Assembly: GCA_963749415.1 (NCBI GenBank)
Contig: CAVVMG010000001.1
Coordinates: 1,676,745-1,740,744 of the forward strand
Direction of reading: 5' to 3'
Origin: an uncultured Acidobacteriota bacterium
GTDB taxonomy: Bacteria > Actinomycetota > Acidimicrobiia > Spongiisociales > ZC4RG35
DNA length: 64,000 nucleotides
This document shows, one piece after another, positions 1 through 64,000 of this stretch (positions are counted from its first letter, which is position 1; every line of letters starts with the position of its first letter). The position numbers and the translations under genes were made by a program. Under the pieces are notes generated by a model. That model was not told where the DNA came from and made no database searches. It saw nothing but the letters and a program-made list of their open reading frames with translations.

Positions 1-2
1 GG

Positions 3-71
3 AGCGCCGCTCTGATCAAAGGGATTCGCAAGGTGGCAGACGCCAAGTTGGTGCGGGGGATCTTCCCCTAG
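3..71 (+). CDS. 3' end of a gene entering from the left edge (...SAALIKGIRKVADAKLVRGIFP*)
   Basis: Open frame 3 ending at TAG 69-71, convergent with the next gene; too short to identify. Confidence 0.5.
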   Translation, partial: SAALIKGIRKVADAKLVRGIFP

Positions 72-75
72 GCCT

Positions 76-861
76 CTATGAGGGCTCAGCGAACGCCGGG
101 CAGATCCCTTTGAACGAGCACCAGTCACACAGACGGCCAGGACGGGTCGGGTAGCGCTCGGAAGCCATCGCCCGCTCGATTGCATTCCACAGTGCGCGCA
201 GCTGCCCATCCATTGCGTCGAGCTGCCGGTCATCGATCGCCAGCCGGTACTCGGTTGGGCCGTTCAGGTAGAGGAGCCTGATCTCTTTGGGCGTCTCCCC
301 GGTCCGTCGCCGGATGAGCAGGGCATAGATCTTGAGGGCGAAGAAGGCGGGGAGGGCATAGCGCTCCGGAGGCGCTTTCCCCGTCTTGTAGTCCGTGATG
401 ACCAACCGGCCGTCACGGTCGCGATCGATCCGGTCGAGGATGCCGCGGATGACGATGCCATCGAGATCCTCGAGCATGTCGAGCTCCCGATCGACCGGGT
501 CGAGCGACTTGGGATCTTCGATGCCGAAGTAGTTGGCGAGCAGCTCCATCGACTCCATGCCCCACAGGCGCTCGGCCTCGGTGTCTTCGAACAGCCCTTC
601 GAACTCCTCGTCGCCACGGAGCTCGGTCCAGGCCTCACGGAAAAGGTCGTAGAGCAACGCCGGGGAGCGCTCCCCGGCGGGATGGTCGAACAACCGCTGC
701 AGGGCGAGATGAGCGGTCGTGCCCCTCGCCTGGTAGACCGATGTCGGCTCGGGAAGGCGATCGATTGCCCGGAACTTGAACAGTTGGGGGCAGGTCTTGA
801 AGTCCCCGGCCCGGCTTGGGGAGAGGGTCTCGAGGCGGGGCAAACCCAATTCAACGGTCAC
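76..861 (-). CDS. PD-(D/E)XK nuclease, RecB-family/Cas4-like exonuclease with probable Fe-S cluster
   Basis: LSPS N-terminus with Cys, GILDRID and ITDYKTGK nuclease motifs, C-terminal CDWCSFKGIC. Confidence 0.85.
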   Translation of the reverse strand: MTVELGLPRLETLSPSRAGDFKTCPQLFKFRAIDRLPEPTSVYQARGTTAHLALQRLFDHPAGERSPALLYDLFREAWTELRGDEEFEGLFEDTEAERLWGMESMELLANYFGIEDPKSLDPVDRELDMLEDLDGIVIRGILDRIDRDRDGRLVITDYKTGKAPPERYALPAFFALKIYALLIRRRTGETPKEIRLLYLNGPTEYRLAIDDRQLDAMDGQLRALWNAIERAMASERYPTRPGRLCDWCSFKGICPAFAEPS

Positions 862-915
862 TCCACCGAGTGTAAGAGCGAGGTACGACAGAAACGTGGA
901 GGCTGGGAGCTCACC

Positions 916-943
916 CGCGAAAAGAATCGGCAGGGCGCGAAAA
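916..943 (+). repeat. Pair of CGCGAAAA direct repeats, 20-bp period; second pair at 1198-1225
   Basis: CGCGAAAA at 916, 936, 1198 and 1218. Confidence 0.8.
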
Positions 944-960
944 CTCGAATGCGATCAGGG

Positions 961-989
961 TTGAAATCCAATTGCCGACTTCGTACTTT
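961..989 (+). promoter_or_regulatory. Sigma70/SigA-type promoter, predicted TSS about 996-997
   Basis: TTGAAA (961-966), 17-bp spacer, TACTTT (984-989), directly upstream of the first hairpin of the structured element. Confidence 0.7.
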
Positions 990-996
990 CCCGTCT

Positions 997-1685
997 ACCG
1001 ACACGGGTTCGCCCGGGTCGGGGAAGGAGAGGCTTCGGCTCCTCCGGATTGCCACCAGCTGGGGGCCCGCTTTCCCGGCAGGTGGCTCGAGAGCCCCGAG
1101 AGGGCTGCGGCTTCGGCCGGAGCTCCCTCGGGGTTTCTCGCGTTCGGACGCAGCGGTCCCCTTCCTGGCCTGGGAGAAGTCTGCAATCGCACGGGATCGC
1201 GAAAAGCAATCGAAGATCGCGAAAACCAATCGTGCTTCACGTTTGCCTCGGTCCATGGCGCGGTCTACGTTGCCGGTCACGCCACAGGGGAGACCCTGCG
1301 GCGACCTGGATTGTGGGTACGGAACGGCGAAAGCCGGGCCGGGAAGAATTCCCCGATGCGGGGCCCGGAGCCAACGGGAGACTGTGGGCTCAGGGTTTGG
1401 CCGACGGGCCGAACGGGGATCCTTCGGGATCGTCGGGCGGTCAATCGGCCGGCGGATCTTCGGATCCGCAGCCTCCCTGGAAACGGGGAGGAGCGATCAC
1501 CGGATCGCAGCGGTCTTCGGATCGAGGCAGTCCAGTGAGCGCACGTCGCGGCTTCGGCCACGACGAAATTCCCGATCGGAGTTGGGTCCCCGGCCCGACA
1601 CCGAACGGGTCGAGAGCCCCGAGAGGGTTGAGGCTTCGGCCGATGCTCCCTCGGGGCCTTCTCGCGTTTCTCCCCCCGCAGGCCT
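997..1685 (+). ncRNA. Candidate large structured non-coding RNA or giant 5' leader, family not recognised
   Basis: Seven cUUCGg-capped stems plus one gUUCGc stem, GAAA and GAGA tetraloop stems, long-range pairings 1167-1179/1667-1684 and 1306-1312/1529-1535; no credible protein in any frame. Confidence 0.75.
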
Positions 1686-1712
1686 CATCGCCCGATGGGT
1701 AGCCTCGGGCCC

Positions 1713-2334
1713 ATGGGATACCCGACGAAGCTGCTCAGCCCCGGTGAGGAGATCATCACCGAGTTCAAGCCTCATTGGCTGCAGATAGTCAAGGAGGTGC
1801 TGCTCACGGTATTGGTCGGAGTGCTGGTGATCCTGATCGCGGCCAACTTCTCTTTCACCGGACAGGGATGGGTGATCACCGCCCTCGTGGTGATCTGGTT
1901 CGTCCTGGTTGTCACCGAGTTCACCCGCTGGTGGACAACCCAACACGTGATCACCAATGAGCGGGTGATCCACCGCGCAGGGTTGATCTCCAAGCAGGGC
2001 AAGGAGATCCCGCTCGAGGTCATCAATGACGTTGCCTTCAAACAGGGTGTCATCGAGAGGATGTTCGGCTCGGGCGATCTGCTGATCGAGTCGGCGGGGA
2101 CCCATGGTCAGTCCCGCTACACCGACATCCCGAGCCCGGAGGCGATCCAGAAGACCATCTATGAGGCACGCGAAGTACGGATGGCGGAAATGCGCGGCGT
2201 CGCTCCGGCTCCCGCGACTGCTCCTGCAGACCGCGGCCTCCCAGCTCGACACTCTCTCCCGGCTCCACGACGAGGGCAAGCTCACCGAAGACGAGTTCGA
2301 GACGGAGAAGAGGAAACTGCTGGGGGGTGCCTGA
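1713..2334 (+). CDS. Membrane bacterial PH-domain (bPH_2) protein with C-terminal SHOCT domain; frameshift near 2231
   Basis: MGYPTKLL start, two TM helices, ITNERVIHRAG PH motif; SHOCT (SQLDTLSRLHDEGKLTEDEFETEKRKLL) lies in the +1 frame and ends in a TGA overlapping the next ATG (TGATG 2332-2336). Confidence 0.8.
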
Positions 2335-3945
2335 TGCCTCACATGCAGGACGACTTCCCGTTGAACCTGTCGACGCTCTACGACCGTTCCGTCTGGCTCC
2401 ATCCGAACCAGGAGATCATCTCGGTCGAGGCTGACCGTTCCCAGGTGCGCAGCAGTTATGGAGAAACCGATGCCCGGGTCCGGCGGCTGGCTACCGCCCT
2501 CGATGGGCTGGGAGTCGGTCGGGGCGACGCGGTGGCGACCTTCGCCTGGAACAACCGGAGACATCACGAGCTCTATTGGGCCACTGCCAACACCGGCCTG
2601 ATCTGCCACACGGTGAACATCCGGCTGTTCGCCGACCAGGTGGCCTACATCGTCAATCACGCAGGGGACCGGGTCATGTTCGTCGATCCCGACCTCGTCT
2701 CACTGCTGGCGCCGCTCGCCGGGCAGCTGGAGACCGTCGAGACCTATGTGGTCATGGGGCCGGAGGCCGACCCCGCGCTCCCGGGCTCCATCCCCTACGA
2801 GGACCTGATCGCCGATGTCCCCGAGCACGGCTCGTGGCCCGAGCTCGACGAGCGATCGCCGATGATGCTCTGTTACAGCTCAGGAACCACCGGCAACCCG
2901 AAAGGGGTGGCCTACACCCAGCGCTCCACCTACCTGCACACCATCTCCAACCTGGCCAATTACGCCATGACCGCCTCGGACAACGTGCTGCCCGTGGTCC
3001 CGATGTTCCACGCTTCGGCCTGGGGGTATCCATTCATGGCCGTGGCCCAGGGGGCCAAGCTCACCTATCCCGGGCCGGATCTCACCCCGGAGGGCCTGGT
3101 GCGCCTGTTCGAGGGCGAAAAGGTCACGTTCAGCGCGGGCGTGCCCACCGTGTGGCTGGGAATCAAGCAATACCTGGAGGCCCACCCCGAAGCCGACGTT
3201 TCTTCGATTCGTGCCTTCCTCTGCGGAGGGTCCGCCGTGCCCCGGGCGATGATCGAGTGGTTCTGGGTGGAGCGGGGGATTCGGGTAGTCCAGGGCTGGG
3301 GGATGACTGAGACCAACCCGGTGGCATCCACGGCGACGTTGAAACCGGAGATGGAGGAGTGGGACCTGCAACGACAGCTCGACTTCCTGGAGACGGCCGG
3401 GATGCCGATCGCGGGCCTCAAGGTGAAGATCGTGGACGACGTGGGCGAGGAGCTGCCCCATGACGGGGTCGCCTTCGGGGAGTTGTTGATCCGCGGGCCC
3501 TGGATCGCCGCCGAGTACTACCGAGACCCGCGCTCTGCCCGGTCATTCGAGGACGGGATGGCTGCGCACTGGTGATGTCGCCAAGATCACCCCCGAGGGC
3601 TACATCCGGATCACCGATCGGGCGAAGGATGTCATCAAGTCGGGTGGGGAGTGGATCTCGACCATCGACCTGGAGAACGCGATCATGGCCCACCCCGGCG
3701 TGGCCGAGGCCACGGTCGTCGGGCTCAAGCACGTCAAGTGGCAGGAGCGTCCGGCGGCGTTCGTGGTGCCCAACCCAGGGTCCGAAGTCTCCGAGGAGGA
3801 CGTGTTGGATTTCCTCGAGGACCGGGTGGCCAAGTGGTGGATGCCGGACAGGGTCGTGTTCATCGAGCAGATCCCGAAGACCGGCACCGGCAAGTTCGAC
3901 AAGAAGGTGGTCAGGGACCAGTACGCCGACCTGCTGCTGGACTAG
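2334..3945 (+). CDS. Long-chain fatty acid-CoA ligase (AMP-binding); frameshift at about 3555-3557
   Basis: YSSGTTGNPKG and QGWGMTE motifs; removing one base restores DGWLRTGDVAKITPEGYIRITDRAKDVIKSGGEWI and gives about 536 aa. Confidence 0.85.
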
Positions 3946-3964
3946 TGGAAAAGGCGTGCCGAGG

Positions 3965-4086
3965 GGCGTAGCCGTCGGGCCGACCGGCGTCTGTTTGCCC
4001 GAGGCGACGATAGGGACGAGAACTCGAGTTTCGGGCAGGCTGAGGGGCCGAGGGCAAAGTCGGCCCGCAATCCAAGCGGCTACGCC
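3965..4086. other. Nested inverted-repeat element of about 120 nt between convergent genes
   Basis: GGCGTAGCCG/CGGCTACGCC, GGGCCGAC/GTCGGCCC and TGCCCGA/TCGGGCA pairings; central palindrome AACTCGAGTT. Confidence 0.6.
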
Positions 4087-4100
4087 GCGGCGGGAAAAAC

Positions 4101-4361
4101 CTAAACCTCGATCAGCTGTCCCGAGGTCAGGTCGAGCACGAACTCCTTGTCGCTCTTGGAGTCTGCGATGAAATGGGCGAGCTTGGCGCCCTGCTGGCGG
4201 ACGACCCACCATGCGTACGCCTTGGAAGCGGTGGTGGCGAACTCCATCTTGGCCGTCCGGGCCCTCTGCACTGCTTCCATTTCCTCGGAGAATTCACCGA
4301 GGACGGTCTCGCTCGGTTCCGGCTGACCGGGCGCCTCGATGAACTCCACTGCCTCGAACAT
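4101..4361 (-). CDS. Hypothetical protein (86 aa)
   Basis: ATG preceded by GGAAGGGAG, GC3-rich codons. Confidence 0.65.
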   Translation of the reverse strand: MFEAVEFIEAPGQPEPSETVLGEFSEEMEAVQRARTAKMEFATTASKAYAWWVVRQQGAKLAHFIADSKSDKEFVLDLTSGQLIEV

Positions 4362-4427
4362 CGCACACTCCCTTCCTGCCTCCCACGCAGAGTGTAATCC
4401 GGTCACTGCCCGGGGTCGCCTACTTCA

Positions 4428-4832
4428 TTGCCAAAATCCGCCGGCGGTAATGGCCCACCCTATGCTCCGCCGGTGAGCTCGTTCCACACCACCTGGGGCT
4501 ATATCGCGGCCGGGATCAGCGGGGTGGTCGGGCTTTGGGGAGTCGCCATGTTCCGCAGGGAGAAGCCGCCGCGCGCGTTCCTGTGGGCGGTCGGAGCGGC
4601 CGTTGTCGGGCTGCTGGTCCAGATCGTGACCGGCGTCATCGTCGCCTCGGGGGGAGTCGAGCCCGGTAATCAGCACGTCTTCTATGGCGTGGTGACTGGG
4701 GTGACCTTCGCCTTCGCCTACATCTATCGCGGCCAGTTCCGCAAGCGGCCCACCCTCTACTACGGATTGCTCCTGCTGTTCGCCATGGGCCTGGCCGTCA
4801 GGGGCATCATGACGTTCGGCAACAGCTTCTAG
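4428..4832 (+). CDS. Hypothetical membrane protein, 4 TM (start may be GTG near 4473)
   Basis: Four hydrophobic segments; 11 nt upstream of fabI. Confidence 0.7.
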   Translation: MPKSAGGNGPPYAPPVSSFHTTWGYIAAGISGVVGLWGVAMFRREKPPRAFLWAVGAAVVGLLVQIVTGVIVASGGVEPGNQHVFYGVVTGVTFAFAYIYRGQFRKRPTLYYGLLLLFAMGLAVRGIMTFGNSF

Positions 4833-4843
4833 GAGGAGGGCCC

Positions 4844-5632
4844 ATGCTGCTCGAAGGCAAGAAACTGCTGATAACCGGGGTGCTCACCGATGACTCGATT
4901 GCGTGGCATGCGGCGCGTATCGCCCAGGAGGAGGGAGCAGAGATCGTCGCCACCGGGTTCGGGCGCGGGCTTCGCTTGACCGAGCGCTCGGTGCAGAGGC
5001 TGCCTTCCGAGTGCCCGGTCCTGGAGCTCGACATCAACGACCCCGGCCAGGTCGACTCGGTTGTCGCCGACCTCGGCTCGCGATGGGGGCGGATCGACGG
5101 TGCTCTCCATGCCATCGCCTTCGCTCCCGATGACGCGCTGGGGGGCAACTTCCTCAACACCCCGGTCGAGTCGGCACAGACCGCTTTCGTCACCTCGGCT
5201 TTCTCCTACAAGACCCTGACCGTGGCTTTGCTACCACTCTTCGAGGCGGCCGGCGGTGGTGCCATGGTCACCCTGGACTTCGACAACACCCAGGCCTGGC
5301 CCGCATATGACTGGATGGGAGTTGCCAAGTCTGCATTGCAGAGTGTGACCAGGTACCTGGCCAAGGACTTGGGGCCAAAGGGGATCAGGGTCAATGCGGT
5401 GTCTGCGGGGCCGCTGCTCACAGTCGCCGCCAAGTCGATCCCGGGCTTCGACGCCTTCGAGAAGGTGTGGAGCGACCGTTCACCTCTGGCCTGGGATCCG
5501 ACCAACCCGGAGCCGGTGGCGCGAATGATCTGTGTGCTGCTCAGTGATTGGGCACCGATGACGTCGGGTGAGGTGATCCACGTCGATGGCGGTTTCCACG
5601 CCGTCGCCGTCGGGGAGGGCGAAAAGGCCTAA
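4844..5632 (+). CDS. fabI: Enoyl-ACP reductase (FabI/InhA type)
   Basis: ITGVLTDDSIA, HAIAFAP, YDWMGVAK, VSAGPL motifs; GGAGGAGG RBS. Confidence 0.92.
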   Translation: MLLEGKKLLITGVLTDDSIAWHAARIAQEEGAEIVATGFGRGLRLTERSVQRLPSECPVLELDINDPGQVDSVVADLGSRWGRIDGALHAIAFAPDDALGGNFLNTPVESAQTAFVTSAFSYKTLTVALLPLFEAAGGGAMVTLDFDNTQAWPAYDWMGVAKSALQSVTRYLAKDLGPKGIRVNAVSAGPLLTVAAKSIPGFDAFEKVWSDRSPLAWDPTNPEPVARMICVLLSDWAPMTSGEVIHVDGGFHAVAVGEGEKA

Positions 5633-7419
5633 GCCCTCAGGTGGGCACCCTGGAGCGCCGGTGCGAGCGGGAGCTCCACCACGAAGGTGGCCCCTCCACC
5701 CTCGGTCTCCTCGACTCGGACCGAGCCGTTCATGACCTCGGCGAGGCTCCTCACGATCGAGAGGCCGAGCCCGGTGCCTCCCTTCGACCTGGTGTCTGAC
5801 TGGTCGACCTGGGTGAATCGCTCGAAGGCCCGCTCCCTCTCTCCCTCCGGGATCCCGGGGCCGTGGTCGACAACCGCGATCATCGCTCGCTGTCCCCGCT
5901 CCCAGGCGAACAGCTCCACCGAGCTCCCGGCCGCGTATTTCGCTGCGTTCTCCACGAGGTTGATCAGGATCCGGCTGAGATGGTCGCGGTCGGCCTCCAC
6001 GGTGAGGGTCTCCGGTTCCACGGCGAACGTGGGCTCGATGGACACCACCCGGTTGACCTCGTCGAATGCCTGCCGAACCGGGATCGCCTCCAGGTGCACC
6101 GGGATCGCCCCTCGATCGATCCGGGAGACGACGAGCAAGTCGTCGATGAGTCTTTGCAGGCGGCCCGCCTGGCGCCGGGCGGTGGAGAGCAGCTGTTGGG
6201 CCGTGGGCTGGGTGGGGGCCAGCTCGGGGCGGTTCACGGTGTCGAGGGAGCCGATGATGGAGGTGAGCGGCGTCCGCAGCTCATGGCTGACCGTCGACAC
6301 GAAATCGCTCTTCATCTGGGCGACCTCCTCGAGGCGGCGTGTCATGTCGGCCTGCGCCTCGTAGCGCCCGATCTGGGAGAGCACCAGCCCTGCTGGGGCG
6401 GCAAGCGACCCGAGCTGATCCAACTGGTCCTCGGTGAAGGTCCCCACATAGGGGTCTCCCACGATGATCACCCCTACCCGGAGGCTCTCCACCTTGAGGG
6501 GCGCCACCAGCGCCTGCTTCAAGCCGAGCTCCTTGAGGAGGACATGGGAGTCGGTGTCCTGATCCACCTCTCGCACGTACAGCGGCTTGCCGGCCCGATA
6601 CGTCTGGGTGACCACCCCTGCCGCGGCGACATCGAGGACGATCGGGTCGGCGTCGAGCGGGTACCCATTGACCCAGATCGGGCTCATCACCTCCAGCCGG
6701 TGCCGGTCCGGGTTGTAGAGGAGGACCACCCCAACCTGGGCGTCGAGGTACTTGCAGATGGTCCCGATCAGGTGGGGAACGATCTCGGCCAGCGACTCGG
6801 CGCGGGCGAGGGTGGCACTCACCTCGTACAGCCGCTCGAAGTCGAGGCGTTGCTGGTCGATCTGGAGCTCACGGCCGGCAGAGCGCACCGCCTCGCGTTC
6901 GAACTCGAGTCCGACGAGCGCGGTGGCCGCGGCGACCACCGCCACCGTCAACACCGGGGCCAGGACATCGGGGATGGCGTCGGCGGCGCCGAGACTGAAC
7001 GCAACGAAGGAGATGGCTCCCATGATGAGGACAGTCACCAGGGCATGGGCCCACCAGGCGAGGAGCAATCCGGACACCGCCGCGATCCCGAACAGGATCG
7101 GTTGGGCGGTTGCGGTCAGCTCGGGGATGACTGCGAGAGCTGTGATCCCAACGATGAGCCCGGTCAGCCATCCGGTGGCGATCCAGGGAGCGGCGGCGGT
7201 GGCCATGATCCGGTCCCATCGCGCCGCAGTCGACACCACGAGGAGGGCGGCGAGCCCGGTCATCGGGATCCAGAACTGAGGTTCGGCGAACACACTCTCC
7301 CTGACCGCCTGTGCCGAGATGATGATCATCACCACCCAGGCGACCGCCGAGGCGCGGCGAAGCAGAGATGCCCGGAAGCGGGCCATTGCCTTGTGGGTGG
7401 TCGGCTTCAGTTCTTCCAT
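5629..7419 (-). CDS. Membrane sensor histidine kinase (TM-GAF-HisKA-HATPase)
   Basis: VSHELRTPL H-box, NLVENAAKY, DHGPGI and GGTGLGL boxes. Confidence 0.9.
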   Translation of the reverse strand: MEELKPTTHKAMARFRASLLRRASAVAWVVMIIISAQAVRESVFAEPQFWIPMTGLAALLVVSTAARWDRIMATAAAPWIATGWLTGLIVGITALAVIPELTATAQPILFGIAAVSGLLLAWWAHALVTVLIMGAISFVAFSLGAADAIPDVLAPVLTVAVVAAATALVGLEFEREAVRSAGRELQIDQQRLDFERLYEVSATLARAESLAEIVPHLIGTICKYLDAQVGVVLLYNPDRHRLEVMSPIWVNGYPLDADPIVLDVAAAGVVTQTYRAGKPLYVREVDQDTDSHVLLKELGLKQALVAPLKVESLRVGVIIVGDPYVGTFTEDQLDQLGSLAAPAGLVLSQIGRYEAQADMTRRLEEVAQMKSDFVSTVSHELRTPLTSIIGSLDTVNRPELAPTQPTAQQLLSTARRQAGRLQRLIDDLLVVSRIDRGAIPVHLEAIPVRQAFDEVNRVVSIEPTFAVEPETLTVEADRDHLSRILINLVENAAKYAAGSSVELFAWERGQRAMIAVVDHGPGIPEGERERAFERFTQVDQSDTRSKGGTGLGLSIVRSLAEVMNGSVRVEETEGGGATFVVELPLAPALQGAHLRA

Positions 7420-7485
7420 GTCACGGACTCATCGGGTTTCGACTGTATTCTCGGCATTTCTCCGGACCCGATCGAGGATTGATAG

Positions 7486-8232
7486 GTGGCGTTGCGCGCT
7501 TTCGCGGACGGGGCACTGTTCGCAGATGCGACCGGCTCCGGTCCTCCCCGGGTCATCGCCCTCCATGGCTGGGCCCGCCGCGGTGCCGATTTTCGCTCCG
7601 CTCTCGCCGGGCTCGACGCTCTCGCGGTCGATCTACCGGGTTTCGGGGCCTCACCACCACCCCAGGAAGTGATGGGGGCGGAGGGTTATGCCGCTCAGGT
7701 GGCAGGGCTCCTCGAGGGCATCGAAAGGCCACCCGTTCTCGTCGGACACTCCTTCGGGGGTCGGGTCGCGGTATGCCTCGCCGCCCGATACCCGGAACGG
7801 GTGGGGCCGCTGGTGCTGACCGGCGCTCCCCTGGTGCGGATCGCTCCCAGCCGCAAGCCTTCCCTCAGCTATCGCGCTGCCCGGGCCTTGAACCGGGTGG
7901 GCATTCTCGGTGACGAGCGGATGGAGAGGACGCGCCGGGAGCAGGGCTCGGCGGATTACAGGGCGGCGAGAGGAGTGATGCGCGACATCCTGGTCAAGGT
8001 GATCCACGAGAGTTATGAGCCCCAACTGCGGGCGCTCTCCTCGCCGGTGACCCTGCTCTGGGGGTCGGCCGATCGAGAGGCACCACTCGACGTCGCCCGA
8101 AAGGCGGCTGATGTGATCGCCGGCGCCGGCGGGAGGGTCGAGTTGGAGGTTTTGGAAGGAATCGGCCACCTGGTGCCGGTACAAGCTCCTGACTCGCTGC
8201 GCGCTGCGATCGACAGGGCGCTCGTCGGATGA
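7486..8232 (+). CDS. Alpha/beta hydrolase
   Basis: LHGW, DLPGFG, GHSFGG nucleophile elbow, C-terminal GH. Confidence 0.88.
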   Translation: MALRAFADGALFADATGSGPPRVIALHGWARRGADFRSALAGLDALAVDLPGFGASPPPQEVMGAEGYAAQVAGLLEGIERPPVLVGHSFGGRVAVCLAARYPERVGPLVLTGAPLVRIAPSRKPSLSYRAARALNRVGILGDERMERTRREQGSADYRAARGVMRDILVKVIHESYEPQLRALSSPVTLLWGSADREAPLDVARKAADVIAGAGGRVELEVLEGIGHLVPVQAPDSLRAAIDRALVG

Positions 8233-9719
8233 TCTGGGCGCTGGTCGCCGCCTGTGCCGTGGCTTCGGTCCCGGCGGGGCTTCGCTGGCTGCGGATTGCC
8301 CAGAGAGAGCACTATCTCCCGCCGGCCGTGGCCACTTTTGCCGGTCGATGGTGGACCAGCGGAATCGTGAATCGGGGTCTCCTCGTCGTCATGCTCGCCG
8401 GGCTCGTCGGTTCATGGTGGAGCCCGTGGTGGGCATTTCTCGTCCCCGCCACCCAGATCGGACCGGTGGGTCTTGGCCTCAAAGGGCGGACTTCGCCACT
8501 GGCGTGGACCTCGAGGCTGCGCCGGGTGGCGATCCTCTCTGGTGTCTTGGCCATGAGCGTCTACTGGGCTGGGGCGGCAATCGAGTCCGCGTTCATGGCT
8601 GCACTGGGATTGTCCCTGTTGCCGGCGCTGGTCGACCTCTCGTTGCTTGCGTTGCTGCCGGTAGAGCGGATGCTGGCCAACCGCTGGGTGGAGCAGGCCG
8701 CCTCGCGGTTGAGCTCGTCTGGGGCCCGGGTGGTTGCCATCACCGGCTCCTACGGGAAGACCACCACCAAGCAGTACACAGCACACCTCCTCTCCGGGTC
8801 GTTCCGGGTGGTGGCCAGCCCTGCCTCCTTCAACAATCGAATGGGACTGGCCAGGGCGATCAATGAGCAACTGGCGCCGGGCACGGAGGTCTTCATCGCC
8901 GAGATGGGGACCTACGGGCGGGGCGAAATCGCCGAGCTCTGCACCTGGATCCACCCCGAGGTCTCTGCGATCGTCGCCATCGGGCCCGTCCATCTCGAGC
9001 GGTTCAAGACGGAAGAGCGGATCGTGAGCGCCAAGTCGGAGATCCTGGACGGGGCGAAGGTCGGGGTGCTGTCGGTCGACCATCCCCTGCTCCGCCGTCT
9101 CGCCGAGGAGCGGGAGGGGTCGATCGACATCATCACGGTCTCCACCGGGGATCGGGCCCGGATCGAAGTGCGCGATAGCCAGATCCACCTCGATGGCGGT
9201 GCCCTTGCCGCGATCCCGGATGGGGCCCTGGAAGTCAACCTCGGGATAGCCCTCGGGATCTGCCTCGCTCTCGGCGTGGACCCTGACCGAATCGTGGCTC
9301 GCCTCGGGGGACTGCCCCGTCCGGAGCACCGACAGACCGTCACCCGCTCCGAGCGAGGCTTCCTCGTCATCGACGACACCTACAACTCGAACCCGGCCGG
9401 GGCGCGTCTCGCCCTGACCCGGCTCCCGGGCCTGACCGACGGTGGCCGCGGTGTCCTGGTGACACCGGGAATGGTGGAGCTCGGTCCAAACCAGGCCAAG
9501 GAAAACGAGGTGTTCGCCGCCGCGGCGGCGGAGGTCGTGGATGACATCGTGGTCGTGGGCTCGACCAATCGCGCGGCGCTCCTGCGTGGTTCCGCCAACG
9601 GGCAGGCGTCGGTTACCGTCGTCGCGTCCCGTGATGAAGCCGTCACCTGGGTGCGGGACAATCTCGGGCCTGGAGATGCGGTCCTCTACGAGAACGACCT
9701 CCCCGACCACTATCCGTGA
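8229..9719 (+). CDS. murF: MurF-type Mur ligase with N-terminal membrane region
   Basis: ITGSYGKTTTK P-loop, SFNN, EMG, DDTYNSNP. Confidence 0.8.
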   Translation: MIWALVAACAVASVPAGLRWLRIAQREHYLPPAVATFAGRWWTSGIVNRGLLVVMLAGLVGSWWSPWWAFLVPATQIGPVGLGLKGRTSPLAWTSRLRRVAILSGVLAMSVYWAGAAIESAFMAALGLSLLPALVDLSLLALLPVERMLANRWVEQAASRLSSSGARVVAITGSYGKTTTKQYTAHLLSGSFRVVASPASFNNRMGLARAINEQLAPGTEVFIAEMGTYGRGEIAELCTWIHPEVSAIVAIGPVHLERFKTEERIVSAKSEILDGAKVGVLSVDHPLLRRLAEEREGSIDIITVSTGDRARIEVRDSQIHLDGGALAAIPDGALEVNLGIALGICLALGVDPDRIVARLGGLPRPEHRQTVTRSERGFLVIDDTYNSNPAGARLALTRLPGLTDGGRGVLVTPGMVELGPNQAKENEVFAAAAAEVVDDIVVVGSTNRAALLRGSANGQASVTVVASRDEAVTWVRDNLGPGDAVLYENDLPDHYP

Positions 9720-9728
9720 GGAGTGAGA

Positions 9729-10805
9729 ATGGCCAAGCCGGCGGTGATCTTCGGAGGCCCATCCGACGAGCACGACATCTCCATCCTCACCGGGCTCCAG
9801 GTCACGAGAGCCCTGGGGGACACGCATGCGGTCTACTGGTCGAAGACCGGGGACTGGCACCTGGTCGACGATGGGCTCGAGGCGTCCGACTTCGCCGACG
9901 GTGTTCCCCGGCGCTCTAGAGAGCTGGAATTCATCGCTGCCCCTGGAAGGGGGATGATCCTCAAGAAGCGGCCCCTCGACGTGACGGCGGTGCTGATCGC
10001 ATGTCATGGTGGGCCCGGGGAGGACGGCACCCTGCAGGGCCTGCTCGACATCGTCGGCCTGCGCTACACCGGCCCCGGCCAGGCGGCGTCGGCCCTGGGG
10101 ATGGACAAGCTCGCATTTGGGGCTTCCATGGCCGCTGCGAGCCTGCCCACTCTCGACCGTGCCCTGGTGGCCACCGGCGAGGAGGCTCCCCCCGACTTCT
10201 CCGGTCCCTACATCGTCAAGCCCCGTTTCGGCGGTTCCTCGATCGGGATCGAGGTGGCGGAAGACTGGGAGACCGTTCTCGCCCTGAAGAAGACATCGTC
10301 ATACTTCGACCGGGGGGCGGTGGTCGAGCACTTCCTCGCAGGGAGCCGGGACCTCCAGGTGGCGGTGCGCACCTATCCCGCCTTCGAGTCGTCCGCAGTC
10401 GAGGCCCCGTCGCGGGCCGGCGACGGGATCTATTCCTATGACCAGAAGTATCTGGCTTGGGGGGGCGAGGTCAGGGCGGGTCGGGAGTTGCCTGCGACCC
10501 TCGAGCCGGGCGTGGAACAGGAAGTGAGACGGTTGTCGGCACGAGTCACCGAGGCCGCCGGGTTGAGGGGCGTGGCCCGCATCGATTTCCTCGAGCGCGA
10601 GGGCGAGGTCCTGGTCAACGAGGTCAACACCATCCCTGGCTCCATGGGCGCCTATTTGTGGATCGACCCTCCGTTGACCAGAGAGCGCCTCTTCACCGAC
10701 ATGCTCGCCGAGGCTGAGGCCGATCCCATGCGAGTGTTCTCGACAGCCGGGAGCGATGGGACGGCTCTACGTAATGCGGGGACCATCGCCTCGAAGCTGG
10801 GTTGA
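9729..10805 (+). CDS. ddl: D-alanine-D-alanine ligase family (ATP-grasp)
   Basis: FGGPSDEHDIS, HGGPGEDG, MDK, GGSSIG, YSYDQKY, NEVNTIPG. Confidence 0.85.
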   Translation: MAKPAVIFGGPSDEHDISILTGLQVTRALGDTHAVYWSKTGDWHLVDDGLEASDFADGVPRRSRELEFIAAPGRGMILKKRPLDVTAVLIACHGGPGEDGTLQGLLDIVGLRYTGPGQAASALGMDKLAFGASMAAASLPTLDRALVATGEEAPPDFSGPYIVKPRFGGSSIGIEVAEDWETVLALKKTSSYFDRGAVVEHFLAGSRDLQVAVRTYPAFESSAVEAPSRAGDGIYSYDQKYLAWGGEVRAGRELPATLEPGVEQEVRRLSARVTEAAGLRGVARIDFLEREGEVLVNEVNTIPGSMGAYLWIDPPLTRERLFTDMLAEAEADPMRVFSTAGSDGTALRNAGTIASKLG

Positions 10806-10821
10806 CGGCTCCTATGAGAAC

Positions 10822-10839
10822 GGCCGGCGTTTGCCGGCC
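10822..10839. terminator. GC-rich hairpin between convergent genes
   Basis: GGCCGGC-GTTT-GCCGGCC; no long U tract. Confidence 0.45.
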
Positions 10840-10864
10840 CTCGCTGAGTCAGCGCCGGTCCGGA

Positions 10865-11098
10865 TCAGAGGTGAACTACGGGGCAGGTCAGAGTGCGGGT
10901 GATGCCGTCGATCGCCTGGATCTTGGCCACGACCAGCTTGCCGAGGGAGTCGACATCCTCTGATGTCGCTTTGACGATCACGTCGTAGGGTCCGGTCACA
11001 TCATCGGCGGAGTCGACGCCGATGATATTTCGCACTTCCTCTGCCACGAGGGCGGCCTTGCCGACCTCGGTCTGGATCAGGACGTAGGCCTGGACCAA
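10865..11098 (-). CDS. Stand-alone Lrp/AsnC ligand-binding domain protein
   Basis: AYVLIQTEVG, VTGPYDVI, GITRTLTC; TTG start after AAGGAGG. Confidence 0.85.
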   Translation of the reverse strand: MVQAYVLIQTEVGKAALVAEEVRNIIGVDSADDVTGPYDVIVKATSEDVDSLGKLVVAKIQAIDGITRTLTCPVVHL

Positions 11099-11192
11099 CT
11101 GAGCCTCCTTAGGGTCTCGGGTCGAAGCGACCCTAGTTGATTGGCCACGGGGCGGTATGGGGTAGGTGAGGGTCTGTCGAGAAAGGACGACG

Positions 11193-11729
11193 ATGCCCGA
11201 ATTGAGCCCGACAGTCGACCTCGATCCCCGCTTCAGCAGCGAAGGCGCCACTCCCCGAGCCTGGTCAGAAGTGGAATCTGTGTTGGATGCGGCCGAGGCT
11301 TTCTGGCTGACCACGGTGCGCCGGGACGGAAGGCCCCATGTGACCCCGCTGCCTGCGGTCTGGCACGACGGGTCGCTTCATTTCTGCACCGGGCCCGGAG
11401 AGCAGAAGGCAAAGAACCTCGAAACGAACCCGAGTTGCGTCCTCACCACGGGGAGCAACAGGGGCGACGCCATCCTCGACATCGTGGTGGAAGGCCGGGC
11501 GGAGCGGGTGATCGACGAACCGACCCTGCGGGTGCTGGCCGGCCTCTGGAGGTCGAAGCTCGACTGGCCGTTCGAGGTGGTCGAAGGTGGCTTCCACCAT
11601 CCTGCCGATGCCGTGGCCGAGGATGAGGACGGCAGCAGCATCATGGCGCATGTGTTCGCCGTCGCCCCGGTGAAGGTGTTGGCTTTTGCCAAGAGCGAGC
11701 CCTACAGCCAGACCCGCTACCGCTTCTAG
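11193..11729 (+). CDS. Pyridoxamine 5'-phosphate oxidase family protein
   Basis: WLTTVRRDGRPHVTP, KAKNLETNP; GAAAGGA RBS. Confidence 0.85.
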   Translation: MPELSPTVDLDPRFSSEGATPRAWSEVESVLDAAEAFWLTTVRRDGRPHVTPLPAVWHDGSLHFCTGPGEQKAKNLETNPSCVLTTGSNRGDAILDIVVEGRAERVIDEPTLRVLAGLWRSKLDWPFEVVEGGFHHPADAVAEDEDGSSIMAHVFAVAPVKVLAFAKSEPYSQTRYRF

Positions 11730-11732
11730 CGG

Positions 11733-11948
11733 CTAGTAGCCCTCCTGGCCCACCCGGACGGTGATCGCGAACTCGTGACCGTCTTCCTCGACGGTTTCGA
11801 ACACGAGGCGCTGGCCCTGGCGAAGAGTGCGGAAGATGGAGCCCTTCAACGAGCCCGGACGAAGGAAGACCTCGCCACGGTCTTCGTCACGGACGATGAT
11901 CCCGACGCCGGTCACAGGGTCGTAGGCCTTGACCACCCCCTGAGGCAT
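11733..11948 (-). CDS. Cold-shock-like OB-fold small protein
   Basis: GVVKAYDPVTGVG, FRTLRQGQRLVFE. Confidence 0.7.
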   Translation of the reverse strand: MPQGVVKAYDPVTGVGIIVRDEDRGEVFLRPGSLKGSIFRTLRQGQRLVFETVEEDGHEFAITVRVGQEGY

Positions 11949-11950
11949 GT

Positions 11951-12139
11951 TCAGGCCTTTTCCACCTTGCCGGCCCGGATGCAGGAGGTGCATACCCGGG
12001 CGCGACGGGTGTTGGACCCGTGACGAACCCGAACCCGCTGGATGTTGGGCAACCAGCGCCGGTTGTTCCTCTTGTGGGAGAAGCTGACGGTCTTGCCGTA
12101 GGACGGCTCCTTGCCGCAGATCTCACAGCGATAAGACAT
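11951..12139 (-). CDS. rpmB: 50S ribosomal protein L28 (Zn-binding form)
   Basis: CEICGK...[18 protein letters not shown]...[11 protein letters not shown]. Confidence 0.95.
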
Positions 12140-12281
12140 GGCGAAAACTCCTGGGAGGGTCGGAGGGCGGACGGCCCGCAAGGACCGTTTCGACCGAAGG
12201 GCAGGATAGCGGCGTCCCAGGCCAAGTCCCACTTCGCCTGTACCGTGGCAATGTGGCAGCGCTTCAGCATCGGATGCGGTC

Positions 12282-14447
12282 ATGGCCACACTGAGCCGTC
12301 TCGCCGCGATACCCGTGTCCGAGGTCAAGTCCCTCGGTGCCAAGCGGATCGCGGCTCTGCAGAAGGCCGGCATGGGCACCGTGGTCGACCTCCTGCACCA
12401 TGTGCCCAGGACCTACCTGGACCGCACCGACAAGCCTCCGCTCGCCGGGGTGACCGTGGGCGCCGAGGTCACGATCATCGCAGAGGTGAAGCGCATCGCC
12501 ACCCGTCGCCCCCGCCCCAGGTTCACGATGACCGAGGCGGTGATCTCCGACGACACCGGGTCGCTCAAGGTGGTGTGGTTCAACCAGAACTATCGGGAGA
12601 AGCAGCTCCCCCCGGGAACCGAGGCCGCGTTCTCCGGAACCGTCGAGTCGTTTCGTGGCAGCCTCCAGATGTCGAACCCTGCGGTCGAGGTGCTGAACGG
12701 CGAGGACGAGCCACTGGTCACCGGGCGGGTCGTCCCCGTCTATTCCCAGGTGGGAACGGTCAAGACCGGGGATTTCCTCAGGGCCGTCAACAACGCCTTG
12801 AAGCGGGCACGACCCATTCCCGACCCCATCCCCGAGGTGGTCCTGGCGAGCAACGGATTGATGGGCCGTGACGAGGCATACGGGCTGATCCACTTCCCTG
12901 ATACCGAAGACCAGACCCTTCCCGCCAGACGCCGCCTGATCTATGACGAGTTGTTCCGGCTCGAGCTGGCGCTTGCCCTGAGGAAGCGCCGACAGACCGA
13001 GGACGCCACCGGTTTCGCTCACCGGCCGACCGGCGAGCTGGCAGACCGATTCATGGCTGGTCTCCCCTACGTGCTGACCGGGGCTCAGAAGAGGGTCCTC
13101 GCCGAGATCGTCTCCGACCTCGAGGAGCCGCATCCCATGCATCGCCTCCTCCACGGAGAGGTGGGTTCCGGCAAGACTGTCGTCGCCGTGGCAACGTTGC
13201 TCTGCGGTGTCGAGGGAGGCTGGCAGGGAGCGATCATGGCTCCGACCGAGGTCCTTGCCGTTCAGCACTTCCTTGGGGTCACCGGGCTCCTCGCCGAAGC
13301 CGGGCTGTCACCAGAGCCGTTCGCCTCCGACAGTGACCTGGGGATGGAGAGCCTCTTCGGGAAGGACGGGCCGGCGGTGCACATCGGGCTGATCACTGGC
13401 TCGACCGCGGCCTCGAATTACCGCTCGAACATGAGCAGGAAGGCCCTGCTCGACGATGTCGCCTCGGGCCAGGTCGACATCCTGGTCGGCACCCATGCCC
13501 TCATCCAGGAAGGGGTCCACTTCCACAGACTCGGAGTGGCGGTGGTCGACGAGCAGCACCGGTTCGGGGTCGCCCAGAGGGTCATGCTCAAGGAGAAGGC
13601 GGACGCGATCGACCCCGACCTCCTGATCATGACCGCGACCCCCATCCCACGTACGCTGTCGATGACCCTCTATGGCGACCTGGACGTCTCCGGGCTGGAC
13701 GAGATGCCCCCCGGAAGGTCCCCCGTCGAGACCACGGTCCTGAGCCGCGCCCAGGAGGGGATCGCTTGGGCAAAAGTCGAGGAAGAGGTCAAAGCGGGGC
13801 ACCAGGCTTTCGTCGTGTGCCCCCTGGTAGAGGAAAGCGCCAAAGTCGAAGCTGCCTCGGCAACCGCAGAGCACCAGCGACTGTCGGCGATTCTCGGCGG
13901 CCTCACTGTGGGCCTGATCCATGGCCAGCTCCGGCCGGCGGAGAAAGACTCGGTCATGTCAGCATTCCGATCCGGGAAGATCGACGTCCTGGTCTCCACG
14001 ACGGTGATCGAGGTCGGTATCGACGTGCCGAATGCGACCGTGATGGTGATCGAGGATGCCGATCGGTTCGGCCTCAGCCAGCTCCACCAGCTCCGAGGGC
14101 GGGTGGGCCGTGGCTCTGCTGCCGGTTTCTGCCTGCTGATCGCCGATCCGGCCAGTGAGGACGCCGAAGAGCGCTTGGCGGCGATGGCGGCAACCACTGA
14201 TGGCCTCGAGCTCGCTCAACACGACCTGAGGATCCGCGGTCAGGGGACCGTGTTCGGCGTCCGGCAGTCGGGCATGGCGGACCTGGTGCTCGCCGACATC
14301 ATCCGTGACCTCGATCTGCTGACTGCCGCGCGCAAGGACGCCTTCACGATTGTCGACCGTGACCCGGTGCTCAGCGAGCATCCGGAGCTCGCCGAAGAGG
14401 TCCGGGCATTGCTCGGAGAGTCGGTGGAGTGGCTGTTCAAGAGTTGA
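12282..14447 (+). CDS. recG: ATP-dependent DNA helicase RecG
   Basis: [36 protein letters not shown]. Confidence 0.95.
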
Positions 14448-14454
14448 GTGCCTG

Positions 14455-14997
14455 TTGAGGATCATCGCCGGCAAGGCCAAGGGGAAGCGGCTCACTGCAC
14501 CTGACACGCCTGCGACCCGGCCAGTGACCGATCGGGTGCGGGAAGCAGTGTTCTCGATGGTCGGCGCCTGGGTCGAGGATGCAAGAGTCCTCGACCTCTA
14601 CGCCGGATCCGGGTCCTTCGGCCTCGAGGCCCTGTCCCGGGGGGCAGACCGGGCCACCTTCGTCGAGAATGGCAACCGCGCCCTGGAGGCCCTGCGCTCG
14701 AACATCGAGTCGGTCGCCCTGGGGGGAACGGTGGTCTCATCGTCGGTGGAGGACTTCCTGACCAGGGCGGATGGTGAGTTCGACCTGGTGTTCATGGACC
14801 CGCCTTGGCCCCAGCCCACATCCACGATGGAGGCCGACCTCGCCATCCTCGACCGGCTGTTGGCGCCGGGGGCGGAGGTGATCGTGTCCCGCCGGCACGG
14901 CGACGAGCCGCCCGCTATCCCCGTAACCTGGGGTGTTGCCACCGATAGACGATACGGAGATACCAGAATCTTCAGGTACGAGAAGGAATCGGGATGA
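14455..14997 (+). CDS. rsmD: 16S rRNA m2G966 methyltransferase
   Basis: TTG start MRIIAG, RPVTDRVRE, DLYAGSG, MDPP. Confidence 0.9.
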   Translation: MRIIAGKAKGKRLTAPDTPATRPVTDRVREAVFSMVGAWVEDARVLDLYAGSGSFGLEALSRGADRATFVENGNRALEALRSNIESVALGGTVVSSSVEDFLTRADGEFDLVFMDPPWPQPTSTMEADLAILDRLLAPGAEVIVSRRHGDEPPAIPVTWGVATDRRYGDTRIFRYEKESG

Positions 14998-15461
14998 CGA
15001 AGGCCCTATGCCCCGGGAGTTTTGACCCGCCCACCAACGGTCACGTCGACGTGATCGAGAGAGCCATAACCGCCTTCGACCAGGTTGCGATCGCGGTCAT
15101 CGACAATCCATCGAAGAGATCGATGTTCACCGCGGCGGAGCGTGCCGACTTGTTGCGCGAGCTCTTCGGTGACCGCGTCGAGGTCGGCACCTTCGAAGGG
15201 CTGCTGGTCGACTACGCATCCCGGGTCGGCGCCGATGTCGTGATCAAGGGACTGCGGACGGTCGGGGACTACGAATACGAGTTGCAGATGGCACAGATGA
15301 ACCGGTCGTTGAGCGGCATGGAAACCGTGTTCATGGCAACCAAGGAGGATTGGAGCTTCGTCTCGTCGTCACTGGTCAAGGAAGTGGCGAGGCTGGGGGG
15401 ATCGGTGAGCGGGCTGGTGCCCGACGTCGTCGAGAAAGCACTGAAGGAGCGCCTGTCATGA
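14994..15461 (+). CDS. coaD: Phosphopantetheine adenylyltransferase
   Basis: PGSFDPPTNGH, KGLR, SSSLVKE. Confidence 0.95.
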   Translation: MTKALCPGSFDPPTNGHVDVIERAITAFDQVAIAVIDNPSKRSMFTAAERADLLRELFGDRVEVGTFEGLLVDYASRVGADVVIKGLRTVGDYEYELQMAQMNRSLSGMETVFMATKEDWSFVSSSLVKEVARLGGSVSGLVPDVVEKALKERLS

Positions 15462-15997
15462 CCCCGGAAACCCCGATACAAACCGCACCGCCCGAGATGG
15501 CGGAGCAGCCGCCGCGCACCGAGCTCGCCGATCTTCAGGACATGGTCGACGACCTGATCGTCTTTCTCCATGAGGCGAAGACGGTCCCCCTGTCGGGAAA
15601 CGCAATCGTCGATCGCGAGCAGTTTCTCGGTCTTCTGGAGAAGATCCGGACCGGGCTCCCCGACGAGCTGAGGGCGGCCCGCTGGATGGTGCGAGAACGC
15701 GAGGCTTTCATCGCTCGCACCAATGAGAAGGCGCGGGAGATCGTGGACCGTGCCCGCAACGAGGCCGATGAGCTGGTGTCCGACTCCAGCATCGTGTCTG
15801 AGGCTGTGGAAGAGGCGAACATCCTGGTCCGCAGGGCCGAGGGTGAGGCCAGACGTCTCCGTCTCGAAACCGAAGACGAGATCGAGAAGAAGCTGCAGCG
15901 TGTCGAAGCGCTTCTCGGCGAGCTCACCGACCAGGTGCAGATGGCTCGCGACGAGCTTCACCAGGCACGCCCCAAGGCGCCCGAAGTACCGCTCTGA
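15458..15997 (+). CDS. SepIVA/Rv2927c-like coiled-coil protein
   Basis: AKTVPLS, LPDELRAARW, heptad pattern; usual position between coaD and DUF177. Confidence 0.7.
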   Translation: MTPETPIQTAPPEMAEQPPRTELADLQDMVDDLIVFLHEAKTVPLSGNAIVDREQFLGLLEKIRTGLPDELRAARWMVREREAFIARTNEKAREIVDRARNEADELVSDSSIVSEAVEEANILVRRAEGEARRLRLETEDEIEKKLQRVEALLGELTDQVQMARDELHQARPKAPEVPL

Positions 15998-15998
15998 G

Positions 15999-16490
15999 AT
16001 GACTTCGAACCTGATCGTCCCGGTCCGGGACCTGGTCGGGTCCCCGGGCAAGGAACGGCCGTTCTCCGGTGAGCAGCAGGTGAAGCTGAGGCTGGGGGAG
16101 ACGTCGGTCGACGGCCCGATGACGGTCGATGGCCTGGTCATTGGGATGATCCACGGTGTCCTGGCGAGGTTCCATGCCTCGGCGATCGCCCACTTCACCT
16201 GCACGAGATGCCTTGTGGAGTGGGAGGCTCCGGTCTCGGTCGACGCCGAACAGGTGTTTTCCGGCATCCCCGACGAGGACGGTTATGGCATCGTCGACGA
16301 TGAGGTGGACGTCGGGCGGCCCGCCACGGACGAGCTGGCACTCGCCCTGCCCCCAGCTCCGCCGTGCCGGCCCGACTGCAAGGGACTTTGCCCAACATGT
16401 GGAACCGACTTGAATACAGATCCCTGCGACGGCCATGGGGAGGACTCCGAATCCCCATTTGCTGCGCTGAAGGATCTGTTCGATCCCTGA
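15999..16490 (+). CDS. DUF177/YceD family protein
   Basis: CTRCL and CRPDCKGLCPTCG; upstream of rpmF. Confidence 0.88.
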   Translation: MTSNLIVPVRDLVGSPGKERPFSGEQQVKLRLGETSVDGPMTVDGLVIGMIHGVLARFHASAIAHFTCTRCLVEWEAPVSVDAEQVFSGIPDEDGYGIVDDEVDVGRPATDELALALPPAPPCRPDCKGLCPTCGTDLNTDPCDGHGEDSESPFAALKDLFDP

Positions 16491-16511
16491 GATACCAAGG
16501 AGTGACCGCAA

Positions 16512-16688
16512 ATGGCGGTGCCCAAGAAGAAGATGTCGCGCTCGCGTACCCGGCAGCGCAAAGCAGCATGGAAGGTCTCTCGCCCGACCACGGTCGCCTG
16601 CGATCGCTGCGGCCGTCCCAAGCTCCCGCACCGAGCCTGTCGAGAGTGCGGCACCTACAGCGGCCGTGAGGTCGTGAAAGCCGACTGA
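16512..16688 (+). CDS. rpmF: 50S ribosomal protein L32 (58 aa, below the ORF-track cutoff)
   Basis: MAVPKKKMSRSRTRQR...CDRCG...HRACRECGTY. Confidence 0.95.
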   Translation: MAVPKKKMSRSRTRQRKAAWKVSRPTTVACDRCGRPKLPHRACRECGTYSGREVVKAD

Positions 16689-16691
16689 GCC

Positions 16692-17663
16692 TTGGCCCGT
16701 ATCGCCCTCGATGCCATGGGGGGCGACAACGCCCCATCAGAGACGGTTGCAGGCGCGGTCGAGGCGGCCCGGCGTGGCGTCGACGTTGTGCTGGTCGGTG
16801 ACCACCATCTGATCGAGGCCGAGCTGGCCAAACACGAGACCCGTCTCCCGATAGTCGACGCTCCTGAGGTGATCGGCATGTCCGATGACCCGGCGCGGGC
16901 CATCCGGGAGAAGCCGGGTGCCTCGATCACGGTGGCTGCGAAGCTGGTCGCAGAGCGCTCCGCTTTGGGGATGGTCTCCGCCGGCTCCACGGGAGCCGCC
17001 ATGGCCGCGGCCGCCATAATCATCGGCCGAATCAGGGGTGTGGCCCGGCCCTCGATCGCTTCCATCTTCCCGACCCCGGGCTCGCCCACGCTCGTGCTCG
17101 ACTCCGGGGCGAATCCCGAGGTCAGGCCCGAGCAGCTCGCCCAGTTCGGGATCATGGGGTCGGTTGCCGCCCAGGTGCTGCTGGGTATCGACATGCCCCG
17201 CGTCGGGCTCTTGTCGATCGGTGAGGAGAAGGGGAAGGGCCGCGACCTGGAGCGTGCCGCGTACGACCTGCTCGAAGCGGCACCCGTGAATTTCATCGGC
17301 AATCTCGAGGGTCGCGACGTGGCCACCGAGCGTGCCGACGTCATCGTCACCGACGGATTCACCGGCAATGTCTTCCTGAAGACGATGGAGGGCGCCGCCA
17401 GGATGATCGGCCGCCTTGCCCTAGAAGAGCTGTCGGCCCTCGACCCCGAAGTGCAGGAGGCGGCGATGCCGGCTCTGATGCGGCTCCGTCAGCGCCTCGA
17501 CTATGAGACCTACGGGGGCGCCCAGCTCCTCGGCGTGAAAGGCGTGGTGGTCATCGCCCATGGCTCGTCGAGCCGGGTTGCAATTGCCAACGCCTTGGAG
17601 ATGGCCCGAGATGGGGCCGAGCGCGACCTGCCCGGCCGTCTCGCCACCGAACTGGCCTCGTGA
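16692..17663 (+). CDS. plsX: Phosphate acyltransferase PlsX
   Basis: IALDAMGGDNAP, SAGSTGA, LDSGAN, VTDGFTGNV. Confidence 0.95.
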   Translation: MARIALDAMGGDNAPSETVAGAVEAARRGVDVVLVGDHHLIEAELAKHETRLPIVDAPEVIGMSDDPARAIREKPGASITVAAKLVAERSALGMVSAGSTGAAMAAAAIIIGRIRGVARPSIASIFPTPGSPTLVLDSGANPEVRPEQLAQFGIMGSVAAQVLLGIDMPRVGLLSIGEEKGKGRDLERAAYDLLEAAPVNFIGNLEGRDVATERADVIVTDGFTGNVFLKTMEGAARMIGRLALEELSALDPEVQEAAMPALMRLRQRLDYETYGGAQLLGVKGVVVIAHGSSSRVAIANALEMARDGAERDLPGRLATELAS

Positions 17664-18337
17664 CCACCCTCGAGGACCGGCTCGGGTACGTGTTCAGCGA
17701 TCCCGGCCTCCTCGGGCTGGCGCTGACCCATCGCTCGGTGAGCGCCGAGGATCAGACACGACCCGACAACGAGCGCCTCGAGTTCCTTGGCGACGCCGTG
17801 CTTCAGGTGGTCACCACCGACCGCCTCTATCACGAGTTCTCACGGCTCGCCGAGGGGAAGATGGCGAAGATTCGCGCCGCGCTCGTCAGCCGCCCGACCC
17901 TCGCCGACGTGGCCCGGAGCATCGATCTCGGTGCTCACCTCGAGCTGGCTAGCGCAGAGGACCGCACCGGGGGGAGAGACAAGGACTCGATCCTGGCCGA
18001 CGCGATGGAAGCTGTCATCGGCGCCGTCTATCTCGATGGCGGGCTGGACAAGTCCCGTGAGCTCATCGACCGGCTGTGGGGCGACCGGGTCGAGGACAGG
18101 GCGAAGAGCCCTGGCGTCAAGGACTACAAGACCCGCCTCCAGGAGGTGCTGGCCAGGGACGGGCGGCGACCCGAATACCACACCGACGGCTCCGGGCCCG
18201 ACCATCAGCGTCTGTTCTCTTCCTCGGTCGGGGTGGGCGATGTCGAGCTGGGCACGGGCTCTGGCAGGTCCAAGAAGGAAGCCGAGCAGGAAGCGGCCCG
18301 CCTGGCCCTCGACTCGCTCAGCCGGGCGTCGGGCTGA
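17660..18337 (+). CDS. rnc: Ribonuclease III
   Basis: NERLEFLGDAV signature, dsRBD with SKKEAEQ. Confidence 0.95.
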   Translation: MTTLEDRLGYVFSDPGLLGLALTHRSVSAEDQTRPDNERLEFLGDAVLQVVTTDRLYHEFSRLAEGKMAKIRAALVSRPTLADVARSIDLGAHLELASAEDRTGGRDKDSILADAMEAVIGAVYLDGGLDKSRELIDRLWGDRVEDRAKSPGVKDYKTRLQEVLARDGRRPEYHTDGSGPDHQRLFSSSVGVGDVELGTGSGRSKKEAEQEAARLALDSLSRASG

Positions 18338-19124
18338 GTGCCTCGCCGTTGAGCGCTCTGAGATGGAAGTACCACATGGTGGTCATCACCGCGATCGCGG
18401 CAACCACGAGACCTTGAAGGACCAGGCCGGCGACGAACACCAGAGCGAGTGACGTCGAGATGTCGCCAACGGCGACCAGGGGCAGCGCCAACAGTTGCAG
18501 CAGCTGGCCGGCGACCGACCCCATCAGGCCAACCAGGAGCACGAAGCCGAGGGTCGGCCACCATTGGCCCCGCACCAGGCGCGCACTGCGGCTCAGCGAG
18601 GCGACCACGCCGCGATCCTCGAGTGCGACGACATGCGTGGTCATCGACAGGGAGACACCGAGCCAAATCCCGGGAACGATGAGGAGGAGCGTGCCGATGA
18701 TCACGCCGACCGTGCCGAGGATCCCGGCAAATACCAGCTTCGGCATCCTGGCCAGGGCCTTTCGAGTTGCCTCCCCAGCAGTGATAGCTGTGCCTTCGAG
18801 GCGAGCCAAGACGATGTAGCTGACCGCGAGGCCGATGAACGCGGACGCGATCACCTGGAGCACGATCGCGATCAGGATCGCGTTGACGAAGGGAAGGGCG
18901 AGCTCGAGGAACTCCTCACGGGACATCGTCTCGAACAGCTCCGGGTCGTTCAGAGTCAGCCTGAAGAACTCGGTGCCGCCCGTCGCCTGGAGGGCAACCA
19001 GCGTCAGCGCTCCCATTGGGATGAACGCGCCGAGTGCTGGGGCCACGAGGCTGCGCCACACCGCCCCGAGCATCCTCATCCCATCGGTGAGCACATCGCT
19101 GAAAGTGCGTGGTGTCGACTGCAT
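18318..19124 (-). CDS. Hypothetical multi-pass membrane protein
   Basis: About 6 TM segments, LLIVPGI and SLSRSARLV motifs. Confidence 0.7.
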   Translation of the reverse strand: MQSTPRTFSDVLTDGMRMLGAVWRSLVAPALGAFIPMGALTLVALQATGGTEFFRLTLNDPELFETMSREEFLELALPFVNAILIAIVLQVIASAFIGLAVSYIVLARLEGTAITAGEATRKALARMPKLVFAGILGTVGVIIGTLLLIVPGIWLGVSLSMTTHVVALEDRGVVASLSRSARLVRGQWWPTLGFVLLVGLMGSVAGQLLQLLALPLVAVGDISTSLALVFVAGLVLQGLVVAAIAVMTTMWYFHLRALNGEALSPTPG

Positions 19125-19162
19125 AGGGGTCGGGTACGGTAACCGCCCCTCCCTGGAGTCCG

Positions 19163-20002
19163 ATGCCCGAGTTGCCCGAGGTGGAGATCACAAGACGCCA
19201 TCTTCACGAGGCGATGGTCGGCCGCACGATGAAGGTGGTGACGGTGAGCCACGTGAGGACTTCGCGGCACAACCAGGGGACCACGGAGGTGGAGGACCGA
19301 TTGACCGGGCGGGTGGTCCAGTCGGTGGGACGGAAGGGCAAATTCCTCGTGGCGCCGCTCGACGATGGCCAGGTGCTGGTCGCCCACCTCGGGATGTCCG
19401 GTCGGTTCTCGGTCGGGAGCGCGGATGATCCCCAACCTGCCCACACCCATTTTCGGGCACTCCTCGATGACGGGAGCGAGGTCCGATTCGTCGATCCCCG
19501 CACCTTCGGTTTCGTCGCGGTTTTCAGCGAGGACGAGTTGGATTCCTCCGGCGTCGGGCGACTCGGGCCAGATGCCTGGGCCGACCCTCCAACCACTGAG
19601 GAACTCGAGCTCGCACTCAGTCGGAGGACTGCGCCGATCAAGGCGCTATTGCTGGACCAGGGCCCGATCTCCGGGTTGGGCAACATCTATGCCGACGAGG
19701 CTCTCCACCTGGCCAGGATCCACCCGTTGGCCCCGGGGAACCAACTATCGATCGCGGATCTGGAGCGGTTGGGCGCCGCCATCGCCGAGGTGCTCAGCGC
19801 GGCGATCGACAATGGAGGGACCAGTCTGAGCGATCTCACCTATCTGCTGCCGGACGGCACTGCGGGTGAGAACCTGGAGCAACTCGCGGTCTACGGGCGC
19901 ACCGACCTTCCGTGTCCCCGGTGCGGGACTCCGATCGAGCGGATCGTGATCCGGGCGCGCTCCTCACATTTCTGCCCAACCTGTCAGGGCTTTCCGGGAT
20001 GA
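19163..20002 (+). CDS. mutM: Formamidopyrimidine-DNA glycosylase
   Basis: MPELPEVE, HLGMSG, GNIYADE, C-terminal zinc finger. Confidence 0.95.
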   Translation: MPELPEVEITRRHLHEAMVGRTMKVVTVSHVRTSRHNQGTTEVEDRLTGRVVQSVGRKGKFLVAPLDDGQVLVAHLGMSGRFSVGSADDPQPAHTHFRALLDDGSEVRFVDPRTFGFVAVFSEDELDSSGVGRLGPDAWADPPTTEELELALSRRTAPIKALLLDQGPISGLGNIYADEALHLARIHPLAPGNQLSIADLERLGAAIAEVLSAAIDNGGTSLSDLTYLLPDGTAGENLEQLAVYGRTDLPCPRCGTPIERIVIRARSSHFCPTCQGFPG

Positions 20003-20295
20003 CCCAGCGAACGGTCCGCGCCGTCGTCAGCGGGAGGGTGCAACAGGTCGGTTTCCGGCAGAGCTGCCGGCAAATGGCACGCTCCCTCGGTCTCGTGGGG
20101 TGGGTGCAGAACCTCCGCGACGGGAGCGTCGAAGTCCTTGCTCAGGGAGGCACCGATGCCGTTGACCAGCTGGTCAGCTGGCTCTGGACCGGGCCTGCCG
20201 GCGCCTTCGTCACCGGTGTCGAATCGGAGTCGGTGTCCGGAGACCAGACGCTGCGGGACTTCTTCATCCACGCCGATCCCAGTAAGAGCCGCTGA
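19999..20295 (+). CDS. acyP: Acylphosphatase
   Basis: GRVQQVGFR, GWVQNLRDGSVE. Confidence 0.9.
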   Translation: MTQRTVRAVVSGRVQQVGFRQSCRQMARSLGLVGWVQNLRDGSVEVLAQGGTDAVDQLVSWLWTGPAGAFVTGVESESVSGDQTLRDFFIHADPSKSR

Positions 20296-20358
20296 TCACT
20301 GCGCGCGCTGTTAGCCTGACTCGATAATCACAGTCGTGTCATTCGCCAGGAAATAGCT

Positions 20359-23300
20359 GTGTATTTGAAGTCACTGAAGCTCATCGGGTTCAAGTCGTTC
20401 GCCGATCGCGCCCGTCTCGAGTTTCGCCCCGGTGTCACGGTGATCGTCGGGCCGAACGGGTCGGGGAAGTCCAACCTGGTCGACGCCCTGTCCTGGGTGA
20501 TGGGGAGCCAGTCGCCCAAGACGCTGCGGACCGGGAAGATGGAAGACGTCGTCTTCGCCGGCACCGCAACCAGGCCCGCCCTCAACCGGGCGGAGGCGGT
20601 CCTGGTAATCGACAACACAGAGCGGATGCTCCCTCTCGACCTGGACGAGGTCTCGCTGACCAGGCGTCTCTATCGGGACGGGTCCAGCGACTACGAGATC
20701 AACGGCGTTGGCTGCCGGCTTCTCGACATCCAGGAGCTTCTCAGCGATTCCGGCGTGGGCCGCCACCAACATGTGATCATCGGGCAGGGTCAGGTCGACT
20801 CGGTACTCAATGCTTCGCCGGAAGACCACCGGGCCGTCATCGAGGAGGCGGCCGGCATCCTCAAGCACCGGAGGCGCAAGGAGAAGGCAGAACGCCGCCT
20901 GGAACGCACCGATGAAGACGTGCTCCGCCTTCAGGATCTGCTCGGAGAGATCGAGCGCCAGTTGCGGCCCCTACGGCGCCAGGCCAAGGCGGCGGAGAGC
21001 TACCACGGGCTCAAGGATCAGGTCCGCGCGCTTTCCCTCTACCTCGCCCGGGTCGAGCTCGAGGAGCTGGACGCTGGTAGCCGCGCCGCGGGAGCGGAGC
21101 ACGACTTGCTCTCGGCGAACGTCGAGCACGAGCAGGCCCAGATCGTCGAAATGTCGGCAACGGTTGCCGACCTCACAGCCAGCGCCTCGGTCTTGGGCTC
21201 GAAGCTGGAACGGGATACCGGCGCCGCCGCCCTCCTCGAGACCTCGATCGAGCGCCTCCGCCGGCTGGGCTCCGTGGCGCACGAGCGCAGTCGCGCCGCG
21301 TCCGGGCGCATCCAGGCTTCCCAGGAGCGAAAGAAGGACCTCGACGCAGAGCTGTTCGGGATCCACGACGAGCTGGCACAGATCGAGGGCTCGATCGAGG
21401 ACGCATCCCTTCACGCAGAGGTTCGAGAGAGCCGATTCCGGCGCCTCGAGGACGAGGAGAACGTAATCGCGACCCAGAACGCCCTCTCGCCCGAGGGTGC
21501 ACTCGCCGCAGTCCGTGGGGAGCTGAGTGTCTACGAAGCCGCAGGTGTCCGGGACACCCGGGAGTTGGAGGCAGTCGCGCATCGCCTCGACGTGGTCGAT
21601 GGGCAGGCGCGCGCCGAGTTGTCCGAGATCGCTCGGATCGATGACGAAGTCCGCTCACTGGACGAGACGGTGGGCAAGCTTCAAGGGTCCTACGAGGCGG
21701 CATCGCGTCGCAGCGCCAAGGACCAGGAGGCCAGGGCAGGCGCCGAGGAGGTCCTGACCGCCGCACAGCTTGCGGTTGCCGCTGCCGAGGCCAGGGTGGA
21801 GGCAGTTTCCGCCGCCCTCGCCGGCAGATTCGACCTGGAGGCGCGACGCTCGGTGGAAGGTGCCCGCGGCGCCCGGGGCAGCCTGATCTCGTTGCTCGAC
21901 ATTCCTGCGGGGCTGCAGCGAGCCGTCGATGCCGCGCTCGGCCGCTGGGTCGACGCCGTCGCGTTCGACGGGATGGAGTCACTGCAGGAGGTCGTCGAAG
22001 GTGTGAAATCGGCGGGCGGTGGTGGCGTCCCGGTGGTTGCTTCACAAGGTGACGGAGAAGCACCGGCGCGCGCCGTTGCCGCCCATGCCGGAGTAGAAGC
22101 TCTCATCGATCGCCTGGGCAATGGCGCCGACAAGTCCCTTGCCCTCCGCCTGCTCGGCGATGTTCTCCTCGTCGAGGGCTGGGCGGCCGCCTGGGCCCTG
22201 GTCTCCCGCAACCCGGAGCTGAGAGCGGTCACTCCCGAGGGAGACCTGATCTCCGCCGACGGCGTGCAGATCGCTCATCCCGAAGGGGCAGGCCCGGCCA
22301 TGCTCGAGGCCGCCGAGGTCGAGATGGAGAGGGCGAAGACGGCCCTATCCCGGGCACTGTCGATTCACACCGCAGCCAAAAGGGACTTCGAGAAGAGCCG
22401 TGAGATCGAGCGTCGAGCACTCGAAGAGCTCGAGGGTGCGGAAGCGGGTCTCGCCGGGCGCTCGGAGGCAATGGGTCGCTTGCAGAAGTCAGTCGACTCG
22501 CTCGATGGGGAGCGTGCCCGGCTTGGGGCACGAAAGTCCTCGCTTCTCGAGGGGATGGCCGACCGTGATCGGCAGAAGGTCGACCTGGAGGCCCGACTCC
22601 GCGCCCTGGAGGGAGAAGAGGGCGAGCGGATGCGGGCTTGGGAGGAGCTCGAAGCTCGTCGGATCCAAATTGGAGCCGACCGGGAGCTGGCTCGATCGGA
22701 ATGGCAGGAGGCGGCTACCACCCTCCAAGCCCTGGTGGAGCGGAAGCGCCTCCTCGAGGAGCGGTTGCAGCGCATCAACGCGGAGATCGGAAGGGTCGGA
22801 CCGGCGCCGGACCCCTCCGACACATCGAGGCTCGAAGTGGTCGAGCGGCTCGCCCGTCAGGGCGTCGAAGTGCTGGTCGCGAGGCTCGGTGATCTCCGCG
22901 AACGGCAGTCCGCACTTCGATCCTCCAGGGACACCGCAATCGCTGAGCTGGAGTCGGCACGGGCGAACCATGAGTCGCTGAGGAACGGGATCAGTGAGGC
23001 GAGGGAGCGGATCAGCCAGCTCCAAGTGCTGCTCACCGAGCTCCGCATGCGTCGCGAGGCCGTGGTCGAGGGCGTGCGCCGGGATGCCGACGCCGAGGAG
23101 GATCTCGCCATGAAGGCGGAGCGCCCCGACTACCCCGAAGATGCCGACCTGGGCTCGGTTCTCGCCGACAAGTCGGCCCAGCTCCGGCGACTGGGCCCGA
23201 TCAACCCGCTTGCCGCAGCAGAGTTCGCCGAGCTCGACGAGCGCCACACTTTCCTCGCCGATCAGCTGAGCGACGTCGAATCGTCGCGGTCCGAGTTGCG

Positions 23301-23811
23301 CAAGGTGATCAAAGCGCTCGACGAGGAGATCGAGCGCCGTTTCCAGGAGGCGTTCACCGAGGTTGCCGAGGCATACCAACGCTATTTCGGGCTGCTGTTT
23401 CCTGGTGGCACAGGTCGGATCCGGCTCACTGACCCGGCCGACCCGCAATCCGGGTTGATGATCGAAGCCCAGCCTCTTGGCAAGCGAGTGAGCCAGCTCA
23501 CCCTGCTCTCAGGTGGGGAGCGCAGTCTGGCCGCCCTCGCCTTCCTGTTCTCGATATTCGAGGCGCGGCCGAGCCCGTTCTATGTCCTGGACGAGGTCGA
23601 GGCTGCACTGGACGACTCCAACCTGCGCCGCTTCCTGCGGATCGTGGATGAGTTTCGGCAGCGGGCCCAGCTGCTCATCGTGACCCACCAGCAGCAGACC
23701 ATGGAAGCGGCCGACGTCCTCTACGGGGTCACAATGGAGCCCGGCGGCTCGTCGCAGGCGGTCCGCAAGGACATGGTCACGGTCGGCGCCGAAGAATTGT
23801 TCCGGCAGTAA
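20359..23811 (+). CDS. smc: Chromosome segregation protein SMC
   Basis: GPNGSGKSN, hinge and coiled coils, LSGGE, LDEVEAALD. Confidence 0.95.
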   Translation: MYLKSLKLIGFKSFADRARLEFRPGVTVIVGPNGSGKSNLVDALSWVMGSQSPKTLRTGKMEDVVFAGTATRPALNRAEAVLVIDNTERMLPLDLDEVSLTRRLYRDGSSDYEINGVGCRLLDIQELLSDSGVGRHQHVIIGQGQVDSVLNASPEDHRAVIEEAAGILKHRRRKEKAERRLERTDEDVLRLQDLLGEIERQLRPLRRQAKAAESYHGLKDQVRALSLYLARVELEELDAGSRAAGAEHDLLSANVEHEQAQIVEMSATVADLTASASVLGSKLERDTGAAALLETSIERLRRLGSVAHERSRAASGRIQASQERKKDLDAELFGIHDELAQIEGSIEDASLHAEVRESRFRRLEDEENVIATQNALSPEGALAAVRGELSVYEAAGVRDTRELEAVAHRLDVVDGQARAELSEIARIDDEVRSLDETVGKLQGSYEAASRRSAKDQEARAGAEEVLTAAQLAVAAAEARVEAVSAALAGRFDLEARRSVEGARGARGSLISLLDIPAGLQRAVDAALGRWVDAVAFDGMESLQEVVEGVKSAGGGGVPVVASQGDGEAPARAVAAHAGVEALIDRLGNGADKSLALRLLGDVLLVEGWAAAWALVSRNPELRAVTPEGDLISADGVQIAHPEGAGPAMLEAAEVEMERAKTALSRALSIHTAAKRDFEKSREIERRALEELEGAEAGLAGRSEAMGRLQKSVDSLDGERARLGARKSSLLEGMADRDRQKVDLEARLRALEGEEGERMRAWEELEARRIQIGADRELARSEWQEAATTLQALVERKRLLEERLQRINAEIGRVGPAPDPSDTSRLEVVERLARQGVEVLVARLGDLRERQSALRSSRDTAIAELESARANHESLRNGISEARERISQLQVLLTELRMRREAVVEGVRRDADAEEDLAMKAERPDYPEDADLGSVLADKSAQLRRLGPINPLAAAEFAELDERHTFLADQLSDVESSRSELRKVIKALDEEIERRFQEAFTEVAEAYQRYFGLLFPGGTGRIRLTDPADPQSGLMIEAQPLGKRVSQLTLLSGGERSLAALAFLFSIFEARPSPFYVLDEVEAALDDSNLRRFLRIVDEFRQRAQLLIVTHQQQTMEAADVLYGVTMEPGGSSQAVRKDMVTVGAEELFRQ

Positions 23812-23823
23812 CTTCGCCCCGGC

Positions 23824-24807
23824 ATGGACAGCGCCCTCCTCTACGTCCTCATCGGTATCGCCGTGCTGGCGCTCGTCGTGATCGCCGTGGTCTTTCTGAT
23901 GAGGTCGGATCGGGAGGAGTCGGCGGACCCGGGTGCACCACCCGCTCGAACAGTCGGGGGCGGTGCTCTCGGCACTTCCCTGCGCCGGGTGCTGGGGGGT
24001 GGGATCAGCGAGGAGACCTGGACCGCGCTCGAGGAGGCCCTCCTCGCAGCCGACGTCGGGGTGGAAGCGACTGGAGCAATCGTCGGTGGAGTGCGGGCGG
24101 CGCATCCCGAGACGGCGGAGGATGCCCGACGCCAGCTGGCGCGTCAGCTCCGCGCCGAGTTGGGGGACCGGCCCCGTGAGCTCGCCCTGAACGGGACGCC
24201 TGCGGTGATCCTGGTGGTGGGGGTGAACGGGACCGGGAAGACGACGACCATCGCCAAGCTCGCCGCGCTGCTCACCGGCCGCGGGAGCAAAGTCGTGCTG
24301 GCGGCTGCCGACACGTTTCGAGCTGCGGCCGGGGCACAGCTCCAGACCTGGGGAGACCGCCTCGGCGTGGATGTGGTGGGAGGCCAGGAGGGAGGAGACC
24401 CGGCTTCGGTCGCCTTCGATGCCATCGGATCTGCCCGGGCTCGAGGTGCAGACGTGGTGATCGTCGACACCGCCGGGCGCCTTCATGCCAAGAAGAACCT
24501 GATGTCCGAGTTGTCCAAGATCCATCGGGTGACATCGGGTGACCGGGGAGAGGTGGATGAGGTGCTGCTGGTGCTCGACGCCACGGCGGGGCAAAACGGC
24601 ATCACCCAGGTCGAGGAATTCTCGGACGCGGTCCCAGTCTCGGGCATCGTGCTCACCAAGTTGGACGGCACAGCCCGGGGTGGGATCGTGATCGCCATCG
24701 AGCGCCGTCTCGGGGTGCCCGTGAAGTTCGTGGGCCTCGGTGAGAGGCTCGAGGATCTGGCGCCTTTCGACCCCGACCGATTCGTCGCAGAGCTCTTGGA
24801 GGAATGA
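23824..24807 (+). CDS. ftsY: SRP receptor FtsY with N-terminal TM
   Basis: [25 protein letters not shown]. Confidence 0.95.
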
Positions 24808-25196
24808 TGAACACAGATGATCTGGCGGCAGCGGCCCGAGCGGCAGCCGAGGGCTCCTATTCGCCTTATTCTGGTTTCCGGGTCGGCGCCGTGGTGGTGG
24901 GGGAGCACGGCGAGGTGTTCATCGGCGCCAACGTCGAGAACTCTTCCTATCCGGTCTCGTCGTGTGCCGAGGCGACCGCGATCCACACCGCGGTGAGCCA
25001 CGGGGTGCGGAGGATCGACACCGTGGCAGTCGCCTGCATCGACGCCTTGGACGTCGACGGTGCCTATCCCTGTGGGCGCTGTCGGCAGATCATGTCCGAG
25101 TTCGACGTCTCCACCGTGGTCGTCACCGGAGGCCCGGGCACCGAGATCCGGGAGCACAGCCTCGACGACCTGTTCCCGCATCGCTTCAAGCTCTGA
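24804..25196 (+). CDS. cdd: Cytidine deaminase
   Basis: YSPYSGFRVGA, CAE, PCGRCRQ. Confidence 0.92.
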   Translation: MMNTDDLAAAARAAAEGSYSPYSGFRVGAVVVGEHGEVFIGANVENSSYPVSSCAEATAIHTAVSHGVRRIDTVAVACIDALDVDGAYPCGRCRQIMSEFDVSTVVVTGGPGTEIREHSLDDLFPHRFKL

Positions 25197-25199
25197 GGC

Positions 25200-25625
25200 T
25201 CAGCCTCCCGCCCAGTGGGCCCGATTCTCCTTGCGGACGACGAATCGGAGGCCGGACCAGGTGTCGTCTATGGCGCACACCTTGTTGTCCACCATGCCCG
25301 TGGGGAGAAACAGGTCGCGCAGGGTGTCTTCGGTGATGTCGGACTCGACGCCTGAGCTTCGTTTCGGCCAGGCGACCCAGATCGCACCATCGGCAGGGAG
25401 CTTCCTTGCTGCCTGATGGAACGAATCGTCCAGTTCGTCGGCCCACTGCCCGAAGACGATGAAGATGTCGGAGCGGTCCATCGTGTGGTGGAGCTCGACC
25501 TGTTCGGGGAGGGCACCCATTGTCTCCTCGAACCCGTCGGGAGGTTCGATAACGCCCAGCTTCATCCCGGGCTTGATCCCGAGCTTCTTGGGGAGCGGGG
25601 TCCCGCTGTAGCCGGCGGATGTCAT
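25200..25625 (-). CDS. DUF3052 family protein
   Basis: GYSGTPLPKKLGIK, WVAWPK, VDNKVCA, WSGLRFV. Confidence 0.85.
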   Translation of the reverse strand: MTSAGYSGTPLPKKLGIKPGMKLGVIEPPDGFEETMGALPEQVELHHTMDRSDIFIVFGQWADELDDSFHQAARKLPADGAIWVAWPKRSSGVESDITEDTLRDLFLPTGMVDNKVCAIDDTWSGLRFVVRKENRAHWAGG

Positions 25626-26139
25626 CCGGCCGAGAGGTCCTTCCACCAGGTCGACGGGGGATGGGCTTCGATGTCACCCCCGAGGGCGGTGATGGCGTCC
25701 AGCACATGGCCGTCGTTCCACGACAACCAGCGGGTGGGCGTGACCTCGATGGTGTTGTCCTCGTATGCCGCGAGGAGGAGGCCCATCGTCTTCATGCCCG
25801 CGTCGGTCAGTAGTCGCTCCCGGTTGAGCTGGTTGAGCCGGGCGGCTTCGTCGCCTTCGATGATGCGAGCCGGCCCGGTGGCGGAAACCCATCCCGACTC
25901 GATGGAGATGAAGATCGTCACCGTGGGCCGGGCCCGGATGTTGCGCACTTTTCGGGTCGCATGTGGCGTCGGGAGCTGGAGCCTGGTCATGGTCGATCGA
26001 GATAGAAGAGCAGCTCTGTGAGATGGGGCGACCCGTCGTCGTTGATCGTGGCCAGGACCGCGTTGCTCTTGGCCATGATCTCACGGCGCAGGTCGTCGGT
26101 GAGCCCGTGCGGGGTGCGGTAGGTGGCTGGAATGGTCAT
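25622..26139 (-). pseudogene. Pyridoxamine 5'-phosphate oxidase family protein, frameshifted near 25990-26000
   Basis: [13 protein letters not shown] in one frame, continuing as [10 protein letters not shown] in another. Confidence 0.7.
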
Positions 26140-26153
26140 CACTCCGACCCTAT

Positions 26154-27101
26154 CTACCGCGCTTCCAACGCCTCCAACAACTTCGGTACCACCTTGTGCA
26201 CGTCCCCGACCACCCCGAGGTCGGCGATGGAGAAGATCGGGGCGTCGGGATCCTTGTTGATGGCGATGATGGTCTTGGAGTCCTTCATCCCCACCAGGTG
26301 CTGCATGGCACCCGAGATCCCGATGGCGATGTAGACGTCGGGCTTCACCGTTTTCCCGGTCTGGCCGACCTGTTTGGCATAGGGGACCCAACCCGCATCG
26401 ACGATCGCCCGGGTGGCCCCGGTCGCCGCCTTCAACGTCTTGCCCAGCTTCTCCACCAGCTCGTAGGCCTCGGCCGATCCCAGGCCACGACCACCGGACA
26501 CCACGACCGCGGCTTCGCCGAGTTGGGGGCCCTCGCGCTCCTCGACATGGGTCTCCACCACCGTCGCCTCGGAGCGTCCCGCCTCGGGCGGTTCCAGGAC
26601 TTCCACGGATGGGGCTCCACCGCCCGTCTCCTCCGCCGGGTACGACTTGGGCCGAATGAGAACGATGAACGGCCCCCGTGTCATGGTCGCCGTCGCGATC
26701 TGGGCGCCACCCAGGATCTCGTGGTCGGTCTCCACCGCCCCGTCGGCCAGTCGAACCGCGACGGCGTTGGAAAGGACCCCCACCCCGAGCCGGACCGCGA
26801 GACGGCCGGCGACATCACGATCGGTGTAGGCCTGGCCGAACAGGATCAGATCGGGGGAGTCGGCAGCGATCCGCCCGGCGAGCGCGGCCGCGACCGGTGC
26901 GGAAGGCAGTCGGTTGCCGGTGTCGATGTGCAACACCGACCCTGCTCCATGAGCTCCGAGCGTGGCGAATGCCGACTCGGAGCCGGTGCCGAGATACACC
27001 GCGGTCACCTCGCCGAGCCCGCGGCCCGCGGTCAAGAGCTCGAGGCCGATCGACGACGGCTTCCCCGCATCCTCCTCGACGAAGACCCATATCCCGGGCA
27101 C
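26154..27101 (-). CDS. etfA: Electron transfer flavoprotein alpha subunit
   Basis: [37 protein letters not shown]. Confidence 0.95.
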
Positions 27102-27102
27102 G

Positions 27103-27861
27103 TCAGATCACCTTCCGCTGCTCGAGCAGGGCGACGATGGCGTTGTGGGCATCTCCGTCGTCTTCGATCTTCTGTCCGCCGCTCCGCTCTGGAGCGTCCG
27201 TGATCGACGCCACGGTCTGTCCAGAACCGACGTCCACTGACAGGTCGGCAAGAGTCAGGCGCTCGACCGTCTTCTTCTTGGCGTCCATGATCCCCTTGAA
27301 GGTGGGGTAGCGGGGCTCGACAACCCCGGCGGTGACCGCCACCACCGCGGGGAGGGCCGCCTCCACGACGTCGTATCCGGCGGCTGTCTGGCGATGGATC
27401 GAGACCTTGCCGTCGGCGGACTCGACGTGGTTGGCGTAGGTCAGAGCGGGGACATCGAGCAGTTCGGCCAGCATCTGAGGGAGCACCCCGGAATAGCCAT
27501 CGGTGGACTCGGTGCCCGCGATCACCAGGTCGAAGTCCTGGCGGGCGATGGCAGCCGCCAGGGCCCGGGCCGTGGCCAGGGCATCGGAGCCCCGGAGGGA
27601 ATCGTCTTCGATGAGGATGGCGTCATCCGCACCCATGGCCAGAGCCTGGCGGATTCCCTGACCGTTTCCCGCCGGCCCCATGCTGACCAGGGTGACCGTT
27701 CCCTCGCTCGCCTGGGCCAACTGCAGGCCCATCTCCACCCCGTACCGATCGGTGTCGTCCAGGATCTGGTCGTCGGGGCGAATCAGCCAATTGGTGCCTG
27801 GTTCGAGGCGGTAGGGGGTGGCGGGGTCGGGAATCTGCTTCACGCAGACGACGACCTTCAT
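27103..27861 (-). CDS. etfB: Electron transfer flavoprotein beta subunit
   Basis: VCVKQIPD, ALAMGAD, AGTESTDG, EPRYP. Confidence 0.95.
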   Translation of the reverse strand: MKVVVCVKQIPDPATPYRLEPGTNWLIRPDDQILDDTDRYGVEMGLQLAQASEGTVTLVSMGPAGNGQGIRQALAMGADDAILIEDDSLRGSDALATARALAAAIARQDFDLVIAGTESTDGYSGVLPQMLAELLDVPALTYANHVESADGKVSIHRQTAAGYDVVEAALPAVVAVTAGVVEPRYPTFKGIMDAKKKTVERLTLADLSVDVGSGQTVASITDAPERSGGQKIEDDGDAHNAIVALLEQRKVI

Positions 27862-27923
27862 CGCGCTCCTTGCGGTAGTGGTGAGCGGCGATGCTAAACG
27901 GTGCTCCGTATGGTCGAATCCGG

Positions 27924-29234
27924 TCAGATGGAGCTGGCGTCGATCCTCTCCACGATGAGGCTTTCGATCGGCTGTGCGTCGTCACCGATCTCCCAGGCCC
28001 GTCGCAGCGCGTCGCGCTGTCCCTGGAAAAGGTCGGGGTCCGCGTGGCGCACCGTGGCCAGGGGCTGGCCCCGGGTGACGGTTTCGCCGAGCTTCGCCTC
28101 GACGGTGATGCCAACACCGGGGTCGACCGGATCTTCCTTGCGCTCTCGCCCGGCGCCGAGCCTGGTGGCGACGGTGCCCACGATCAGCGCATCACAGTGC
28201 GTGATGACGCCGTTCCGATCGGCCTCGATCACCTCGACGTGGGGAGCCTCGGGGAGAAGTGACGGGTCGTCGATCACAGCACGATCACCCCCCTGGGCGA
28301 CAACTACTTCGACCAGCTTGGCCAGGGCGGCACCGCTGCTGATCGCCTCCATGAGCCGCGGCTGCCCGCCATCTATGCCGGCCAGCTCGAGCATCGCCTC
28401 GCCGAAGGCGAGGGTCAACTCGACGACGTCCTCGGGCCCTTCGCCTTTCAGAACGTCGATCGACTCCCGCAGCTCGTTGCTGTTGCCCACCTCACGGCCC
28501 AGTGGCTGGTCCATGCGGGTGATCAGTGCCACCGTTTCCACCCCTTGCCGGGTGCCGATCCCAACCATCGTCCTCGCCAGCTCACGGGCGCGGTCGAGGT
28601 CTTTCATGAATGCCCCGACCCCGGTCTTGACGTCAAGGAGCAGCCCGTCGAGACCCTCGGCGAGCTTCTTGGACATGATCGATGACGAGATCAACGGAAT
28701 GGAAGGCACCGTCGCGGTGGCGTCGCGAAGGGCATACAACTTGCGATCGGCGGGGACCAGCGTCTCGGATTGCCCGGCGAGCACCAGCCCATGTTTGGTG
28801 AGGATGTCCCTGAAGCGGTCCGGGTCGAGGCCGGTCGTGAAACCGGGGATCGATTCCAGCTTGTCGAGCGTGCCCCCGGTGTGGCCCAGTCCTCGTCCCG
28901 ACATCATGGGCACCACCACGCCGCAGGCGGCCACCAGGGGAGCAAGGGGGATCGAGATCTTGTCGCCGACACCGCCTGTCGAATGCTTGTCGACCTTGCG
29001 GCCCGGAATCCCGGAACAATCGAGGACGTCACCAGAGTGCAACATCGCGGCCGTCCAGGCGGCCAGCTCGTCGTTGTCGAGGCCGTTGAGGAACACCGCC
29101 ATCGTCATCGCCGCCATCTGGTAGTCGGTGACCGTGCCCGCGGTGTAGGACCGGATGAGCCACTCGATCGCATCCGGGTCGAGGATCCCGCGATCACGCT
29201 TGATCTCGATCAACCCCACCGCGGTGAAATCCAT
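27924..29234 (-). CDS. pdp: Thymidine/pyrimidine-nucleoside phosphorylase
   Basis: DKHSTGGVGDK, SGRGLGHTGGTLDKLESIPG, SIMSKK. Confidence 0.92.
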   Translation of the reverse strand: MDFTAVGLIEIKRDRGILDPDAIEWLIRSYTAGTVTDYQMAAMTMAVFLNGLDNDELAAWTAAMLHSGDVLDCSGIPGRKVDKHSTGGVGDKISIPLAPLVAACGVVVPMMSGRGLGHTGGTLDKLESIPGFTTGLDPDRFRDILTKHGLVLAGQSETLVPADRKLYALRDATATVPSIPLISSSIMSKKLAEGLDGLLLDVKTGVGAFMKDLDRARELARTMVGIGTRQGVETVALITRMDQPLGREVGNSNELRESIDVLKGEGPEDVVELTLAFGEAMLELAGIDGGQPRLMEAISSGAALAKLVEVVVAQGGDRAVIDDPSLLPEAPHVEVIEADRNGVITHCDALIVGTVATRLGAGRERKEDPVDPGVGITVEAKLGETVTRGQPLATVRHADPDLFQGQRDALRRAWEIGDDAQPIESLIVERIDASSI

Positions 29235-29253
29235 GGGCGGAGACGATATCCGG

Positions 29254-29895
29254 TCAGGTCCCGCCGACACGGGGGGTGGCCGGTGCCAGGCCGCGCAGGG
29301 TCGTCGCCATCGTGGACCGGTAAACCGCCTCGCCATCGCCGGCGGCTTCAAAGGGCCAGTCGTGAAGGGGGCCCGACGCCTGCAGGGTGAGCTCCAGGCT
29401 CACCGACCCATGGGCTGCGGTCCAGAAGGCGTACGCCGCGGCGGCCGGGCTCTCCGCGTCGATCATCCCCTGGGCCATGGCTTCGGTCACCGCGTCGAGA
29501 ATCGGGTCGAGGGCCCGGGCCGGCGTGCTCGAGCGGACCTCGGGAGAAGGGTCGAACCCAGGCAGCTTCTCGAACATCAGTGTGTACAGCGACGGATTGC
29601 CCAGGGCGAAGCGGCGGTAGGCCAGCCCGAGATCGATGAGTCGGCTCATCGGGTCCGATGCGATAGCAGCTGCCGACATGTCATCGGCTAGTCGCTCGAA
29701 CCCACCGGTGTACACGGCATTCATCAACCCGAACTTGTCACCGAACCGGGAGTACACGCACATCGTCGACACGTGGGCGGCCGAGGCGACGCGGCGCAAC
29801 ACCAACGACTCGGCGCCATCGGTGGCCAGGAGCCGGATCGCGGCGTCGACCAGCTCAGCGCGGACCGGATCTTGTTTCTGAACAGGGGTTGTCAT
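29254..29895 (-). CDS. TetR family regulator with WHG domain
   Basis: N-terminal HTH (LRRVA...VYSRFGDK), WTAAHG. Confidence 0.88.
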   Translation of the reverse strand: MTTPVQKQDPVRAELVDAAIRLLATDGAESLVLRRVASAAHVSTMCVYSRFGDKFGLMNAVYTGGFERLADDMSAAAIASDPMSRLIDLGLAYRRFALGNPSLYTLMFEKLPGFDPSPEVRSSTPARALDPILDAVTEAMAQGMIDAESPAAAAYAFWTAAHGSVSLELTLQASGPLHDWPFEAAGDGEAVYRSTMATTLRGLAPATPRVGGT

Positions 29896-29897
29896 CG

Positions 29898-29929
29898 TCG
29901 ATAACGCGCAGTATAACAAGCGTTATCGA
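29898..29929. promoter_or_regulatory. Probable TetR operator in the 45-bp divergent intergenic region
   Basis: TCGATAACGC-N12-GCGTTATCGA perfect inverted repeat with an embedded TATACT (minus strand). Confidence 0.7.
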
Positions 29930-29940
29930 GTTGGAGGCGA

Positions 29941-30933
29941 ATGGGACGGAGAACCAACCTGGCGCTGGCGGTGCTCCTGGTTTCGGCGATCGTCACCGGC
30001 CTCGCCAGTCAGGCGATAGGGGTCGACTGGCCCCTGGACACGGCCGTTGTCCATGGCGCAATGGCCCTGGGCATCCTCCTCCTCGCCCCGTGGAAGAGCA
30101 CCGTCGTGCGCCGGGGCCTGCCAAAGAAGCGACCCGGACGCAAGTTCTCCCTCGCCCTGTTGACCGTGGTCCTCATCACCCTGGCATCGGGACTGCTCCA
30201 TTCCTACGGAGAGGTCGCGCGCATTGGTCCGCTCACCGTGATGCAGATCCACGTGGGTGGTGCGGTCATAGCCCTCGCGCTCGCTGTCGACCATTTCCGC
30301 CGCCACCCGGTCAAGCCCCGGCACTTCGACCTCGACCGCAGGGCTTTCCTCCGCACCTCGGCGCTGACAGCGGCGGCTGCCGGCCTGTGGCTGGCTTGGG
30401 AGGGAACGCTTCAGGCGATCGACACCCCGGGCAGCGAGCGGCGGTTCACAGGGATGCACGAGCGGGGCTCCCATGATCCGTCGGCCCTGCCGGTGACCTC
30501 ATGGTTCGACGATGCCGTCCCCGACGTCGACGAAGAGGACTGGGAGGTGGACGCAGCCGGTCAGACCTTGACCCTGGCCCAGCTGGACGGGTTTCCCCAG
30601 GACACCTTCCCCGCGATCCTCGACTGCACCGGAGGTTGGTATTCCGAGCAGGAATGGACCGGGGTCCGGCTCGACCGCCTGCTCGAGGGCCAGGATGACC
30701 GCAGCTTCGTGGTGTGGTCGGCGACCGGCTATGCCCGGAGATTCCCGATCGCCGACTTGGACACCACCTGGCTGGTGACCCGCCTCGGGGGGGAGCCACT
30801 CAGTCCCGGGCATGGCTTCCCGGCACGGATCGTGTCCCCTGCCCGACGCGGGTTCTGGTGGGTGAAGTGGGTGACCCGGATCGAGTTGTCACCGCTGCCC
30901 TGGTGGGCTCAGTCTCCGTTCCCCCTCACTTGA
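29941..30933 (+). CDS. Membrane molybdopterin-dependent oxidoreductase (sulfite oxidase/MsrP-like domain)
   Basis: N-terminal TM helices; LDCTGGW, WTGVRL, HGFPARI, WVKWV. Confidence 0.8.
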   Translation: MGRRTNLALAVLLVSAIVTGLASQAIGVDWPLDTAVVHGAMALGILLLAPWKSTVVRRGLPKKRPGRKFSLALLTVVLITLASGLLHSYGEVARIGPLTVMQIHVGGAVIALALAVDHFRRHPVKPRHFDLDRRAFLRTSALTAAAAGLWLAWEGTLQAIDTPGSERRFTGMHERGSHDPSALPVTSWFDDAVPDVDEEDWEVDAAGQTLTLAQLDGFPQDTFPAILDCTGGWYSEQEWTGVRLDRLLEGQDDRSFVVWSATGYARRFPIADLDTTWLVTRLGGEPLSPGHGFPARIVSPARRGFWWVKWVTRIELSPLPWWAQSPFPLT

Positions 30934-30942
30934 GCGGGACGC

Positions 30943-31779
30943 TCACCCCAGCTCAACCGGGACGTTCACCAGTGAGCCGTACTCGGTCCACGATCCGTCA
31001 TAGTTCTTGACATCGGTGCGGCCGAGTAGCTCGGTGAGGACGAACCACGTATGGGAGGACCGCTCACCGATGCGGCAGTAGGTGATCACCTCTCCGCCGT
31101 TGACCCCGGTTCCTGCGTAGAGCTCCTTCAACTCATCTGCCGACTTGAAGGTCCCGTCCTCGTTCGCCGCCCGACCCCAAGGGATGTTGAGGGCGCCAGG
31201 GACGTGGCCCGCGACGTATGGCTGCTCCTGGGGCAGGTGGTCGGGCGCGATCTTCTCGCCGCTGAACTCCTCCGGGGAGCGAACGTCGATCAGGGTCGCC
31301 GAGCCTTGGCGGTCGATCACGTCCTGGCGGAAGGCCCGGATCTCGGGGCGCTCTACGCCGGCAATCGCATAGGTCGTGGGGTCGATCGACGGGATGTCGC
31401 CGGTCAGCGGGAGTGACTCCAGCTGCCACTTCTTACGACCGCCGTCGACGAGCTTCACATTCTCGAAGCCCCGATACTTGAGCAGCCAGTAGGCATACGC
31501 AGCGAACCAATTGTTGTTGCCGCCGTACAGCACCACCGTGGTTTCAGGCCCTACTCCAGCCGCTCCGAGAAGCGCGCTGAAACCGTCCTGGTCGAGATAG
31601 TCGCGACGGACCGGGTGATGGAGGTCGTCGGACCAGCTCCAGGCGATTGCGCCCGGGATGTGGTCCTTCTCGTAGAGCGTGGTGTCCTCGTCGACCTCGA
31701 TGATCCGGATCGCCGGGTCGTCGAGATGGTCGTTCAGCCACGCGGTCGACACGAGGGCATCAGGGTTGAAATATGTCAT
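30943..31779 (-). CDS. Sulfurtransferase (tandem rhodanese, CysA/SseA type)
   Basis: GHVPGA, YCRIGERS active loop, YDGSWTEY. Confidence 0.92.
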   Translation of the reverse strand: MTYFNPDALVSTAWLNDHLDDPAIRIIEVDEDTTLYEKDHIPGAIAWSWSDDLHHPVRRDYLDQDGFSALLGAAGVGPETTVVLYGGNNNWFAAYAYWLLKYRGFENVKLVDGGRKKWQLESLPLTGDIPSIDPTTYAIAGVERPEIRAFRQDVIDRQGSATLIDVRSPEEFSGEKIAPDHLPQEQPYVAGHVPGALNIPWGRAANEDGTFKSADELKELYAGTGVNGGEVITYCRIGERSSHTWFVLTELLGRTDVKNYDGSWTEYGSLVNVPVELG

Positions 31780-31842
31780 TCGATTTTGGCTCCTGTGTTG
31801 TGAGGCGAAACGCGGCGCCCAGGCTGTTGCCTGACGAACTCC

Positions 31843-31913
31843 CTCTCGGGTGGTGGCGTCGCTAGGAGCGGGGACGACGTGTTGCGCCGGCACCCGGGCT
31901 GACCACCCGAGAG
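31843..31913 (-). promoter_or_regulatory. Attenuator-like stem overlapping the Cys-rich leader ORF
   Basis: Perfect 12-bp inverted repeat CTCTCGGGTGGT/ACCACCCGAGAG at 31843-31854 and 31902-31913. Confidence 0.65.
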
Positions 31914-31951
31914 CATTCACAGATACAAGCGCACATCGTCATCGAGGACAC
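31862..31951 (-). CDS. Leaderless Cys-rich leader peptide (29 aa, MSSMTMCACICECSRVVSPGAGATRRPRS)
   Basis: GTG exactly 6 nt after a -10 hexamer; four alternating Cys codons; upstream of the sulfurtransferase; not in the ORF track. Confidence 0.7.
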   Translation of the reverse strand: MSSMTMCACICECSRVVSPGAGATRRPRS

Positions 31952-31957
31952 GGGGGG

Positions 31958-31986
31958 AAGATATGCGGTGTGATCGGGCAAGTCAA
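31958..31986 (-). promoter_or_regulatory. SigA-type promoter overlapping the argC stop codon
   Basis: TTGACT, 17-bp spacer, TATCTT. Confidence 0.75.
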
Positions 31987-32921
31987 TGTGGGACGTTCGC
32001 CTCGATGCCGTCGAGCTCGGGCAGACCCAGGGCGAGGTTGAGGTTCTGAAGGGCCTGCACCGCCGCCCCCTTGAGCAGGTTGTCCTCGGCGGCGACGACC
32101 ACCGCGTTCCGACCGTCGGAGCTGGTGTCGAACCCGCCGATCAGGATTCCCGGGCGACCCGTCCCGTCTTTCAGCTCCGGGATCTCATCCCGGATTTCGA
32201 TCAGGGGCTCGTCGCAGTACCTGCTGTCAAACCGGGCGCGGACCTCCTCGACGGCCATCGCGGTGCCGAGCGGGATGTGGGCGGTTACCAGCAAGCCACT
32301 GAAAGTCGGGTGGACATGGGGCATGAAACGCACCTCGATCCCCAATTGGCGGGTCGTCTCCCGCTCGTGGTTGTGCCCGACGAGCGTGTACGGCACCAGG
32401 TTGTCGGCGAGGCGATCCACGTCATTGCGAGGGCTCGGTGTGGACCCCGCGCCCGAGTAGCCGGAAACACCGAAGACAGCGGGCACCCCGGCGACCAAGT
32501 CGATCAAGGGGGCGAGCGCGATCTGGGCCGCGGTGGCGTAGCAGCCGGGGTTGGCGATCCGGGTGGCCCCTTTCAGCTCGGCACGTCGGAGCTCGGGCAA
32601 CCCGTACACCCAGGCGTCGTCGAAGCGGTGATCGGCAGAGATGTCGATGACCACTGTGTCGTCGTCGATCGCGGACATGTAGAGATCAGCTGCCCCATCA
32701 GGCAGGGCCAATACCACGGCATCGACATCGAAGTCAGAAAGTCGCGACGGGTCGATCGCCTCGAAGTGCGCCTCCTCGGTCTCCGGAACCTGCTGGCCGG
32801 CGAGCTCCCGGGAGCCGGCGAAGGCGAGCTCGAGAGACGGGTGTCCGCTGATCAGCGGGATGAGCCGGGACCCGGTATGGCCCCGGGCGCCGACTACGCC
32901 GACCCGGTGGCGCTCAGGCAT
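31983..32921 (-). CDS. argC: N-acetyl-gamma-glutamyl-phosphate reductase
   Basis: GVVGARGHTG, DISADHRF, NPGCY, GVSGYSGAG. Confidence 0.92.
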   Translation of the reverse strand: MPERHRVGVVGARGHTGSRLIPLISGHPSLELAFAGSRELAGQQVPETEEAHFEAIDPSRLSDFDVDAVVLALPDGAADLYMSAIDDDTVVIDISADHRFDDAWVYGLPELRRAELKGATRIANPGCYATAAQIALAPLIDLVAGVPAVFGVSGYSGAGSTPSPRNDVDRLADNLVPYTLVGHNHERETTRQLGIEVRFMPHVHPTFSGLLVTAHIPLGTAMAVEEVRARFDSRYCDEPLIEIRDEIPELKDGTGRPGILIGGFDTSSDGRNAVVVAAEDNLLKGAAVQALQNLNLALGLPELDGIEANVPH

Positions 32922-34242
32922 CGTCCGGGCCCAGGAAGGAGGCAGGAAGGGCGGCCACCGCGTCGACCCGGTCCGCAACACTGGAGAAATCTGTCTCTCC
33001 TCGCCAGAATACGGTCCAAGGGCCGCGCTTCACCGAGCCATCGCATTCCTCGGCATAAAAGGCGTTGAAGCCATTGTCGGTGCGCGACCGCCAGTAGAGG
33101 ATCGGGTGGTCGGCGACCAGCCGGGCCCAAACGGTTCGAGCGAGGCCTTCCCCGCGGGCGTCCTCGAGGATGGCGAACTTGTCGAGGTAGGCGAAGTCGC
33201 TCAGAGTGGCAACCAGGGCTCCGGCCCGGAAGCTCTCCGACACGTATGCGGAGGCCAGGTGGAGCCCATCCCACCAGTCGGGGGCCAGCGTTTGGCCGAA
33301 TGCCTCTTCGACCAACTTCTCGAACTGGGTCCTGTCGAGCGCGCCTTTGTCGCTGTGTTTCTCGATCAGTTCTCCCCTGCGGACCAGGGTGCCCGAGCCG
33401 CCGTGGGTGAAGAGCTCCTTGACCAGGCCCGAGGGAGTGGTGATCGAAACCGAGGTCGACAGCGGGGTGTCGTCGAGCAAGCGCTTGATCTCCTCGAGTT
33501 TCAGCCGCATCCCCGAGTGCACCCAACTCTGCGCGATCAGGCCCTCGAAATCAGAGGCCAGGTTGATCGATTCGATGACCTTGCCGTCGGCGTCGAGCAG
33601 TCCTCCGACGTCGGCGAGGAAGATGATCTTCATCGGCTGCACCGCGTGGACCAGGGCCCGCGTGGCCGAGTCGGCGTTGATGTTGACCAGTTGCCCCCCG
33701 GGCGCCACCCCGAGGCAGGTCAGGATGGGGATCGCGCCCGAGTCCACGATGGAGCGGATAAGGGGGAGGTGGACTTCGGTGGGCTCGCCGACGAGCCCGT
33801 ATCTCTCGCGGTCGACGTAACCGGCTTCGAACGCCCCCTCGGTGAGCCCGTGTGCTGCCACTCCCTGATCACGAACGGCTTCCACGAGGAGGATGTTCTG
33901 CTCGATGAAGGTGGCCCGGGCTGCATCCAACACGTCGGGCCCGGTGACCCTCAGGCCGTCGAGCCTGTCGTTGGGTAAGCCCCGTGTTTCCAGGGTCTCG
34001 TCCAGTTGCGGCCCGCCGCCGTGGATCACGATGGGGGTGAGCCCCACCGTGTGCAGGAAGGCGAGCGCAGCCGCGGTCTCTTCGAGGCGGTCGCGCATCA
34101 CAGCACCGCCGATCTTGATGACCGCGAACCGGGAGCGGTCGACCTCGGAGAACCGCTGCAGATAGGCGCGGATCTCTTTGCCATCGCTCATGTTGCTGAG
34201 TAAGTGGACGATGGTCTGGCGGACGTCGCGGTTGGTCGTCAT
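32914..34242 (-). CDS. argB: Acetylglutamate kinase with C-terminal NAT (DUF619) domain; Xanthomonas-type bifunctional NAGS/K
   Basis: VIKIGG, IHGGGPQ, NINAD, followed by YLDKFAI...WRSRTDN NAT domain; 442 aa. Confidence 0.88.
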   Translation of the reverse strand: MTTNRDVRQTIVHLLSNMSDGKEIRAYLQRFSEVDRSRFAVIKIGGAVMRDRLEETAAALAFLHTVGLTPIVIHGGGPQLDETLETRGLPNDRLDGLRVTGPDVLDAARATFIEQNILLVEAVRDQGVAAHGLTEGAFEAGYVDRERYGLVGEPTEVHLPLIRSIVDSGAIPILTCLGVAPGGQLVNINADSATRALVHAVQPMKIIFLADVGGLLDADGKVIESINLASDFEGLIAQSWVHSGMRLKLEEIKRLLDDTPLSTSVSITTPSGLVKELFTHGGSGTLVRRGELIEKHSDKGALDRTQFEKLVEEAFGQTLAPDWWDGLHLASAYVSESFRAGALVATLSDFAYLDKFAILEDARGEGLARTVWARLVADHPILYWRSRTDNGFNAFYAEECDGSVKRGPWTVFWRGETDFSSVADRVDAVAALPASFLGPDDA

Positions 34243-34256
34243 CTGCTGTCGTTTTC

Positions 34257-35264
34257 TCAGCGATTCTCGTCGGCGACGAGGGAGCGCATGATCGCCTTCT
34301 GGACGTGGAGCCGATTCTCGGCCTCTTCGTAGGCGAAGCAATTGGGCCCATCGAACACCGCGTCGGTCATGATCATGTTCCGCCGCATGGGCAGACAGTG
34401 GCTGATCAATGCGTCGTTGGTCCGGGCCATTTTCTCCTCATCGACGATGAAATGCCGGAACCGATCACGGATCGGCTTCTCCGCATCCCAGTTGCCAAAA
34501 TAGGGAAGGGCACCCCAGCTCTTGGCGTAGACCACGTCCGCCCCCTCGTAGCCCTCACCTATCTCGTGGGTGAGGGTGACCTTCCGACCTTGGGCCCGAG
34601 CGTCGCTCATTGCCTGAACCAGATAGCGGTCGTCGAGCACGAATTCCTCGGTAGGGCAGAGCAGAGTGACATCCATTCCGAACTTTGCTGCGATGAGCAA
34701 GGCCGAGTTGGCGACCGCGGTGTTCAGGGGCTTTGGGTGATAGCTCCAGGTGAGCAGGTATTTCTTGCCCGTCAGCTCGCCGAGGTGGTCCTGGAGCGCC
34801 ATGACATGGGCCAGCTCCTGGCACGGATGCACGATGGTCTCCATGTTGATCACCGGGACGTCCGAGTACCTGGCGAAGGAATTGAGGATGATGTCCTTGC
34901 GGTCCTCCTCCCAGTCCTGGAACTTGGGGAAGGCGCGGATCCCGATCAGGTCGCAGTAGCGGGAGAGGACTTTGGCGGCCTCTTTGACGTGCTCTTCGGC
35001 GTCACCGTCCATGACCACGCCGTCCTCGAACTCGAGGGGCCACATCCCTTCGCTTGGGGAGAGAACGACGGCGTGACCGCCGAGTTGGTTGATCCCGACA
35101 TCGAACGATGTCCTAGTGCGCAGCGAATTGTTGAGGAAGAGCAGGGCGATCGTCTTCCCGGCGAGAGAATCGTTCAACGGCGAGGTTCTAAGGGCACGCG
35201 CATCGTCGAGAAGTCCCTGTAACTCGGGCCGCGTCCAATCGGTCGTGCCGAGAAAATGCCTCAT
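34257..35264 (-). CDS. argF: N-acetylornithine carbamoyltransferase (ArgF')
   Basis: NSLRTRTSF, DGDAEEH, INMETIVHPCQELAH, TWSYHPKPL, HCLP. Confidence 0.88.
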   Translation of the reverse strand: MRHFLGTTDWTRPELQGLLDDARALRTSPLNDSLAGKTIALLFLNNSLRTRTSFDVGINQLGGHAVVLSPSEGMWPLEFEDGVVMDGDAEEHVKEAAKVLSRYCDLIGIRAFPKFQDWEEDRKDIILNSFARYSDVPVINMETIVHPCQELAHVMALQDHLGELTGKKYLLTWSYHPKPLNTAVANSALLIAAKFGMDVTLLCPTEEFVLDDRYLVQAMSDARAQGRKVTLTHEIGEGYEGADVVYAKSWGALPYFGNWDAEKPIRDRFRHFIVDEEKMARTNDALISHCLPMRRNMIMTDAVFDGPNCFAYEEAENRLHVQKAIMRSLVADENR

Positions 35265-35305
35265 TGCCGTTGTTTACCGAGCGGGTTCGCGAAATCCAAA
35301 CAGGC

Positions 35306-36091
35306 CTAAACGGTGGCTGCCTCCCGTGCCTCCTTGACGAAGAAGTCGAGCGCGGTCGCAGTCTTGGTCGCTTGTTCGGCCGAGAGGTCGATCCCCTTCC
35401 CCGAGAGGAAGGCGCGGGCCTCCGCCGCGACCTGGAACGCGTCCGCCGGCACCGTCTTCGTCGACAATTCCAGGATCCGGCTCCCATCGGGGTAGTTCCA
35501 CAGCTCGGCGACCATCGGGCGAAATTCCTTGGGTGTGAACTTCAGCTTGAAGACGTTGATCGGGCCCAGGACGAGGAGATCATCGAGGGCGATCCCACTT
35601 GGTGCGTGATTCTTGTAGAAGGCCCGCTGCTCCTTGGTGAACAGCTTGCGGATCGGCCGGGCTCCCGCCGCGGTCTCCCGGACCACCATGGAGTCGGCAA
35701 CCCCTTTCATCGACCCGGAGCAAACGAAGCCGCCGGGTAGGGCGTCGACTTCTACGCCGAACGAGGGGGACTTCCGGATCTCCTGCGGCAGGTCGTCGGG
35801 GACCACCGGGCGGAGCTTGACCGTCGAATCTCCAGGTCTGCCCTGGATACGTCGCGCCCTGGGTACCACCCCGGCCTTGTTGAGCGCGAGGTCAATCGTG
35901 TCGAAGAAGAACACCTGCCGGATCTGGGCGTTGAGGGGGTCGAGATCGAGCGCCGCGACCGCCGAGCGGCGGCTGGCATCGGGGACCGTGAGCTTGAGCT
36001 CGACGCTGTCGGCCTTCTTGATGAGCGCGAGCACCTCGGCGAGCTGCTCGTCGCTGAGACGCTTTTCGGTGTTGGGCTGGGTCTTGAGCAT
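35306..36091 (-). CDS. CYTH-like/adenylate-cyclase-like domain protein
   Basis: SVELKLTV ExExK-like motif, FFDT, ELW, ELSTK. Confidence 0.6.
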   Translation of the reverse strand: MLKTQPNTEKRLSDEQLAEVLALIKKADSVELKLTVPDASRRSAVAALDLDPLNAQIRQVFFFDTIDLALNKAGVVPRARRIQGRPGDSTVKLRPVVPDDLPQEIRKSPSFGVEVDALPGGFVCSGSMKGVADSMVVRETAAGARPIRKLFTKEQRAFYKNHAPSGIALDDLLVLGPINVFKLKFTPKEFRPMVAELWNYPDGSRILELSTKTVPADAFQVAAEARAFLSGKGIDLSAEQATKTATALDFFVKEAREAATV

Positions 36092-36247
36092 GTGGGCTTA
36101 CTCCTCGAGTGTCATGCTGGATAGGCGAGTTCTTCGGTCTATGTCTAGCCCATGGCGTCGGCGCGTGGGTTAGCGGACCGTTGTTGACCGTCTCCTATGC
36201 CAGGGGCATACTCGTTCACGACCCCCACGCATTCGGAGGTCCACCGT

Positions 36248-37417
36248 ATGAGCATGACCTATAGGGAGCTGGTGGCTGCTGCCAAAGCGCGGATCCAGGA
36301 GATCGATTCCCAGGAACTCGAGGAGCGGCTCGACACCGTCACCGTGATCGATGTTCGTGAGGCCGACGAGCACGAACAGGGCTCCATCCCGGGATCGCTC
36401 CACATGCCGCGGGGTCGGCTGGAGGGCTCGATCGCGGGATTGGTCCCTGATTCCGAACACGAAGTGGTCCTCTACTGCGCGGTAGGTGCCCGGTCGGCAT
36501 TGGCCGCGGTCGCCCTTCAGGAGTTGGGATACCGAAACGTCTCTTCTCTTGCCGGGGGGTTCGATCGCTGGAAGGGTGAGGGGCATGAATGGGGAGCACC
36601 CCTCGGGCTCAGTAACGAGCAGCGCACCCGTTACAGCAGGCACACCCTGCTTCCCGAGGTTGGTGAGGCCGGGCAGCTGAAGCTGCTCGACACCAAGATT
36701 CTCATCATCGGAGCCGGCGGCTTGGGCTCGCCGGCCGCCCTCTATCTGGCGGCCGCGGGCGTGGGCACCATGGGGATCGTCGATTTCGATGTGGTCGACG
36801 CTTCGAACCTGCAGCGCCAGATTCTCCACAACGTCGACCGTATCGGGCAGTCCAAGGTGGAGTCGGCACGGGAGACCCTGGGCGCCCTGAATCCCGACGT
36901 CAAGCTCGTCACCTACGACGAGATGCTGACCTCGGAGAACGCCTTGAGGATCATGGGCGGCTACGACGTGATCGTCGATGGTGGTGACAACTTCCCGACG
37001 AGGTACCTGGTCAACGATGCCTCCTTGCATCTCCGGGTGCCGGTGGTTCACGGCTCGATATTCCGCTTCGAGGGCCAGATCACCGTCTACGACCCCTACA
37101 ACGGGCCTTGTTATCGGTGTCAGTTCGCCGAGCCCCCACCCCCGGAGCTGGCGCCCTCGTGCGCCGAGGCCGGCGTCCTCGGCGTGCTCCCTGGAGTGAT
37201 CGGCGCCCTGCAGGCGACGGAGGCGATCAAGATCGCCCTCGGTCTCGGTGAGCCGCTCGTTGGGCGCCTCCTCACCTACGACGGGCTGACCCAGGAGTTC
37301 ATCACCCTGAACCTGCACCGTGATCCCGAATGCCCGGCGTGCTCGGATGAGGCCCACCCGCCTCGCCTCGTCGATTACGACCAGTTCTGTCGGCCTGCGG
37401 GTGTGGTCAGCCGCTAA
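36248..37417 (+). CDS. moeB: Rhodanese-ThiF/MoeB fusion adenylyltransferase
   Basis: N-terminal rhodanese (DVRE, YCAVGARS), RYSRH, GAGGLGS, CYRC, CPAC. Confidence 0.88.
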   Translation: MSMTYRELVAAAKARIQEIDSQELEERLDTVTVIDVREADEHEQGSIPGSLHMPRGRLEGSIAGLVPDSEHEVVLYCAVGARSALAAVALQELGYRNVSSLAGGFDRWKGEGHEWGAPLGLSNEQRTRYSRHTLLPEVGEAGQLKLLDTKILIIGAGGLGSPAALYLAAAGVGTMGIVDFDVVDASNLQRQILHNVDRIGQSKVESARETLGALNPDVKLVTYDEMLTSENALRIMGGYDVIVDGGDNFPTRYLVNDASLHLRVPVVHGSIFRFEGQITVYDPYNGPCYRCQFAEPPPPELAPSCAEAGVLGVLPGVIGALQATEAIKIALGLGEPLVGRLLTYDGLTQEFITLNLHRDPECPACSDEAHPPRLVDYDQFCRPAGVVSR

Positions 37418-38049
37418 TCCTCGAAGGCGAAGTTGACCTGGAGGGTGATGGCAACCGTCGAGGTGCCGGCCTCGATCGGGGTCGGGGCGGCCTCTGCGGC
37501 CATCATTCGCTGGCGGAACACGGGCACCGGCGGGCTGTCCATGGCCTCTTGGATCGACGTCGCCGTGCCCAGTCGCCGACCGGCGAGCTGCGCCAGCTGG
37601 GTGGCCTTCGACATCGCGTCATCCCAGGCGGCGGTACGTGCGGCCTTGACCAGCTCGGCGTCGTCCTCGAGGCTGAACCGGACCCCATTGACCCTGACAT
37701 CGTCACCTCCCGCCGCGGCAGCAGAGTCGATGATCGAGCCTGTTGCCTCGAGGTCGCGGACCTTGACCCGAACACTGTTGTTGACCCGATATCCGATGAG
37801 CCTCTGTTGGTTCGAGGAGTAGTCGTATTCGGGGTTGATCGAGTAATCGGCGGTGGTGATGTCCCTGCGATCGATCGCGCCGTCGGCGAGAGCGGACATC
37901 AGTGCGGTTGCCCTTTCCGTGGCTCGGGACGCTGCCTCTCGGACCGTGCTTCCGAGGACCGAGACGCCGAGGTCGAGCTCGACGGTGTCCGGGGTCCCGG
38001 TCACTTCGCCGGTCCCGGTCACGGTGATTCCCAACATCGATTTGTCCAC
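37414..38049 (-). CDS. SIMPL/DUF541 domain protein
   Basis: ITVTGTG...PD, GYRVNN, A...A..KA..LA pattern. Confidence 0.85.
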   Translation of the reverse strand: MDKSMLGITVTGTGEVTGTPDTVELDLGVSVLGSTVREAASRATERATALMSALADGAIDRRDITTADYSINPEYDYSSNQQRLIGYRVNNSVRVKVRDLEATGSIIDSAAAAGGDDVRVNGVRFSLEDDAELVKAARTAAWDDAMSKATQLAQLAGRRLGTATSIQEAMDSPPVPVFRQRMMAAEAAPTPIEAGTSTVAITLQVNFAFED

Positions 38050-38050
38050 C

Positions 38051-38329
38051 TCAGGGCTCCCTCGGAATGTGGACCTTGCCGTTTCTCACTGCCACGCCCT
38101 CGTCAGAAAGAAGGAGGCTCTGGCGCTGCGGCTCCGGTGAGCGGAGATGCCCGCCGGCGCCCACCACCCGCCACCACGGTAGGTCGGAGTCGCATCTTGC
38201 CAGCACCGACCCCACGGCTCGCGCTGCTCCGGGGAAGCCTGCTTCGGCGGCCACTTCGCCGTAGGTGAGGACATCTCCGGGCTCGAGGCGCTCTATCACG
38301 GCGAGCACCGCTTCCTCGAAGTCGCTCAC
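38051..38329 (-). CDS. MGMT-family alkyltransferase-like protein
   Basis: TYGEVA, ARAVG, PWWRVV (Trp in place of the catalytic Cys). Confidence 0.85.
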   Translation of the reverse strand: MSDFEEAVLAVIERLEPGDVLTYGEVAAEAGFPGAARAVGSVLARCDSDLPWWRVVGAGGHLRSPEPQRQSLLLSDEGVAVRNGKVHIPREP

Positions 38330-38946
38330 AGTGTGCCGAACAACCGGTCCCCCATGTCACCGAGGCCGGGCTGGATGTAGAAAACGTCACTGAGATCTCG
38401 GTCCAAAGCGGCGGCCACAATGCGGACATCGGGATGGTCCTCCTCGATGCGAGCCGCCCCTTCAGGAGCGACCACGACACACACCGCGGTGATGCTCTTC
38501 GCTCCGTTCTCCTTGACCTTGTCGATGGCCCAGGAGAGAGAGCCACCAGTGGCCAGCATCGGCTCCAGAATCAGCACCCGGGCCCGGTTCAGTGGGGGGA
38601 ACTTGTTGTAGTACTCCATGGGCTCGGCGGTCTCCTCGTTCCGCTGCACGCCGGCGAACCCGATGGCGGCGTCTGGCACCAGGGTCAGCACCGACTGCAA
38701 CAGCCCGAGTCCGGCGCGAAGGACCGCCACCGCGACCACCGGGCGATGGAGGCGGATCCCGCTCGTGACCTCGAGCGGCGTCGTGATCTCGACTTCGTCG
38801 ACCGCCATGTCGGACATGGCTTCGGCGACCAGGAGGTAGCCCAGCCGCTCTGCCGTCTGCCGGAACTCCGGGGGCTCGGTGTCCTTGCTGCGGAGGACCC
38901 CGAGGAGGTCGCCGGCGAGCGGATGGTCGAGGATGGTGATCGGCAT
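38326..38946 (-). CDS. upp: Uracil phosphoribosyltransferase
   Basis: VLRAG, EPMLATGGS, PGLGDMGDRLFG. Confidence 0.95.
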   Translation of the reverse strand: MPITILDHPLAGDLLGVLRSKDTEPPEFRQTAERLGYLLVAEAMSDMAVDEVEITTPLEVTSGIRLHRPVVAVAVLRAGLGLLQSVLTLVPDAAIGFAGVQRNEETAEPMEYYNKFPPLNRARVLILEPMLATGGSLSWAIDKVKENGAKSITAVCVVVAPEGAARIEEDHPDVRIVAAALDRDLSDVFYIQPGLGDMGDRLFGTL

Positions 38947-38961
38947 CGGCGAAGCCTAGGT

Positions 38962-41673
38962 TCAGCCCGTGTTGCGCATCCCGGTGGCTATCCCGTTGAT
39001 CGTGAGCAGGAGTGCCCGCACCAACTCGGGATCGTCGTCCCCGGCCCGGCTTCGGGAGAGCAGGGCAACCTGGAGGTAATTGATCGGGTCCAAGTAGACA
39101 TCTCGCACCGATAGTGTCCGGCGGAGGAGGGGGAGGTCGGCGATCAGGACCTCCTCCTTGCGCGACGAGAGCAACTCCGAGGTCGTCAGCTCCATCTCGG
39201 AGCGCAGCAGGTCGAGCAGCCCCCGGTGCTCCGCCGCAACGAGGGCGTCGACATAGCGCTCGGCGATGTCGAGGTCGGTCTTGGCCAGCGTCATCTCGAC
39301 ATTGGAGAGGAACGTCTGGAAATAGCTCCATTCCTCGGCCATCTCGTCGAGGACCTCCCCGTACCCGGCTTTGCGCGCGGCGCGAAGGCCACTGCCCACC
39401 CCGTACCACCCGGGCACGATCTGACGGGTTTGGGTCCATCCGAAGACCCAGGGGATGGCCCTGAGGTCATCGACCCCCCCGATACCTCCGGGGCGTCGCG
39501 AAGGCCTGCTCCCCAGGTTGAGCCGGCCCAGCTCCTCGACCGGGGTCGATCCGAGGAAATAGGGGACCAGGCTGGGATGCTCGACCAGGTCGCGATACGC
39601 AGTGTGGGCTTCGGAGGAAAAGCAGTCCATGGCCTCTGTCCAGCGGTCGAGGGTCTCCCTGTCTCGTCGTGACCGCCGGTGCAGAAGCGATGACTCGAGT
39701 ACCGATGCCAGAGCCAGTTCCAGGTTTCGGCTGGCGATGTCGGGGTGCCCGTATTTCTCGGATATGACCTCCCCTTGCTCGGTGACCTTGAGGTCGCCGT
39801 CGATCGTCCCGTAGGGCTGAGCCAGGATCGCGGCGTGGGTGGGCCCTCCGCCTCTTCCGATCGTGCCCCCGCGGCCGTGGAACAGTCGAAGGTGTATCCC
39901 GTGCTCGCCGGCGATGTTGCGCATCACGCGCTGTGCTTTGTAGATCTCCCACTGGCTGGTGGTGATCCCTCCCACCTTGTTCGAGTCGGAGTATCCGAGC
40001 ATGACTTCCTGGGTGTCACCACGGATGGAGACCATGCGCCGGTATTGGGGGTCGGAGAGAAGGCCCTCGAGCAGGTGCCCGGCGTTCGCCAGGTCGTCGA
40101 TGGTCTCCACGAGGGGGACGATGCCGATGGATGCCACCCCTCGACGCAGGTCGACGAGCCCCGCTTCCCGGGCCAGCACCGCTGCTTCGAGTACATCGGC
40201 GGGGCTTTCCGTCATCGAGACCACATAGCTCTCGATGACCTGGTCTCCGTACCTGGCCTTGGCCTCGGCGATGGCACGGAAGGTGCCCAGTGTCCTCGAC
40301 TCCTCCTCCCCGAGGGTGGTCGTCGGGCCGGAGAGCGGCCGGGTTCCCGCCAGCTCTTCGCCGAGCAGCACCGCACGCTGCTCTGGCGTGAGCCCGGAGT
40401 AGTCGGTGTCGACCAGCGAGTAGAGCTCGGTCAGCGTGGCGCGGTGCTTCGAGGAATGCTCCCGGATGTCGAGGATCGCCATCTGGAACCCGAAGGTGGT
40501 GGCCGCCCTGCTCACCCGGGCCAGCGGGCCGTCAGCGATGAGATCACCCTTCGAGGCCCGCAGCGAGTCGCCCATGAGGTCGAGGTCGGCGATGAGTTGG
40601 TCGGGGTGCGCGTAGTCCCGGCCCGGATGGGGAGGACCTCCCCGTTGGATCCTCTTGTTGGTGTTGATCAGCCGGGCATGGATGAAGGAGCACTTGAGGC
40701 GATAGGGCTCCGCCGCCACTCTCCTCTGCTCCCGTTGCCAGATCTCGGGCAATGCCTCCCGGTCGCGCTCGAGCGATTCCTCGAGCTCGCGACTGATCGG
40801 GGCCAACCGCCGCGACATGGACAGCTCGTCGGACAGGTCCTCGACGAGGGCGATCAGGTAGCGCAGCCCGCGATCGTGCTGCAGGGCAAGGGTCTCCAGT
40901 GTGATCTCGGGGGTGACCTGGGGATTGCCGTCACGGTCACCGCCAACCCATGATCCGAAGCGGATCGGGCTGGTGGTGTGCCTCTCACTCAGGCGATCGA
41001 GCTGGAATGCCACGTGGTCTCCGAGACGGGGCATGACTTCCTCTGCTATCTGAACCAGGTAGTAGAGGGCGGATCGCGCCTCATCCACCGGGCTCGGCCG
41101 CTCCAGGCGGAGCTCGTCGGTCTGCCAGATCTGATCGATCAACTCCGCCGAGCGCCGATCGATCATGGCGAACTGGTATTCGGTGGCGTCGAGCCGTTCC
41201 TCGACCAGGTCGGCCAATTGGCGGGTCTTGGTCAGGATCGAGCGCCGGGCGGCCTCGGTGGGATGGGCAGTGAACACCGGGCGGACTTCGAGACGTTGCA
41301 AGACCTCTTCGAGGTCGTCGACGTCGGGGCCGGCCTCCAGCACGCGATCCACTGTTGCGACCAGGCTGCGCTCATCACTCCCCAATTGATCGATGCGATG
41401 TACGTGCTCGACGACGTTCGCCAGATAGAAGTAGGTGGTGAAGGCACGGACCAGTGCGATCACGTTCTCCACGGATTGTCCGGCGAGGAGGCGGTAGAGC
41501 TCGTCGGCGGCTTCGGCACTCCCGCCACGGCGGACCGACTTTCCCAGGGCCCGAACGGTTTCGACGAGGTCGAGAAGCTCCGTCCCATGCTGGCGGACCA
41601 GCGCGTCCCCCAGCTGATTGCCGAGACGGCGAATGTCGGATCTCAGTTGCTCATCGGAGCTGGCAGGCACCAC
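38962..41673 (-). CDS. ppc: Phosphoenolpyruvate carboxylase (start approximate)
   Basis: TAHPTE, WVGGDRDGNP, MLGYSDSNK, FHGRGGTIGRGG, LRAIPWVF. Confidence 0.95.
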   Translation of the reverse strand: MVPASSDEQLRSDIRRLGNQLGDALVRQHGTELLDLVETVRALGKSVRRGGSAEAADELYRLLAGQSVENVIALVRAFTTYFYLANVVEHVHRIDQLGSDERSLVATVDRVLEAGPDVDDLEEVLQRLEVRPVFTAHPTEAARRSILTKTRQLADLVEERLDATEYQFAMIDRRSAELIDQIWQTDELRLERPSPVDEARSALYYLVQIAEEVMPRLGDHVAFQLDRLSERHTTSPIRFGSWVGGDRDGNPQVTPEITLETLALQHDRGLRYLIALVEDLSDELSMSRRLAPISRELEESLERDREALPEIWQREQRRVAAEPYRLKCSFIHARLINTNKRIQRGGPPHPGRDYAHPDQLIADLDLMGDSLRASKGDLIADGPLARVSRAATTFGFQMAILDIREHSSKHRATLTELYSLVDTDYSGLTPEQRAVLLGEELAGTRPLSGPTTTLGEEESRTLGTFRAIAEAKARYGDQVIESYVVSMTESPADVLEAAVLAREAGLVDLRRGVASIGIVPLVETIDDLANAGHLLEGLLSDPQYRRMVSIRGDTQEVMLGYSDSNKVGGITTSQWEIYKAQRVMRNIAGEHGIHLRLFHGRGGTIGRGGGPTHAAILAQPYGTIDGDLKVTEQGEVISEKYGHPDIASRNLELALASVLESSLLHRRSRRDRETLDRWTEAMDCFSSEAHTAYRDLVEHPSLVPYFLGSTPVEELGRLNLGSRPSRRPGGIGGVDDLRAIPWVFGWTQTRQIVPGWYGVGSGLRAARKAGYGEVLDEMAEEWSYFQTFLSNVEMTLAKTDLDIAERYVDALVAAEHRGLLDLLRSEMELTTSELLSSRKEEVLIADLPLLRRTLSVRDVYLDPINYLQVALLSRSRAGDDDPELVRALLLTINGIATGMRNTG

Positions 41674-41740
41674 GACAGGGTATTCAGCACGGCCCGGAGT
41701 GTCTTCTCGGGACCCCGGGCATCGCTCATAGAATCGGAAC

Positions 41741-42658
41741 ATGTACCAGGTGGCCCTCAGCGTCGAGGCCTGCCTGCGCGCGGGCACCCGGGCCGACGTC
41801 GCCTGGATCGTCGAGGCCCATGAGTTACCGATCGACGACTGGTCCGACGTCGTGGTTTTCACCCCGGGTGGAGGGCGGATCGGGTCGATGGCAGGGGGTG
41901 CGCTCGACGGGCGCCTCGGTGATCTCGCCGGGAGGTGGGACCTCGGCCGCATCGTCGACATCGAGATCAATGAGGTTGATGCCTTGATTGCAGGGCTGTC
42001 GGCCGGTGGCTCCGCTCGATGCCTGATGGTCCCGGCGGACGTCCTACCGGAGGGAGTGATCGAGGTGGCGCTCGCTCGGCAGCCCTTCTGCCTTGTTTCC
42101 CGGCTCGAAAAGGACGAGGTCGTCGAGATGAGCCTGTGGACGCCGGAATCGGTCGCCGGAGCCGGAGAGCATGTCGTCCAACTACTCGCCGGCGGCGTGG
42201 CAGGGTCGACACTGACCGAGACCGGGCTGGTCACGGTGTTCCGGGCGGTGCCTCAGCTGGTGATCATCGGGGGCACTCCCGTTGGTGAGGCCCTTGCCGA
42301 CCTTGCCGGGGTGGTCGGCTGGAGACCCCGGATCTTGCTCGACTCCGCCTCGGCAAATGGAGTGATCGCAACCCTTTCCGGCCTCGACATGGTCGTGGTC
42401 ACCGGGCACGACCTCGACCTGACGGGCGCTGCCCTCAAGGCGGCCCTGGAGACCGATGTCGGGTATATCGGGTCACTGGGCGCCCGCAAGATGCAGGAGA
42501 CGCGCGCCGACTGGCTCGCCTACCAGGGGGTAACCGATCTGACGAGGGTCCATGGCCCGGCAGGCATAGACATCGGCGCCGACACCCCGGCCGAGATCGC
42601 GGTGTCGATTCTGGCCGAGGCGATCGCAAATAGGGCAGCCGCCCCCGTCGACGCCTAG
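41741..42658 (+). CDS. XdhC/CoxI family Moco maturation protein
   Basis: YIGSLGARK, GPAGIDIGADTPAEIAVSI. Confidence 0.85.
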   Translation: MYQVALSVEACLRAGTRADVAWIVEAHELPIDDWSDVVVFTPGGGRIGSMAGGALDGRLGDLAGRWDLGRIVDIEINEVDALIAGLSAGGSARCLMVPADVLPEGVIEVALARQPFCLVSRLEKDEVVEMSLWTPESVAGAGEHVVQLLAGGVAGSTLTETGLVTVFRAVPQLVIIGGTPVGEALADLAGVVGWRPRILLDSASANGVIATLSGLDMVVVTGHDLDLTGAALKAALETDVGYIGSLGARKMQETRADWLAYQGVTDLTRVHGPAGIDIGADTPAEIAVSILAEAIANRAAAPVDA

Positions 42659-42742
42659 TGCCGACTGGCCATGGAGAGAGAATCAGGCGACGATTACAAT
42701 CAATAGCGTCGATACCGACACGTCGTCACCACGGAGCATTCG

Positions 42743-42991
42743 ATGACTAGCCCGAACGAGACCACCGCAGATGTACTCGACTCGGTGTGGGTCATCAGCC
42801 ACGACCACGACCTCGATGAGGACTGCAGTCCGACCAAGGCATGCCGAAACATGAAGGACGTGACCTTCGACGGTTACGCGGACCCCGGGAGCGATCTCGG
42901 AGAGGCATGGCGGGCCAAGCTGGCCCGGGAGGGCAAATTGACCGAGTCGGGCGGAAGTGTCCGCGAGTTGATCTTGGGTCAGGGCGAATAG
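42743..42991 (+). CDS. Hypothetical protein (82 aa)
   Basis: GGAG RBS, typical codon usage, operon position. Confidence 0.6.
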   Translation: MTSPNETTADVLDSVWVISHDHDLDEDCSPTKACRNMKDVTFDGYADPGSDLGEAWRAKLAREGKLTESGGSVRELILGQGE

Positions 42992-43034
42992 ACCTGTCCG
43001 GGCCGGCTCATCCCCAACGAACAGGCGGTCAGCG

Positions 43035-43928
43035 TTGAGCAGCGACCCGGCTCCCAAGGCACCGGCGAGCGTCGAAGAGCTCACCGATCTTCTCCGTCAG
43101 GGCCGCTACCTGGCTGATCGCGGCCTCGCCACATCCATCTTCGTCGCAATGACCCTGGGGCGTCCGCTCCTCCTCGAGGGTGAGGTGGGGGTGGGGAAGA
43201 CCGAAGTTGCCAAGGTATTGGCGTCGGTCTTCGACCGCAGGCTCATCCGCCTCCAGTGCTACGAGGGCATCGACACCAATCAGGCCTTGTACGAGTGGGA
43301 CTACGCCCGCCAAATGCTCCAGATCCGGGCGCTGTCCGAACGGGGCCTCAGCGATGAGGGCGAGGTCGACAAGCTGTTCGGCCCCAAGTTCCTGTTGGAG
43401 CGGCCCTTGCTGACGGCGATACAAGCCGGCGACCGGGCGGTGCTCCTGATCGACGAGATCGACCGGGCCGATGACGAGTTCGAGGCCTTCTTGCTCGAGC
43501 TCCTCTCCGACTTCCAGATCACCATCCCGGAGATCGGGACCATCGCCGCGGAGGCCCCGCCCCTGGTGATCCTCACCTCCAATCGCACCCGTGAGCTCCA
43601 CGATGCCCTCAAACGGCGTTGCCTTTATCACTGGGTCGGATACCCAAGCGCCGAACGCGAGGTCGAGATCGTGCTCGTCAGGGCACCTGGGGCCACCGAG
43701 ACATTGGCCCGCAAAGTCGTGGAGGCGGTGAACCGGTTGCGCCAGCTCGACCTGACCAAGCCACCGGGGGTCGCGGAGACTTTGGACTGGGTGGCCACGC
43801 TCAACGTCCTGGGCCGGTCCGAGTTGGATGCCGGCACGATTGAGGACACCCTCGGAGCAGTGATCAAAGAACGCGACGACCTGGAAGCCGTGCTCGATCA
43901 CCTCGAGGGGATTGCCGTCGATGGCTGA
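43035..43928 (+). CDS. MoxR-type AAA+ ATPase, CoxD-like
   Basis: GEVGVGKTE, LQCYEG, LLIDEIDRAD, LKRRC. Confidence 0.88.
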   Translation: MSSDPAPKAPASVEELTDLLRQGRYLADRGLATSIFVAMTLGRPLLLEGEVGVGKTEVAKVLASVFDRRLIRLQCYEGIDTNQALYEWDYARQMLQIRALSERGLSDEGEVDKLFGPKFLLERPLLTAIQAGDRAVLLIDEIDRADDEFEAFLLELLSDFQITIPEIGTIAAEAPPLVILTSNRTRELHDALKRRCLYHWVGYPSAEREVEIVLVRAPGATETLARKVVEAVNRLRQLDLTKPPGVAETLDWVATLNVLGRSELDAGTIEDTLGAVIKERDDLEAVLDHLEGIAVDG

Positions 43929-45087
43929 CGGGCTCGCCGTCGAAGAAATCGTTGAGCCGGGTCAGGCGCCATACGTCGAGATGCTGGTCGCCTTCGGCGA
44001 GGCGCTCCGCCGGGCCGGGCTGCCCGTCGGGTCGGGCGACATCCTCGTCTACTGCGGTGCCATGGCGTCGCTCGATCCAGCGGATCTGGTCGATCTGTAC
44101 TGGGCCGGTCGGACCACGCTCGTAACTCGTCGCGACCGAATCGCCGTCTACGACCGGGTATTCCGCACCTTCTTCCTCGATGCCGCCGGGGACCTGCCCG
44201 AACCGGTCAAGCTCGCCCTCAAGCAATCTTCGATCGAGAACCAGTCCGTGATCGAGGTCCCCTCGACCGAGCCCGGGATCAGAGGCAAAGACGAGGAGGA
44301 GGCCAGGCTGGGGCTCATGGCGTCCGACATCGAGCTCTGGCGTCACAAGGAATTCGCGGCCTGCACCCCCGAGGAGTTGGCTGCCCTGCGCCGGATCATG
44401 GCCAGGATCAGGGTGATCCCACCACGACGACGCTCGCGGCGCACGAGGGCGGGTGCGGCTGGAGGTAGGCCCGATCTGCGGCGCACCGTCAGGGCGACGA
44501 TGCGGACGCACGGCGAGCCGTCGGAGCTCTTCTGGCGTCAGCGCAGATTGAAGCGACGGCCCCTGATCCTGATCCTCGACGTCTCGGGGTCCATGGCCGA
44601 GTACTCGCGCAACCTCCTCCAGTTCGCCCACTCGGCCAAGCGGGCGAGCTCCCGCGTCGAAGTGTTTTGCTTTGGCACCCGATTGACCCGGATCACCCGG
44701 GCGTTGGAGAGGAGGCGGCCTGATGACGCCCTCGACGAAGCAGCGCGGTCGGTGTTCGACTGGGAGGGCGGGACACGGATCGGCCAAGCCATCGACACGT
44801 TCGTCCGCGATTGGGCACGCCGTGGCTTGAGTCGCGGTGCCATCGTGGTGATCTGCTCTGACGGGCTCGACCGCGGCGACCCGGCGCTCTTGTCCGGAGC
44901 GATGGAAAGGCTCTCCCGGCTCAGTCACAAGGTCGTGTGGATGAACCCACACAAGGGCGACAACACCGACTTCCAGCCGACGACGCTGGGGATGATGGTG
45001 GTCGCTCCGTATGTGGACCTCCTGCTCTCCGGCCACGACCTCGCCAGCCTCGAGGAGCTCGCGGAGCTCCTGCCCGACCTCCGGTGA
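43921..45087 (+). CDS. VWA domain protein, CoxE-like
   Basis: DVSGSM MIDAS, WEGGTRIG, SDGLDRG, WMNP. Confidence 0.88.
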   Translation: MADGLAVEEIVEPGQAPYVEMLVAFGEALRRAGLPVGSGDILVYCGAMASLDPADLVDLYWAGRTTLVTRRDRIAVYDRVFRTFFLDAAGDLPEPVKLALKQSSIENQSVIEVPSTEPGIRGKDEEEARLGLMASDIELWRHKEFAACTPEELAALRRIMARIRVIPPRRRSRRTRAGAAGGRPDLRRTVRATMRTHGEPSELFWRQRRLKRRPLILILDVSGSMAEYSRNLLQFAHSAKRASSRVEVFCFGTRLTRITRALERRRPDDALDEAARSVFDWEGGTRIGQAIDTFVRDWARRGLSRGAIVVICSDGLDRGDPALLSGAMERLSRLSHKVVWMNPHKGDNTDFQPTTLGMMVVAPYVDLLLSGHDLASLEELAELLPDLR

Positions 45088-45101
45088 TCGGCGGGACCGC
45101 C

Positions 45102-45401
45102 ATGAGATGGAGCGTGTCGATGGTGGCCGAAGGTGACCGGGTCATCGAGCTGGAGGAAGTCGTGGAGCTCGCCGACGCGGTCGCCATAAGCGACGGGATC
45201 GCCACCGGGATGGGGACCACCTCGTACGGTGCCCAGATCGTGGTAGAGGCCGACAGCAGCGATGAGGCAGTGGACAAGGCGATGGGGTTGTTCGCGGCTG
45301 CGGCGGAGAAGGCGGGGATGCCTCCGTGGCCGATCGTCCGCGCCGAGACCGTCGCCGACGAAGAGGAACTTGACTACGGCTTCGAGGCCCCCACGGCATG
45401 A
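45102..45401 (+). CDS. Hypothetical acidic protein (99 aa)
   Basis: Operon position, ATGA overlap with the next gene. Confidence 0.65.
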   Translation: MRWSVSMVAEGDRVIELEEVVELADAVAISDGIATGMGTTSYGAQIVVEADSSDEAVDKAMGLFAAAAEKAGMPPWPIVRAETVADEEELDYGFEAPTA

Positions 45402-45838
45402 TCCGGCTCGGGTCCCTCGCCGGGTATCCATTCGAGGGCCCGAGGGTGCTGGCCGGTTGGACCCCGCCACAACTCGCCGCGGTGTTCGCCGTGATGTACA
45501 AGCCTCAGCCCAAGGAGAAACCCGAGGAACACGCGGTCCTCTACGTCGGCGAATCCGCCGACCTCTCCAGCGAGAAGTTCCCCTTCAACCATCCCTCGGC
45601 TCCATGCTGGCTGAAGCGGGTGGAGGGGAGGCGCTTCGAGCTCTATGTCTGCACCTATGAGGCGCCTGGCGCTGCCAGGGCCCACCGGGAGCAGATCGTC
45701 CGGGAGCTGGTCGCGGTCTATCGGCCCGGGTGCAATCCAGATCAATACGACCAGGCGTGGGAAGACCACTGGATCGGGGAGTACCAGACACCGGGCACCA
45801 CCGGCCCGCTCACCACCGGGCGCCAACCCTCCGACTGA
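45398..45838 (+). CDS. Hypothetical protein, degenerate GIY-YIG-like
   Basis: AVFAVMY...VLYVGES...RELVAVYRPGCN resembles the GIY-YIG motif layout. Confidence 0.5.
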   Translation: MIRLGSLAGYPFEGPRVLAGWTPPQLAAVFAVMYKPQPKEKPEEHAVLYVGESADLSSEKFPFNHPSAPCWLKRVEGRRFELYVCTYEAPGAARAHREQIVRELVAVYRPGCNPDQYDQAWEDHWIGEYQTPGTTGPLTTGRQPSD

Positions 45839-45859
45839 GCAAGGAAGCCGGCCTTGGGG

Positions 45860-46222
45860 CTATCCCTCGGGCAGGTAGCCGATTGCTTCGTGAAAGCGGG
45901 AACGCCGACGCCCTGATGCCGGAAGCGCTGGGCCTCTCGCCGGCACCTTCTCTGGCTCGTAGGTTGCTCCGACCACGATCCCCTCGGCCATCCCATAGAG
46001 CAGAGGCAAGGCACCGGCTACCACTCCTCCCGTGCGATTCACGTGCTCGAGGTTGCCCTCGATCGAGGCAGCATTGGCCCCGATCTTCTTCACAAGCTCG
46101 TTGCACTCCTCGAGGTTGGTGGCGACCCGGGTCAATTGCCCGCCCACGATCCAGAGGTAGATCGCCAGCCCGGCGATCAGCAGCACGATGTCGACAACGG
46201 TGAAGAGGATCAGGCTGTTCAC
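45860..46222 (-). CDS. Small single-TM coiled-coil protein E (120 aa)
   Basis: N-terminal TM, then heptads; GTGA overlap with D. Confidence 0.75.
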   Translation of the reverse strand: MNSLILFTVVDIVLLIAGLAIYLWIVGGQLTRVATNLEECNELVKKIGANAASIEGNLEHVNRTGGVVAGALPLLYGMAEGIVVGATYEPEKVPARGPALPASGRRRSRFHEAIGYLPEG

Positions 46223-46512
46223 GAGCGCACCTTCCCCAGCACCCGGCCCAGGAACAGGTGGTGCTCCAGGCCTTCAACGAGGACCAGATCGAGTCCAGCG
46301 GCGGTGGTATTCAGCAGTTCGGCGTCCGCGGTGTTGGCCTCCGCCTGAGTCAGCGTGGCCTTGATCGTCAGCACCCGGCGGTCGATGGTCCTCACCAGCA
46401 AGACCAGGATGGTGAGCAGGGCGGCCACCGCGACCACGACGACGAGCCCGGCCCAGTTGGCGATCTGCCACAGGGTCTCCTGATTCTCGGTCAGGGCGAA
46501 GAGCATGGTCAA
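46219..46512 (-). CDS. Small single-TM coiled-coil protein D (97 aa)
   Basis: TM, then heptads; GGGAGG RBS, TTGA overlap with C. Confidence 0.75.
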   Translation of the reverse strand: MTMLFALTENQETLWQIANWAGLVVVVAVAALLTILVLLVRTIDRRVLTIKATLTQAEANTADAELLNTTAAGLDLVLVEGLEHHLFLGRVLGKVRS

Positions 46513-46769
46513 CCTCCCAGCCTCTGCCGGCCCCGCTTCAAACCTTCGATCACGTTGATCGCCATCGTGTTGGTGGTGGCGAGGTCGGCGAGTGCTGCTG
46601 TGTTGCTGACGGACTTCTGCAGGCTGTCGTCGATCAGCTTGGCCTCGTTGCCGATCCTCCGGGCCAGGATCAGGATCGGGAGCACCAGGGCCACTACCAC
46701 GAGGACGACAACGATCCCGATGACGTATCCGACCAGCCAGCCGGTGTTTCCTTCGAAGAGCTCGTTCAT
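46509..46769 (-). CDS. Small single-TM coiled-coil protein C (86 aa)
   Basis: TM, then heptads; similar to D. Confidence 0.75.
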   Translation of the reverse strand: MNELFEGNTGWLVGYVIGIVVVLVVVALVLPILILARRIGNEAKLIDDSLQKSVSNTAALADLATTNTMAINVIEGLKRGRQRLGG

Positions 46770-46779
46770 GATCGATGTC

Positions 46780-47007
46780 TCATATCGATTCGCAGAAGTC
46801 GCTGACCGGCTTCAGGCTGGCGTTCACCGAGCTCACCACTGCGGGCACGGTGCTGGTCTTGGCGGCCACCACTTCGACACCCCCGGTGAGGGCACGCAGT
46901 GTCTTCAGAGTGGCGGAGAGATGGCCGATCACCCGGCTCAACCCCAGTGCCGCGGCTGCGATTATCAGGGTGGCCAGGACCAGGGTCACGATTGCGGCTG
47001 CTGGCAT
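46780..47007 (-). CDS. Small single-TM coiled-coil protein B (75 aa)
   Basis: GAGGAGGGAG RBS; similar to E. Confidence 0.75.
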   Translation of the reverse strand: MPAAAIVTLVLATLIIAAAALGLSRVIGHLSATLKTLRALTGGVEVVAAKTSTVPAVVSSVNASLKPVSDFCESI

Positions 47008-47017
47008 TTCTCCCTCC

Positions 47018-47272
47018 TCAACCCAACAACTTGCCGACCGAGCCGGCGTAACGGACGGCGCCGTTGGCGACCTCGTCGATGGTCCCGTCGGTGACCGCAA
47101 GAAGCTCGGGCACCCTGTCGACCTCCCCGATGAGGGCCACGCCGCCGGCCAGGATCTCGTCCGACGCCCCGCGGATCCTCTCCAACGCCGCCAGCACCCG
47201 GTTGAGCAGGGCGACGAGGATGGGCACCACCGCCAAGAGCAGGATCGCGTTCCCGATCCACCACCAAGTCAT
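47018..47272 (-). CDS. Small single-TM coiled-coil protein A (84 aa)
   Basis: GAGGAGG RBS, 10 nt after coxG. Confidence 0.75.
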   Translation of the reverse strand: MTWWWIGNAILLLAVVPILVALLNRVLAALERIRGASDEILAGGVALIGEVDRVPELLAVTDGTIDEVANGAVRYAGSVGKLLG

Positions 47273-47282
47273 GGGTTCCTCC

Positions 47283-47864
47283 TCACGTCTGGTTGGGCTG
47301 GTAGGGCAGGAAGAACCTGCGGGCGACCCGCTTCAACGCCATCCAGGCGGCCTGGAAGCCGATGCTGAGCCCGCTGGCGGACTTCGTCTGGACCTGGTCT
47401 GCCGATAGGCCCTGGTCAAACGCGTGGATGCGGGCCTGCATGTTGGTGGCGAAGTCCTTCATCATCACCGCGCTGACATCGCCGATCATTCCCCGGCCGT
47501 ACTGGGCGGCGGCGCCGGACAGCTCGAGGTCCTGCTCCACTTCGACTCGGGTGCCATTGGCCGTTGGGACCAAGCGGGCGGTGAGGCCGAGTGCGGCCTG
47601 CCCCCGGCCCTTGTCATCGGCGCCGGAGGCGTCGACGACGATGGTCCTGGTCGCCTCGTCCATCGTCTTGACGGCCGCCTGACCTGCGAACTGCATCTGG
47701 ACCGGTCCCAGCCGGATATTGACGTTCCCGGCGTACTGGTCCGGTCCGGTCTCGTCGGTCAGGGAGGCACCGGGAAGGCAGGATGCCACCTGGGGGATGT
47801 CCTGGCAGAACTCCCAGACTTTCTCGATAGGGAGGGCTACCTCGAAGTCATTCTTGATCAGCAT
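47283..47864 (-). CDS. coxG: CoxG (SRPBCC domain)
   Basis: VASCLPGASL, RLGPVQMQFAG, GAAAQYGRGMI. Confidence 0.88.
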   Translation of the reverse strand: MLIKNDFEVALPIEKVWEFCQDIPQVASCLPGASLTDETGPDQYAGNVNIRLGPVQMQFAGQAAVKTMDEATRTIVVDASGADDKGRGQAALGLTARLVPTANGTRVEVEQDLELSGAAAQYGRGMIGDVSAVMMKDFATNMQARIHAFDQGLSADQVQTKSASGLSIGFQAAWMALKRVARRFFLPYQPNQT

Positions 47865-48804
47865 GGAGGCTCCTGGGGAGGTAGGCGGCCGGATCCTTCT
47901 CGAACGCAACCCGGCACCCTGGGGCACAGAAGTAGTAGGTCTCGCCCTCGTGCTCCAGTGGGCGGCTGGTCTCGTCGGCAGGCACGGTCATCCCGCACAC
48001 CGGGTCGATGGCGGTGGCCGGGCCTTCGGCTGCGGCGTTGGGGCTGGACGTCAGCTCCCCCTGGGCTCGAAGTTGGACCAGCTCGGCGAGCACCGCCACT
48101 GCGATCTCCTGGTGTGAGGTGTGGCCAAGGTCGAGGCCGACCGGCACCCGGACTCGCTCCAGGAGGTCCTTGGAGACTCCGCGGTCGGCGAGATAGCCGA
48201 GCACCGTCTCTCCTCGCTTCTTGGAGGCGACCAGGCCTACGAACGCCGGCTGCCCGACCACGGCCCGCTCGATGGCGTCCTCGTCGCCATGGCCCTGGGT
48301 GGCAACGATCACCACCGAGGTGTAGTCGGTGTCGGCGCTGGTGAAATTGGCCGCGTCGATCAGGCTGGCCCGCCAGCCGAGGGCAGTGGCCAGGTCGACC
48401 AGGGTGGCAGCCATCGGGGACCGGCCGACCACCACGAGATGCGGGCTGGGGATCACCGGCTCAATGTAGAGCTGCATCGCCCCCTCGGACTGGCAGGACA
48501 TGGGGAGGAACATCATTCCCTCGGGAACCTCGCCGAATTGGTCGGTGGTCCCGAGCAGGATGAGGCGCGGTTGGCGGTCCTCGATCGCCCTTTGCGCCTC
48601 GCGGATCACCACCGGCTCGGCACATGCCCCCCCGATCCATCCGTGGATGTCGCCATCCGCCGTGATGATGGCCCGCGCCCCCTGGTGACCCGATGAAGGC
48701 GCCTGACGCCAGACCACCGTCGCCAATGCGAACTCCACACCCTGGCGAGCCAGGTCGTTGGCCATCTCGACCATCCGCCAGCCATCACCGTGCTGTGCGT
48801 TCAT
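47848..48804 (-). CDS. XdhC/CoxF family protein fused to a C-terminal YHS domain
   Basis: WIGGACAE, SCQSEG, VGLDLG; DPVCGM...YYFCAPGC. Confidence 0.85.
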   Translation of the reverse strand: MNAQHGDGWRMVEMANDLARQGVEFALATVVWRQAPSSGHQGARAIITADGDIHGWIGGACAEPVVIREAQRAIEDRQPRLILLGTTDQFGEVPEGMMFLPMSCQSEGAMQLYIEPVIPSPHLVVVGRSPMAATLVDLATALGWRASLIDAANFTSADTDYTSVVIVATQGHGDEDAIERAVVGQPAFVGLVASKKRGETVLGYLADRGVSKDLLERVRVPVGLDLGHTSHQEIAVAVLAELVQLRAQGELTSSPNAAAEGPATAIDPVCGMTVPADETSRPLEHEGETYYFCAPGCRVAFEKDPAAYLPRSLHADQE

Positions 48805-51182
48805 GCCGTCCTCACCGGCGGCGCGCCGCCGACGTCCTGGCCGGTCTGAATTGCCTCGAAGACGCGGTCGGGGAACAGGGGCATGTCGATGTTGCGGGCC
48901 CCGGTGCCCTTGAGCGCATTCATCACCGCGTTGACGAAGGCGGCCGGCCCGCCGACCGCAGCGCATTCGCCGATGCCCTTCGCTCCGATCGGGTGGTGGG
49001 GGCAAGGGGTGACCACCTCGTGGAGCTCGAAGCCCGGCGTCTCCCACGCCGTCGGCAGCAGGTAGTCGGTGAAGTTGGAGCCGATGCAGTTCCCCTGGGC
49101 GTCGAAGGTGATGAACTGCATGTTGGCCATCGCGTAGGCCTCGGTGAGCCCGCCCATGATCTGGCCCTCGACGATCATCGGGTTGATCCGCACCCCGCAG
49201 TCGTCGACGGCCACCATGCGCAGCACGTCCCACACCCCGGTCTCCGGGTCCACCTCGACTGTGACGATGTAACAGGCGAAGGGCCAGGTGAGGTTGGGCG
49301 GGTCGTAGTAGGCGACGTTCTCCAAGCCGGGCTCCATCCCATCGGGCATGTTGGAGTAGGCGGCCATCGCGCATTCCTGGATGGTGACCCCGCGCTCGGG
49401 CTGACTGCGGACGTAGAAGCGCCCCAACTCCCATTCGACGTCCTCTTCGGAGATCTCGAGGAGGTGGGCCGCGAGTTTGCGGGCCTTGGCCTTGATCTTG
49501 CGTGAAACCATGGCTACGGCCGCCCCGGCCACCGGGGTGCTCCTCGAGGCGTAGGTGCCCATCCCGAATGGCGCGGTGTCTGTGTCGCCCTCCTCCACCA
49601 GGATGTCCTCCGCCGGCAGGCCAAGCTCGTGGGCGACGATCTGGGCCCAGGTGGTCTCGTGGCCCTGGCCCTGGGACTTGGCTCCGGTGCGAAGCAACGC
49701 CTTGCCGGTCATGTGGATCTTCAACTCGGCCGAGTCGAACATCTTGATGCCGAGGATGTCGTATTCCCGGCTGTTGCCGGCACCCAATGGCTCGGTCATC
49801 GTGGAGATGCCGATCCCGAGGAGGCGGCCCCGTTTGGCAGCCTCCTCCTTTTGCTTCAGGAAGTCGGAATAGCCGATGGCCTCGAGACCGACGTCGAGGC
49901 ACTTGCCGTACTGGCCGGAGTCGGTGAGGAACCCGTAGGGAGTGCGGTGGGGGAAGTCGTCGTCGCGGACGAAGTTGACCCTGCGGAACTCGGCCTGATC
50001 CATGCCCAGGTCATCGGCCGCGGCCTGGACCATTCGCTCCTGGAAGAACATGGCTTCGGTGACGCGGAATGAGCAACGGTAGGCGACGCCCCCGGGTGCC
50101 TTGTTGGTGTACACCCCACGTGCGTCGAGATGTGCGGTGGGGATGTCGTAGCAGGCGAACGCCGAGTGCATGAGCCCGACCTTGAACTTCGAGGGCTGGG
50201 CGTCCGAGAAGAAGGCTCCGTGGTCGGCCAGGGTCTCCATCCGCACCCCGAGGATGCGGCCGTCCTTGCGCAGTGCCATCTCCCCATGGAGGTAGATGTC
50301 ACGGGCAAACCCGGTCGAGATCAGGTTCCCGGTGCGGTCCTCGATCCACTTCACCGGCCGCTCGAGGAGGATCGAGGCCAGTATCGAGGCGACATAGCCC
50401 GGATATACAGGCACCTTGTTGCCGAACCCGCCACCGATGTCGGGAGAGATGATCCGGATCATGTGCTCCGGAAGCTCGGCCACCAGGGCCACCGCGGCCC
50501 GGATGATGTGGGGGGCTTGGGTGGTGAGGTAGACGGTGAGCTTGGAGGTCGCCCGGTTGAAGTCGGCGATCGACCCGCAGCACTCGATCGGCGAGGGGTG
50601 GGAGCGCGGGTAGTGGAGGTCGATCTTGGAGACCAGGTCTGCCTGGGCGAACGCCCGGTCGGTGCCCTCCCTGTCGCCCACCTCCCAGTCGTAGATCACG
50701 TTGTTGGCCTGGTTCTCCTTGTCATCGCGGATCAGCTCCGCACCATCGGCTAGCGACTGGAAGGGATTGACCATCACGGGGAGCGGCTCGTAGTCGACCA
50801 CGATCGCCTCGCAGGCGTCCTTGGCGATGTATGGGTCGTCGGCGATCACACAGGCGACCTCCTGGCCTTGGAAGCGGACCTTGTCCGTGGCCAACACCGC
50901 CTGGGTGTCATAGGAGAGGGTGGGCATCCAGGCCAGGTTGCGCGCTGCCATGGTCTCCCCGGTGAGTACCAGACGGACGCCGGGCATCGCCCAGGCCTTG
51001 GAGGCATCGATCGAGTTGATCCGGGCGTGAGCCATAGGGGAGCGCAGGATCTCCATGTGCAGCATCCCGGGCAGCACCACGTCGTCCAGGTAGTTGCCCT
51101 TGCCGCGGATGAACCGGTTGTCCTCTACCCGGCGCCGGCTGGCGCCGAGGCCACCGATCTTGATCTCGTCGACCGCGGTCAC
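48801..51182 (-). CDS. coxL: Aerobic CO dehydrogenase large subunit, form I
   Basis: Active-site loop VAYRCSFR, GGGFGNK, AKGIGE; 793 aa. Confidence 0.95.
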   Translation of the reverse strand: MTAVDEIKIGGLGASRRRVEDNRFIRGKGNYLDDVVLPGMLHMEILRSPMAHARINSIDASKAWAMPGVRLVLTGETMAARNLAWMPTLSYDTQAVLATDKVRFQGQEVACVIADDPYIAKDACEAIVVDYEPLPVMVNPFQSLADGAELIRDDKENQANNVIYDWEVGDREGTDRAFAQADLVSKIDLHYPRSHPSPIECCGSIADFNRATSKLTVYLTTQAPHIIRAAVALVAELPEHMIRIISPDIGGGFGNKVPVYPGYVASILASILLERPVKWIEDRTGNLISTGFARDIYLHGEMALRKDGRILGVRMETLADHGAFFSDAQPSKFKVGLMHSAFACYDIPTAHLDARGVYTNKAPGGVAYRCSFRVTEAMFFQERMVQAAADDLGMDQAEFRRVNFVRDDDFPHRTPYGFLTDSGQYGKCLDVGLEAIGYSDFLKQKEEAAKRGRLLGIGISTMTEPLGAGNSREYDILGIKMFDSAELKIHMTGKALLRTGAKSQGQGHETTWAQIVAHELGLPAEDILVEEGDTDTAPFGMGTYASRSTPVAGAAVAMVSRKIKAKARKLAAHLLEISEEDVEWELGRFYVRSQPERGVTIQECAMAAYSNMPDGMEPGLENVAYYDPPNLTWPFACYIVTVEVDPETGVWDVLRMVAVDDCGVRINPMIVEGQIMGGLTEAYAMANMQFITFDAQGNCIGSNFTDYLLPTAWETPGFELHEVVTPCPHHPIGAKGIGECAAVGGPAAFVNAVMNALKGTGARNIDMPLFPDRVFEAIQTGQDVGGAPPVRTA

Positions 51183-51207
51183 CTGATCACCTCCACTGCA
51201 TGAATCC

Positions 51208-51729
51208 TCATGAGCCGTCCAGCTTGGCGGCGGCCCATTGCACCGCCTTGACGATGTTCTGATAACCGGTGCAGCGACACAGGTTTCCGCTCAGCGCCCA
51301 CCTGATCTCGTCCTCGGTTGGGTTCGGATTCACATCGAGCAGGGCCTTCGATGACATCATCATCCCCGGGGTGCAGAAACCGCACTGCAGCCCGTGCTCC
51401 TCCTTGAACCCTTCCTGGATCGCGTGCAGCTCGCTGGGCCCGGCGAGGCCTTCTACGGTCATCACTTCGTGGCCGTCGGCCTGCACGGCGAACATCGTGC
51501 AACTCTTCACCGGCTGACCATCGACCAGGACTGTGCATGCGCCGCAGTTGGTCGTGTCGCATCCGATGTGGGTCCCGGTCAGCTTGAACCCTTGACGGAG
51601 CAAATGGGCGAGGAGGAGCCGTGGCTCGACCATTGCCGACCTCTGCTCGCCGTTGACGGTGAGAGTGATCCGGTGGACCGGGATGTCGTCGGACGGATCG
51701 GGGCCTATCTCTTCGAGCAGAGTGGCCAT
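51208..51729 (-). CDS. coxS: CO dehydrogenase small (2Fe-2S) subunit
   Basis: [26 protein letters not shown]. Confidence 0.93.
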
Positions 51730-52604
51730 CAGGCAGCCTCCTCTTTCGACTGCAGCAACCCGGTCAGGATGCGGCGAGTGAACACCCGCACCAATTGCCG
51801 CTTGTACTCGGCGCTGCCGCGGTGATCCGTGTGGGGCTCTGCCGCTCGGGCGGCGAGATCCGCGGCCTCCCCGATGACCTCGGCCGTCAGCGGCCCCCCA
51901 ACCAGCAGCTGAGCAGCGTCGTCGGCTGGGATGGTCGAGCCGCCCACACCGGTGAGGCCGATTCCCGCTCGCGTGACGGTGCCGCCGGAGCGGTCGATGG
52001 ACACCGCGACTGCCGCCGTGGCGAAGTCGCCAACCCGGCGCTCCAGCTTGAGGTATCCGCCCGCAGACTCGCCCTTGGGTGCGGGAACGATGGCTTCGAC
52101 GGCGATCTCATCGACGGCGAGCACGTTCTGAAATGGGCCCGTCACGAAGTCCCTCATTGCGATGGTGCGCCGGCCATTCGGGCCCTGGACCACGACCTCA
52201 CCGTCGAGGGACATCATCACCGACGCCCAGTCGCCCTGAGGGTCGGCGTGGCAGAGTGAGCCGACCAGTGTGCCCCGATTGCGCACGATGGGATCGGCAA
52301 CGAGGGGGGCGGCGGCTGACATCGTCGGCTGATGTTCGGCGAGGACCGACGAACGCTCCAGGTCGACGTGGCGGCAGAGGGCGCCGACGCGAATTGTCCC
52401 GTCGGCATCGACTTCGTGGTAGCCGAGGCCGGGCAGGTTGTTGATGTCCACCAGCATCTCGGGCGATGCGAAGCGGAGCTTGATCATCGGGACCAGGCTC
52501 TGCCCTCCGGCCAGGACCTTGGCATCACCCCCACCGTCGGTGAGGAGGGACAACGCCTCCTCGAGGGAGCGAGGAGCCTCGTAGCGGAATCGTGAGGGAT
52601 AGAT
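51729..52604 (-). CDS. coxM: CO dehydrogenase medium (FAD) subunit; apparent ATC start
   Basis: [31 protein letters not shown]; AGGAGG 5 nt before ATC-TAT-CCC gives 291 aa. Confidence 0.9.
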
Positions 52605-52626
52605 GGTTGCCTCCTGAAACTCTGGC

Positions 52627-52908
52627 TCAGGCTTGTTGTTCTGGATCCCTCGCCGGGGTGCTCTGACGTGGGAAAGACTGCGGGTCGGGAATGGCCACCG
52701 GCGTCGACTCGGCCGCCGGATCAGGTCTCGGCTCCTGGTGGGGCGGCCACGGTCCCTGAACCGGTTGGCCGGCAACCTTGAGATAATCGACGATCTGCGG
52801 CCAGGCCCAGATCGTGGGGCTCGGGCCGGTCCTGGGGGCATTTTCGATCAGTTCATAGAGGCGGGGATTGCCTCGACTGTGACCAGATGCCTCGACTGCC
52901 AAGCTCAA
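52627..52908 (-). CDS. Putative small protein heading the cox operon (about 91-93 aa)
   Basis: GAGGAG near two TTG codons, stop 22 nt before coxM, GC3-rich core. Confidence 0.5.
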   Translation of the reverse strand: MSLAVEASGHSRGNPRLYELIENAPRTGPSPTIWAWPQIVDYLKVAGQPVQGPWPPHQEPRPDPAAESTPVAIPDPQSFPRQSTPARDPEQQA

Positions 52909-53024
52909 CTCCTCGTGTCTAGCCCGGTTGAACGGTTGGGTGTCCGCCGTTCAGTGAGCATACACAGCGGCAATATCGCGGCGAGGCCGGAGGGACAGGG
53001 TATTCGACGGGCTCCGCAGGCCCG

Positions 53025-53795
53025 TCAGTCGTCTTCAGGGCGTTGCTGGTGGACCCGTCCCGGCCGCCCCATGAGCGACACCCCGGTGCCGTGCCCGTAG
53101 CGCACCAGTGTCATCTCGGCCAGGATCGATACCGCTACTTCCTGTGGGCTCTCGGCCCCGATATCGAGGCCGACCGGGCCCCGGACCCGGGCAATGTCCT
53201 CCTCGGAGAACCCCATCTCCCGCAAGCGATTCACCCGCAGGTCCTGGGTGCGCCGGCTCCCCATGGTTCCGATGTAGCGGACCTGGCTCTTCAGGGCGGC
53301 TTCGAGAACCGGATCCTCGTGGGCTGCGTTGTGGGAGAGGATCACCACCCAGGTGCGACGATCGAGCGGGATCTGGCCGATCACCTCCTGGGGCCAGCCC
53401 ACGACGACCCGTGCGGTGGGGAAACGGTCATCGGTGGCAAAGGCACCCCGGGAGTCGACGACGGTGACCCGGTAGCCCATCTGCGAGGCAAAGCTGGCCA
53501 GGGCCTGGCCAATGTGAACCGCCCCCACAATCAGCAGCTCCTGAGGCGGGGCGAGTGACTCGATGAAGACGGTATGCGGGGGGTATTCGAGGGCCCGGTG
53601 TTGCTCGTGATCCATCAGGACCAGCGCGTCTGACACGACGTCGGAGGGGGTTCCGGGAGGGAACTCGCCGGCCACCGCCGCGCCGCTCGAGTCCAACACC
53701 ACCTTGGCTCCGGTATTCGGTCCGTCGACAAATGTGAGCACCGCCCCGTATTCCTCACGGGAGAGGATGCCTTCAATAGCGAGGAGCGGGGTCAC
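53025..53795 (-). CDS. XdhC family, C-terminal/Rossmann part
   Basis: [36 protein letters not shown]; GTGA overlap. Confidence 0.85.
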
Positions 53796-54100
53796 CAGGG
53801 CTCGATGAAGACGTCGATGGTCCCACCGCAAGCCATGCCCACCTCGAAGGCGTCGTCATCTGCGATCCCGTATGTGACCGTCTTCGGCTCTCCGCTCTCG
53901 ATCACCTGTTGGGCGTGGAGGAACACGTCGTTCTCGACACAACCCCCACTCACCGACCCCTCCATATCGCCGGCGTCGGAGACCAGGAACTTGGACCCCT
54001 CGGGGCGCGGAGCGCTGCCATGCACCCGGATCACGGTGGCAACCGCGACCTTCTTGCCTTCGCCCACCCAGCGGTTGCGGACCTCCAACTGGTGTCTCAT
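53792..54100 (-). CDS. XdhC family, stand-alone N-terminal domain
   Basis: [31 protein letters not shown]. Confidence 0.88.
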
Positions 54101-55215
54101 GCCCTCGCCATCCCGCTGATCGACTCCAGCACCCCGACCACCCCCCGGAAGTCGTTGACGCTCGCAGCGGGGAGCAGCTGGTCGACGTGGGGTAGAACCG
54201 CCTGCATCCCTCTAGTCGCCGGGGCATAGCTCTCCCGGGCGGCGAGGGGATTGAGCCAGATCACCCGGTGCACAGATCTGGAGAGTCTCGCCATCTCATA
54301 CGACAACAACGCCGGGTCACCACAATCCCATCCATCGGAGAGTACGAGCACGATCGGACCACCTCGCGCCAGCCGTCGGCTCCATACCCGGTTCCAGGTG
54401 GCCAACGCCTCCCCGATCTTGGTGCCCCCTGACCAGTCGGGCACCCGCTCTGACACCCTGGCCAGAGCGGCCTTGGGGTCCCGCTTCTCGAGGTCGTCGG
54501 TGATGCGGGTCAGCTCGGTCGAAAAGGTGAACACCTCGACGTTGCGGAGCCGACGTGACGCCGAATGTGCGAAGACGAGAAACAGGTCGGCATACCTGTC
54601 CATCGACCCTGAGATGTCGGCGATGATGATCAGCGGCCGCTCCCTGCGTCTCCGCTTCTTCCACCGGAGCTCCATGAGGTCGCCGGTTGGCCCGACGGCG
54701 CCGTGCAGGGTGCGCCGCAAGTCGGGTCGCCGGCCTTCGCCGCTCACCCAACGCCGTGTCTTGTAAGAGGTGGGGTGCCAGAGCATCGTCATCACCAGCC
54801 GCCGGGCCTCGGCGAGCTCCTCGTCGTCGAGCTCGGCGAAGTCGCGCTTGCTCAGACGCTCCAAGGCGGATGTCCCTCCCCGGTCGGTGGTGTCGCTCGC
54901 CGCCTCGCCGCCCGGCAACTCGATCAGTGGCATCGTGCTGCTCGAGGGCGCCGGCTGTCGGTTGGGATCCTCGAGTTTCCTGGGCCGGAGCCGGCCGAAG
55001 AAGAACTCGAACTCCTCGTCGAACAGCGGGATCTGGGAAGGGTCGGTGACGGTGAGGGAGCGCAGCGCAGATCGGGTCTGGCCGGGTCGGGAGAGGTCGA
55101 TGAGGCTCATCGCCCTAGCCATGTCGGTGGTCTGGTCCGAGGTGACGGTGAGGCCCCGCCGTCGCAGCGCTCCTGAGAAGTCCGTCAGCTGATCGATGAT
55201 CCCGGCCGTGCTCAT
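54097..55215 (-). CDS. coxE: VWA domain protein CoxE
   Basis: [25 protein letters not shown]. Confidence 0.85.
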
Positions 55216-56090
55216 CCCACCAGCTGTTCGAGCCCGGCCCCGGTCACCGTGTCGATGTCGTCCTTGTACTTGAGGACCACTCCGAGGGTGCGCTCGATGG
55301 TCGGCACGCTGAGCTCGCCGGCTCCGAGAAGGCGCAACGACTCGGCCCAATCCAGGGTCTCGGCGACACCGGGTGGCTTGAACAGCTCCATGCGCCGCAG
55401 GTCCTGCATCGCGGTTGTTATGGCCGCGGCCAGCCCGTCCTCGAGGGCGGGGACCTTGCGCCGGATGATGTCGGCCTCGCGTTCCGGGGTCGGATAGTCG
55501 ATCCAGTGGTAGATGCAGCGCCGCTTCAGGGCGTCGTGTATCTCTCGGGTCCGATTCGACGTGAGAACCACGATCGGCCTGGTCTCGGCGATCACGGTTC
55601 CGATCTCCGGGATGGTGACCTGGAAGTCGGAGAGCAACTCGAGGAGAAATGCCTCGAATTCCTCGTCAGCACGGTCCAACTCGTCGATGAGGAGCACCGG
55701 GCGCCGCCCTCCGCGACTGGCCTCGATTGCCTGGAGCAGAGGTCGGGCGATCAGGTACTCACGGGACATGATGTCTTCGGGGGTGGCGGTGGCGCCCTCG
55801 CCCCGGGCCTCGAGGAGACGGATCGCCATCATCTGCCGGGCGTAGTCCCACTCATACAGGGCCTGCCCCACATCGAGGCCCTCGTAGCACTGGAGTCGGA
55901 TCAGGTCCTCGCCTGTGGCCGAAGCGAGCACCTTGGCGACCTCGGTCTTGCCCACCCCGGCCTCACCCTCGAGAAAGAGCGGGCGCCCCAGTTGGATCGC
56001 CAAGTGGATGGCCACCACGAGGTCTTCGTTGGCGAAGTAATCCTGGTCGTCGAGTGTGCTCGCCAGGTCCTCGATGGTGCTCGGGATCAC
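55212..56090 (-). CDS. coxD: MoxR-type AAA+ ATPase CoxD
   Basis: GEAGVGKTE, LQCYEG, LLIDELDRAD, LKRRC. Confidence 0.85.
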   Translation of the reverse strand: MIPSTIEDLASTLDDQDYFANEDLVVAIHLAIQLGRPLFLEGEAGVGKTEVAKVLASATGEDLIRLQCYEGLDVGQALYEWDYARQMMAIRLLEARGEGATATPEDIMSREYLIARPLLQAIEASRGGRRPVLLIDELDRADEEFEAFLLELLSDFQVTIPEIGTVIAETRPIVVLTSNRTREIHDALKRRCIYHWIDYPTPEREADIIRRKVPALEDGLAAAITTAMQDLRRMELFKPPGVAETLDWAESLRLLGAGELSVPTIERTLGVVLKYKDDIDTVTGAGLEQLVG

Positions 56091-56180
56091 AGGATCAGAC
56101 TAGGGAGGACCGTTCACATTGGGTCCCGGGATCCCGGTTAGGTTCCGATGAGGAACGTCGGAGATCGAGAGAGGACACCA

Positions 56181-56667
56181 ATGGCCCCCGACAAGCCACA
56201 TCGGTACAACGACCTATCGGCGCTCTATTTCAATTGCACGCTTAAGCGGTCCCCCGAGCCCAGTCATACCGCGATCCTGATCGACGTCTTGATGAACGAG
56301 GAAGGTCAATACGCCTACCTACGGAAAGGTCGCCGGTTGCCTGATCACCGGGAACGAGGACGGAATCAAGCACTGCGCGATGGACGTCCTCTTCAGCCTC
56401 CAGCACCTCGGGTTCACCATTCCGCCCCAGGCCGACGCAGGTTGGATCGGTGAGGCCGGGCCGGGCCCCAGTTACGGAGACGACGGCGCCGGGTTGGACA
56501 ACGACTTCACCAACCGCAACACCACCTTCATGACTTGGAATCTGATGCATATGGCGCGACTGCTCAAGGATGCCGGCGGGGTGCCGGCGTACGGCAATCA
56601 AAGGCATCTTTGGGATGCGGGAACACGATTCGACTTCGAGCGACCAGCGGCTATCCCGTCCCCTTGA
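56181..56667 (+). pseudogene. Flavodoxin/NADPH-dependent FMN reductase remnant (internal deletion plus frameshift)
   Basis: NCTLKRSP...LIDV joined directly to LMNEEGQYAY; extra C at about 56319 before YGKVAGCLITGNEDG; C-terminus NRNTTFMTWNL intact. Confidence 0.75.
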
Positions 56668-57073
56668 GGAAGTCTCGACTTCGCTGCGCTCGCTTTGCTG
56701 CCGCCCTGGCGATCACGGCTGATGGGTCGATGTCGGCGACCGCGTCTTCGAAGCGCCACTCCGGCGGTCCTGGCCCGGGGGAGTAGTGGGTTCCTGAGTC
56801 ATCACGATCGAGATAGGCGCGGTCGACCAACTCACGACGCAAAGTGACCACGTCCAGATCGACGGAGGGGCACACCTCCCTCAGCCAGCCTTCTAGACCT
56901 CTGTTGATTTCGGGCTCGGTGTAGACCGCACCGGTCTCCATCCAGAGGGTGGCGCTGGCCAGGATGACCGCCACGTCGCGCTGTCGTCGCGGCAGGCCGG
57001 AGCCACCGCCGCCCATACAGATCGCCCGGAGCCGGGCCTCGAACTCCTCGGCCGTGATCGTCGACTCTGTCAC
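56651..57073 (-). CDS. DUF2087-like protein
   Basis: YTEPEINRGL...DVVTLRRELVDRAYLDR. Confidence 0.7.
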   Translation of the reverse strand: MTESTITAEEFEARLRAICMGGGGSGLPRRQRDVAVILASATLWMETGAVYTEPEINRGLEGWLREVCPSVDLDVVTLRRELVDRAYLDRDDSGTHYSPGPGPPEWRFEDAVADIDPSAVIARAAAKRAQRSRDFLKGTG

Positions 57074-57163
57074 CTTTCCGGCAGCCAGACTTCGTTCCCG
57101 TCGGTATCGGTGGCGGGCGGCATCGGCGGAGCCTATCGCCGGGCACACCGGTACCGTCTGCGT

Positions 57164-58498
57164 GTGTTCGACACCCTGACCAGCCGCTTCGACGGCGTCT
57201 TCGGCTCCCTGCGAGCCAAGGGCCGGCTGTCCGAGAAGGACATCGACGAGGCCCTGCGTGAGGTGCGGCTGGCACTCCTCGAGGCCGACGTCAACGTCAC
57301 TGTCGTCAAGTCCTTCCTGGCGCGGGTCAAGGATCGGGCGCTTGGTGAGGACGTTGCGAAATCGCTCACCCCCGGTCAGCAGGTGATCAAGATCGTCCAC
57401 GAGGAACTGGTCACCACCCTCGGCTCCGAGGCGGCAGGCCTGGTGCGGGCGGCGCCACCCCTCACCATTCTGATGGTCGGGCTCCAGGGCTCGGGCAAGA
57501 CCACAACTGCGGCCAAGCTGGCCGGCCATCTCAAGTCCCAGGGGAAGAAGCCGCTCCTGGTGGCCGCCGACCTGCAGCGGCCGGCCGCGATCGATCAGTT
57601 GGAGACCCTGGGCAGCCGGCTCGACATCCCGGTGTATGCCGACCGCAAGGGCAGGCCTGACAAGTTGGTGAAGGCCGCCCTCAAGGACGCGGTGCGCACC
57701 GGTCGCGACGCGGTCATCGTCGACACCGCGGGCCGACTGCAAATCGATGCTCAGCTGATGAAAGAGCTCGCCGAAGTCCGCAAGGCGGCCGACCCCGACG
57801 AAGTCCTCCTCGTGGTCGACGCCATGACCGGTCAGGACGCAGTCAATGTCGCCAATGGGTTCCAGCAACAGATCGGGCTCACCGGCGTGATCCTGTCCAA
57901 GCTCGACGGCGACGCCAGGGGAGGGGCGGCGATCTCGGTCCGGGAGGTCACCGGGGCGCCGGTCAAGTTCGCCGGTGTCGGGGAGGGCCTGGAAGACCTC
58001 GAGCCTTTCTACCCCGACCGAATGGCATCCCGGATCCTGGGAATGGGCGACGTCCTCACCCTGATCGAGAAGGCGGAGGCCACCTTCGACCAGGTCGAGG
58101 CGGAGAAGACGGCGAAGAAGCTGGAGAAGGGGCAGTTCACCTTGGAAGACTTCCTCGCCCAGTTCCAGCAAATGAAGCGGATGGGGCCTCTGAAGGACAT
58201 CCTTGCTATGATTCCCGGCTCCGGATCGCTCCTTCGTGACGTCGATGTCGACGACCGCGATCTACGACGGGTCGAGGCAATCATCCAGTCCATGACCCCC
58301 GAGGAGCGCCGGAACCCAAAGATCATCGGCGGAAGCCGCAAGCGGCGGATCGCGTCCGGCTCGGGCAGCAGGCCCCAGGACGTGAATCGCCTCCTCAAGC
58401 AGTTCGCCGACGCTCAGAAGATGATGAAGACGCTGGCCGGAGGCAAGGGAGCCCCTTCCCTTCAGGGACTCTTGTCGGCGCAGCGAACCAAGAGGTGA
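57164..58498 (+). CDS. ffh: Signal recognition particle protein Ffh
   Basis: [22 protein letters not shown] domain. Confidence 0.95.
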
Positions 58499-58502
58499 GT
58501 CG

Positions 58503-58997
58503 ATGGCCGTGAAGATGAGGTTGATCCGGATGGGCAAGAAGAAGTCGCCCACCTACCGGGTAGTGGTCGTGGATGGGCGTTCTCCCCGGGATGGGCGCTA
58601 CATCGAGCAGATCGGGCGCTATGACCCCCGCCAGGACCCGTCCCTGGTCGAGATCGACAACGAGAAGGCCACCGAGTGGCTGCGAAAGGGTGCTCAGCCC
58701 ACCGAGGCCGTCGAGAAGTTGCTCAACATCTCCGGTGCCATCAGCACGATGAAGGTGAAGCGGGGCCAGATCCACACCGTGAGCGCAGCGGCCCAGGCCA
58801 CGGCCGAGGAGCCTGAGGCTCCTCGAGCCCCGACTCACGAGGAGGCGCTCGCTGCTCAGACGGAGGCCGTCGAGCCGCCGGCGGAAGCAGTGCCGACGGT
58901 GGAAGCAGCGCCGACGGTCGACCTCGAAGGCGAGTCGACCGCCGAGGAGCCTTCTGATGAGGCCATCGCCGCCGACGTCTCGGCAGAGGAGGAATGA
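58503..58997 (+). CDS. rpsP: 30S ribosomal protein S16 with acidic tail
   Basis: [20 protein letters not shown]. Confidence 0.95.
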
Positions 58998-59251
58998 CCT
59001 TGGCCAAGGGAGAGATCGTCGAGCGGGTTGTCACATATGTCGTGAAGAGCATTGTCGAGGAGCCCGATGAGGTCTCGGTCACAATGGTCGAGCAAGGGCC
59101 GGACGAGCTCATCGCCGAGGTGCGCACGGCCAAGTCCGATATGGGCCGGGTGATCGGTCGCCGGGGTCGGGTCGCCAAGGCGATCCGAGCCGCCGCCGGG
59201 GCCGCCGCCGATGAAGAGGGGATCACCGCTGACGTCGAGTTCGTCGACTGA
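58994..59251 (+). CDS. khpA: KH-domain RNA-binding protein
   Basis: [10 protein letters not shown]; position after rpsP. Confidence 0.88.
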
Positions 59252-59738
59252 AGGTGGCCAGGTCCGGGTCGGCAGGCTGGGCCGTCCCCATGGTCTGGAG
59301 GGTTTCCTCGGGCTCTACGTCGAGCCGGAAGACATTGTCCACTTCGAAACCGGAGCCACCGTCCTCATCGAGGGGGATCCTCATGTCGTCAAGGCGGTTC
59401 GCCGCGTCGACCGGGGATTTCAGGTCGCATTCGAAGGAGTGGATCGCACAGCGGCCGAAGGTCTCAGAGGGTCGAGTGTTTCGGTCGAGCATCGACGATC
59501 CCTCGGGGAGGGCGAGTACTGGCCGGAGACGCTGATCGGGCTCGAGGTAAGGGGAAAGGACGGCGGACGGCTGGGCACGGTGGCCGGAGTCATCGCCGGA
59601 GTAGCCCAGGACAGATTGGTCATCGAGTCCAACAGCGCCAGCTTCGAGATCCCTTTCGTCGACGACCTGGTTCCGGTTGTGGATGCCGACTCCGGCTACA
59701 TCGAGATCGTGGACCTGCCCGGGCTCATTGAGCCGTGA
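59229..59738 (+). CDS. rimM: Ribosome maturation factor RimM (start uncertain: CTG 59229 or ATG 59211)
   Basis: VGRLGRPHGLEG, EYWPETLIGLEV, IPFV. Confidence 0.88.
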   Translation: MTSSSSTEGGQVRVGRLGRPHGLEGFLGLYVEPEDIVHFETGATVLIEGDPHVVKAVRRVDRGFQVAFEGVDRTAAEGLRGSSVSVEHRRSLGEGEYWPETLIGLEVRGKDGGRLGTVAGVIAGVAQDRLVIESNSASFEIPFVDDLVPVVDADSGYIEIVDLPGLIEP

Positions 59739-60594
59739 CCACAACAGTGACCCCTTCCAACGACCCGTTCGCGGGCGCCTCCTCCCCGACGAACAAAGAC
59801 GAGGGGCCCACGGGCAGCTCAACCGAGGTTCGGAACTCACCCCACGTGTCGATCCAGTCGGCGGCCTGGGTTGTGCTCGTGACGCTCTCCCCATCGCTGG
59901 TCGCGATCACCACAACCGTGCCCTCGAACGTTCGCGCATAGCCGCTGACTTCGACGATGCGATCGGTCTCCGCACCCGGTGATGGTTCCAGGACCACCAC
60001 GTTCTCGGCGATCGTCGCCGCGCCTGTGAAGGGCTGGATCCCCAGCTGCAGCTCCACGTTCAAAGCCGCCGGCGAGTTGTCGACGAAGGCTCGAGCCAAT
60101 GCCGGCGAGCTCAGATGGAGGTCGACGAACATCCCACTGTCGAGCGCTCTCACCACATACAGCCTGTCGACCAGAGTGGTTTCCACCAGCTGATCGGCGA
60201 GAACTGTGGTGTCGAGGCCAAGGTGGATCCGGAGGATCCGGCCCGACGCGAGGAACTCGACAGCCACCGATGGGGGAGTCGTGGCCGGGGCGCCCTCATC
60301 GGTTTCGAAGTCGAGCTGGAAGCGCTCGCAGCCGCCGGCCTCCTGCCAGCTGATGAGCCCCAGGATGCTGGTGTCGGACGTGGGCTGGTCGACGCGCACC
60401 ACCTGACCGCTCTCCACGAAGTCGACCTCCTCCGGGCAGCCGTTGGAGGCGACCGAAGTCGTCGGTGCGGCCCCGTTCGTCGACGTCACGGGCGCTGTAG
60501 TCGAAGTGGTGTTGGCCGGCGCGGTTGTCGTCGGCCCGGTGAGACCGGTGCAAGCCGTCACCAAGACCAGGGTGAGGAGCGCCGGGGATCGCAT
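59725..60594 (-). CDS. Lipoprotein with Thr-rich linker and C-terminal Gmad2-like Ig domain
   Basis: Lipobox VTAC; VSGYARTFEGTV...WGEF. Confidence 0.7.
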   Translation of the reverse strand: MRSPALLTLVLVTACTGLTGPTTTAPANTTSTTAPVTSTNGAAPTTSVASNGCPEEVDFVESGQVVRVDQPTSDTSILGLISWQEAGGCERFQLDFETDEGAPATTPPSVAVEFLASGRILRIHLGLDTTVLADQLVETTLVDRLYVVRALDSGMFVDLHLSSPALARAFVDNSPAALNVELQLGIQPFTGAATIAENVVVLEPSPGAETDRIVEVSGYARTFEGTVVVIATSDGESVTSTTQAADWIDTWGEFRTSVELPVGPSSLFVGEEAPANGSLEGVTVVVTAQ

Positions 60595-60655
60595 GTTCGA
60601 CAGGGTATGACTGGCGGTACATTTGATCGAGCAATCAAGAGCCAGGAGTCGACTG

Positions 60656-61819
60656 ATGACCGAGGCCGTGATCGTGGCCACAGCCCGCACCCCGATCGGA
60701 CGGGCCTACAAAGGATCGCTCGTCGACGTCAGGGCGGACGACATGGCCGGATTTGCCATCAATGCCGTGATGGGCAAGGTTCCAGAGGTCGACCGGGCCT
60801 CCGTGGTCGACGTCATGGTCGGGTGCGGCCTGACCCACCACGAGCAGGGATACAACCTGGCCCGGCCCGCGTCGTTGCTCGGGGGAATGCCGGCCAGCGT
60901 CCCGGCGACCACTGTCAACCGCTTCTGCGCGTCATCGCTGCAAACGATCCGGATGGCCTTCCATGCGATCAGCCGGGGTGAGGGGGAGGTCTACGTCGCT
61001 GCCGGCTCCGAATCGACGACGCGGACCTACGGCAAGGCGATCGACAGTGAGGACCTCAACCCGCGGTTCACCGACGAAGGACGCAATGACTTCATCAACA
61101 GCGTCTACATCCCGATGGGAAACACTGCTGAGAACGTCGCGGAGCGGTACGGGATCACCAGGCAGCGGATGGACGAGTTCGCCAAACGGTCCCAGGATCT
61201 CGCCGTCGAGTCCCAAAAGAATGGATTCTTCGATTGGGAGATAACCCCGATCGAGGTTCCCGATGGGAGAACGATCGCGGTCGACGACGGCCCGAGGCCG
61301 AACACGACCATCGAGAAGCTGGCCGAGCTGGCACCGGTGTTCAAGCCCGGGGGCGCAATCACCGCGGGCAACTCCTGCCCGCTCAACGACGGGGCGGCTG
61401 CGGTGCTGGTGATGTCCGAGCAACGGGCCAACTACCTCGGGCTGACCCCATTGGCCCGGATCGTCGCCTCATCGGTGGTGGGGCTGGAGCCGGAATTCAT
61501 GGGAATGGGCCCGGTGATGGCCGTCCGTCAGGTGTTGGAACAGGCCGGGATGACCCTCGGCGACATGGACTCGATCGAGATCAACGAAGCCTTCGCCGCC
61601 CAGGTCCTGGCCTGTGTCGACGAGCTGGGCATCGACATGGACAAGCTGAACACCCACGGCGGGTCGATCGCACTCGGCCATCCGTTCGGGATGACCGGGG
61701 CCCGGATCATGGGAACGCTGATCAACGGGCTGCGCACCGCCGACGGCGGCCTCGGCCTGGAGACGATGTGTGTCGGCGGAGGTCAGGGGATGGCGATGAT
61801 CATCGAGCGGATGAGCTGA
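60656..61819 (+). CDS. Acetyl-CoA C-acyltransferase (thiolase)
   Basis: NRFCASS, NEAFA, GHPFGMTG, CVGGGQG. Confidence 0.92.
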   Translation: MTEAVIVATARTPIGRAYKGSLVDVRADDMAGFAINAVMGKVPEVDRASVVDVMVGCGLTHHEQGYNLARPASLLGGMPASVPATTVNRFCASSLQTIRMAFHAISRGEGEVYVAAGSESTTRTYGKAIDSEDLNPRFTDEGRNDFINSVYIPMGNTAENVAERYGITRQRMDEFAKRSQDLAVESQKNGFFDWEITPIEVPDGRTIAVDDGPRPNTTIEKLAELAPVFKPGGAITAGNSCPLNDGAAAVLVMSEQRANYLGLTPLARIVASSVVGLEPEFMGMGPVMAVRQVLEQAGMTLGDMDSIEINEAFAAQVLACVDELGIDMDKLNTHGGSIALGHPFGMTGARIMGTLINGLRTADGGLGLETMCVGGGQGMAMIIERMS

Positions 61820-61837
61820 CCCGTACCCTTTCGGGCC

Positions 61838-62521
61838 ATGCGGATCAACGTCGTCACGATCTTTCCCGAGTACTTCGACAGCCCGCTGCAGGTCAGCATC
61901 GTGGCCCGCGCGATTTCGACAGGCGCGCTCCACGTTGACCTGGTCGACCTTCGGGAGCACGGCCTGGGCAGGCACCGCCAGGTCGACGACTCTCCCTTTG
62001 GCGGCGGAGCGGGCATGGTGATGATGGTCGAGCCCCTCGCCGCCGCCCTCGAGCCCTTGGCCGGCTCCCATCGCGTCCTGTTCACCCCAGTGGGGGCCCC
62101 GATGACTCAAGCGACGTTCGACGACTGGGCCGGGCGCGAAGAGGTGACCTTGGTCTGCGGCCGATACGAGGGTGTCGACCAGCGCGTCTCGGACCATCTG
62201 ATCGACGAGGAGGTCTCTCTCGGAGACTTCGTCGTCGCCGGGGGAGAGGTAGCCGCCGCCGCGGCGATCGAAGGGGTGGCCCGCCTGTTGCATGGGGTGG
62301 TGGGCAACCCGGATTCCACCGAGACCGAGTCCTTTCGTGACGGCCTCCTGGAGGAGCCGGTGTACACGAGACCTGCCGACTACCGGGGCTGGGCCGTCCC
62401 CGAAGTGCTGCTTTCTGGCGATCACGGCCGCATCGAGAAATGGCGCTCGGAGCAGCGATTGCAGCGGACGAGGGAGCGCCGTCCGGACCTGTTGCCGGAT
62501 AGCGACAAAACGGAGACCTGA
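61838..62521 (+). CDS. trmD: tRNA (guanine-N1)-methyltransferase
   Basis: DDSPFGGGAGM, CGRYEGVDQR, SLGDFV. Confidence 0.95.
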   Translation: MRINVVTIFPEYFDSPLQVSIVARAISTGALHVDLVDLREHGLGRHRQVDDSPFGGGAGMVMMVEPLAAALEPLAGSHRVLFTPVGAPMTQATFDDWAGREEVTLVCGRYEGVDQRVSDHLIDEEVSLGDFVVAGGEVAAAAAIEGVARLLHGVVGNPDSTETESFRDGLLEEPVYTRPADYRGWAVPEVLLSGDHGRIEKWRSEQRLQRTRERRPDLLPDSDKTET

Positions 62522-62582
62522 TACAATCACGCCCGGGTCGGGACCATGAGACCCGCTTCCGACCGCTTCTAGGAGCCCTCCA

Positions 62583-62927
62583 ATGAACGATCTTCATGTT
62601 GTCGAGAGCGCGCACGTCCGCGACGACCTTCCCGAGTTTCGGACCGGTGACACAGTCAAGGTCCATGTCCGTGTGGTCGAGGGCGGTCGTGAGCGCGTCC
62701 AGATGTACGAAGGTGTCGTCATCGCTCGCAACGGCGCCGGAGCACGAGCTTCGTTCACCGTCCGCAAGATCAGCTTCGGAATCGGCGTGGAGCGGGTGTT
62801 CCCCCTCCATGCGCCGATCATTGCTCGTATCGAGGTGACCCGCCGCGGCGACGTTCGTCGCTCCAAGCTCTACTACTTGCGTGATCGGGTCGGGAAGTCG
62901 GCCCGCATCAAGGAGCTTCGCGACTGA
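62583..62927 (+). CDS. rplS: 50S ribosomal protein L19
   Basis: [28 protein letters not shown]. Confidence 0.95.
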
Positions 62928-63562
62928 GCCTGCACCCCCCGGACCAGGACATCGACTCCCCAGAGCAGGAGCCGGAAAAGCCGAAGCGGAAATCGTTTCT
63001 CGCCGAGCTCCCCGGCCTCCTCCTGACCGCCCTTGCGATCGCGGTCGTCATCAAGACGTTCCTCATCCAGCCGTTCTGGATCCCTTCGGAGTCGATGCTC
63101 CCCACGATCGAGGTCAACGACCGGGTGATGGTCAACAAGCTGGCCTACAACTGGGGGGAGCCGCAACGCGGCGACATCGTGGTGTTTCGCGACCCTCGTG
63201 AGGAAGAGATCGAGGAATCGGTCCCCGAGGCCGTCATTCGCTCGGTGCTGGAGGCGGTCGGGGTCAGGACCCGGGGTCGGGACGACCTCATCAAGCGGGT
63301 GATCGGACTTCCCGGAGAGACCGTCGAGATCGCCGACAACCATGTGGTGATCAACGGGGTCCCTATCGAGGAGCAATACCTCAACGAGGCCGAGATGGCC
63401 GAAGAGGGCCCGTTCCAGGTCGGTGAGAACGAGGTGTTCGTCATGGGGGACAATCGCAATTCGTCGTTCGACAGCCGTCGCTTTGGCCCGATTCCCTATG
63501 ACGATCTCATTGGAGAGGCCTTCGTGACCATCTGGCCTCTTTCCCATTTCGGTGGTTTCTGA
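62924..63562 (+). CDS. lepB: Signal peptidase I; true start upstream of the ORF-track ATG, probably CTG overlapping the rplS stop
   Basis: TM helix and catalytic IPSESM lie upstream of ATG 63095; [18 protein letters not shown]. Confidence 0.9.
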
Positions 63563-63563
63563 G

Positions 63564-63587
63564 AAACACCCGGTTTGGTGGGTGTTT
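63564..63587 (+). terminator. Hairpin after lepB
   Basis: AAACACCC/GGGTGTTT 8-bp stem. Confidence 0.5.
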
Positions 63588-63635
63588 ATGAAATCTCCCT
63601 GTCATATGATTTCGACAACGTGTGAAGAGGAGAAG

Positions 63636-63932
63636 ATGGAAGAAGACCTGGAGCGCTACGAATCCGAGGTAGAGCTCAAGATCTACAAGGAGTACCACGA
63701 CGTGCTCCCGATGTTCCGTTATGTCGTCGAGACCGAACGGCGCTTCTACCTCGCCAACGAGGTCGACCTCGAGGTCCGTGATGTCAACGGCTCCATCTTT
63801 TTCGAGGTGGTGATGCGGGACGCCTGGGTGTGGGACATGTTCCGCCCGGCCCGCTTCCTGCAGACCGTCAAGGTGCTCACCTTCCGCGACGTCAACGTCG
63901 AAGAACTGGAACAGCAAGAGCTCTCGATCTGA
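63636..63932 (+). CDS. DUF2469 family protein
   Basis: EDLERYE...YVVETERRFYLAN...DAWVWDMFRPARF. Confidence 0.88.
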   Translation: MEEDLERYESEVELKIYKEYHDVLPMFRYVVETERRFYLANEVDLEVRDVNGSIFFEVVMRDAWVWDMFRPARFLQTVKVLTFRDVNVEELEQQELSI

Positions 63933-64000
63933 CCGACCGGCGACACCTGGGGGAGTTCGGGGAAGCCCTTGCTCGTTGGTTTCTCACCGACCACGGCCTC
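63929..64000 (+). CDS. 5' part of a YraN (UPF0102) family gene, runs off the window
   Basis: CTG-start frame reads TDRRHLGEFGEALARWFLTDHGL; usual position after DUF2469. Confidence 0.7.
   Translation, partial: MTDRRHLGEFGEALARWFLTDHGL

Follow-up and report, generated by a model that had tools for sequence, protein, structure and literature searches.

Our study identified, between positions 916 and 1672 of the window (the whole 64-kb stretch of DNA that was analyzed), two conserved sibling genes for non-coding RNAs, RNA1 and RNA2, which match no catalogued family. Taken jointly with the steps of the mechanism proposed below, we consider it likely that this region consists of two adjacent genes for structured RNAs that are transcribed independently of each other. 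An earlier note on this DNA had described a single RNA of ~690 nt; that description is not supported, given a second promoter module inside it, an unconserved spacer between its halves, and the presence of the same hairpin at the end of both. The elements of the two units and of their flanks are collected in Table 1.

Table 1. Coordinates in the window of the two RNA genes, their predicted control elements, and the flanking genes.
Feature	Position	Strand	Remarks
PD-(D/E)XK nuclease gene	76-861	-	Upstream flank of the RNA region
Unit 1 upstream element, two CGCGAAAA boxes	916-923 + 936-943	+	Kept upstream of RNA1 in homologues
Unit 1 predicted promoter, -35 TTGAAA / 17-nt spacer / -10 TACTTT	961-966, 984-989	+	Sequence reading
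RNA1, ~150 nt	997-1146	+	34-sequence alignment A1; +1 predicted at A997
RNA1 P1	998-1021	+	
RNA1 P2	1026-1045	+	
RNA1 P3	1051-1086	+	Invariant apex GGGGCCCGCUUUCC at 1062-1075
hpA, CGAGAG-CCCCGAGAGGG...CUCCCUCGGGG-UUUCUCG	1088-1140	+	3' end of RNA1
Inter-unit spacer	1147-1196		Non-conserved (identity 0.34); gene-insertion site in other genomes
Unit 2 upstream element, two CGCGAAAA boxes	1198-1205 + 1218-1225	+	Unit 1 geometry
Unit 2 predicted promoter, -35 TTGCCT / 17-nt spacer / -10 TACGTT	1243-1248, 1266-1271	+	Homologue alignments
RNA2, ~394 nt	1279-1672	+	31-sequence alignment A2; +1 predicted at A1279
RNA2 H1	1280-1303	+	
RNA2 H2	1305-1362	+	
RNA2 H3	1363-1396	+	
RNA2 H4	1398-1450	+	
RNA2 invariant block GGGGAUCCUUCGGGAUCGUC	1415-1434	+	
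RNA2 H5	1451-1469	+	
RNA2 H6	1472-1491	+	
RNA2 H7	1493-1541	+	
RNA2 H8	1543-1563	+	
RNA2 H9	1569-1608	+	
RNA2 invariant block GGGUCCCCGGCCC	1584-1596	+	
hpB, second hairpin copy	1611-1664	+	3' end of RNA2
-10-like TAGCCT	1700-1705	+	7 nt before the bPH_2/SHOCT ATG (1713); outside the RNAs
bPH_2/SHOCT (PH-domain) gene, then AMP-binding (acyl-CoA) ligase	ATG at 1713	+	Downstream flank

Each of the motifs listed in the earlier note was recovered at its reported position. The TTGAAA and TACTTT hexamers proposed as -35 and -10 elements (961-966 and 984-989, with a 17-nt spacer) are present, and the pair is kept in homologues; the seven cUUCGg loops correspond to CTTCGG on the + strand at 1033, 1111, 1422, 1458, 1515, 1552, and 1634, all of which cap stems in the minimum-free-energy fold; the gUUCGc loop lies at 1007-1012, and the two GNRA stems, CAGGG-GAGA-CCCTG and CGGC-GAAA-GCCG, at 1285-1298 and 1325-1336. 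The proposed enrichment of this tetraloop also holds, with seven copies in 607 nt (1033-1639) against ~0.34 expected (Poisson P ~7e-8, by hand calculation); the whole window contains 71 copies on both strands, or ~0.55 per kb per strand. Strand asymmetry had been claimed as well, and we found no CTTCGG on the - strand within 1033-1639, while 30 homologous elements have 2-12 + strand copies compared with 0-3 in the opposite orientation. Folded as RNA, the + strand of 990-1690 reaches -400.9 kcal/mol (z = -8.7 against shuffles) and the - strand -352.6 kcal/mol (z = -4.2). The two long-range helices proposed before fared less well. Complementarity exists in both cases, but both arms of the first (1167-1179 with 1667-1684) fall in non-conserved spacer and trailer, and the second (1306-1312 with 1529-1535) is unsupported by relatives: the closest ones show uncompensated changes, and in most homologues its 3' half is deleted.

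Special attention was given to the conservation of the region in other genomes. A search with the nuclease protein, taking one genome per species, returned 80 loci, nearly all labelled as Acidimicrobiia or Actinomycetota MAGs, together with a few apparently mislabelled bins. In most of them the corresponding strand has a stretch resembling 862-1712, the typical locus has two hairpin copies between the nuclease gene and the PH/ligase genes, and the conserved order is nuclease, RNA1, RNA2, PH, ligase. Profile searches over ~200 Acidimicrobiia-related loci identified 46 in which both RNAs are present in full. Column identity is 0.88 in RNA1, 0.34 in the spacer, 0.74 in the second promoter module, 0.82 in RNA2, and 0.49 in the trailer. 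The two RNAs are co-oriented in 42 of the 46 loci, with gaps of 92-2359 nt (up to 250 nt in 20 loci, 250-1000 nt in 16, and more than 1000 nt in six), and the other four have an inverted RNA1. The gaps are filled with unrelated genes, most of which lie on the opposite strand. Reading of their ORFs suggests a membrane protein, deazaflavin-oxidoreductase-like and glyoxalase-like proteins, and a methyltransferase; at one locus (L008), three translated ORFs read as sulfur-metabolism-like genes.

The units also multiply and occur in other surroundings. One locus (L077) has five tandem units, each composed of a promoter block, a body, and the hairpin; four of them are near-identical and ~170 nt long, and one is ~400 nt long. 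The same hairpin ends units elsewhere, in one case close to a tRNA together with rpoD and dnaG-like genes, in another immediately behind a tRNA. A metagenome scan with the hairpin core returned at least 120 stretches and, among the matches listed, nearly all contigs that were long enough carry nuclease, PH, or ligase genes; no viral contig matched the hairpin pattern. This common neighbourhood, together with the lack of viral matches, indicates that the RNAs are chromosomal, bound to their locus, and widespread in Acidimicrobiia.

Both RNA bodies show the marks of selection on base pairing, as expected from the earlier proposal of a structured RNA on the + strand, which is borne out by covariation and by G·U pairs. 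RNA1 consists of three hairpins (P1-P3) followed by the 3' hairpin hpA (1088-1140) and CGUU. In the 34 sequences of alignment A1, 93.2% of the cells in paired positions are paired (39-64% in slid controls), and 19 of 51 pairs have changed on both sides, compared with 9.7 +/- 1.9 in shuffles, a value that none of 500 shuffles reached. UUCG and GNRA loops exchange among the homologues. The apex of P3, C-rich (GGCCCGCUUU) and invariant, resembles the seeds of Gram-positive base-pairing sRNAs; in a search for mRNA targets, the complement of this apex occurred in the window at chance frequency, with no enrichment. RNA2 folds at -239.7 kcal/mol (z = -7.4) into about ten consecutive local hairpins. 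Changes on both sides were found in 63 of its 136 pairs against 36.3 +/- 3.0 in shuffles (again in none of 500), and in the 31 sequences of alignment A2 86.2% of the paired cells are paired, against 34-50% in slid controls, over which the tested structure is somewhat favoured because it is the window's own fold.

Homologues with covarying stems, which the earlier note had proposed to look for, thus exist, and their covariation lies above all shuffles. It is important to note that the covariation in RNA2 is local. A loose scan of column pairs for long-range helices returned G/U-rich noise and a strict one only local hairpins, and neither the RNA2 fold nor the scans support multi-helix junctions or pseudoknots. 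We also considered the repeated GAUC-UUCG-GAUC hairpins as binding sites and rejected them, given that only one of the three (in H4) is invariant in sequence and the other two merely covary. In appearance, the invariant RNA2 helices are closer to sites of protein binding or tertiary contact.

The feature that unites the two genes is their 3' hairpin. The two copies in the window, ~53 nt each, form an internal direct repeat with 90% identity, and no further copy was found in the 64 kb. A comparison of 131 distinct copies showed an invariant core, CCCGAGAGGG / CUYYCUCGGG, together with basal and apical pairs whose covariation exceeds all 500 shuffles and all slid controls; the loops exchange between UUCG and GNRA. 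One pair is G·U in 130 of the 131 copies. On the opposite strand, invariant G·U pairs would turn into A·C mismatches, which identifies the + strand as the RNA strand; the CC/UU wobble variation opposite G likewise fits a + strand RNA helix only. The basal pair of hpB changes from C-G to U-A in 10 of the 31 RNA2 homologues. In addition, a fixed difference between the copies is found at one and the same pair, which is C-G in 32 of 34 hpA sequences and U·G in 30 of 31 hpB sequences. The persistence of this difference across genomes indicates that hpA and hpB are ancient paralogues whose similarity has been kept by selection and not by recent copying. These strong G+C-rich stems are followed in the window by the tails UUUCUCGCGUU and CCUUCUCGCGUUU, and in L077 by CUUUUUCGCGU. 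A terminator scan that needs at least 5 T in 8 called neither hairpin, the tail UUUCUCGCGU having fewer than 5 U in 8. The hairpin is probably a transcription terminator and a stabilizer of the 3' end.

Upstream of each RNA lies a module with an identical layout in both units, CGCGAAAA-N12-CGCGAAAA-N17-TTGnnn-N17-TACnTT-N7-A(+1). The CGCGAAAA boxes are 20-21 bp, or two helical turns, apart (20 nt from start to start in the window), and 17 nt separate the proximal box from the -35 element. The arrangement CGCGAAAA-N8-18-CGCGAAAA occurs twice in the 64 kb, both times at these units, and not at all in shuffles. Homologues of the first promoter keep TTGACG-N17-TACnTT. For the second unit, the alignments have a conserved block (1198-1271) with two TCGCGAAAA boxes, TTGnnn, 17 nt, and GGTCTACnTT, within which the -10 element falls, and a profile search with this module found it upstream of RNA2 in ~60 loci. 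The geometry common to both modules predicts A997 and A1279 as starts, and both positions are nearly invariant as A across homologues. A scan with the sigma-70 consensus called the promoter of neither unit, the -10 element matching TATAAT at 3 of 6 positions. The CGCGAAAA repeats are centred near -60 and -80, positions at which activators commonly bind in bacterial promoters. RNA1 and RNA2 are probably co-regulated through the CGCGAAAA direct repeats. The neighbouring genes encode a glutamate dehydrogenase, a UvrD-nuclease, an SDR, a GAF histidine kinase, a hydrolase, a Mur ligase, and Ddl; a search for an adjacent regulator gene showed no obvious DNA-binding partner among the neighbours examined. 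We found nothing relevant in the literature on the CGCGAAAA motif, on Acidimicrobiia ncRNAs, or on this locus.

The main alternative at the level of transcription is that one primary transcript of ~680 nt runs from 997 through hpA, either as a single large RNA or as a precursor processed into two. The units are adjacent and co-oriented in the window, as they are in 20 of the 46 loci overall, so that read-through from RNA1 to RNA2 is possible; in addition, the U tract of hpA is short and the whole region folds very stably. We nevertheless regard this reading as unlikely, since RNA2 is preceded by a complete and conserved promoter module, the spacer between the RNAs is non-conserved, as is the sequence of the proposed helix between spacer and 3' trailer, and no covarying long-range helix was found. 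Moreover, in 26 of the 46 loci the units stand more than 250 nt apart or RNA1 is inverted, often with opposite-strand genes in between, and a single functional 690-nt RNA is hard to reconcile with units that can be separated and inverted. The downstream genes raise a related question, given that the earlier note had also considered a giant leader of the PH/ligase operon. RNA2 could be a cis-acting leader or attenuator whose 3' hairpin governs read-through into the PH/acyl-CoA ligase genes, which would suit the preserved gene order and the presence, in many loci, of a co-oriented PH gene or ligase ~45-130 nt past RNA2. The PH gene, however, appears to have its own start signals: of 54 starts of first PH genes, 40 have a conserved -10-like hexamer, TANNNT (mostly GGTAGCCT), 6-9 nt ahead of the ATG, and no obvious Shine-Dalgarno sequence was seen by eye before this first gene, whereas the second PH paralogues have Shine-Dalgarno sequences instead. 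This pattern suggests a leaderless PH mRNA with its own promoter, of which RNA2 would then not be the leader. Opposite-strand genes also intervene between RNA2 and the PH gene in four loci (L012, L024, L033, and L042), and the hairpin is also found at the end of RNA1 and of units at unrelated sites, in tRNA and rpoD/dnaG-like surroundings. A cis-acting leader or riboswitch would lie always upstream of its gene, co-oriented and co-transcribed with it, and the units do not behave in this way, RNA1 being inverted in four loci. We therefore consider a leader function quite improbable.

Two further readings were considered. The hairpins might be DNA elements that flank cargo, like the REP/PATE-like ends of the IS200/IS605 type or attC-like sites, with the RNA features being incidental. 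It is true that an imperfect palindrome, present in two direct copies, brackets variable DNA, and that the genes adjoining hpA differ between genomes. However, the copies are not dispersed but confined to one syntenic locus per contig (two in the 64 kb), viral contigs do not match the hairpin, no transposase or integrase was found among the neighbouring genes examined, the invariant G·U pairs and the CC/UU wobbles fit an RNA helix of one strand only, and a predicted promoter and a covarying RNA body lie upstream of each hairpin; this reading is thus very improbable. The idea that the region encodes one or more small proteins deserves practically no credence. Long + strand ORFs of 188, 217, and 368 aa do cross it, but such ORFs are expected by chance at the local G+C content of 0.59-0.71, and Pfam has no match in the region. 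From one homologue to another the longest ORF changes strand and frame, indels come in multiples of three in 0/4, 0/8, 1/16, 1/20, and 2/21 cases, and substitutions in the helices of RNA1 and RNA2 are compensatory. A conserved protein frame, suggested before as a check on the RNA reading, was not found.

Two non-coding RNA genes being the preferred reading, we compared them with known families. At gathering thresholds, Rfam 15 has no family in the 64-kb window, including RNase P, tmRNA, SRP, 6S, 6C, and the riboswitches, and on eight further loci it reported tRNAs only. At E <= 10, the stretch 800-1800 gave chance hairpins (mir-185, F6, and mir-3085) that scored 17-20 bits, the cut-offs being 46-81. 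The novelty proposed earlier, to be checked against Rfam with GOLLD, ROOL, OLE, raiA, and HEARO included, is therefore upheld. As structured orphan RNAs rich in UUCG and GNRA tetraloops, GOLLD, ROOL, OLE, and raiA resemble the units described here; they differ in that none of their models matches even at E <= 10 and in that the units here measure 150 and 394 nt. A fold like that of GOLLD, ROOL, and OLE, in whose size class the region had been placed, is not supported: RNA2 has local hairpins only and no covarying long-range helix. We also rejected 6S RNA, whose long rod with a large central bubble is absent: the minimum-free-energy and centroid folds of RNA1 and RNA2 are series of local hairpins. 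Ms1 and 6S are RNAs that bind RNA polymerase in Actinobacteria and other bacteria (PMC9130861, PMC4191392); the reported neighbours of Ms1 are HAD-IB hydrolase and oxidoreductase genes (PMC9130861). We suspected Ms1 because an acyl-CoA ligase is nearby, and Ms1 is, like RNA2, a conserved structured RNA of several hundred nt from an Actinomycetota lineage in a syntenic intergenic region. The published synteny sets Ms1 apart, the flanks here being a PD-(D/E)XK nuclease and bPH_2/SHOCT plus AMP-binding ligase genes.

In architecture, the genes come closest to sibling sRNA pairs or arrays and, in the case of RNA2, also to CsrB/RsmZ; they have no homology to any of these, and the motifs that define those systems are missing. 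As in sibling sRNA genes, the two units share a 3' hairpin and a promoter module and are found separated or inverted elsewhere, their transcription being predicted. The OmrA and OmrB RNAs of enterobacteria come from adjacent sRNA genes with OmpR-dependent promoters and shared ends; they are ~80-90 nt long, Hfq-dependent, and have a 5' seed in common. The likeness lies in neighbouring genes with their own promoters (predicted for RNA1 and RNA2), the same upstream element, and near-identical terminal blocks that include a terminator hairpin (a putative one here). In RNA1 and RNA2, however, the bodies are unrelated, one of them is ~394 nt long and heavily structured, the sharing is confined to the 3' hairpin, and neither RNA is related in sequence to OmrA/OmrB; to our knowledge, Hfq is generally absent from Actinobacteria. 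LhrC1-5 of Listeria are multicopy tandem sRNAs with C-rich loop motifs under the response regulator LisR, their copies being near-identical and ~110 nt long. Tandem multiplicity (five units in L077), a putative common regulator site, and the C-rich invariant loop of RNA1 recall them, whereas the bodies of RNA1 and RNA2 are completely unlike each other and no targets were found here. CsrB and RsmZ are multi-hairpin sponge RNAs that sequester proteins. RNA2 resembles them in its approximately ten hairpins, overall size, predicted 3' terminator, and putative upstream activating sequence, and it differs in having no GGA-like repeated loop motif, in loops that are interchangeable between UUCG and GNRA, and in matching no Rfam family; as far as we know, CsrA is not known in Actinobacteria.

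Based on these observations, we propose how the locus may work. The CGCGAAAA repeats, at activator-like positions near -60 and -80, would be the site of one transcription factor, and its binding would switch on RNA1 and RNA2 together. Each RNA would start with a 5' hairpin and end with the sequence-invariant 53-nt hairpin and a U-rich tail. This 3' hairpin would terminate transcription and protect the 3' end. Its stem is invariant in sequence beyond what mere pairing demands, which makes it probable that a protein partner also uses it as a handle common to both RNAs. The RNAs themselves may act in trans through their invariant blocks, namely the P3 apex of RNA1 (GGCCCGCUUU) and the helices of RNA2 at 1415-1434 and 1584-1596, which could pair with G-rich mRNA sites or bind protein. 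A bolder version of this scheme is possible, and we hold it as rather doubtful: the 3' hairpin might be a dedicated Acidimicrobiia protein handle placed on unrelated bodies under one CGCGAAAA regulator, from RNA1 and RNA2 to the short L077 units and those next to tRNA or rpoD genes, with RNA2 representing a new class of large RNAs that bind protein or modulate RNA polymerase. If that were true, RNA2 would play in Acidimicrobiia the role that 6S, Ms1, or CsrB plays elsewhere.

Acidimicrobiia are abundant in soil and water and rarely cultured, and we know of almost no regulatory RNAs described in them. The locus contributes two strongly conserved structured RNAs (up to five in some genomes) that are absent from the catalogues. 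A dense run of tetraloop hairpins, as this region illustrates, can be a cluster of small genes and not one giant RNA. For the study of RNA-based regulation in this class, the locus may serve as an entry point, as it offers a precisely placed DNA motif, a candidate regulator site, with which to look for a transcription factor, a hairpin of unusually invariant sequence with which to look for a protein partner, and two RNAs that can be deleted.

Structured RNA units of this kind are not confined to the locus formed by the nuclease, RNA1, RNA2, PH and ligase genes. Our study identified units outside it in several other loci, and their bodies differ while their terminal hairpin is the same 53-nt hairpin that ends RNA1 and RNA2. 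One of them is located near a tRNA and genes resembling rpoD and dnaG, and another lies directly 3' of a tRNA, with a single GTCGCGAAAA box. In locus L077 five units, each with promoter, body and hairpin, stand side by side; four of the five are near-identical RNAs of ~170 nt each, and the fifth is ~400 nt long. The body of the ~170-nt units differs from RNA1, and it carries a GGGUCCUUCGGGAUC hairpin that resembles H4, the RNA2 hairpin at 1398-1450. The number of CUUCGG hairpins varies as well: the RNA2 homologues of L033, L042, L051 and L071 have 11-12 instead of 7, the additional ones having arisen where short hairpins of the GAUC-UUCG-GAUC type, in the variable central part of RNA2, were duplicated in tandem.

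Coordinates of genes and RNA units in the window and in other loci (L handles)
Feature	Location	Strand	Remark
bPH_2/SHOCT gene	window 1713-2334	+	frameshifted, break near 2228
Acyl-CoA ligase (AMP-binding) gene	window 2334-3945	+	break near 3555
Three inserted genes between RNA1 and RNA2	L008 2955-5620 (locus coordinates)	opposite	
bPH_2 paralogue or ~446-aa gene	L003, L004, L005, L011, L049, L053 (RNA2-PH gene interval); L008, L009, L016, L027, L035, L037		
UvrD-helicase/PD-(D/E)XK nuclease gene (AddA/AdnB-like), 1028 aa, and glutamate dehydrogenase gene	L001 8210-11296 (locus coordinates)		past left edge of window
Units outside the nuclease/PH locus	L136 ~5150-5440 (also L097, L131); L135 ~1400-1660; L123 ~3960-4420		
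Five tandem units	L077 6891-8742		reverse-complement coordinates

The gene content around the RNAs also changes among relatives. Read from their translations, the three genes inserted in L008 seem to encode a sulfide:quinone-oxidoreductase-like flavoprotein along with a DsrC/TusE-like and a DsrE-like protein. In many genomes a second bPH_2 paralogue lies directly 3' of RNA2, and in others RNA2 is followed by a co-oriented gene of ~446 aa, whose product, judged by its sequence, looks like an alpha/beta-hydrolase plus cyclase. In L001, the closest relative, the UvrD-helicase/nuclease and glutamate dehydrogenase genes are found just past the RNA-flanking nuclease gene, which encodes a stand-alone Cas4/AddB-like enzyme.

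The two genes that follow RNA2 in the window each show a break in their reading frame. In the bPH_2/SHOCT gene, where the frame of 1713 encodes the PH domain and that of 2104 the SHOCT domain, 2 nt are missing at ~2228 in comparison with L001 (90.6% nucleotide identity), which means that the assembly is wrong here or that the gene is a pseudogene. The ligase gene has 1 additional base at ~3555 relative to L001 and L002, and its C-terminal part therefore runs on in a different frame (ORF 3685-3945). As for the start of the PH gene, GGTAGCCT is conserved 6-9 nt 5' of the ATG in 40 of the 54 PH-gene starts from L001-L080 (window 1700-1715), whereas the downstream PH paralogues are preceded by Shine-Dalgarno sequences and not by GGTAGCCT. 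The PH-domain gene itself is apparently leaderless.

Follow-up and report, generated by a model that had tools for sequence, protein, structure and literature searches.

The locus raises the question of whether the stretch in front of a sulfurtransferase gene in the window (the whole 64,000-nucleotide stretch of DNA analysed) is a leader that adjusts synthesis of the enzyme to the supply of cysteine. A first-pass annotation, made from the letters alone, had proposed such a leader on the basis of a promoter, a leaderless short open reading frame (sORF) containing several cysteine codons, and an RNA stem. The gene downstream does code for a sulfurtransferase, as stated there:

30943..31779, minus strand: rhodanese gene, 278 aa, two-domain, with its ATG at 31779 and the active-site loop CRIGERS.

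Indeed, the protein is a two-domain rhodanese (Pfam PF00581, E 2e-32) and an orthologue of Mycobacterium tuberculosis CysA2 (PDB 3AAX/3AAY, E 1e-106, end-to-end alignment); an exact protein look-up found the rhodanese of the window not to be on record. A longer version of the gene, starting at GTG 31920 (325 aa) and overlapping the leader, was rejected because (i) the homologues sampled measure 275-283 aa, with a few outliers, (ii) the orthologous rhodanese genes in the aligned leaders begin at the equivalent ATG behind AGGAGC, and (iii) CysA2 aligns from residue 5. The host had been taken for a member of the Acidimicrobiia, in agreement with the names that the sources give to homologues 77-79% identical; cluster names were uninformative in this respect. 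The leader family belongs to a group of uncultured soil Actinomycetota.

Upstream of the rhodanese gene, transcription would be directed by the following elements:

31981..31986, minus strand: -35 hexamer TTGACT, overlapping the TGA stop codon of argC.
31958..31963, minus strand: -10 hexamer TATCTT (TAnnnT), 17 nt past the -35 hexamer and followed by 6 nt and then the GTG.

The geometry described in the first pass, TTGACT-17-TATCTT with a GTG at the predicted +1, is present on the minus strand as a matter of sequence, the start codon GTG lying at 31951, 6 nt after TATCTT. A consensus scan found this to be the sole promoter-like site in 1 kb, for which shuffles give an expectation of 0.1. Furthermore, the arrangement TTGAC(T/A), 17-18 nt, TAnnnT, 6-8 nt, RTG is kept in 13 orthologous leaders, behind four different upstream genes; the geometry from -10 to RTG is preserved and no Shine-Dalgarno sequence (SD) precedes the RTG of the sORF in these 13 leaders. 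A sigma-70-type promoter would start the mRNA at the GTG or within one base of it, and the sORF is accordingly predicted to be leaderless; because the mRNA would start at the GTG, this 29-codon ORF would be the first on the transcript. In two deep branches (L082 and L178-180) the sORF appears to be leadered. None of the RNA runs searched for the locus contains it; it occurs in soil DNA metagenomes only.

The sORF and its cysteine codons are placed as follows:

31862..31951, minus strand: leader sORF, 29 codons plus TAG (VSSMTMCACICECSRVVSPGAGATRRPRS), conserved in frame, length and stop position; the TAG occupies 31864-31862.
31913..31933, minus strand: alternating cysteine tract TGC GCT TGT ATC TGT GAA TGC, codons 7, 9, 11 and 13.

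The 29-codon ORF with the run C-A-C-I-C-E-C had thus been read correctly, on the minus strand. The motif C-x-C-x-C-x-C occurs once in the six frames of the 64-kb window, at the leader, for an expectation of about 0.03 calculated from a six-frame cysteine frequency of 2.2%. No other ORF with alternating cysteines was found in the window, the remaining C-x-C-x-C matches lying inside long ORFs in other frames, and an nhmmer profile of the leader gave a single match in the window, with no second locus. A 39-aa version of the sORF with a TTG start (31862..31981), which appears in the ORF list, was rejected, since the promoter makes up its first 10 codons. The sORF is unannotated; gene callers miss both the sORF and the regulatory element.

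The leader is a real feature. The 25 fetched loci with a rhodanese 71-99% identical all carry it, and it is confined to them; its conservation in every close orthologous locus examined places it far beyond chance. The coding comparison covered 13 distinct full-length leader versions, and the structure alignment 15 leaders. It had been suggested that the cysteine codons be looked for upstream of orthologous sulfurtransferases, and cysteine proved invariant at codons 7, 9 and 11 in 13/13 full-length versions, encoded by TGC/TGT in 7/6 versions at codon 7, 4/9 at codon 9 and 0/13 at codon 11. This outcome favours the first-pass reading. Codon 13 specifies cysteine in 5 of the 13 versions, serine in 7 and proline in 1. 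A CC pair near the C-terminus of the sORF is found in L175-177 only.

These sequences also bear on the possibility that the leader is a structured non-coding RNA binding a ligand or a protein, with an incidental frame and incidental cysteine codons, or that the ORF is a product of chance. Close relatives differ within the tract by synonymous changes only (GCT>GCC, ATC>ATT and GAA>GAG in L163; TGC>TGT in L164), the stop codon falls in the same alignment column in 15/15 leaders while being TAG in 9, TAA in 4 and TGA in 2, all sORF indels (+12, +6, -6 and -9 nt) are multiples of three, and Ser2 is conserved through three synonymous codons (TCC, TCG and TCT). All of this argues for a translated frame, as does the single occurrence of C-x-C-x-C-x-C in the window. 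Nor did any Rfam family reach the gathering threshold anywhere in the window, the matches around the locus being at chance level only. The helices described below are nevertheless the best conserved part of the leader and persist where the cysteine tract has shrunk (L082, L178), and in G+C-rich DNA frames that stay open for 30 codons are not in themselves unusual; the non-coding explanation keeps a very small probability. Since the deep branches retain only two cysteines (L178-180) or one (L082), the RNA fold is more conserved than the cysteine tract.

A second explanation would make the product of the sORF a small functional cysteine-rich peptide, for example one that binds metal or accepts persulfide from the rhodanese, co-expressed with the enzyme and not acting as a sensor. 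The number of tract cysteines, which varies between 1 and 5 in the family and differs even between near-identical contigs, is difficult to reconcile with such a role, and the residues between the cysteines are free to vary (A/V/M/L, I/M/T/L and E/K/D). The C-terminal half of the sORF is constrained in its nucleotides and not in its amino acids, no genes for maturation or export are conserved nearby, and the gene contexts differ. A functional peptide would account for the conservation of the alternating motif and of Ser2 at the amino-acid level and for the location of the sORF in cis with a sulfur-transfer enzyme; it is considered highly improbable.

The RNA elements on which regulation could depend are the following, in the order of transcription:

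31902..31913, minus strand: region 1 (CTCTCGGGTGGT), which forms the left arm of the 12-bp stem and is complementary to region 2 as well.
31889..31898, minus strand: region 2 (CCCGGGTGCC), whose CCCGGG can pair with region 1 and whose GGGTG can pair with the anti-SD region.
31864..31869, minus strand: anti-Shine-Dalgarno GCTCCT (anti-SD), reaching from the last bases of CGC (codon 28) through TCC (codon 29) to the first base of the stop codon.
31855..31862, minus strand: segment f (GCGACGCC), 5' strand of the second conserved helix.
31843..31854, minus strand: right arm of the 12-bp stem (ACCACCCGAGAG), starting 7 nt after the stop codon.
31812..31819, minus strand: segment h (GGCGCCGC), 3' strand of the second helix, a conserved island in an otherwise variable spacer.
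31789..31794, minus strand: SD of the rhodanese gene, AGGAGC, 9 nt before the ATG, with GGAGC invariant in 15 leaders.

The perfect 12-bp stem of the first-pass annotation, running from the last cysteine codon to a segment past the stop, is present and belongs to the minimum-energy fold of the window. Its contact with the last cysteine codon holds for the window, where the left arm begins at the third base of codon 13, and fails for the family as a whole, the fourth cysteine being confined to the clade of the window and one other. Across the leaders, this stem (helix 51-61:112-122) is 99.4% paired and contains one covarying pair (UA in 9, CG in 5, UG in 1), and helix f:h (103-110:147-154) is 90.7% paired with a covarying outer pair (GC in 7, AU in 5). 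The hairpin of regions 1 and 2 (53-58:66-71) is 98.9% paired, the pairing of region 2 with the anti-SD region (69-79:88-98) 92% paired, and the 6-bp anti-SD:SD helix GCUCCU:AGGAGC 94% paired over 15 leaders, with a probability of up to 0.98 in the ribosome-free predicted folds. Unlike Ser2, the serine of the anti-SD is fixed at the nucleotide level (TCC in 12/12 serine codons). No double-sided covariation was found in anti-SD:SD or in the region 1:2 hairpin, the latter varying one-sidedly (U-A/U-G), so that the conservation of these two pairings could partly reflect coding or the SD itself. The alternative helices 1:5, 1:2, 2:3 and 3:4 are conserved, and the cysteine tract ends where region 1 begins.

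From these helices, the leader is predicted to adopt two mutually exclusive conserved folds. In fold X, the segment after the cysteine tract would pair with the segment after the stop in a stem of 11-12 bp, enclosing the 3' half of the ORF together with the anti-SD GCUCCU. Fold Y would combine a short hairpin of region 1 with CCCGRG, the helix GCGACGCC:GGCGYCGC and the pairing GCUCCU:AGGAGC, the last of which would block initiation at the rhodanese gene. Against total energies of -55 to -82, the mean ddG(Y-X) amounts to +2.3 kcal/mol (sd 5.5), which makes the folds near iso-energetic; depending on the orthologue, either X or Y has the minimum energy. Fold Y is lost in two leaders, L163 and L081, and these are the two whose anti-SD is mutated. 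Stacking of the long stem on helix f:h may produce an H-type pseudoknot, and each finished round of sORF translation may reset the closed fold.

A pairing of the cysteine tract with the initiation region, as in the mycobacterial Ms5788A system, was also considered. It figures in the minimum-energy fold of the window and was rejected as a conserved mechanism because, family-wide, it is no better than shuffled or non-cognate controls (duplex energies of the 5' sORF/cysteine tract against the initiation region, z -1.6 to +0.8 relative to dinucleotide shuffles and non-cognate pairs).

The absence of a U-tract, on which the earlier reading had based its choice between Rho-dependent and translational control, was borne out by a terminator scan: no intrinsic terminator or terminator-like site was found at the locus, and no orthologue has a U-rich sequence behind the stem. 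This leaves room for Rho-dependent attenuation, in which the position of the sORF ribosome would free or hide for Rho the C-rich stretch CCCCGCUCCUAGCGACGCCACCACCC near the stop codon and thereby determine if the transcript extends into the rhodanese gene. That segment is C-rich, G-poor and alternately paired and free in the two folds, and an involvement of Rho has been proposed for terminator-less actinobacterial cysteine leader peptides (PMC1262725). However, the conserved bases are accounted for by covarying helices and an exact complement of the SD, which argues for control of initiation, and the leader is short, with about 80 nt from stop to ATG. Rho as the principal agent therefore appears improbable, and it could act alongside translational control, not instead of it. 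The anti-SD, the second helix and the alternative fold, none of which had been seen in the first pass, point to translational control.

Taken together, the leader is probably a ribosome-mediated, cysteine-sensing translational attenuator of the gene for the CysA2-type sulfurtransferase. The sensor would be a cysteine at every second codon, namely codons 7, 9 and 11, plus 13 in the clade of the window. When Cys-tRNA is ample, the ribosome would reach the stop codon and cover the anti-SD together with segment f and the beginning of the right arm; because a ribosome at the stop would cover the start of the right arm, region 1 is proposed to pair with region 2 behind it. After its release, fold Y or another closed fold would form and the SD would be masked. 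When Cys-tRNA is scarce, the ribosome would dwell on the cysteine tract and the anti-SD would be kept from the SD, either in fold X or by pairing with region 2; with the anti-SD held off, the SD would be exposed and the sulfurtransferase made. For this scheme, we infer the transcription start, the stalling at the cysteine codons and the direction of the response.

Simulated ribosome positions were compared with this scheme by masking a ribosome footprint in the predicted folds. When codon 7, 9 or 11 occupies the A site, the predicted mean accessibility of the SD rises from 0.14 to 0.23-0.28 (Wilcoxon p 0.0003-0.003, for 15 sequences that are related and not independent). In six orthologues, a simulated stall at a cysteine codon replaces anti-SD:SD by the pairing of region 2 with the anti-SD (P 0.85-0.99). 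The gain in accessibility is small and not specific to the cysteine codons, since a ribosome at the stop gives 0.25 and a freed 5' end 0.23. In the window itself, the prediction for a stall at codon 11 or 13 is that anti-SD:SD is favoured (P 0.86-0.96) and the SD closed (0.03-0.08), which is the opposite of the proposed direction of response. The thermodynamic modelling of ribosome positions thus yields small and partly contradictory effects and is not taken as support for either direction of the response.

A rival reading with the same parts inverts the logic by positive translational coupling: the SD, masked by the terminal anti-SD, would be opened only by ribosomes finishing the sORF at its stop codon. 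A shortage of Cys-tRNA would then detain ribosomes in the tract, bring fewer of them to the stop and lower the amount of sulfurtransferase; the enzyme would have a cysteine-sufficiency or overflow function, and the leader would sense 'cysteine sufficiency'. A ribosome placed at the stop does abolish anti-SD:SD in the predicted folds, raising SD accessibility from 0.02 to 0.28 in L167, from 0.02 to 0.34 in L175 and from 0.01 to 0.39 in L176; the largest openings occur in orthologues in which fold Y is the ground state. The closing of the SD by stalls in the window goes in the same direction, and in 15/15 leaders the anti-SD is directly followed by the stop codon, whose position does not vary. 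The MS2 coat-replicase pair and rpmI-rplT are earlier examples in which translating an upstream frame unmasks a site at long range. However, on the family average, stalls at the conserved cysteine codons open the SD instead of closing it, unmasking at termination would be transient as against a long starvation stall, and the orthologous mycobacterial operon is induced, not repressed, under cysteine limitation. Moreover, in all amino-acid leader ORFs known to us, expression goes up on starvation. The inverted logic is regarded as unlikely, while being given appreciable weight, and derepression on cysteine shortage is the reading retained.

To our knowledge, mycobacteria are the only organisms in which cysteine-responsive leaderless ORFs have been demonstrated. 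If the proposed attenuator is correct, the principle would extend to a deep-branching, uncultured group of Actinomycetota. Two further families of cysteine-containing sORFs, with no relationship to each other or to that of the window, lie upstream of orthologous rhodaneses in other Actinomycetota; the cysA2-type rhodanese would then have gained a sensor made of cysteine codons at least three times independently, in three unrelated ORF families. Three independent gains, if true, would suggest a general and easily evolved wiring of sulfur metabolism to the charging of tRNA-Cys. The legible anatomy of the leader (alternating cysteines, a covarying stem, an anti-SD made of the last codons and iso-energetic folds) could make it a convenient model for the number and spacing of cysteine codons needed and for decision-making in terminator-less translational attenuators.

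Among known systems, the nearest are the leaderless polycysteine sORFs Ms5788A/Rv0815A of the mycobacterial 'Cys ribulon' (Canestrari et al. 2020, bioRxiv 10.1101/834739; Mol Microbiol 114:93). In M. smegmatis, low cysteine derepresses the CysA2 operon through the leaderless polycysteine ORF Ms5788A and sequestration of the SD (bioRxiv 10.1101/834739). The leader of the window resembles them (i) in being an unannotated short ORF placed, by inference from sequence, at the 5' end of the mRNA, (ii) in the proposed use of cysteine codons as the sensor, (iii) in having no intrinsic terminator and a leader RNA predicted to mask the downstream SD, and (iv) in its location upstream, in cis, of a sulfur gene, with the same enzyme, CysA2, in the regulated locus. 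However, it has no sequence homology with the Ms5788A family (...TKRRAVDLCRVAGCCCCCCCC), and the Ms5788A-like motif RRA[VI]D[LF]CR[VI]A is found in 51 other rhodanese loci and not in this leader family. The cysteines of the window alternate in the first half of the ORF, whereas those of Ms5788A are consecutive at the C-terminus; unlike the validated examples, the leader of the window lacks two consecutive cysteine codons. Its SD would be masked by a dedicated anti-SD at the end of the ORF in a two-fold switch and not by the cysteine tract, its operon is monocistronic, and its host belongs to a different class of Actinomycetota.

Cysteine-rich leader peptides have also been predicted upstream of cys/cbs operons in Mycobacterium, Propionibacterium acnes and Bifidobacterium longum (Seliverstov et al. 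2005, PMC1262725). These too are candidate leader peptides of Actinobacteria with cysteine codons and no obvious terminator. They differ from the leader of the window in having runs of cysteine near the stop and no conserved hairpins, whereas here the hairpins are the most conserved part, and the regulated gene here is a rhodanese, not cysK/cysE/cbs.

With the trp, his, leu and ilv attenuators, the leader shares regulatory codons in a short leader ORF that abut the first of several exclusive helices, and overlapping helices 1:2, 2:3 and 3:4 among which the position of the ribosome is here proposed to pick the fold. It departs from them in that its last helix is anti-SD:SD and not a terminator with a U-tract, in that its ORF, predicted to be leaderless, extends across regions 1-3, and in an extra long-range stem that joins region 1 to the segment behind the stop. 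As in ermC/cat, a stalled leader-ORF ribosome would remodel the hairpins by which the SD of the following gene is sequestered, here in silico, and in the resting mRNA the regulated SD would be paired with a complementary leader segment (predicted in silico, in a helix with no covariation); the signal there is an antibiotic acting with the nascent peptide, whereas here it would be the supply of charged tRNA-Cys. In summary, the leader is most likely a cysteine sensor like those of mycobacteria, built differently and of independent origin.

Upstream of the rhodanese gene, on the minus strand, lies a leader feature that is real and conserved. Its most probable identity is a leaderless leader ORF that senses cysteine and forms part of a translational switch with two states, preceding a CysA2-type sulfurtransferase gene. 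The first-pass annotation had described here a promoter, a GTG start, an ORF with a Cys tract and a stem, and every detail is borne out by the coordinates and the fold. The features are as follows:

31983-32981, minus strand: argC, flanking the leader upstream
31986-31981, minus strand: -35 hexamer TTGACT, last bases shared with the argC stop TGA
31963-31958, minus strand: -10 hexamer TATCTT, after a 17-nt spacer and followed by CCCCCC before the GTG
GTG at 31951 to stop TAG at 31864-31862, minus strand: leader ORF, read from the sequence as VSSMTMCACICECSRVVSPGAGATRRPRS
31913-31902, minus strand: left arm of a perfect 12-bp stem, CTCTCGGGTGGT
31854-31843, minus strand: right arm of the same stem, ACCACCCGAGAG
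30943-31779, minus strand: rhodanese gene, flanking the leader downstream

The left arm begins with the last position of Cys codon 13 and the right arm begins 7 nt past the ORF stop; the stem is included in the minimum-energy fold of the leader. In a consensus scan, this promoter is the sole promoter-like site in the surrounding kb (0.1 expected), and no terminator-like site was found in the same interval. The pattern C-x-C-x-C-x-C occurs once across the six frames of the window, in the leader ORF, and no Rfam family matched at the leader or elsewhere in the window. The argC stop (31983-31985) sits within the -35 hexamer (31981-31986) and no terminator follows argC; in transcripts that read through from the arg genes, the sORF start would be internal instead of 5'-terminal, and the rhodanese SD would then presumably be masked.

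The rhodanese product (278 aa, two rhodanese domains) matches M. tuberculosis CysA2 from end to end (PDB 3AAX/3AAY; E 1e-106), and both have the active-site loop CRIGERS. CysA2 is the sulfurtransferase of the M. smegmatis operon under the leaderless polycysteine ORF Ms5788A (bioRxiv 10.1101/834739). The true rhodanese start is ATG 31779, behind AGGAGC, as favoured by homologue lengths and the CysA2 alignment; a start at the in-frame GTG 31920 is an artefact of an upstream frame that stays open. Convergent with this gene, 29941-30933 on the plus strand encodes a protein of 330 aa whose N-terminal half is hydrophobic and which ends in a sulfite-oxidase-family molybdopterin oxidoreductase domain (SoxC and SorT match it weakly). 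At most of the orthologous loci, this gene keeps its synteny with the rhodanese.

Loci encoding rhodanese relatives (80 genomic and 80 metagenomic) were fetched, and further loci were added by protein search and exact-protein look-ups, with rhodanese identity graded from 99% to 72%. A homologous leader is present in 25/25 fetched loci with a rhodanese at least 71% identical (15 distinct leader sequences), and an nhmmer profile of the leader finds one copy in the window and no match beyond the leader loci. The upstream gene varies (argC, LytR-family, PadR plus HAAS, ThiF-rhodanese or other), and despite these differences TTGAC(T/A)-17-18 nt-TAnnnT-6-8 nt-RTG is kept in 13 leaders. All leader-bearing relatives are from assemblies of uncultured soil and sediment bacteria; placement in the class Acidimicrobiia is suggested by the source names ('Acidimicrobiia bacterium') of 77-79% identical homologues, some related contigs being labelled Acidobacteriota by their submitters. 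The leader peptides read VSSMTMCACICECSR... in the window, VSAMTVCACICECSR in L164 (rhodanese identity 93%), ..MCACMCECSR in L166 (85%), MSGKTMCVCTCEPSR in L167 (81%), VSRMTMCMCLCESSR in L168 (80%), VSRMTMCACLCESSR in L171 (77%), MSWLTMCMCMCMCMCKSSR...ACCQRS in L175 (76%) and MSRLTTCLCICESSR in L181 (74%).

Several observations indicate that the ORF is read as codons: (i) codons 7, 9 and 11 are Cys in 13/13 full-length leaders, with TGC/TGT counts of 7/6, 4/9 and 0/13, respectively, and variable residues between them (A/V/M/L, I/M/T/L, E/K/D), (ii) the Cys tract of L163, a 96%-identical relative, differs from that of the window by three synonymous changes only, (iii) the four indels (+12, +6, -6 and -9 nt) are all multiples of three, (iv) three synonymous codons encode Ser2, and (v) the stop occupies the same alignment column in 15/15 leaders (TAG 9, TAA 4, TGA 2). 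The four-Cys tract proposed earlier as meeting the stem is general for its first three Cys, but codon 13, which touches the stem, is Cys in just 5/13 leaders (Ser 7/13, Pro 1/13). In two deep branches the ORF is shorter and appears to be leadered, with two Cys in L178-180 (MSVRRNCNCMGSRV...) and one in L082 (MSGWSICIGSRV...); both branches retain the frame, the stop and all RNA elements. In L178-L180 (the 72%-identity branch), the same-strand genes after the rhodanese (2461-3843) encode a DUF4395-thioredoxin-like protein, then a PALP (cysteine-synthase-like)-rhodanese fusion, and there the leader may act on a small operon of sulfur or cysteine genes. At about 1311-1370, L175 and L177 differ by one TGYATG unit from the near-identical contig L176 (76%), which lacks it, giving five versus four alternating Cys, so the tract behaves like an expanding and contracting short tandem repeat.

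A consensus fold of a 13-leader alignment and pair counts on a 15-leader alignment gave five helices: (i) the 12-bp stem of the first-pass annotation, conserved over 11 bp (99.4% paired; one pair U-A 9, C-G 5, U-G 1, another G-C or G-U); (ii) f:h, in which GCGACGCC just 3' of the stop (segment f) pairs with GGCGYCGC (segment h) in an otherwise unconserved spacer (90.7%; outer pair G-C 7, A-U 5); (iii) an alternative hairpin of left-arm CUCGGG with the nearby CCCGRG (98.9%, no double-sided changes); (iv) G(R)G(Y)G of the CCCGRG segment with CGCUC at the ORF end (92%), with two double-sided pairs (one UA at 72:95; AU 2/13 at 79:88) and otherwise G-U/A-U exchanges; and (v) the anti-SD GCUCCU with the rhodanese SD AGGAGC (94%, essentially invariant). 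The anti-SD combines the two codons before the stop (CGC UCC) with the stop's own U; of the final Ser codons, 12/12 are TCC, whereas Ser2 uses TCC, TCG and TCT, which argues that the ORF end is constrained as RNA. Since (i) plus (iv) and (iii) plus (v) plus (ii) are incompatible in a nested structure, they define two folds, X and Y, respectively. About 8 orthologues have X as their minimum-energy structure and 5 have Y; with each fold enforced, mean ddG(Y-X) is +2.3 kcal/mol (sd 5.5), and the leaders that depart from it most are L163 and L081, the two with a mutated anti-SD. The adjacent helices (i) and (ii) could stack as an H-type pseudoknot.

The leader parts read like a leader-peptide attenuator converted into a translational switch; we infer the transcription start, the translation of the ORF and its responsiveness to cysteine. 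The sensor codons are followed immediately by region 1 (the left arm), then by region 2 (CCCGRG), region 3 (the anti-SD) and region 4 (the SD), and an extra long-range stem could sequester region 1 and loop the anti-SD inside it. A ribosome stalled on the Cys codons would open the SD and completed translation would close it: a ribosome at the stop would sit over the anti-SD, segment f and the first part of the right arm, favouring the region 1:2 hairpin (predicted P 0.75), and on its release the leader would be in fold Y, which is closed. The predicted SD accessibility, 0.14 on average, increases to 0.23-0.28 when a ribosome footprint is masked over the conserved Cys codons, among sequences that are related, not independent, and six orthologues then have the anti-SD paired with region 2 (P 0.85-0.99) instead of with the SD. 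We therefore favour the logic in which a stall opens the SD, although the modelling supports it weakly, and an inverted, coupling-type logic, in which translation of the sORF to its stop opens the SD, remains a live rival: the predicted gain in accessibility is small and similar for any ribosome position on the ORF, and for the window leader a ribosome stalled at codon 11 or 13 is predicted to give a closed SD (P(anti-SD:SD) 0.86-0.96). However, the mycobacterial CysA2 operon is induced at low cysteine (bioRxiv 10.1101/834739), in line with opening by a stall and against the inverted logic. Rho-dependent termination is a less likely alternative mode of control. The Ms5788A mechanism proper, pairing of the Cys tract with the SD region, was not supported when this pairing was tested.

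Two further, mutually unrelated families of Cys-containing sORFs precede orthologous rhodaneses in other Actinomycetota, which suggests that this gene has acquired the same kind of solution more than once. The first, Ms5788A-like (...TKRRAVDLCRVA...), is found in 51 loci and reads ...LTKRRAVDLCRVA... upstream of the rhodanese locus (e.g. L037 2643-2795, L041 2656-2769, L058 2713-2817, L114 1257-1370); its Mycobacterium members have C-terminal poly-Cys, those of Streptomyces, Kitasatospora, Actinomadura, Nonomuraea, Nocardiopsis and Gordonia have two or three non-consecutive Cys (e.g. CRVAAMLCRTF), and the non-Cys part is better conserved than the Cys part. The second, V[VI]RTRC.GLV.AMIP.RLCC(...), probably another Cys-sensing leader, is found in 17 loci with 60-72% rhodanese identity (L002-L006, L009, L087-L091, L093, L095, L096, L099, L104, L141; e.g. 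L006 about 2800-2909, L089 about 1300-1398), and has one early Cys plus CC, CGC or CAC near the middle; L099 keeps a 10-codon remnant, MIPDRACCTG, overlapping the stop of an upstream DUF59/SUF-like gene. A conserved box, TTGCACCTGCAATTCC (variants TTGCATCTGCAATTTCC and GACTTGCAATTCCCGA), which may be an operator or promoter element, precedes this second sORF and occurs also in loci without it. It lies 60-150 nt before the rhodanese gene or the sORF in L006, L009, L090, L091, L093 and L104, and likewise in L008, L110 and L117.

In 2005, Cys-rich leader peptides were predicted in front of the cys and cbs operons of actinobacteria (PMC1262725), and in 2020 Cys leader ORFs were proven in M. smegmatis (bioRxiv 10.1101/834739). 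Later literature treats them as a mycobacterial set, and our literature search for leaderless Cys ORFs beyond this set found no report. The wider value of the leader is as evidence that Cys-codon sensors are widespread and repeatedly evolved in Actinomycetota, in more than one architecture. The leader family and the mycobacterial polycysteine ORFs are alike in working but distinct in descent and anatomy: the former lacks homology to the latter, its Cys are alternating rather than consecutive and lie in the first half of the ORF, and, unlike the mycobacterial ORFs, it has a dedicated anti-SD at the stop and a covarying long-range stem.

Follow-up and report, generated by a model that had tools for sequence, protein, structure and literature searches.

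Quinone hand-over by soluble high-affinity CO dehydrogenases (CODH) and hydrogenases is a live question. The known routes are the HucM tube of the Huc hydrogenase and the membrane-tethered CoxG of the Mycobacterium smegmatis CODH; for hydrogenases of groups 1h, 1l and 1m, the route has at most been modelled so far. The window analysed here, a stretch of 64,000 nucleotides, contains an operon for a form I CODH that ends in five small genes, which we call A to E. We asked what these genes encode, where else they occur, and how they might take part in this hand-over.

A five-gene array at the end of a form I cox operon

The operon and its convergent neighbours were delimited as follows.

43035-43928, plus strand: coxD (MoxR AAA+), a maturation gene convergent on the cox operon (Pfam; synteny)
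43912-45087, plus strand: coxE (VWA), a maturation gene convergent on the cox operon (Pfam; synteny)
45398-45838, plus strand: gene for a 146-aa protein, convergent on gene E, without a Pfam match
45860-46222, minus strand: gene E, 120 aa; GTG start overlapping the stop codon of D (GTGA)
46219-46506, minus strand: gene D, 95 aa; ATG 2 nt past the stop codon of C; ribosome-binding site (RBS) GGGAGG
46509-46769, minus strand: gene C, 86 aa
46780-47007, minus strand: gene B, 75 aa; ATG at 47007; RBS GAGGAGGG
47018-47272, minus strand: gene A, 84 aa; ATG start at 47272; RBS GAGGAGG; GC3 0.93
47283-47864, minus strand: coxG, 193 aa; SRPBCC quinone-carrier homologue (PF06240, E 4e-17)
47848-48804, minus strand: xdhC/coxI-type Moco chaperone fused to a YHS domain (PF02625, PF13478, PF04945)
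48801-51182, minus strand: coxL, form I Mo-Cu CO dehydrogenase large subunit (Pfam domains; AYRCSFR motif at residue 367)
51208-51729, minus strand: coxS, [2Fe-2S] small subunit (PF01799, PF00111)
51729-52841, minus strand: coxM, FAD medium subunit (PF00941, PF03450)

The true start of coxM is probably internal, near 52600, as the PF00941 and PF03450 matches begin at residue 84 of the open reading frame. For gene B, a longer TTG frame from 47100 was rejected in favour of the ATG with its RBS. A to E thus modelled are five translationally coupled minus-strand genes of 75-120 aa lying 3' of coxMSL-xdhC/YHS-coxG, with intergenic gaps of -4 to 13 nt, and the same spacing recurred in 80 genomes. 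They form an operon with coxG and are real protein-coding genes under purifying selection, with GC3 of 0.79-0.93 against GC2 of 0.38-0.53, and Ka/Ks of 0.12-0.13 compared with 0.11 for CoxG (13-14 orthologues compared). The initial annotation had described five tightly coupled frames directly after coxG with one N-terminal transmembrane (TM) helix each, and reading frames, ribosome-binding sites and hydropathy all agree with this.

The array was found in the identical place after coxG in 80/80 of the best genome matches (of at least 340), across Actinomycetota, and the order coxMSL-(xdhC)-coxG-A-B-C-D-E held in 83/83 related loci, wherever DNA was present. All five genes were present in 80 of these 83 loci, and the convergent 146-aa gene occupied the same place in 75. 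Hosts included Acidimicrobiia, Nocardioides, Micromonosporaceae, Streptosporangiaceae, Trebonia, Ilumatobacteraceae and Nanopelagicales. In the sampled genomes the module is linked invariantly to form I cox; this was judged on the best 80 of at least 340 genome matches, and other contexts may exist. The co-occurrence with form I coxL raised by the initial annotation was thereby borne out. Hydrogenase genes were absent from all 83 cox-linked loci, and in the Nonomuraea and Thermomicrobium form I clusters of the plasmid collection neither an adjacent coxG nor the module was found.

Median identity among orthologues (81 found for A and 82 for B) was 74% for A, 69% for B, 62% for C, 70% for D and 64% for E, compared with 69% for CoxM, 59% for CoxG and 60% for CoxE. 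By this measure, A to E are conserved like enzyme subunits, on a par with CoxM. Database searches returned 588 homologues of C and 4185 of D, and among GTDB genomes D occurred in at least 340 species; an exact-sequence look-up of the window's protein D gave no record.

Architecture of A to E and the tail of CoxG

Each of the five proteins has a single N-terminal hydrophobic stretch (KD19 2.5-3.5), with no K/R ahead of it and 1.3-4 K/R in the 15 residues behind it. Since K/R occur only on the C-terminal side of the TM segment, the predicted topology is N-out/C-in, which would place the helical domains in the cytoplasm, on the side of CODH and CoxG. Conservation, in all five proteins, and hydrophobicity after the TM segment, in A, B, C and E, peaked at 102-106 degrees per residue. 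This period of 3.4-3.5 residues, with conserved residues on one face, fits packed amphipathic helices. AlphaFold2 modelled D (83-sequence alignment) as one helix spanning residues 3-94 (mean pLDDT 70) and E (single sequence) as a helix of residues 2-86 with a disordered tail; both are single-chain models of low confidence outside the TM segment.

Several motifs stand out among the orthologues. Gene A has the invariant C-terminus NGAVRYAGSVxKLLG, gene C carries NTAxLxxLxTT and GLxRGRxRLGG, and gene D has the invariant EGLEHHLFLGRVLxKVRS, which holds an invariant His-His pair. The C-terminal extension of E consists of a Gly/Ala-rich hydrophobic segment, NRTGGVVAGALPLLYGMAEGIVVGA (median KD19 of this second hydrophobic segment 1.52), followed by the basic tail PASGxRRSR. 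Cysteines in B and E are fairly conserved, not invariant.

Profile comparison divided A to E into two superfamilies, one of A, C and D and one of B and E. The window sequences alone gave a significant relation between C and D (z 7.2; 30% identity over the full length) and a marginal one between B and E (z 3.7). With profiles that included both cox-linked members and the hydrogenase-linked members described below, hhalign probabilities were 97.6% for C-D, 96.7% for A-C, 96.9% for A-D and 99.3% for B-E. The initial annotation had aligned C with D and B with E, had noted the likeness of A to C and D, and had called all five paralogous. These alignments hold and paralogy stands within each superfamily; a single family of five does not, as A/C/D against B/E was not significant even with deep profiles.

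No Pfam or NCBIfam family covers any of A to E, and sub-threshold matches to ATP-synt_B, DUF2561, Rv0361_Cterm and IL32 were discarded as noise from TM helices or composition. In ATP synthase subunit b (PF00430), too, a TM helix at the N-terminus leads into a long cytoplasmic helix, and many D homologues carry this label at JGI. We rejected the identification, as the score of D (15.0 bits, E 0.027) fell short of the cut-off of 28, the genomic context is unrelated, and A, B, C and E were unmatched. PDB-wide searches with the C/D-type and B/E-type profiles found no natural homologue of the module. The B/E profile matched designed coiled-coil hairpins, the 6-helix barrel sc-apCC-6 among them; this likeness is compositional and was rejected as homology.

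The module's neighbour CoxG bears on its possible role. CoxG of M. smegmatis is tethered to the membrane by a C-terminal TM helix (PMC12202499), a feature that the initial annotation left out when it cited this protein as a menaquinone shuttle. The CoxG encoded here has no TM helix and ends in a conserved amphipathic tail at about residues 160-193, with the pattern ASGLxIGxxAAxMALxRVxxRFFLPYxP. Tail KD19 was 0.78 here and did not exceed 1.45 in 76 module-linked orthologues, compared with 1.97 for the TM-anchored CoxG of Afipia, so the suggestion that the array accompanies CoxG lacking a TM anchor proved correct across these 76. The C-terminal anchor of M. smegmatis and Afipia carboxidovorans CoxG would do the same job as the dock proposed below with a helix fused to CoxG itself, whereas the window's operon combines an amphipathic CoxG tail with five separate TM proteins. 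No A-E homologue neighboured the Afipia cox cluster by tblastn. This inverse relation between module and CoxG anchor draws on two comparators, Afipia and M. smegmatis, and on a module search at the Afipia cluster only; plasmid CoxG matches were too distant to inform the comparison.

Counterparts in [NiFe]-hydrogenase clusters

Divergent homologues of all five families, denoted a' to e', adjoin hydS/hydL of a [NiFe]-hydrogenase. Among 30 loci of at least 6 kb with such homologues, 25 contained hydS/hydL and four more contained only the accessory genes; cox genes were found in none of the 30. HMMs built from cox-linked A to E matched the hydrogenase-linked frames with E values of 1e-10 to 3e-21, the same-letter match always being the best (a' 1e-17 to 3e-21, b' 1e-13 to 2e-18, c' 1e-16 to 1e-21), and hhalign of same-letter cox and hydrogenase profiles gave 98.3-99.6% (99.5% for A against a'). 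Judged by these profiles, each of A to E has its own homologue among the small TM proteins that a [NiFe]-hydrogenase cluster encodes.

The hydrogenase-linked members share the architecture of A to E and measure 80-106 aa as called. Both e' and d' differ from their cox-linked relatives in detail: e' (84-106 aa as called) lacks both the basic tail and the Gly/Ala-rich hydrophobic segment, which makes this extension cox-specific, and d' keeps only one His of the D motif (EALRHDA). A Tyr-Leu pair in the TM helix of the B/E family is invariant in cox and hydrogenase contexts alike, and an acidic residue in the TM helix of E/e' is conserved in both. Gene orders were C-A-D-E, AB...CDE or CDEAB, with hydS and hydL adjacent in every hydrogenase-linked locus seen. 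Many of these clusters carry four members instead of five, and the stoichiometry is therefore not fixed. A natural c'-a' fusion (P0393) also occurred; its topology is inconsistent and it probably arose from faulty gene calling, and we rejected it as a pseudo-dimer for structure prediction on these grounds.

The clusters also hold HycI, TPR, NifU, CooC, a BirA-like gene and DUF1059, with a PadR regulator and a Cys-rich protein following the arrays. They contain no CoxG, and a search for a motif resembling the CoxG tail at the C-termini of HydS found none. The published group 1m gene content likewise comprises a HybD/HycI peptidase, the FeS-assembly protein NifU, CooC, TPR, a BirA-like protein and DUF1059. 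The linked hydrogenase is putatively of this group, a match based on this gene content and on a large subunit 39% identical to group 1h enzymes (HhyL). Plasmid-borne group 1h hydrogenase clusters appear to be without the module at the sensitivity of tblastn, and no homologue of D, c' or e' was found in the plasmid collection.

Two small single-TM proteins had been noted, anonymously and with no function given, in group 1m clusters (2022, PMC9561532). The small TM proteins of group 1m-type clusters, described at 82-92 aa, resemble A to E by homology, size range and architecture. The 1m-type system differs in having a NiFe hydrogenase as partner, no CoxG, other gene orders and an e' without extension, whereas the window's array belongs to a form I cox operon. 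Group 1l clusters encode five short single-TM proteins, HylTM1-5 (Ortiz et al., bioRxiv 10.1101/2020.08.06.239558; PMC13554262), which AlphaFold predicts, as prediction only, to form tube-like scaffolds tethering the hydrogenase to the membrane for quinone access (PMC13554262). Likened by description, HylTM1-5 and A to E are both sets of five tandem short single-TM proteins in the cluster of a soluble high-affinity trace-gas enzyme, and the tethering scaffold modelled for HylTM1-5 is in essence what the initial annotation had suggested for A to E; the hylTM genes lie between hylS (SMB94698) and hylL (SMB94678) in Hymenobacter roseosalivarius, those of the window after coxG. The initial annotation knew of no such module. 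Small TM genes after coxG did not appear in any paper that we found, so this stands for the cox-linked version; it does not stand for the hydrogenase side, where HylTM1-5 and the two 1m proteins had been published. What is new here is the presence of one-to-one homologues of all five families beside a hydrogenase.

Possible roles of the module

That a Mo-Cu flavoenzyme should share a module with a NiFe enzyme speaks for docking at the membrane or coupling to quinone and not for cofactor chemistry, because both enzymes are soluble and both need membrane quinone. We favour, with modest confidence, the interpretation that A to E form a hetero-oligomeric membrane module that serves as a portable dock linking soluble trace-gas oxidoreductases to the respiratory chain. 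Five N-out/C-in TM helices would anchor it, with the cytoplasmic amphipathic helices packed as a bundle. Such a dock would keep the CoxG-CODH system at the membrane, on its cytoplasmic side, and let the anchor-less CoxG swap menaquinone with the bilayer locally; the amphipathic tail of CoxG and the cox-specific extension of E would be the likely contact points. We infer the co-assembly of A to E, its stoichiometry, the contact with CoxG/CODH and the effect on quinone exchange. The membrane-anchored helical assembly serving CoxG/CODH that the initial annotation had put forward thus receives strong indirect support from the form I cox linkage, the hydrogenase counterparts and a CoxG without TM helix. 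Counting against docking, the hydrogenase clusters lack CoxG and HydS lacks a tail-like motif, and the interface is not obviously shared.

A bolder interpretation, which we regard as possible and put forward tentatively, is that A to E, their hydrogenase counterparts and possibly HylTM1-5 constitute one ancient, portable five-subunit 'socket'. This would be a hydrophobic helical conduit from the bilayer to the electron-exit site of soluble atmospheric-gas oxidoreductases, and CODH and [NiFe]-hydrogenases would have exchanged it as a shared device for respiratory coupling; with cox, the tail of CoxG would plug in via the extension of E. If true, it would explain how trace-gas oxidation is wired to menaquinone in abundant Actinomycetota, including freshwater Nanopelagicales (acI) and soil Acidimicrobiia.

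The module could also be more than a tether and act as a quinone conduit or site in itself, the cytoplasmic helices forming a HucM-like tube with a hydrophobic lumen that delivers menaquinone either to CoxG/CODH or, in the hydrogenase, to the distal FeS cluster. HucM, a 189-residue protein, does form such a tube, the homotetrameric amphipathic coiled-coil stalk of the group 2a hydrogenase Huc, which carries menaquinone (PMC10017518). Like the proposed module, it is a helical assembly linking a soluble trace-gas oxidoreductase to the membrane; it differs in being peripheral on the membrane with no TM helix, whereas A to E have one each, and no Huc chain was matched by the C/D-type or B/E-type profiles among all PDB chains. 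The tube-like models of HylTM1-5 (PMC13554262), the heptad-like periodicity and small-residue-rich helices of A to E, and the match of the B/E profile to designed coiled coils including sc-apCC-6 all fit a tube. So do the TM Tyr-Leu pair of B/E and the acidic residue of E/e', kept in both enzyme contexts, and the hydrogenase clusters, which have no CoxG-like carrier, so that quinone must be reached by something else. However, the lumen is hypothetical and monomer models are silent on a tube, the designed-protein match reflects composition and not homology, and CODH is already served by the carrier CoxG. We consider a conduit of this kind unlikely.

Less likely still is a membrane platform for metallocentre maturation, which would pass Cu/Mo (cox) or Ni/Fe (hydrogenase) from transporters to maturation ATPases and have no part in electron transfer. 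Maturation genes do accompany the module in both settings (coxD, coxE and xdhC-YHS with cox; hypCDE, CooC, NifU and HycI with the hydrogenase), the His-His of D and the Cys of B and E could be read in this light, and CoxD is reportedly membrane-associated in Oligotropha. However, neither the two cofactors nor the machineries that mature them are related, d' retains a single His of the D motif, the B/E Cys are not invariant, and A to E share a transcript with coxG and the structural genes, coxD and coxE lying on the opposite strand. A Cu- or Mo-specific role, suggested by the YHS fusion together with the same His and Cys residues, was downgraded, since the same five families accompany a NiFe enzyme.

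We give very little credence to another membrane role, such as terminal oxidase or supercomplex coupling, sensing or regulation of expression, or membrane stabilisation in dormancy: A to E have no evident catalytic motif, CODH and hydrogenase are both persistence enzymes, and PadR and the Cys-rich protein follow the hydrogenase arrays, but no regulator lies beside the module in the cox cluster, and subunit-like conservation and the strict post-coxG operon position favour a structural partner.

On the docking interpretation, a run of 'hypothetical proteins' becomes a defined candidate coupling module with testable contacts in the CoxG tail and the E extension. One five-protein set spans form I CODH operons and high-affinity-type hydrogenase clusters in many Actinomycetota, including some of the most abundant freshwater and soil lineages, and genes of the A-E type belong in the annotation of cox and hhm clusters and in metagenomic trace-gas surveys. 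Cultured hosts of the module include Nocardioides soli DSM 105498 and N. mangrovi.

A five-gene array downstream of coxG

Pfam searches resolved a form I CO dehydrogenase operon on the minus strand of the window, running coxM, coxS, coxL, an xdhC/coxI-YHS fusion and coxG, with AYRCSFR at CoxL residue 367. Directly 3' of coxG begins an array of five small genes, A-E, which the initial annotation had observed and which coordinates, coding GC and Ka/Ks confirm.

Genes in and near the cox cluster of the window
47272-47018, minus strand: gene A, 84 aa
47007-46780, minus strand: gene B, 75 aa
46769-46509, minus strand: gene C, 86 aa
46506-46219, minus strand: gene D, 95 aa
46222-45860, minus strand: gene E, 120 aa
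47848-48804, minus strand: XdhC/CoxI chaperone with C-terminal YHS/TRASH-type domain, between coxL and coxG
55212-56090, minus strand: MoxR AAA+ gene, second maturation set
54097-55350, minus strand: CoxE-type VWA gene, second set
53792-54100, minus strand: XdhC N-domain, second set
53025-53831, minus strand: XdhC Rossmann domain, second set
45398-45838, plus strand: 146-aa gene without Pfam family
about 45105-45401, plus strand: acidic ~99-aa gene without Pfam family
42743-42991, plus strand: 82-aa gene without Pfam family

The array is spaced by gaps of 10, 10, 10 and 2 nt, D and E overlap by 4 nt, and no terminator-like site was found within it. Gene B starts at the ATG behind GAGGAGGG; a longer TTG ORF was rejected. 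Third-position GC is high (0.79-0.93) and Ka/Ks (0.12-0.13) is indistinguishable from that of CoxG (0.11; 13-14 orthologues); A-E are therefore genuine proteins under selection. No Pfam or NCBIfam model covers their homologues.

With its extra MoxR, VWA and split XdhC genes just upstream of coxM (53025-56090, minus strand), the cluster holds two coxD/coxE/xdhC sets, a doubling also present in related loci such as L004-L017. The YHS/TRASH-type domain of the XdhC/CoxI chaperone is putatively metal-binding, which is of interest for a Mo-Cu enzyme; this gene is absent from L021, L023, L025, L056, L059, L078 and L079. L001/L002 have gene calls matching the 146-, ~99- and 82-aa genes in both size and position.

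At 90% clustering, database homologues number 588 for C and 4185 for D; a combined C+D profile gave 452 clusters at 50% identity, and the D profile matched at least 340 species among species-representative genomes. We inspected the best 80 of these genome matches plus three metagenome loci (83 in all). The best 80 belong to Acidimicrobiia, Nocardioides (including the cultured N. soli DSM 105498 and N. mangrovi), Micromonosporaceae, Streptosporangiaceae, Trebonia, Ilumatobacteraceae and Nanopelagicales/Planktophila. As far as their contigs reach, all of them show the order coxM-S-L-(xdhC/YHS)-coxG-A-B-C-D-E, and the 146-aa gene, then coxE and coxD, converge on the array. Among the 83 loci, metagenomes included, 80 carry all five genes in order, 75 the 146-aa gene, and none hydrogenase genes. 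Median identity of the related loci to the window is 74% for A, 69% for B, 62% for C, 70% for D and 64% for E, compared with 69% for CoxM, 59% for CoxG, 60% for CoxE and 87% for CoxL; the small proteins evolve as enzyme subunits do.

The junction between E and the convergent 146-aa gene, tight in the window (21 nt), holds an insertion of ~1.5-3.5 kb in L010, L013, L014, L015, L017, L068 and L069, and looks like a variable insertion point. In L022, L057, L070, L072, L081 and L083 the form I operon has a second coxMSL-like cluster at most 10 kb away, with a large subunit 49-59% identical to the window CoxL; no module was seen beside this second cluster. Nine loci (L004, L005, L008, L010, L012-L015, L017; protein D 86-91% identical to the window's) are MFD MAG contigs titled 'uncultured Acidobacteriota bacterium'. 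Near-identical contigs from other projects carry Acidimicrobiia titles, and the Acidobacteriota label looks wrong.

Two superfamilies of single-TM helices

The five proteins had been described as paralogues, A grouping with C/D and B with E. When just the window sequences are compared, C-D is the one pair to reach clear significance (z 7.2; full-length identity 30%), and B-E is marginal. Deep profiles, combining cox-linked orthologues with hydrogenase-linked relatives, upheld both groupings (A-C 96.7%, A-D 96.9%, C-D 97.6%, B-E 99.3% probability); similarity between A/C/D and B/E was not significant, so that there are two superfamilies, of three and two members, instead of one. A profile match of B/E to designed coiled-coil hairpins and barrels was rejected as ancestry, as it reflects heptad pattern and composition.

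Each protein has a single strongly hydrophobic N-terminal segment (hydrophobicity score KD19 2.5-3.5). Across ~80 orthologues per family, K/R residues are essentially missing before this TM segment, and the 15 residues that follow contain 1.3-4 of them, which places the helical C-terminal parts on the cytoplasmic side. Post-TM hydrophobicity in A, B, C and E is maximal at 102-106 degrees per residue (period 3.4-3.5), and conservation in all five peaks at the same angle, the hallmark of amphipathic helices that pack as a bundle. AlphaFold2 predicted one helix for D (residues 3-94, pLDDT 70; 83-sequence alignment) and, from the single sequence, helix 2-86 plus a disordered basic tail for E (pLDDT 74), with high confidence in both models only in or near the TM. 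Only in E is there another hydrophobic stretch, rich in Gly/Ala, as well as a basic tail; conservation of both is high.

Homologues beside [NiFe]-hydrogenases

A third protein search was seeded with the most divergent C-like representatives. The seven that were looked up on their contigs each belong to a tandem array made up of three to five small genes. Five arrays adjoin hydrogenase subunit genes, usually divergently; four of these loci have both small (PF01058/PF14720) and large (PF00374) subunits, and the fifth the small subunit, with a large-subunit gene detected only by tblastn at the contig end. In L168 a few kilobases separate the array from the hydrogenase genes, and in L169 it is flanked by DUF1059 and hyp maturation genes only.

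HMMs built from cox-linked members only matched these ORFs (a'-e') one-to-one, with E-values of 1e-17 to 3e-21 (a'), 1e-13 to 2e-18 (b'), 1e-16 to 3e-21 (c'), 1e-13 to 6e-18 (d') and 1e-10 to 2e-15 (e'); same-letter profiles from the two sides agreed at 98.3-99.6%. Scanning metagenomes for the b'/e' motif LGKVTFGVRA added 80 loci. Thirty hydrogenase-type loci span 6 kb or more; hydS/hydL occur in 25 of them, accessory genes alone in four and cox genes in none. Gene order varies (DUF1059-c'-a'-d'-e'; a'-b' ... hydLS <> c'-d'-e'; a'-b'-c'-d'-e' in L124; c'-d'-e'-a'-b' in L168), so that AB and CDE blocks recur.

The clusters also encode HycI, a TPR protein, NifU, CooC-type ATPases, DUF1059, a BirA-like gene, PadR and hypCDE(F). 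This content matches that published for group 1m hydrogenases, to which we provisionally assign the enzymes by cluster content; their large subunit shares 39% identity with group 1h enzymes.

These clusters also encode a conserved ~119-129-aa protein without Pfam family, with the Cys/His-rich C-terminal motif HGECxxxCWCxxSxEEAxxC (L085 8956-9342, L086 8772-9161, L084 476-835, L087 9829-10203); usually adjoining a PadR regulator and a CooC-type ATPase, it may be a partner for metal binding or redox sensing. Additional or duplicated c'/d' (and a') copies, including an inverted c'-d' pair, occur in L101 and L110 (6768-9255 in both) and in L111 (7948-10455); thus the module can expand. The database protein P0393 (185 aa) joins c' directly to a', a topology inconsistent with two N-out halves, and probably reflects an overlooked stop or start instead of a real fusion.

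A possible membrane dock

Five short TM proteins, HylTM1-5, are reported between hylS and hylL of group 1l hydrogenases (bioRxiv 10.1101/2020.08.06.239558). For hydrogenases, then, modules of this type have been published as predictions. We found no paper on small TM genes 3' of coxG; what appears to be new is the occurrence of the module with cox genes and its one-to-one homology between the two enzyme systems.

As the set occurs with two enzymes whose cofactors and folds are unrelated, a role in cofactor chemistry is unlikely. What CO dehydrogenase and the linked hydrogenases have in common is that they are soluble, cytoplasmic, high-affinity oxidoreductases which have to pass electrons to membrane quinone. 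The initial proposal of a membrane assembly serving CoxG/CODH is partly supported, and sharpened by the hydrogenase link: the best-supported reading, which we favour by a modest degree, is that A-E would assemble as a hetero-oligomeric membrane dock. By analogy with Huc, where a homotetrameric HucM coiled-coil tube carries menaquinone (PMC10017518), the bundle might itself be a quinone tube, which we consider rather unlikely. A maturation platform is more doubtful still, weakened by the use of the module with both enzyme systems and by the poor conservation of His and Cys among the hydrogenase-linked proteins. Some other membrane role has the slightest chance.

In its cox version, the dock would keep CODH and a CoxG devoid of its own anchor at the membrane, with candidate contacts in the tail of CoxG and in the extension that E has only in cox clusters; no CoxG-tail-like motif was found at HydS C-termini. 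CoxG of M. smegmatis, which shuttles menaquinone, anchors itself through a C-terminal TM helix (PMC12202499), whereas the window CoxG has none (tail KD19 0.78). CoxG of Afipia carboxidovorans reaches KD19 1.97 over ALSVLVFSILLGAHWCCIG, and tblastn found no A-E matches in its cox cluster. As two comparators and not a survey, these cases lie in the predicted direction and are suggestive of an inverse relation between a CoxG TM anchor and the module. In 76 module-linked orthologues, CoxG tail KD19 is at most 1.45, and the tail carries the conserved amphipathic motif ASGLxIGxxAAxMALxRVxxRFFLPYxP.
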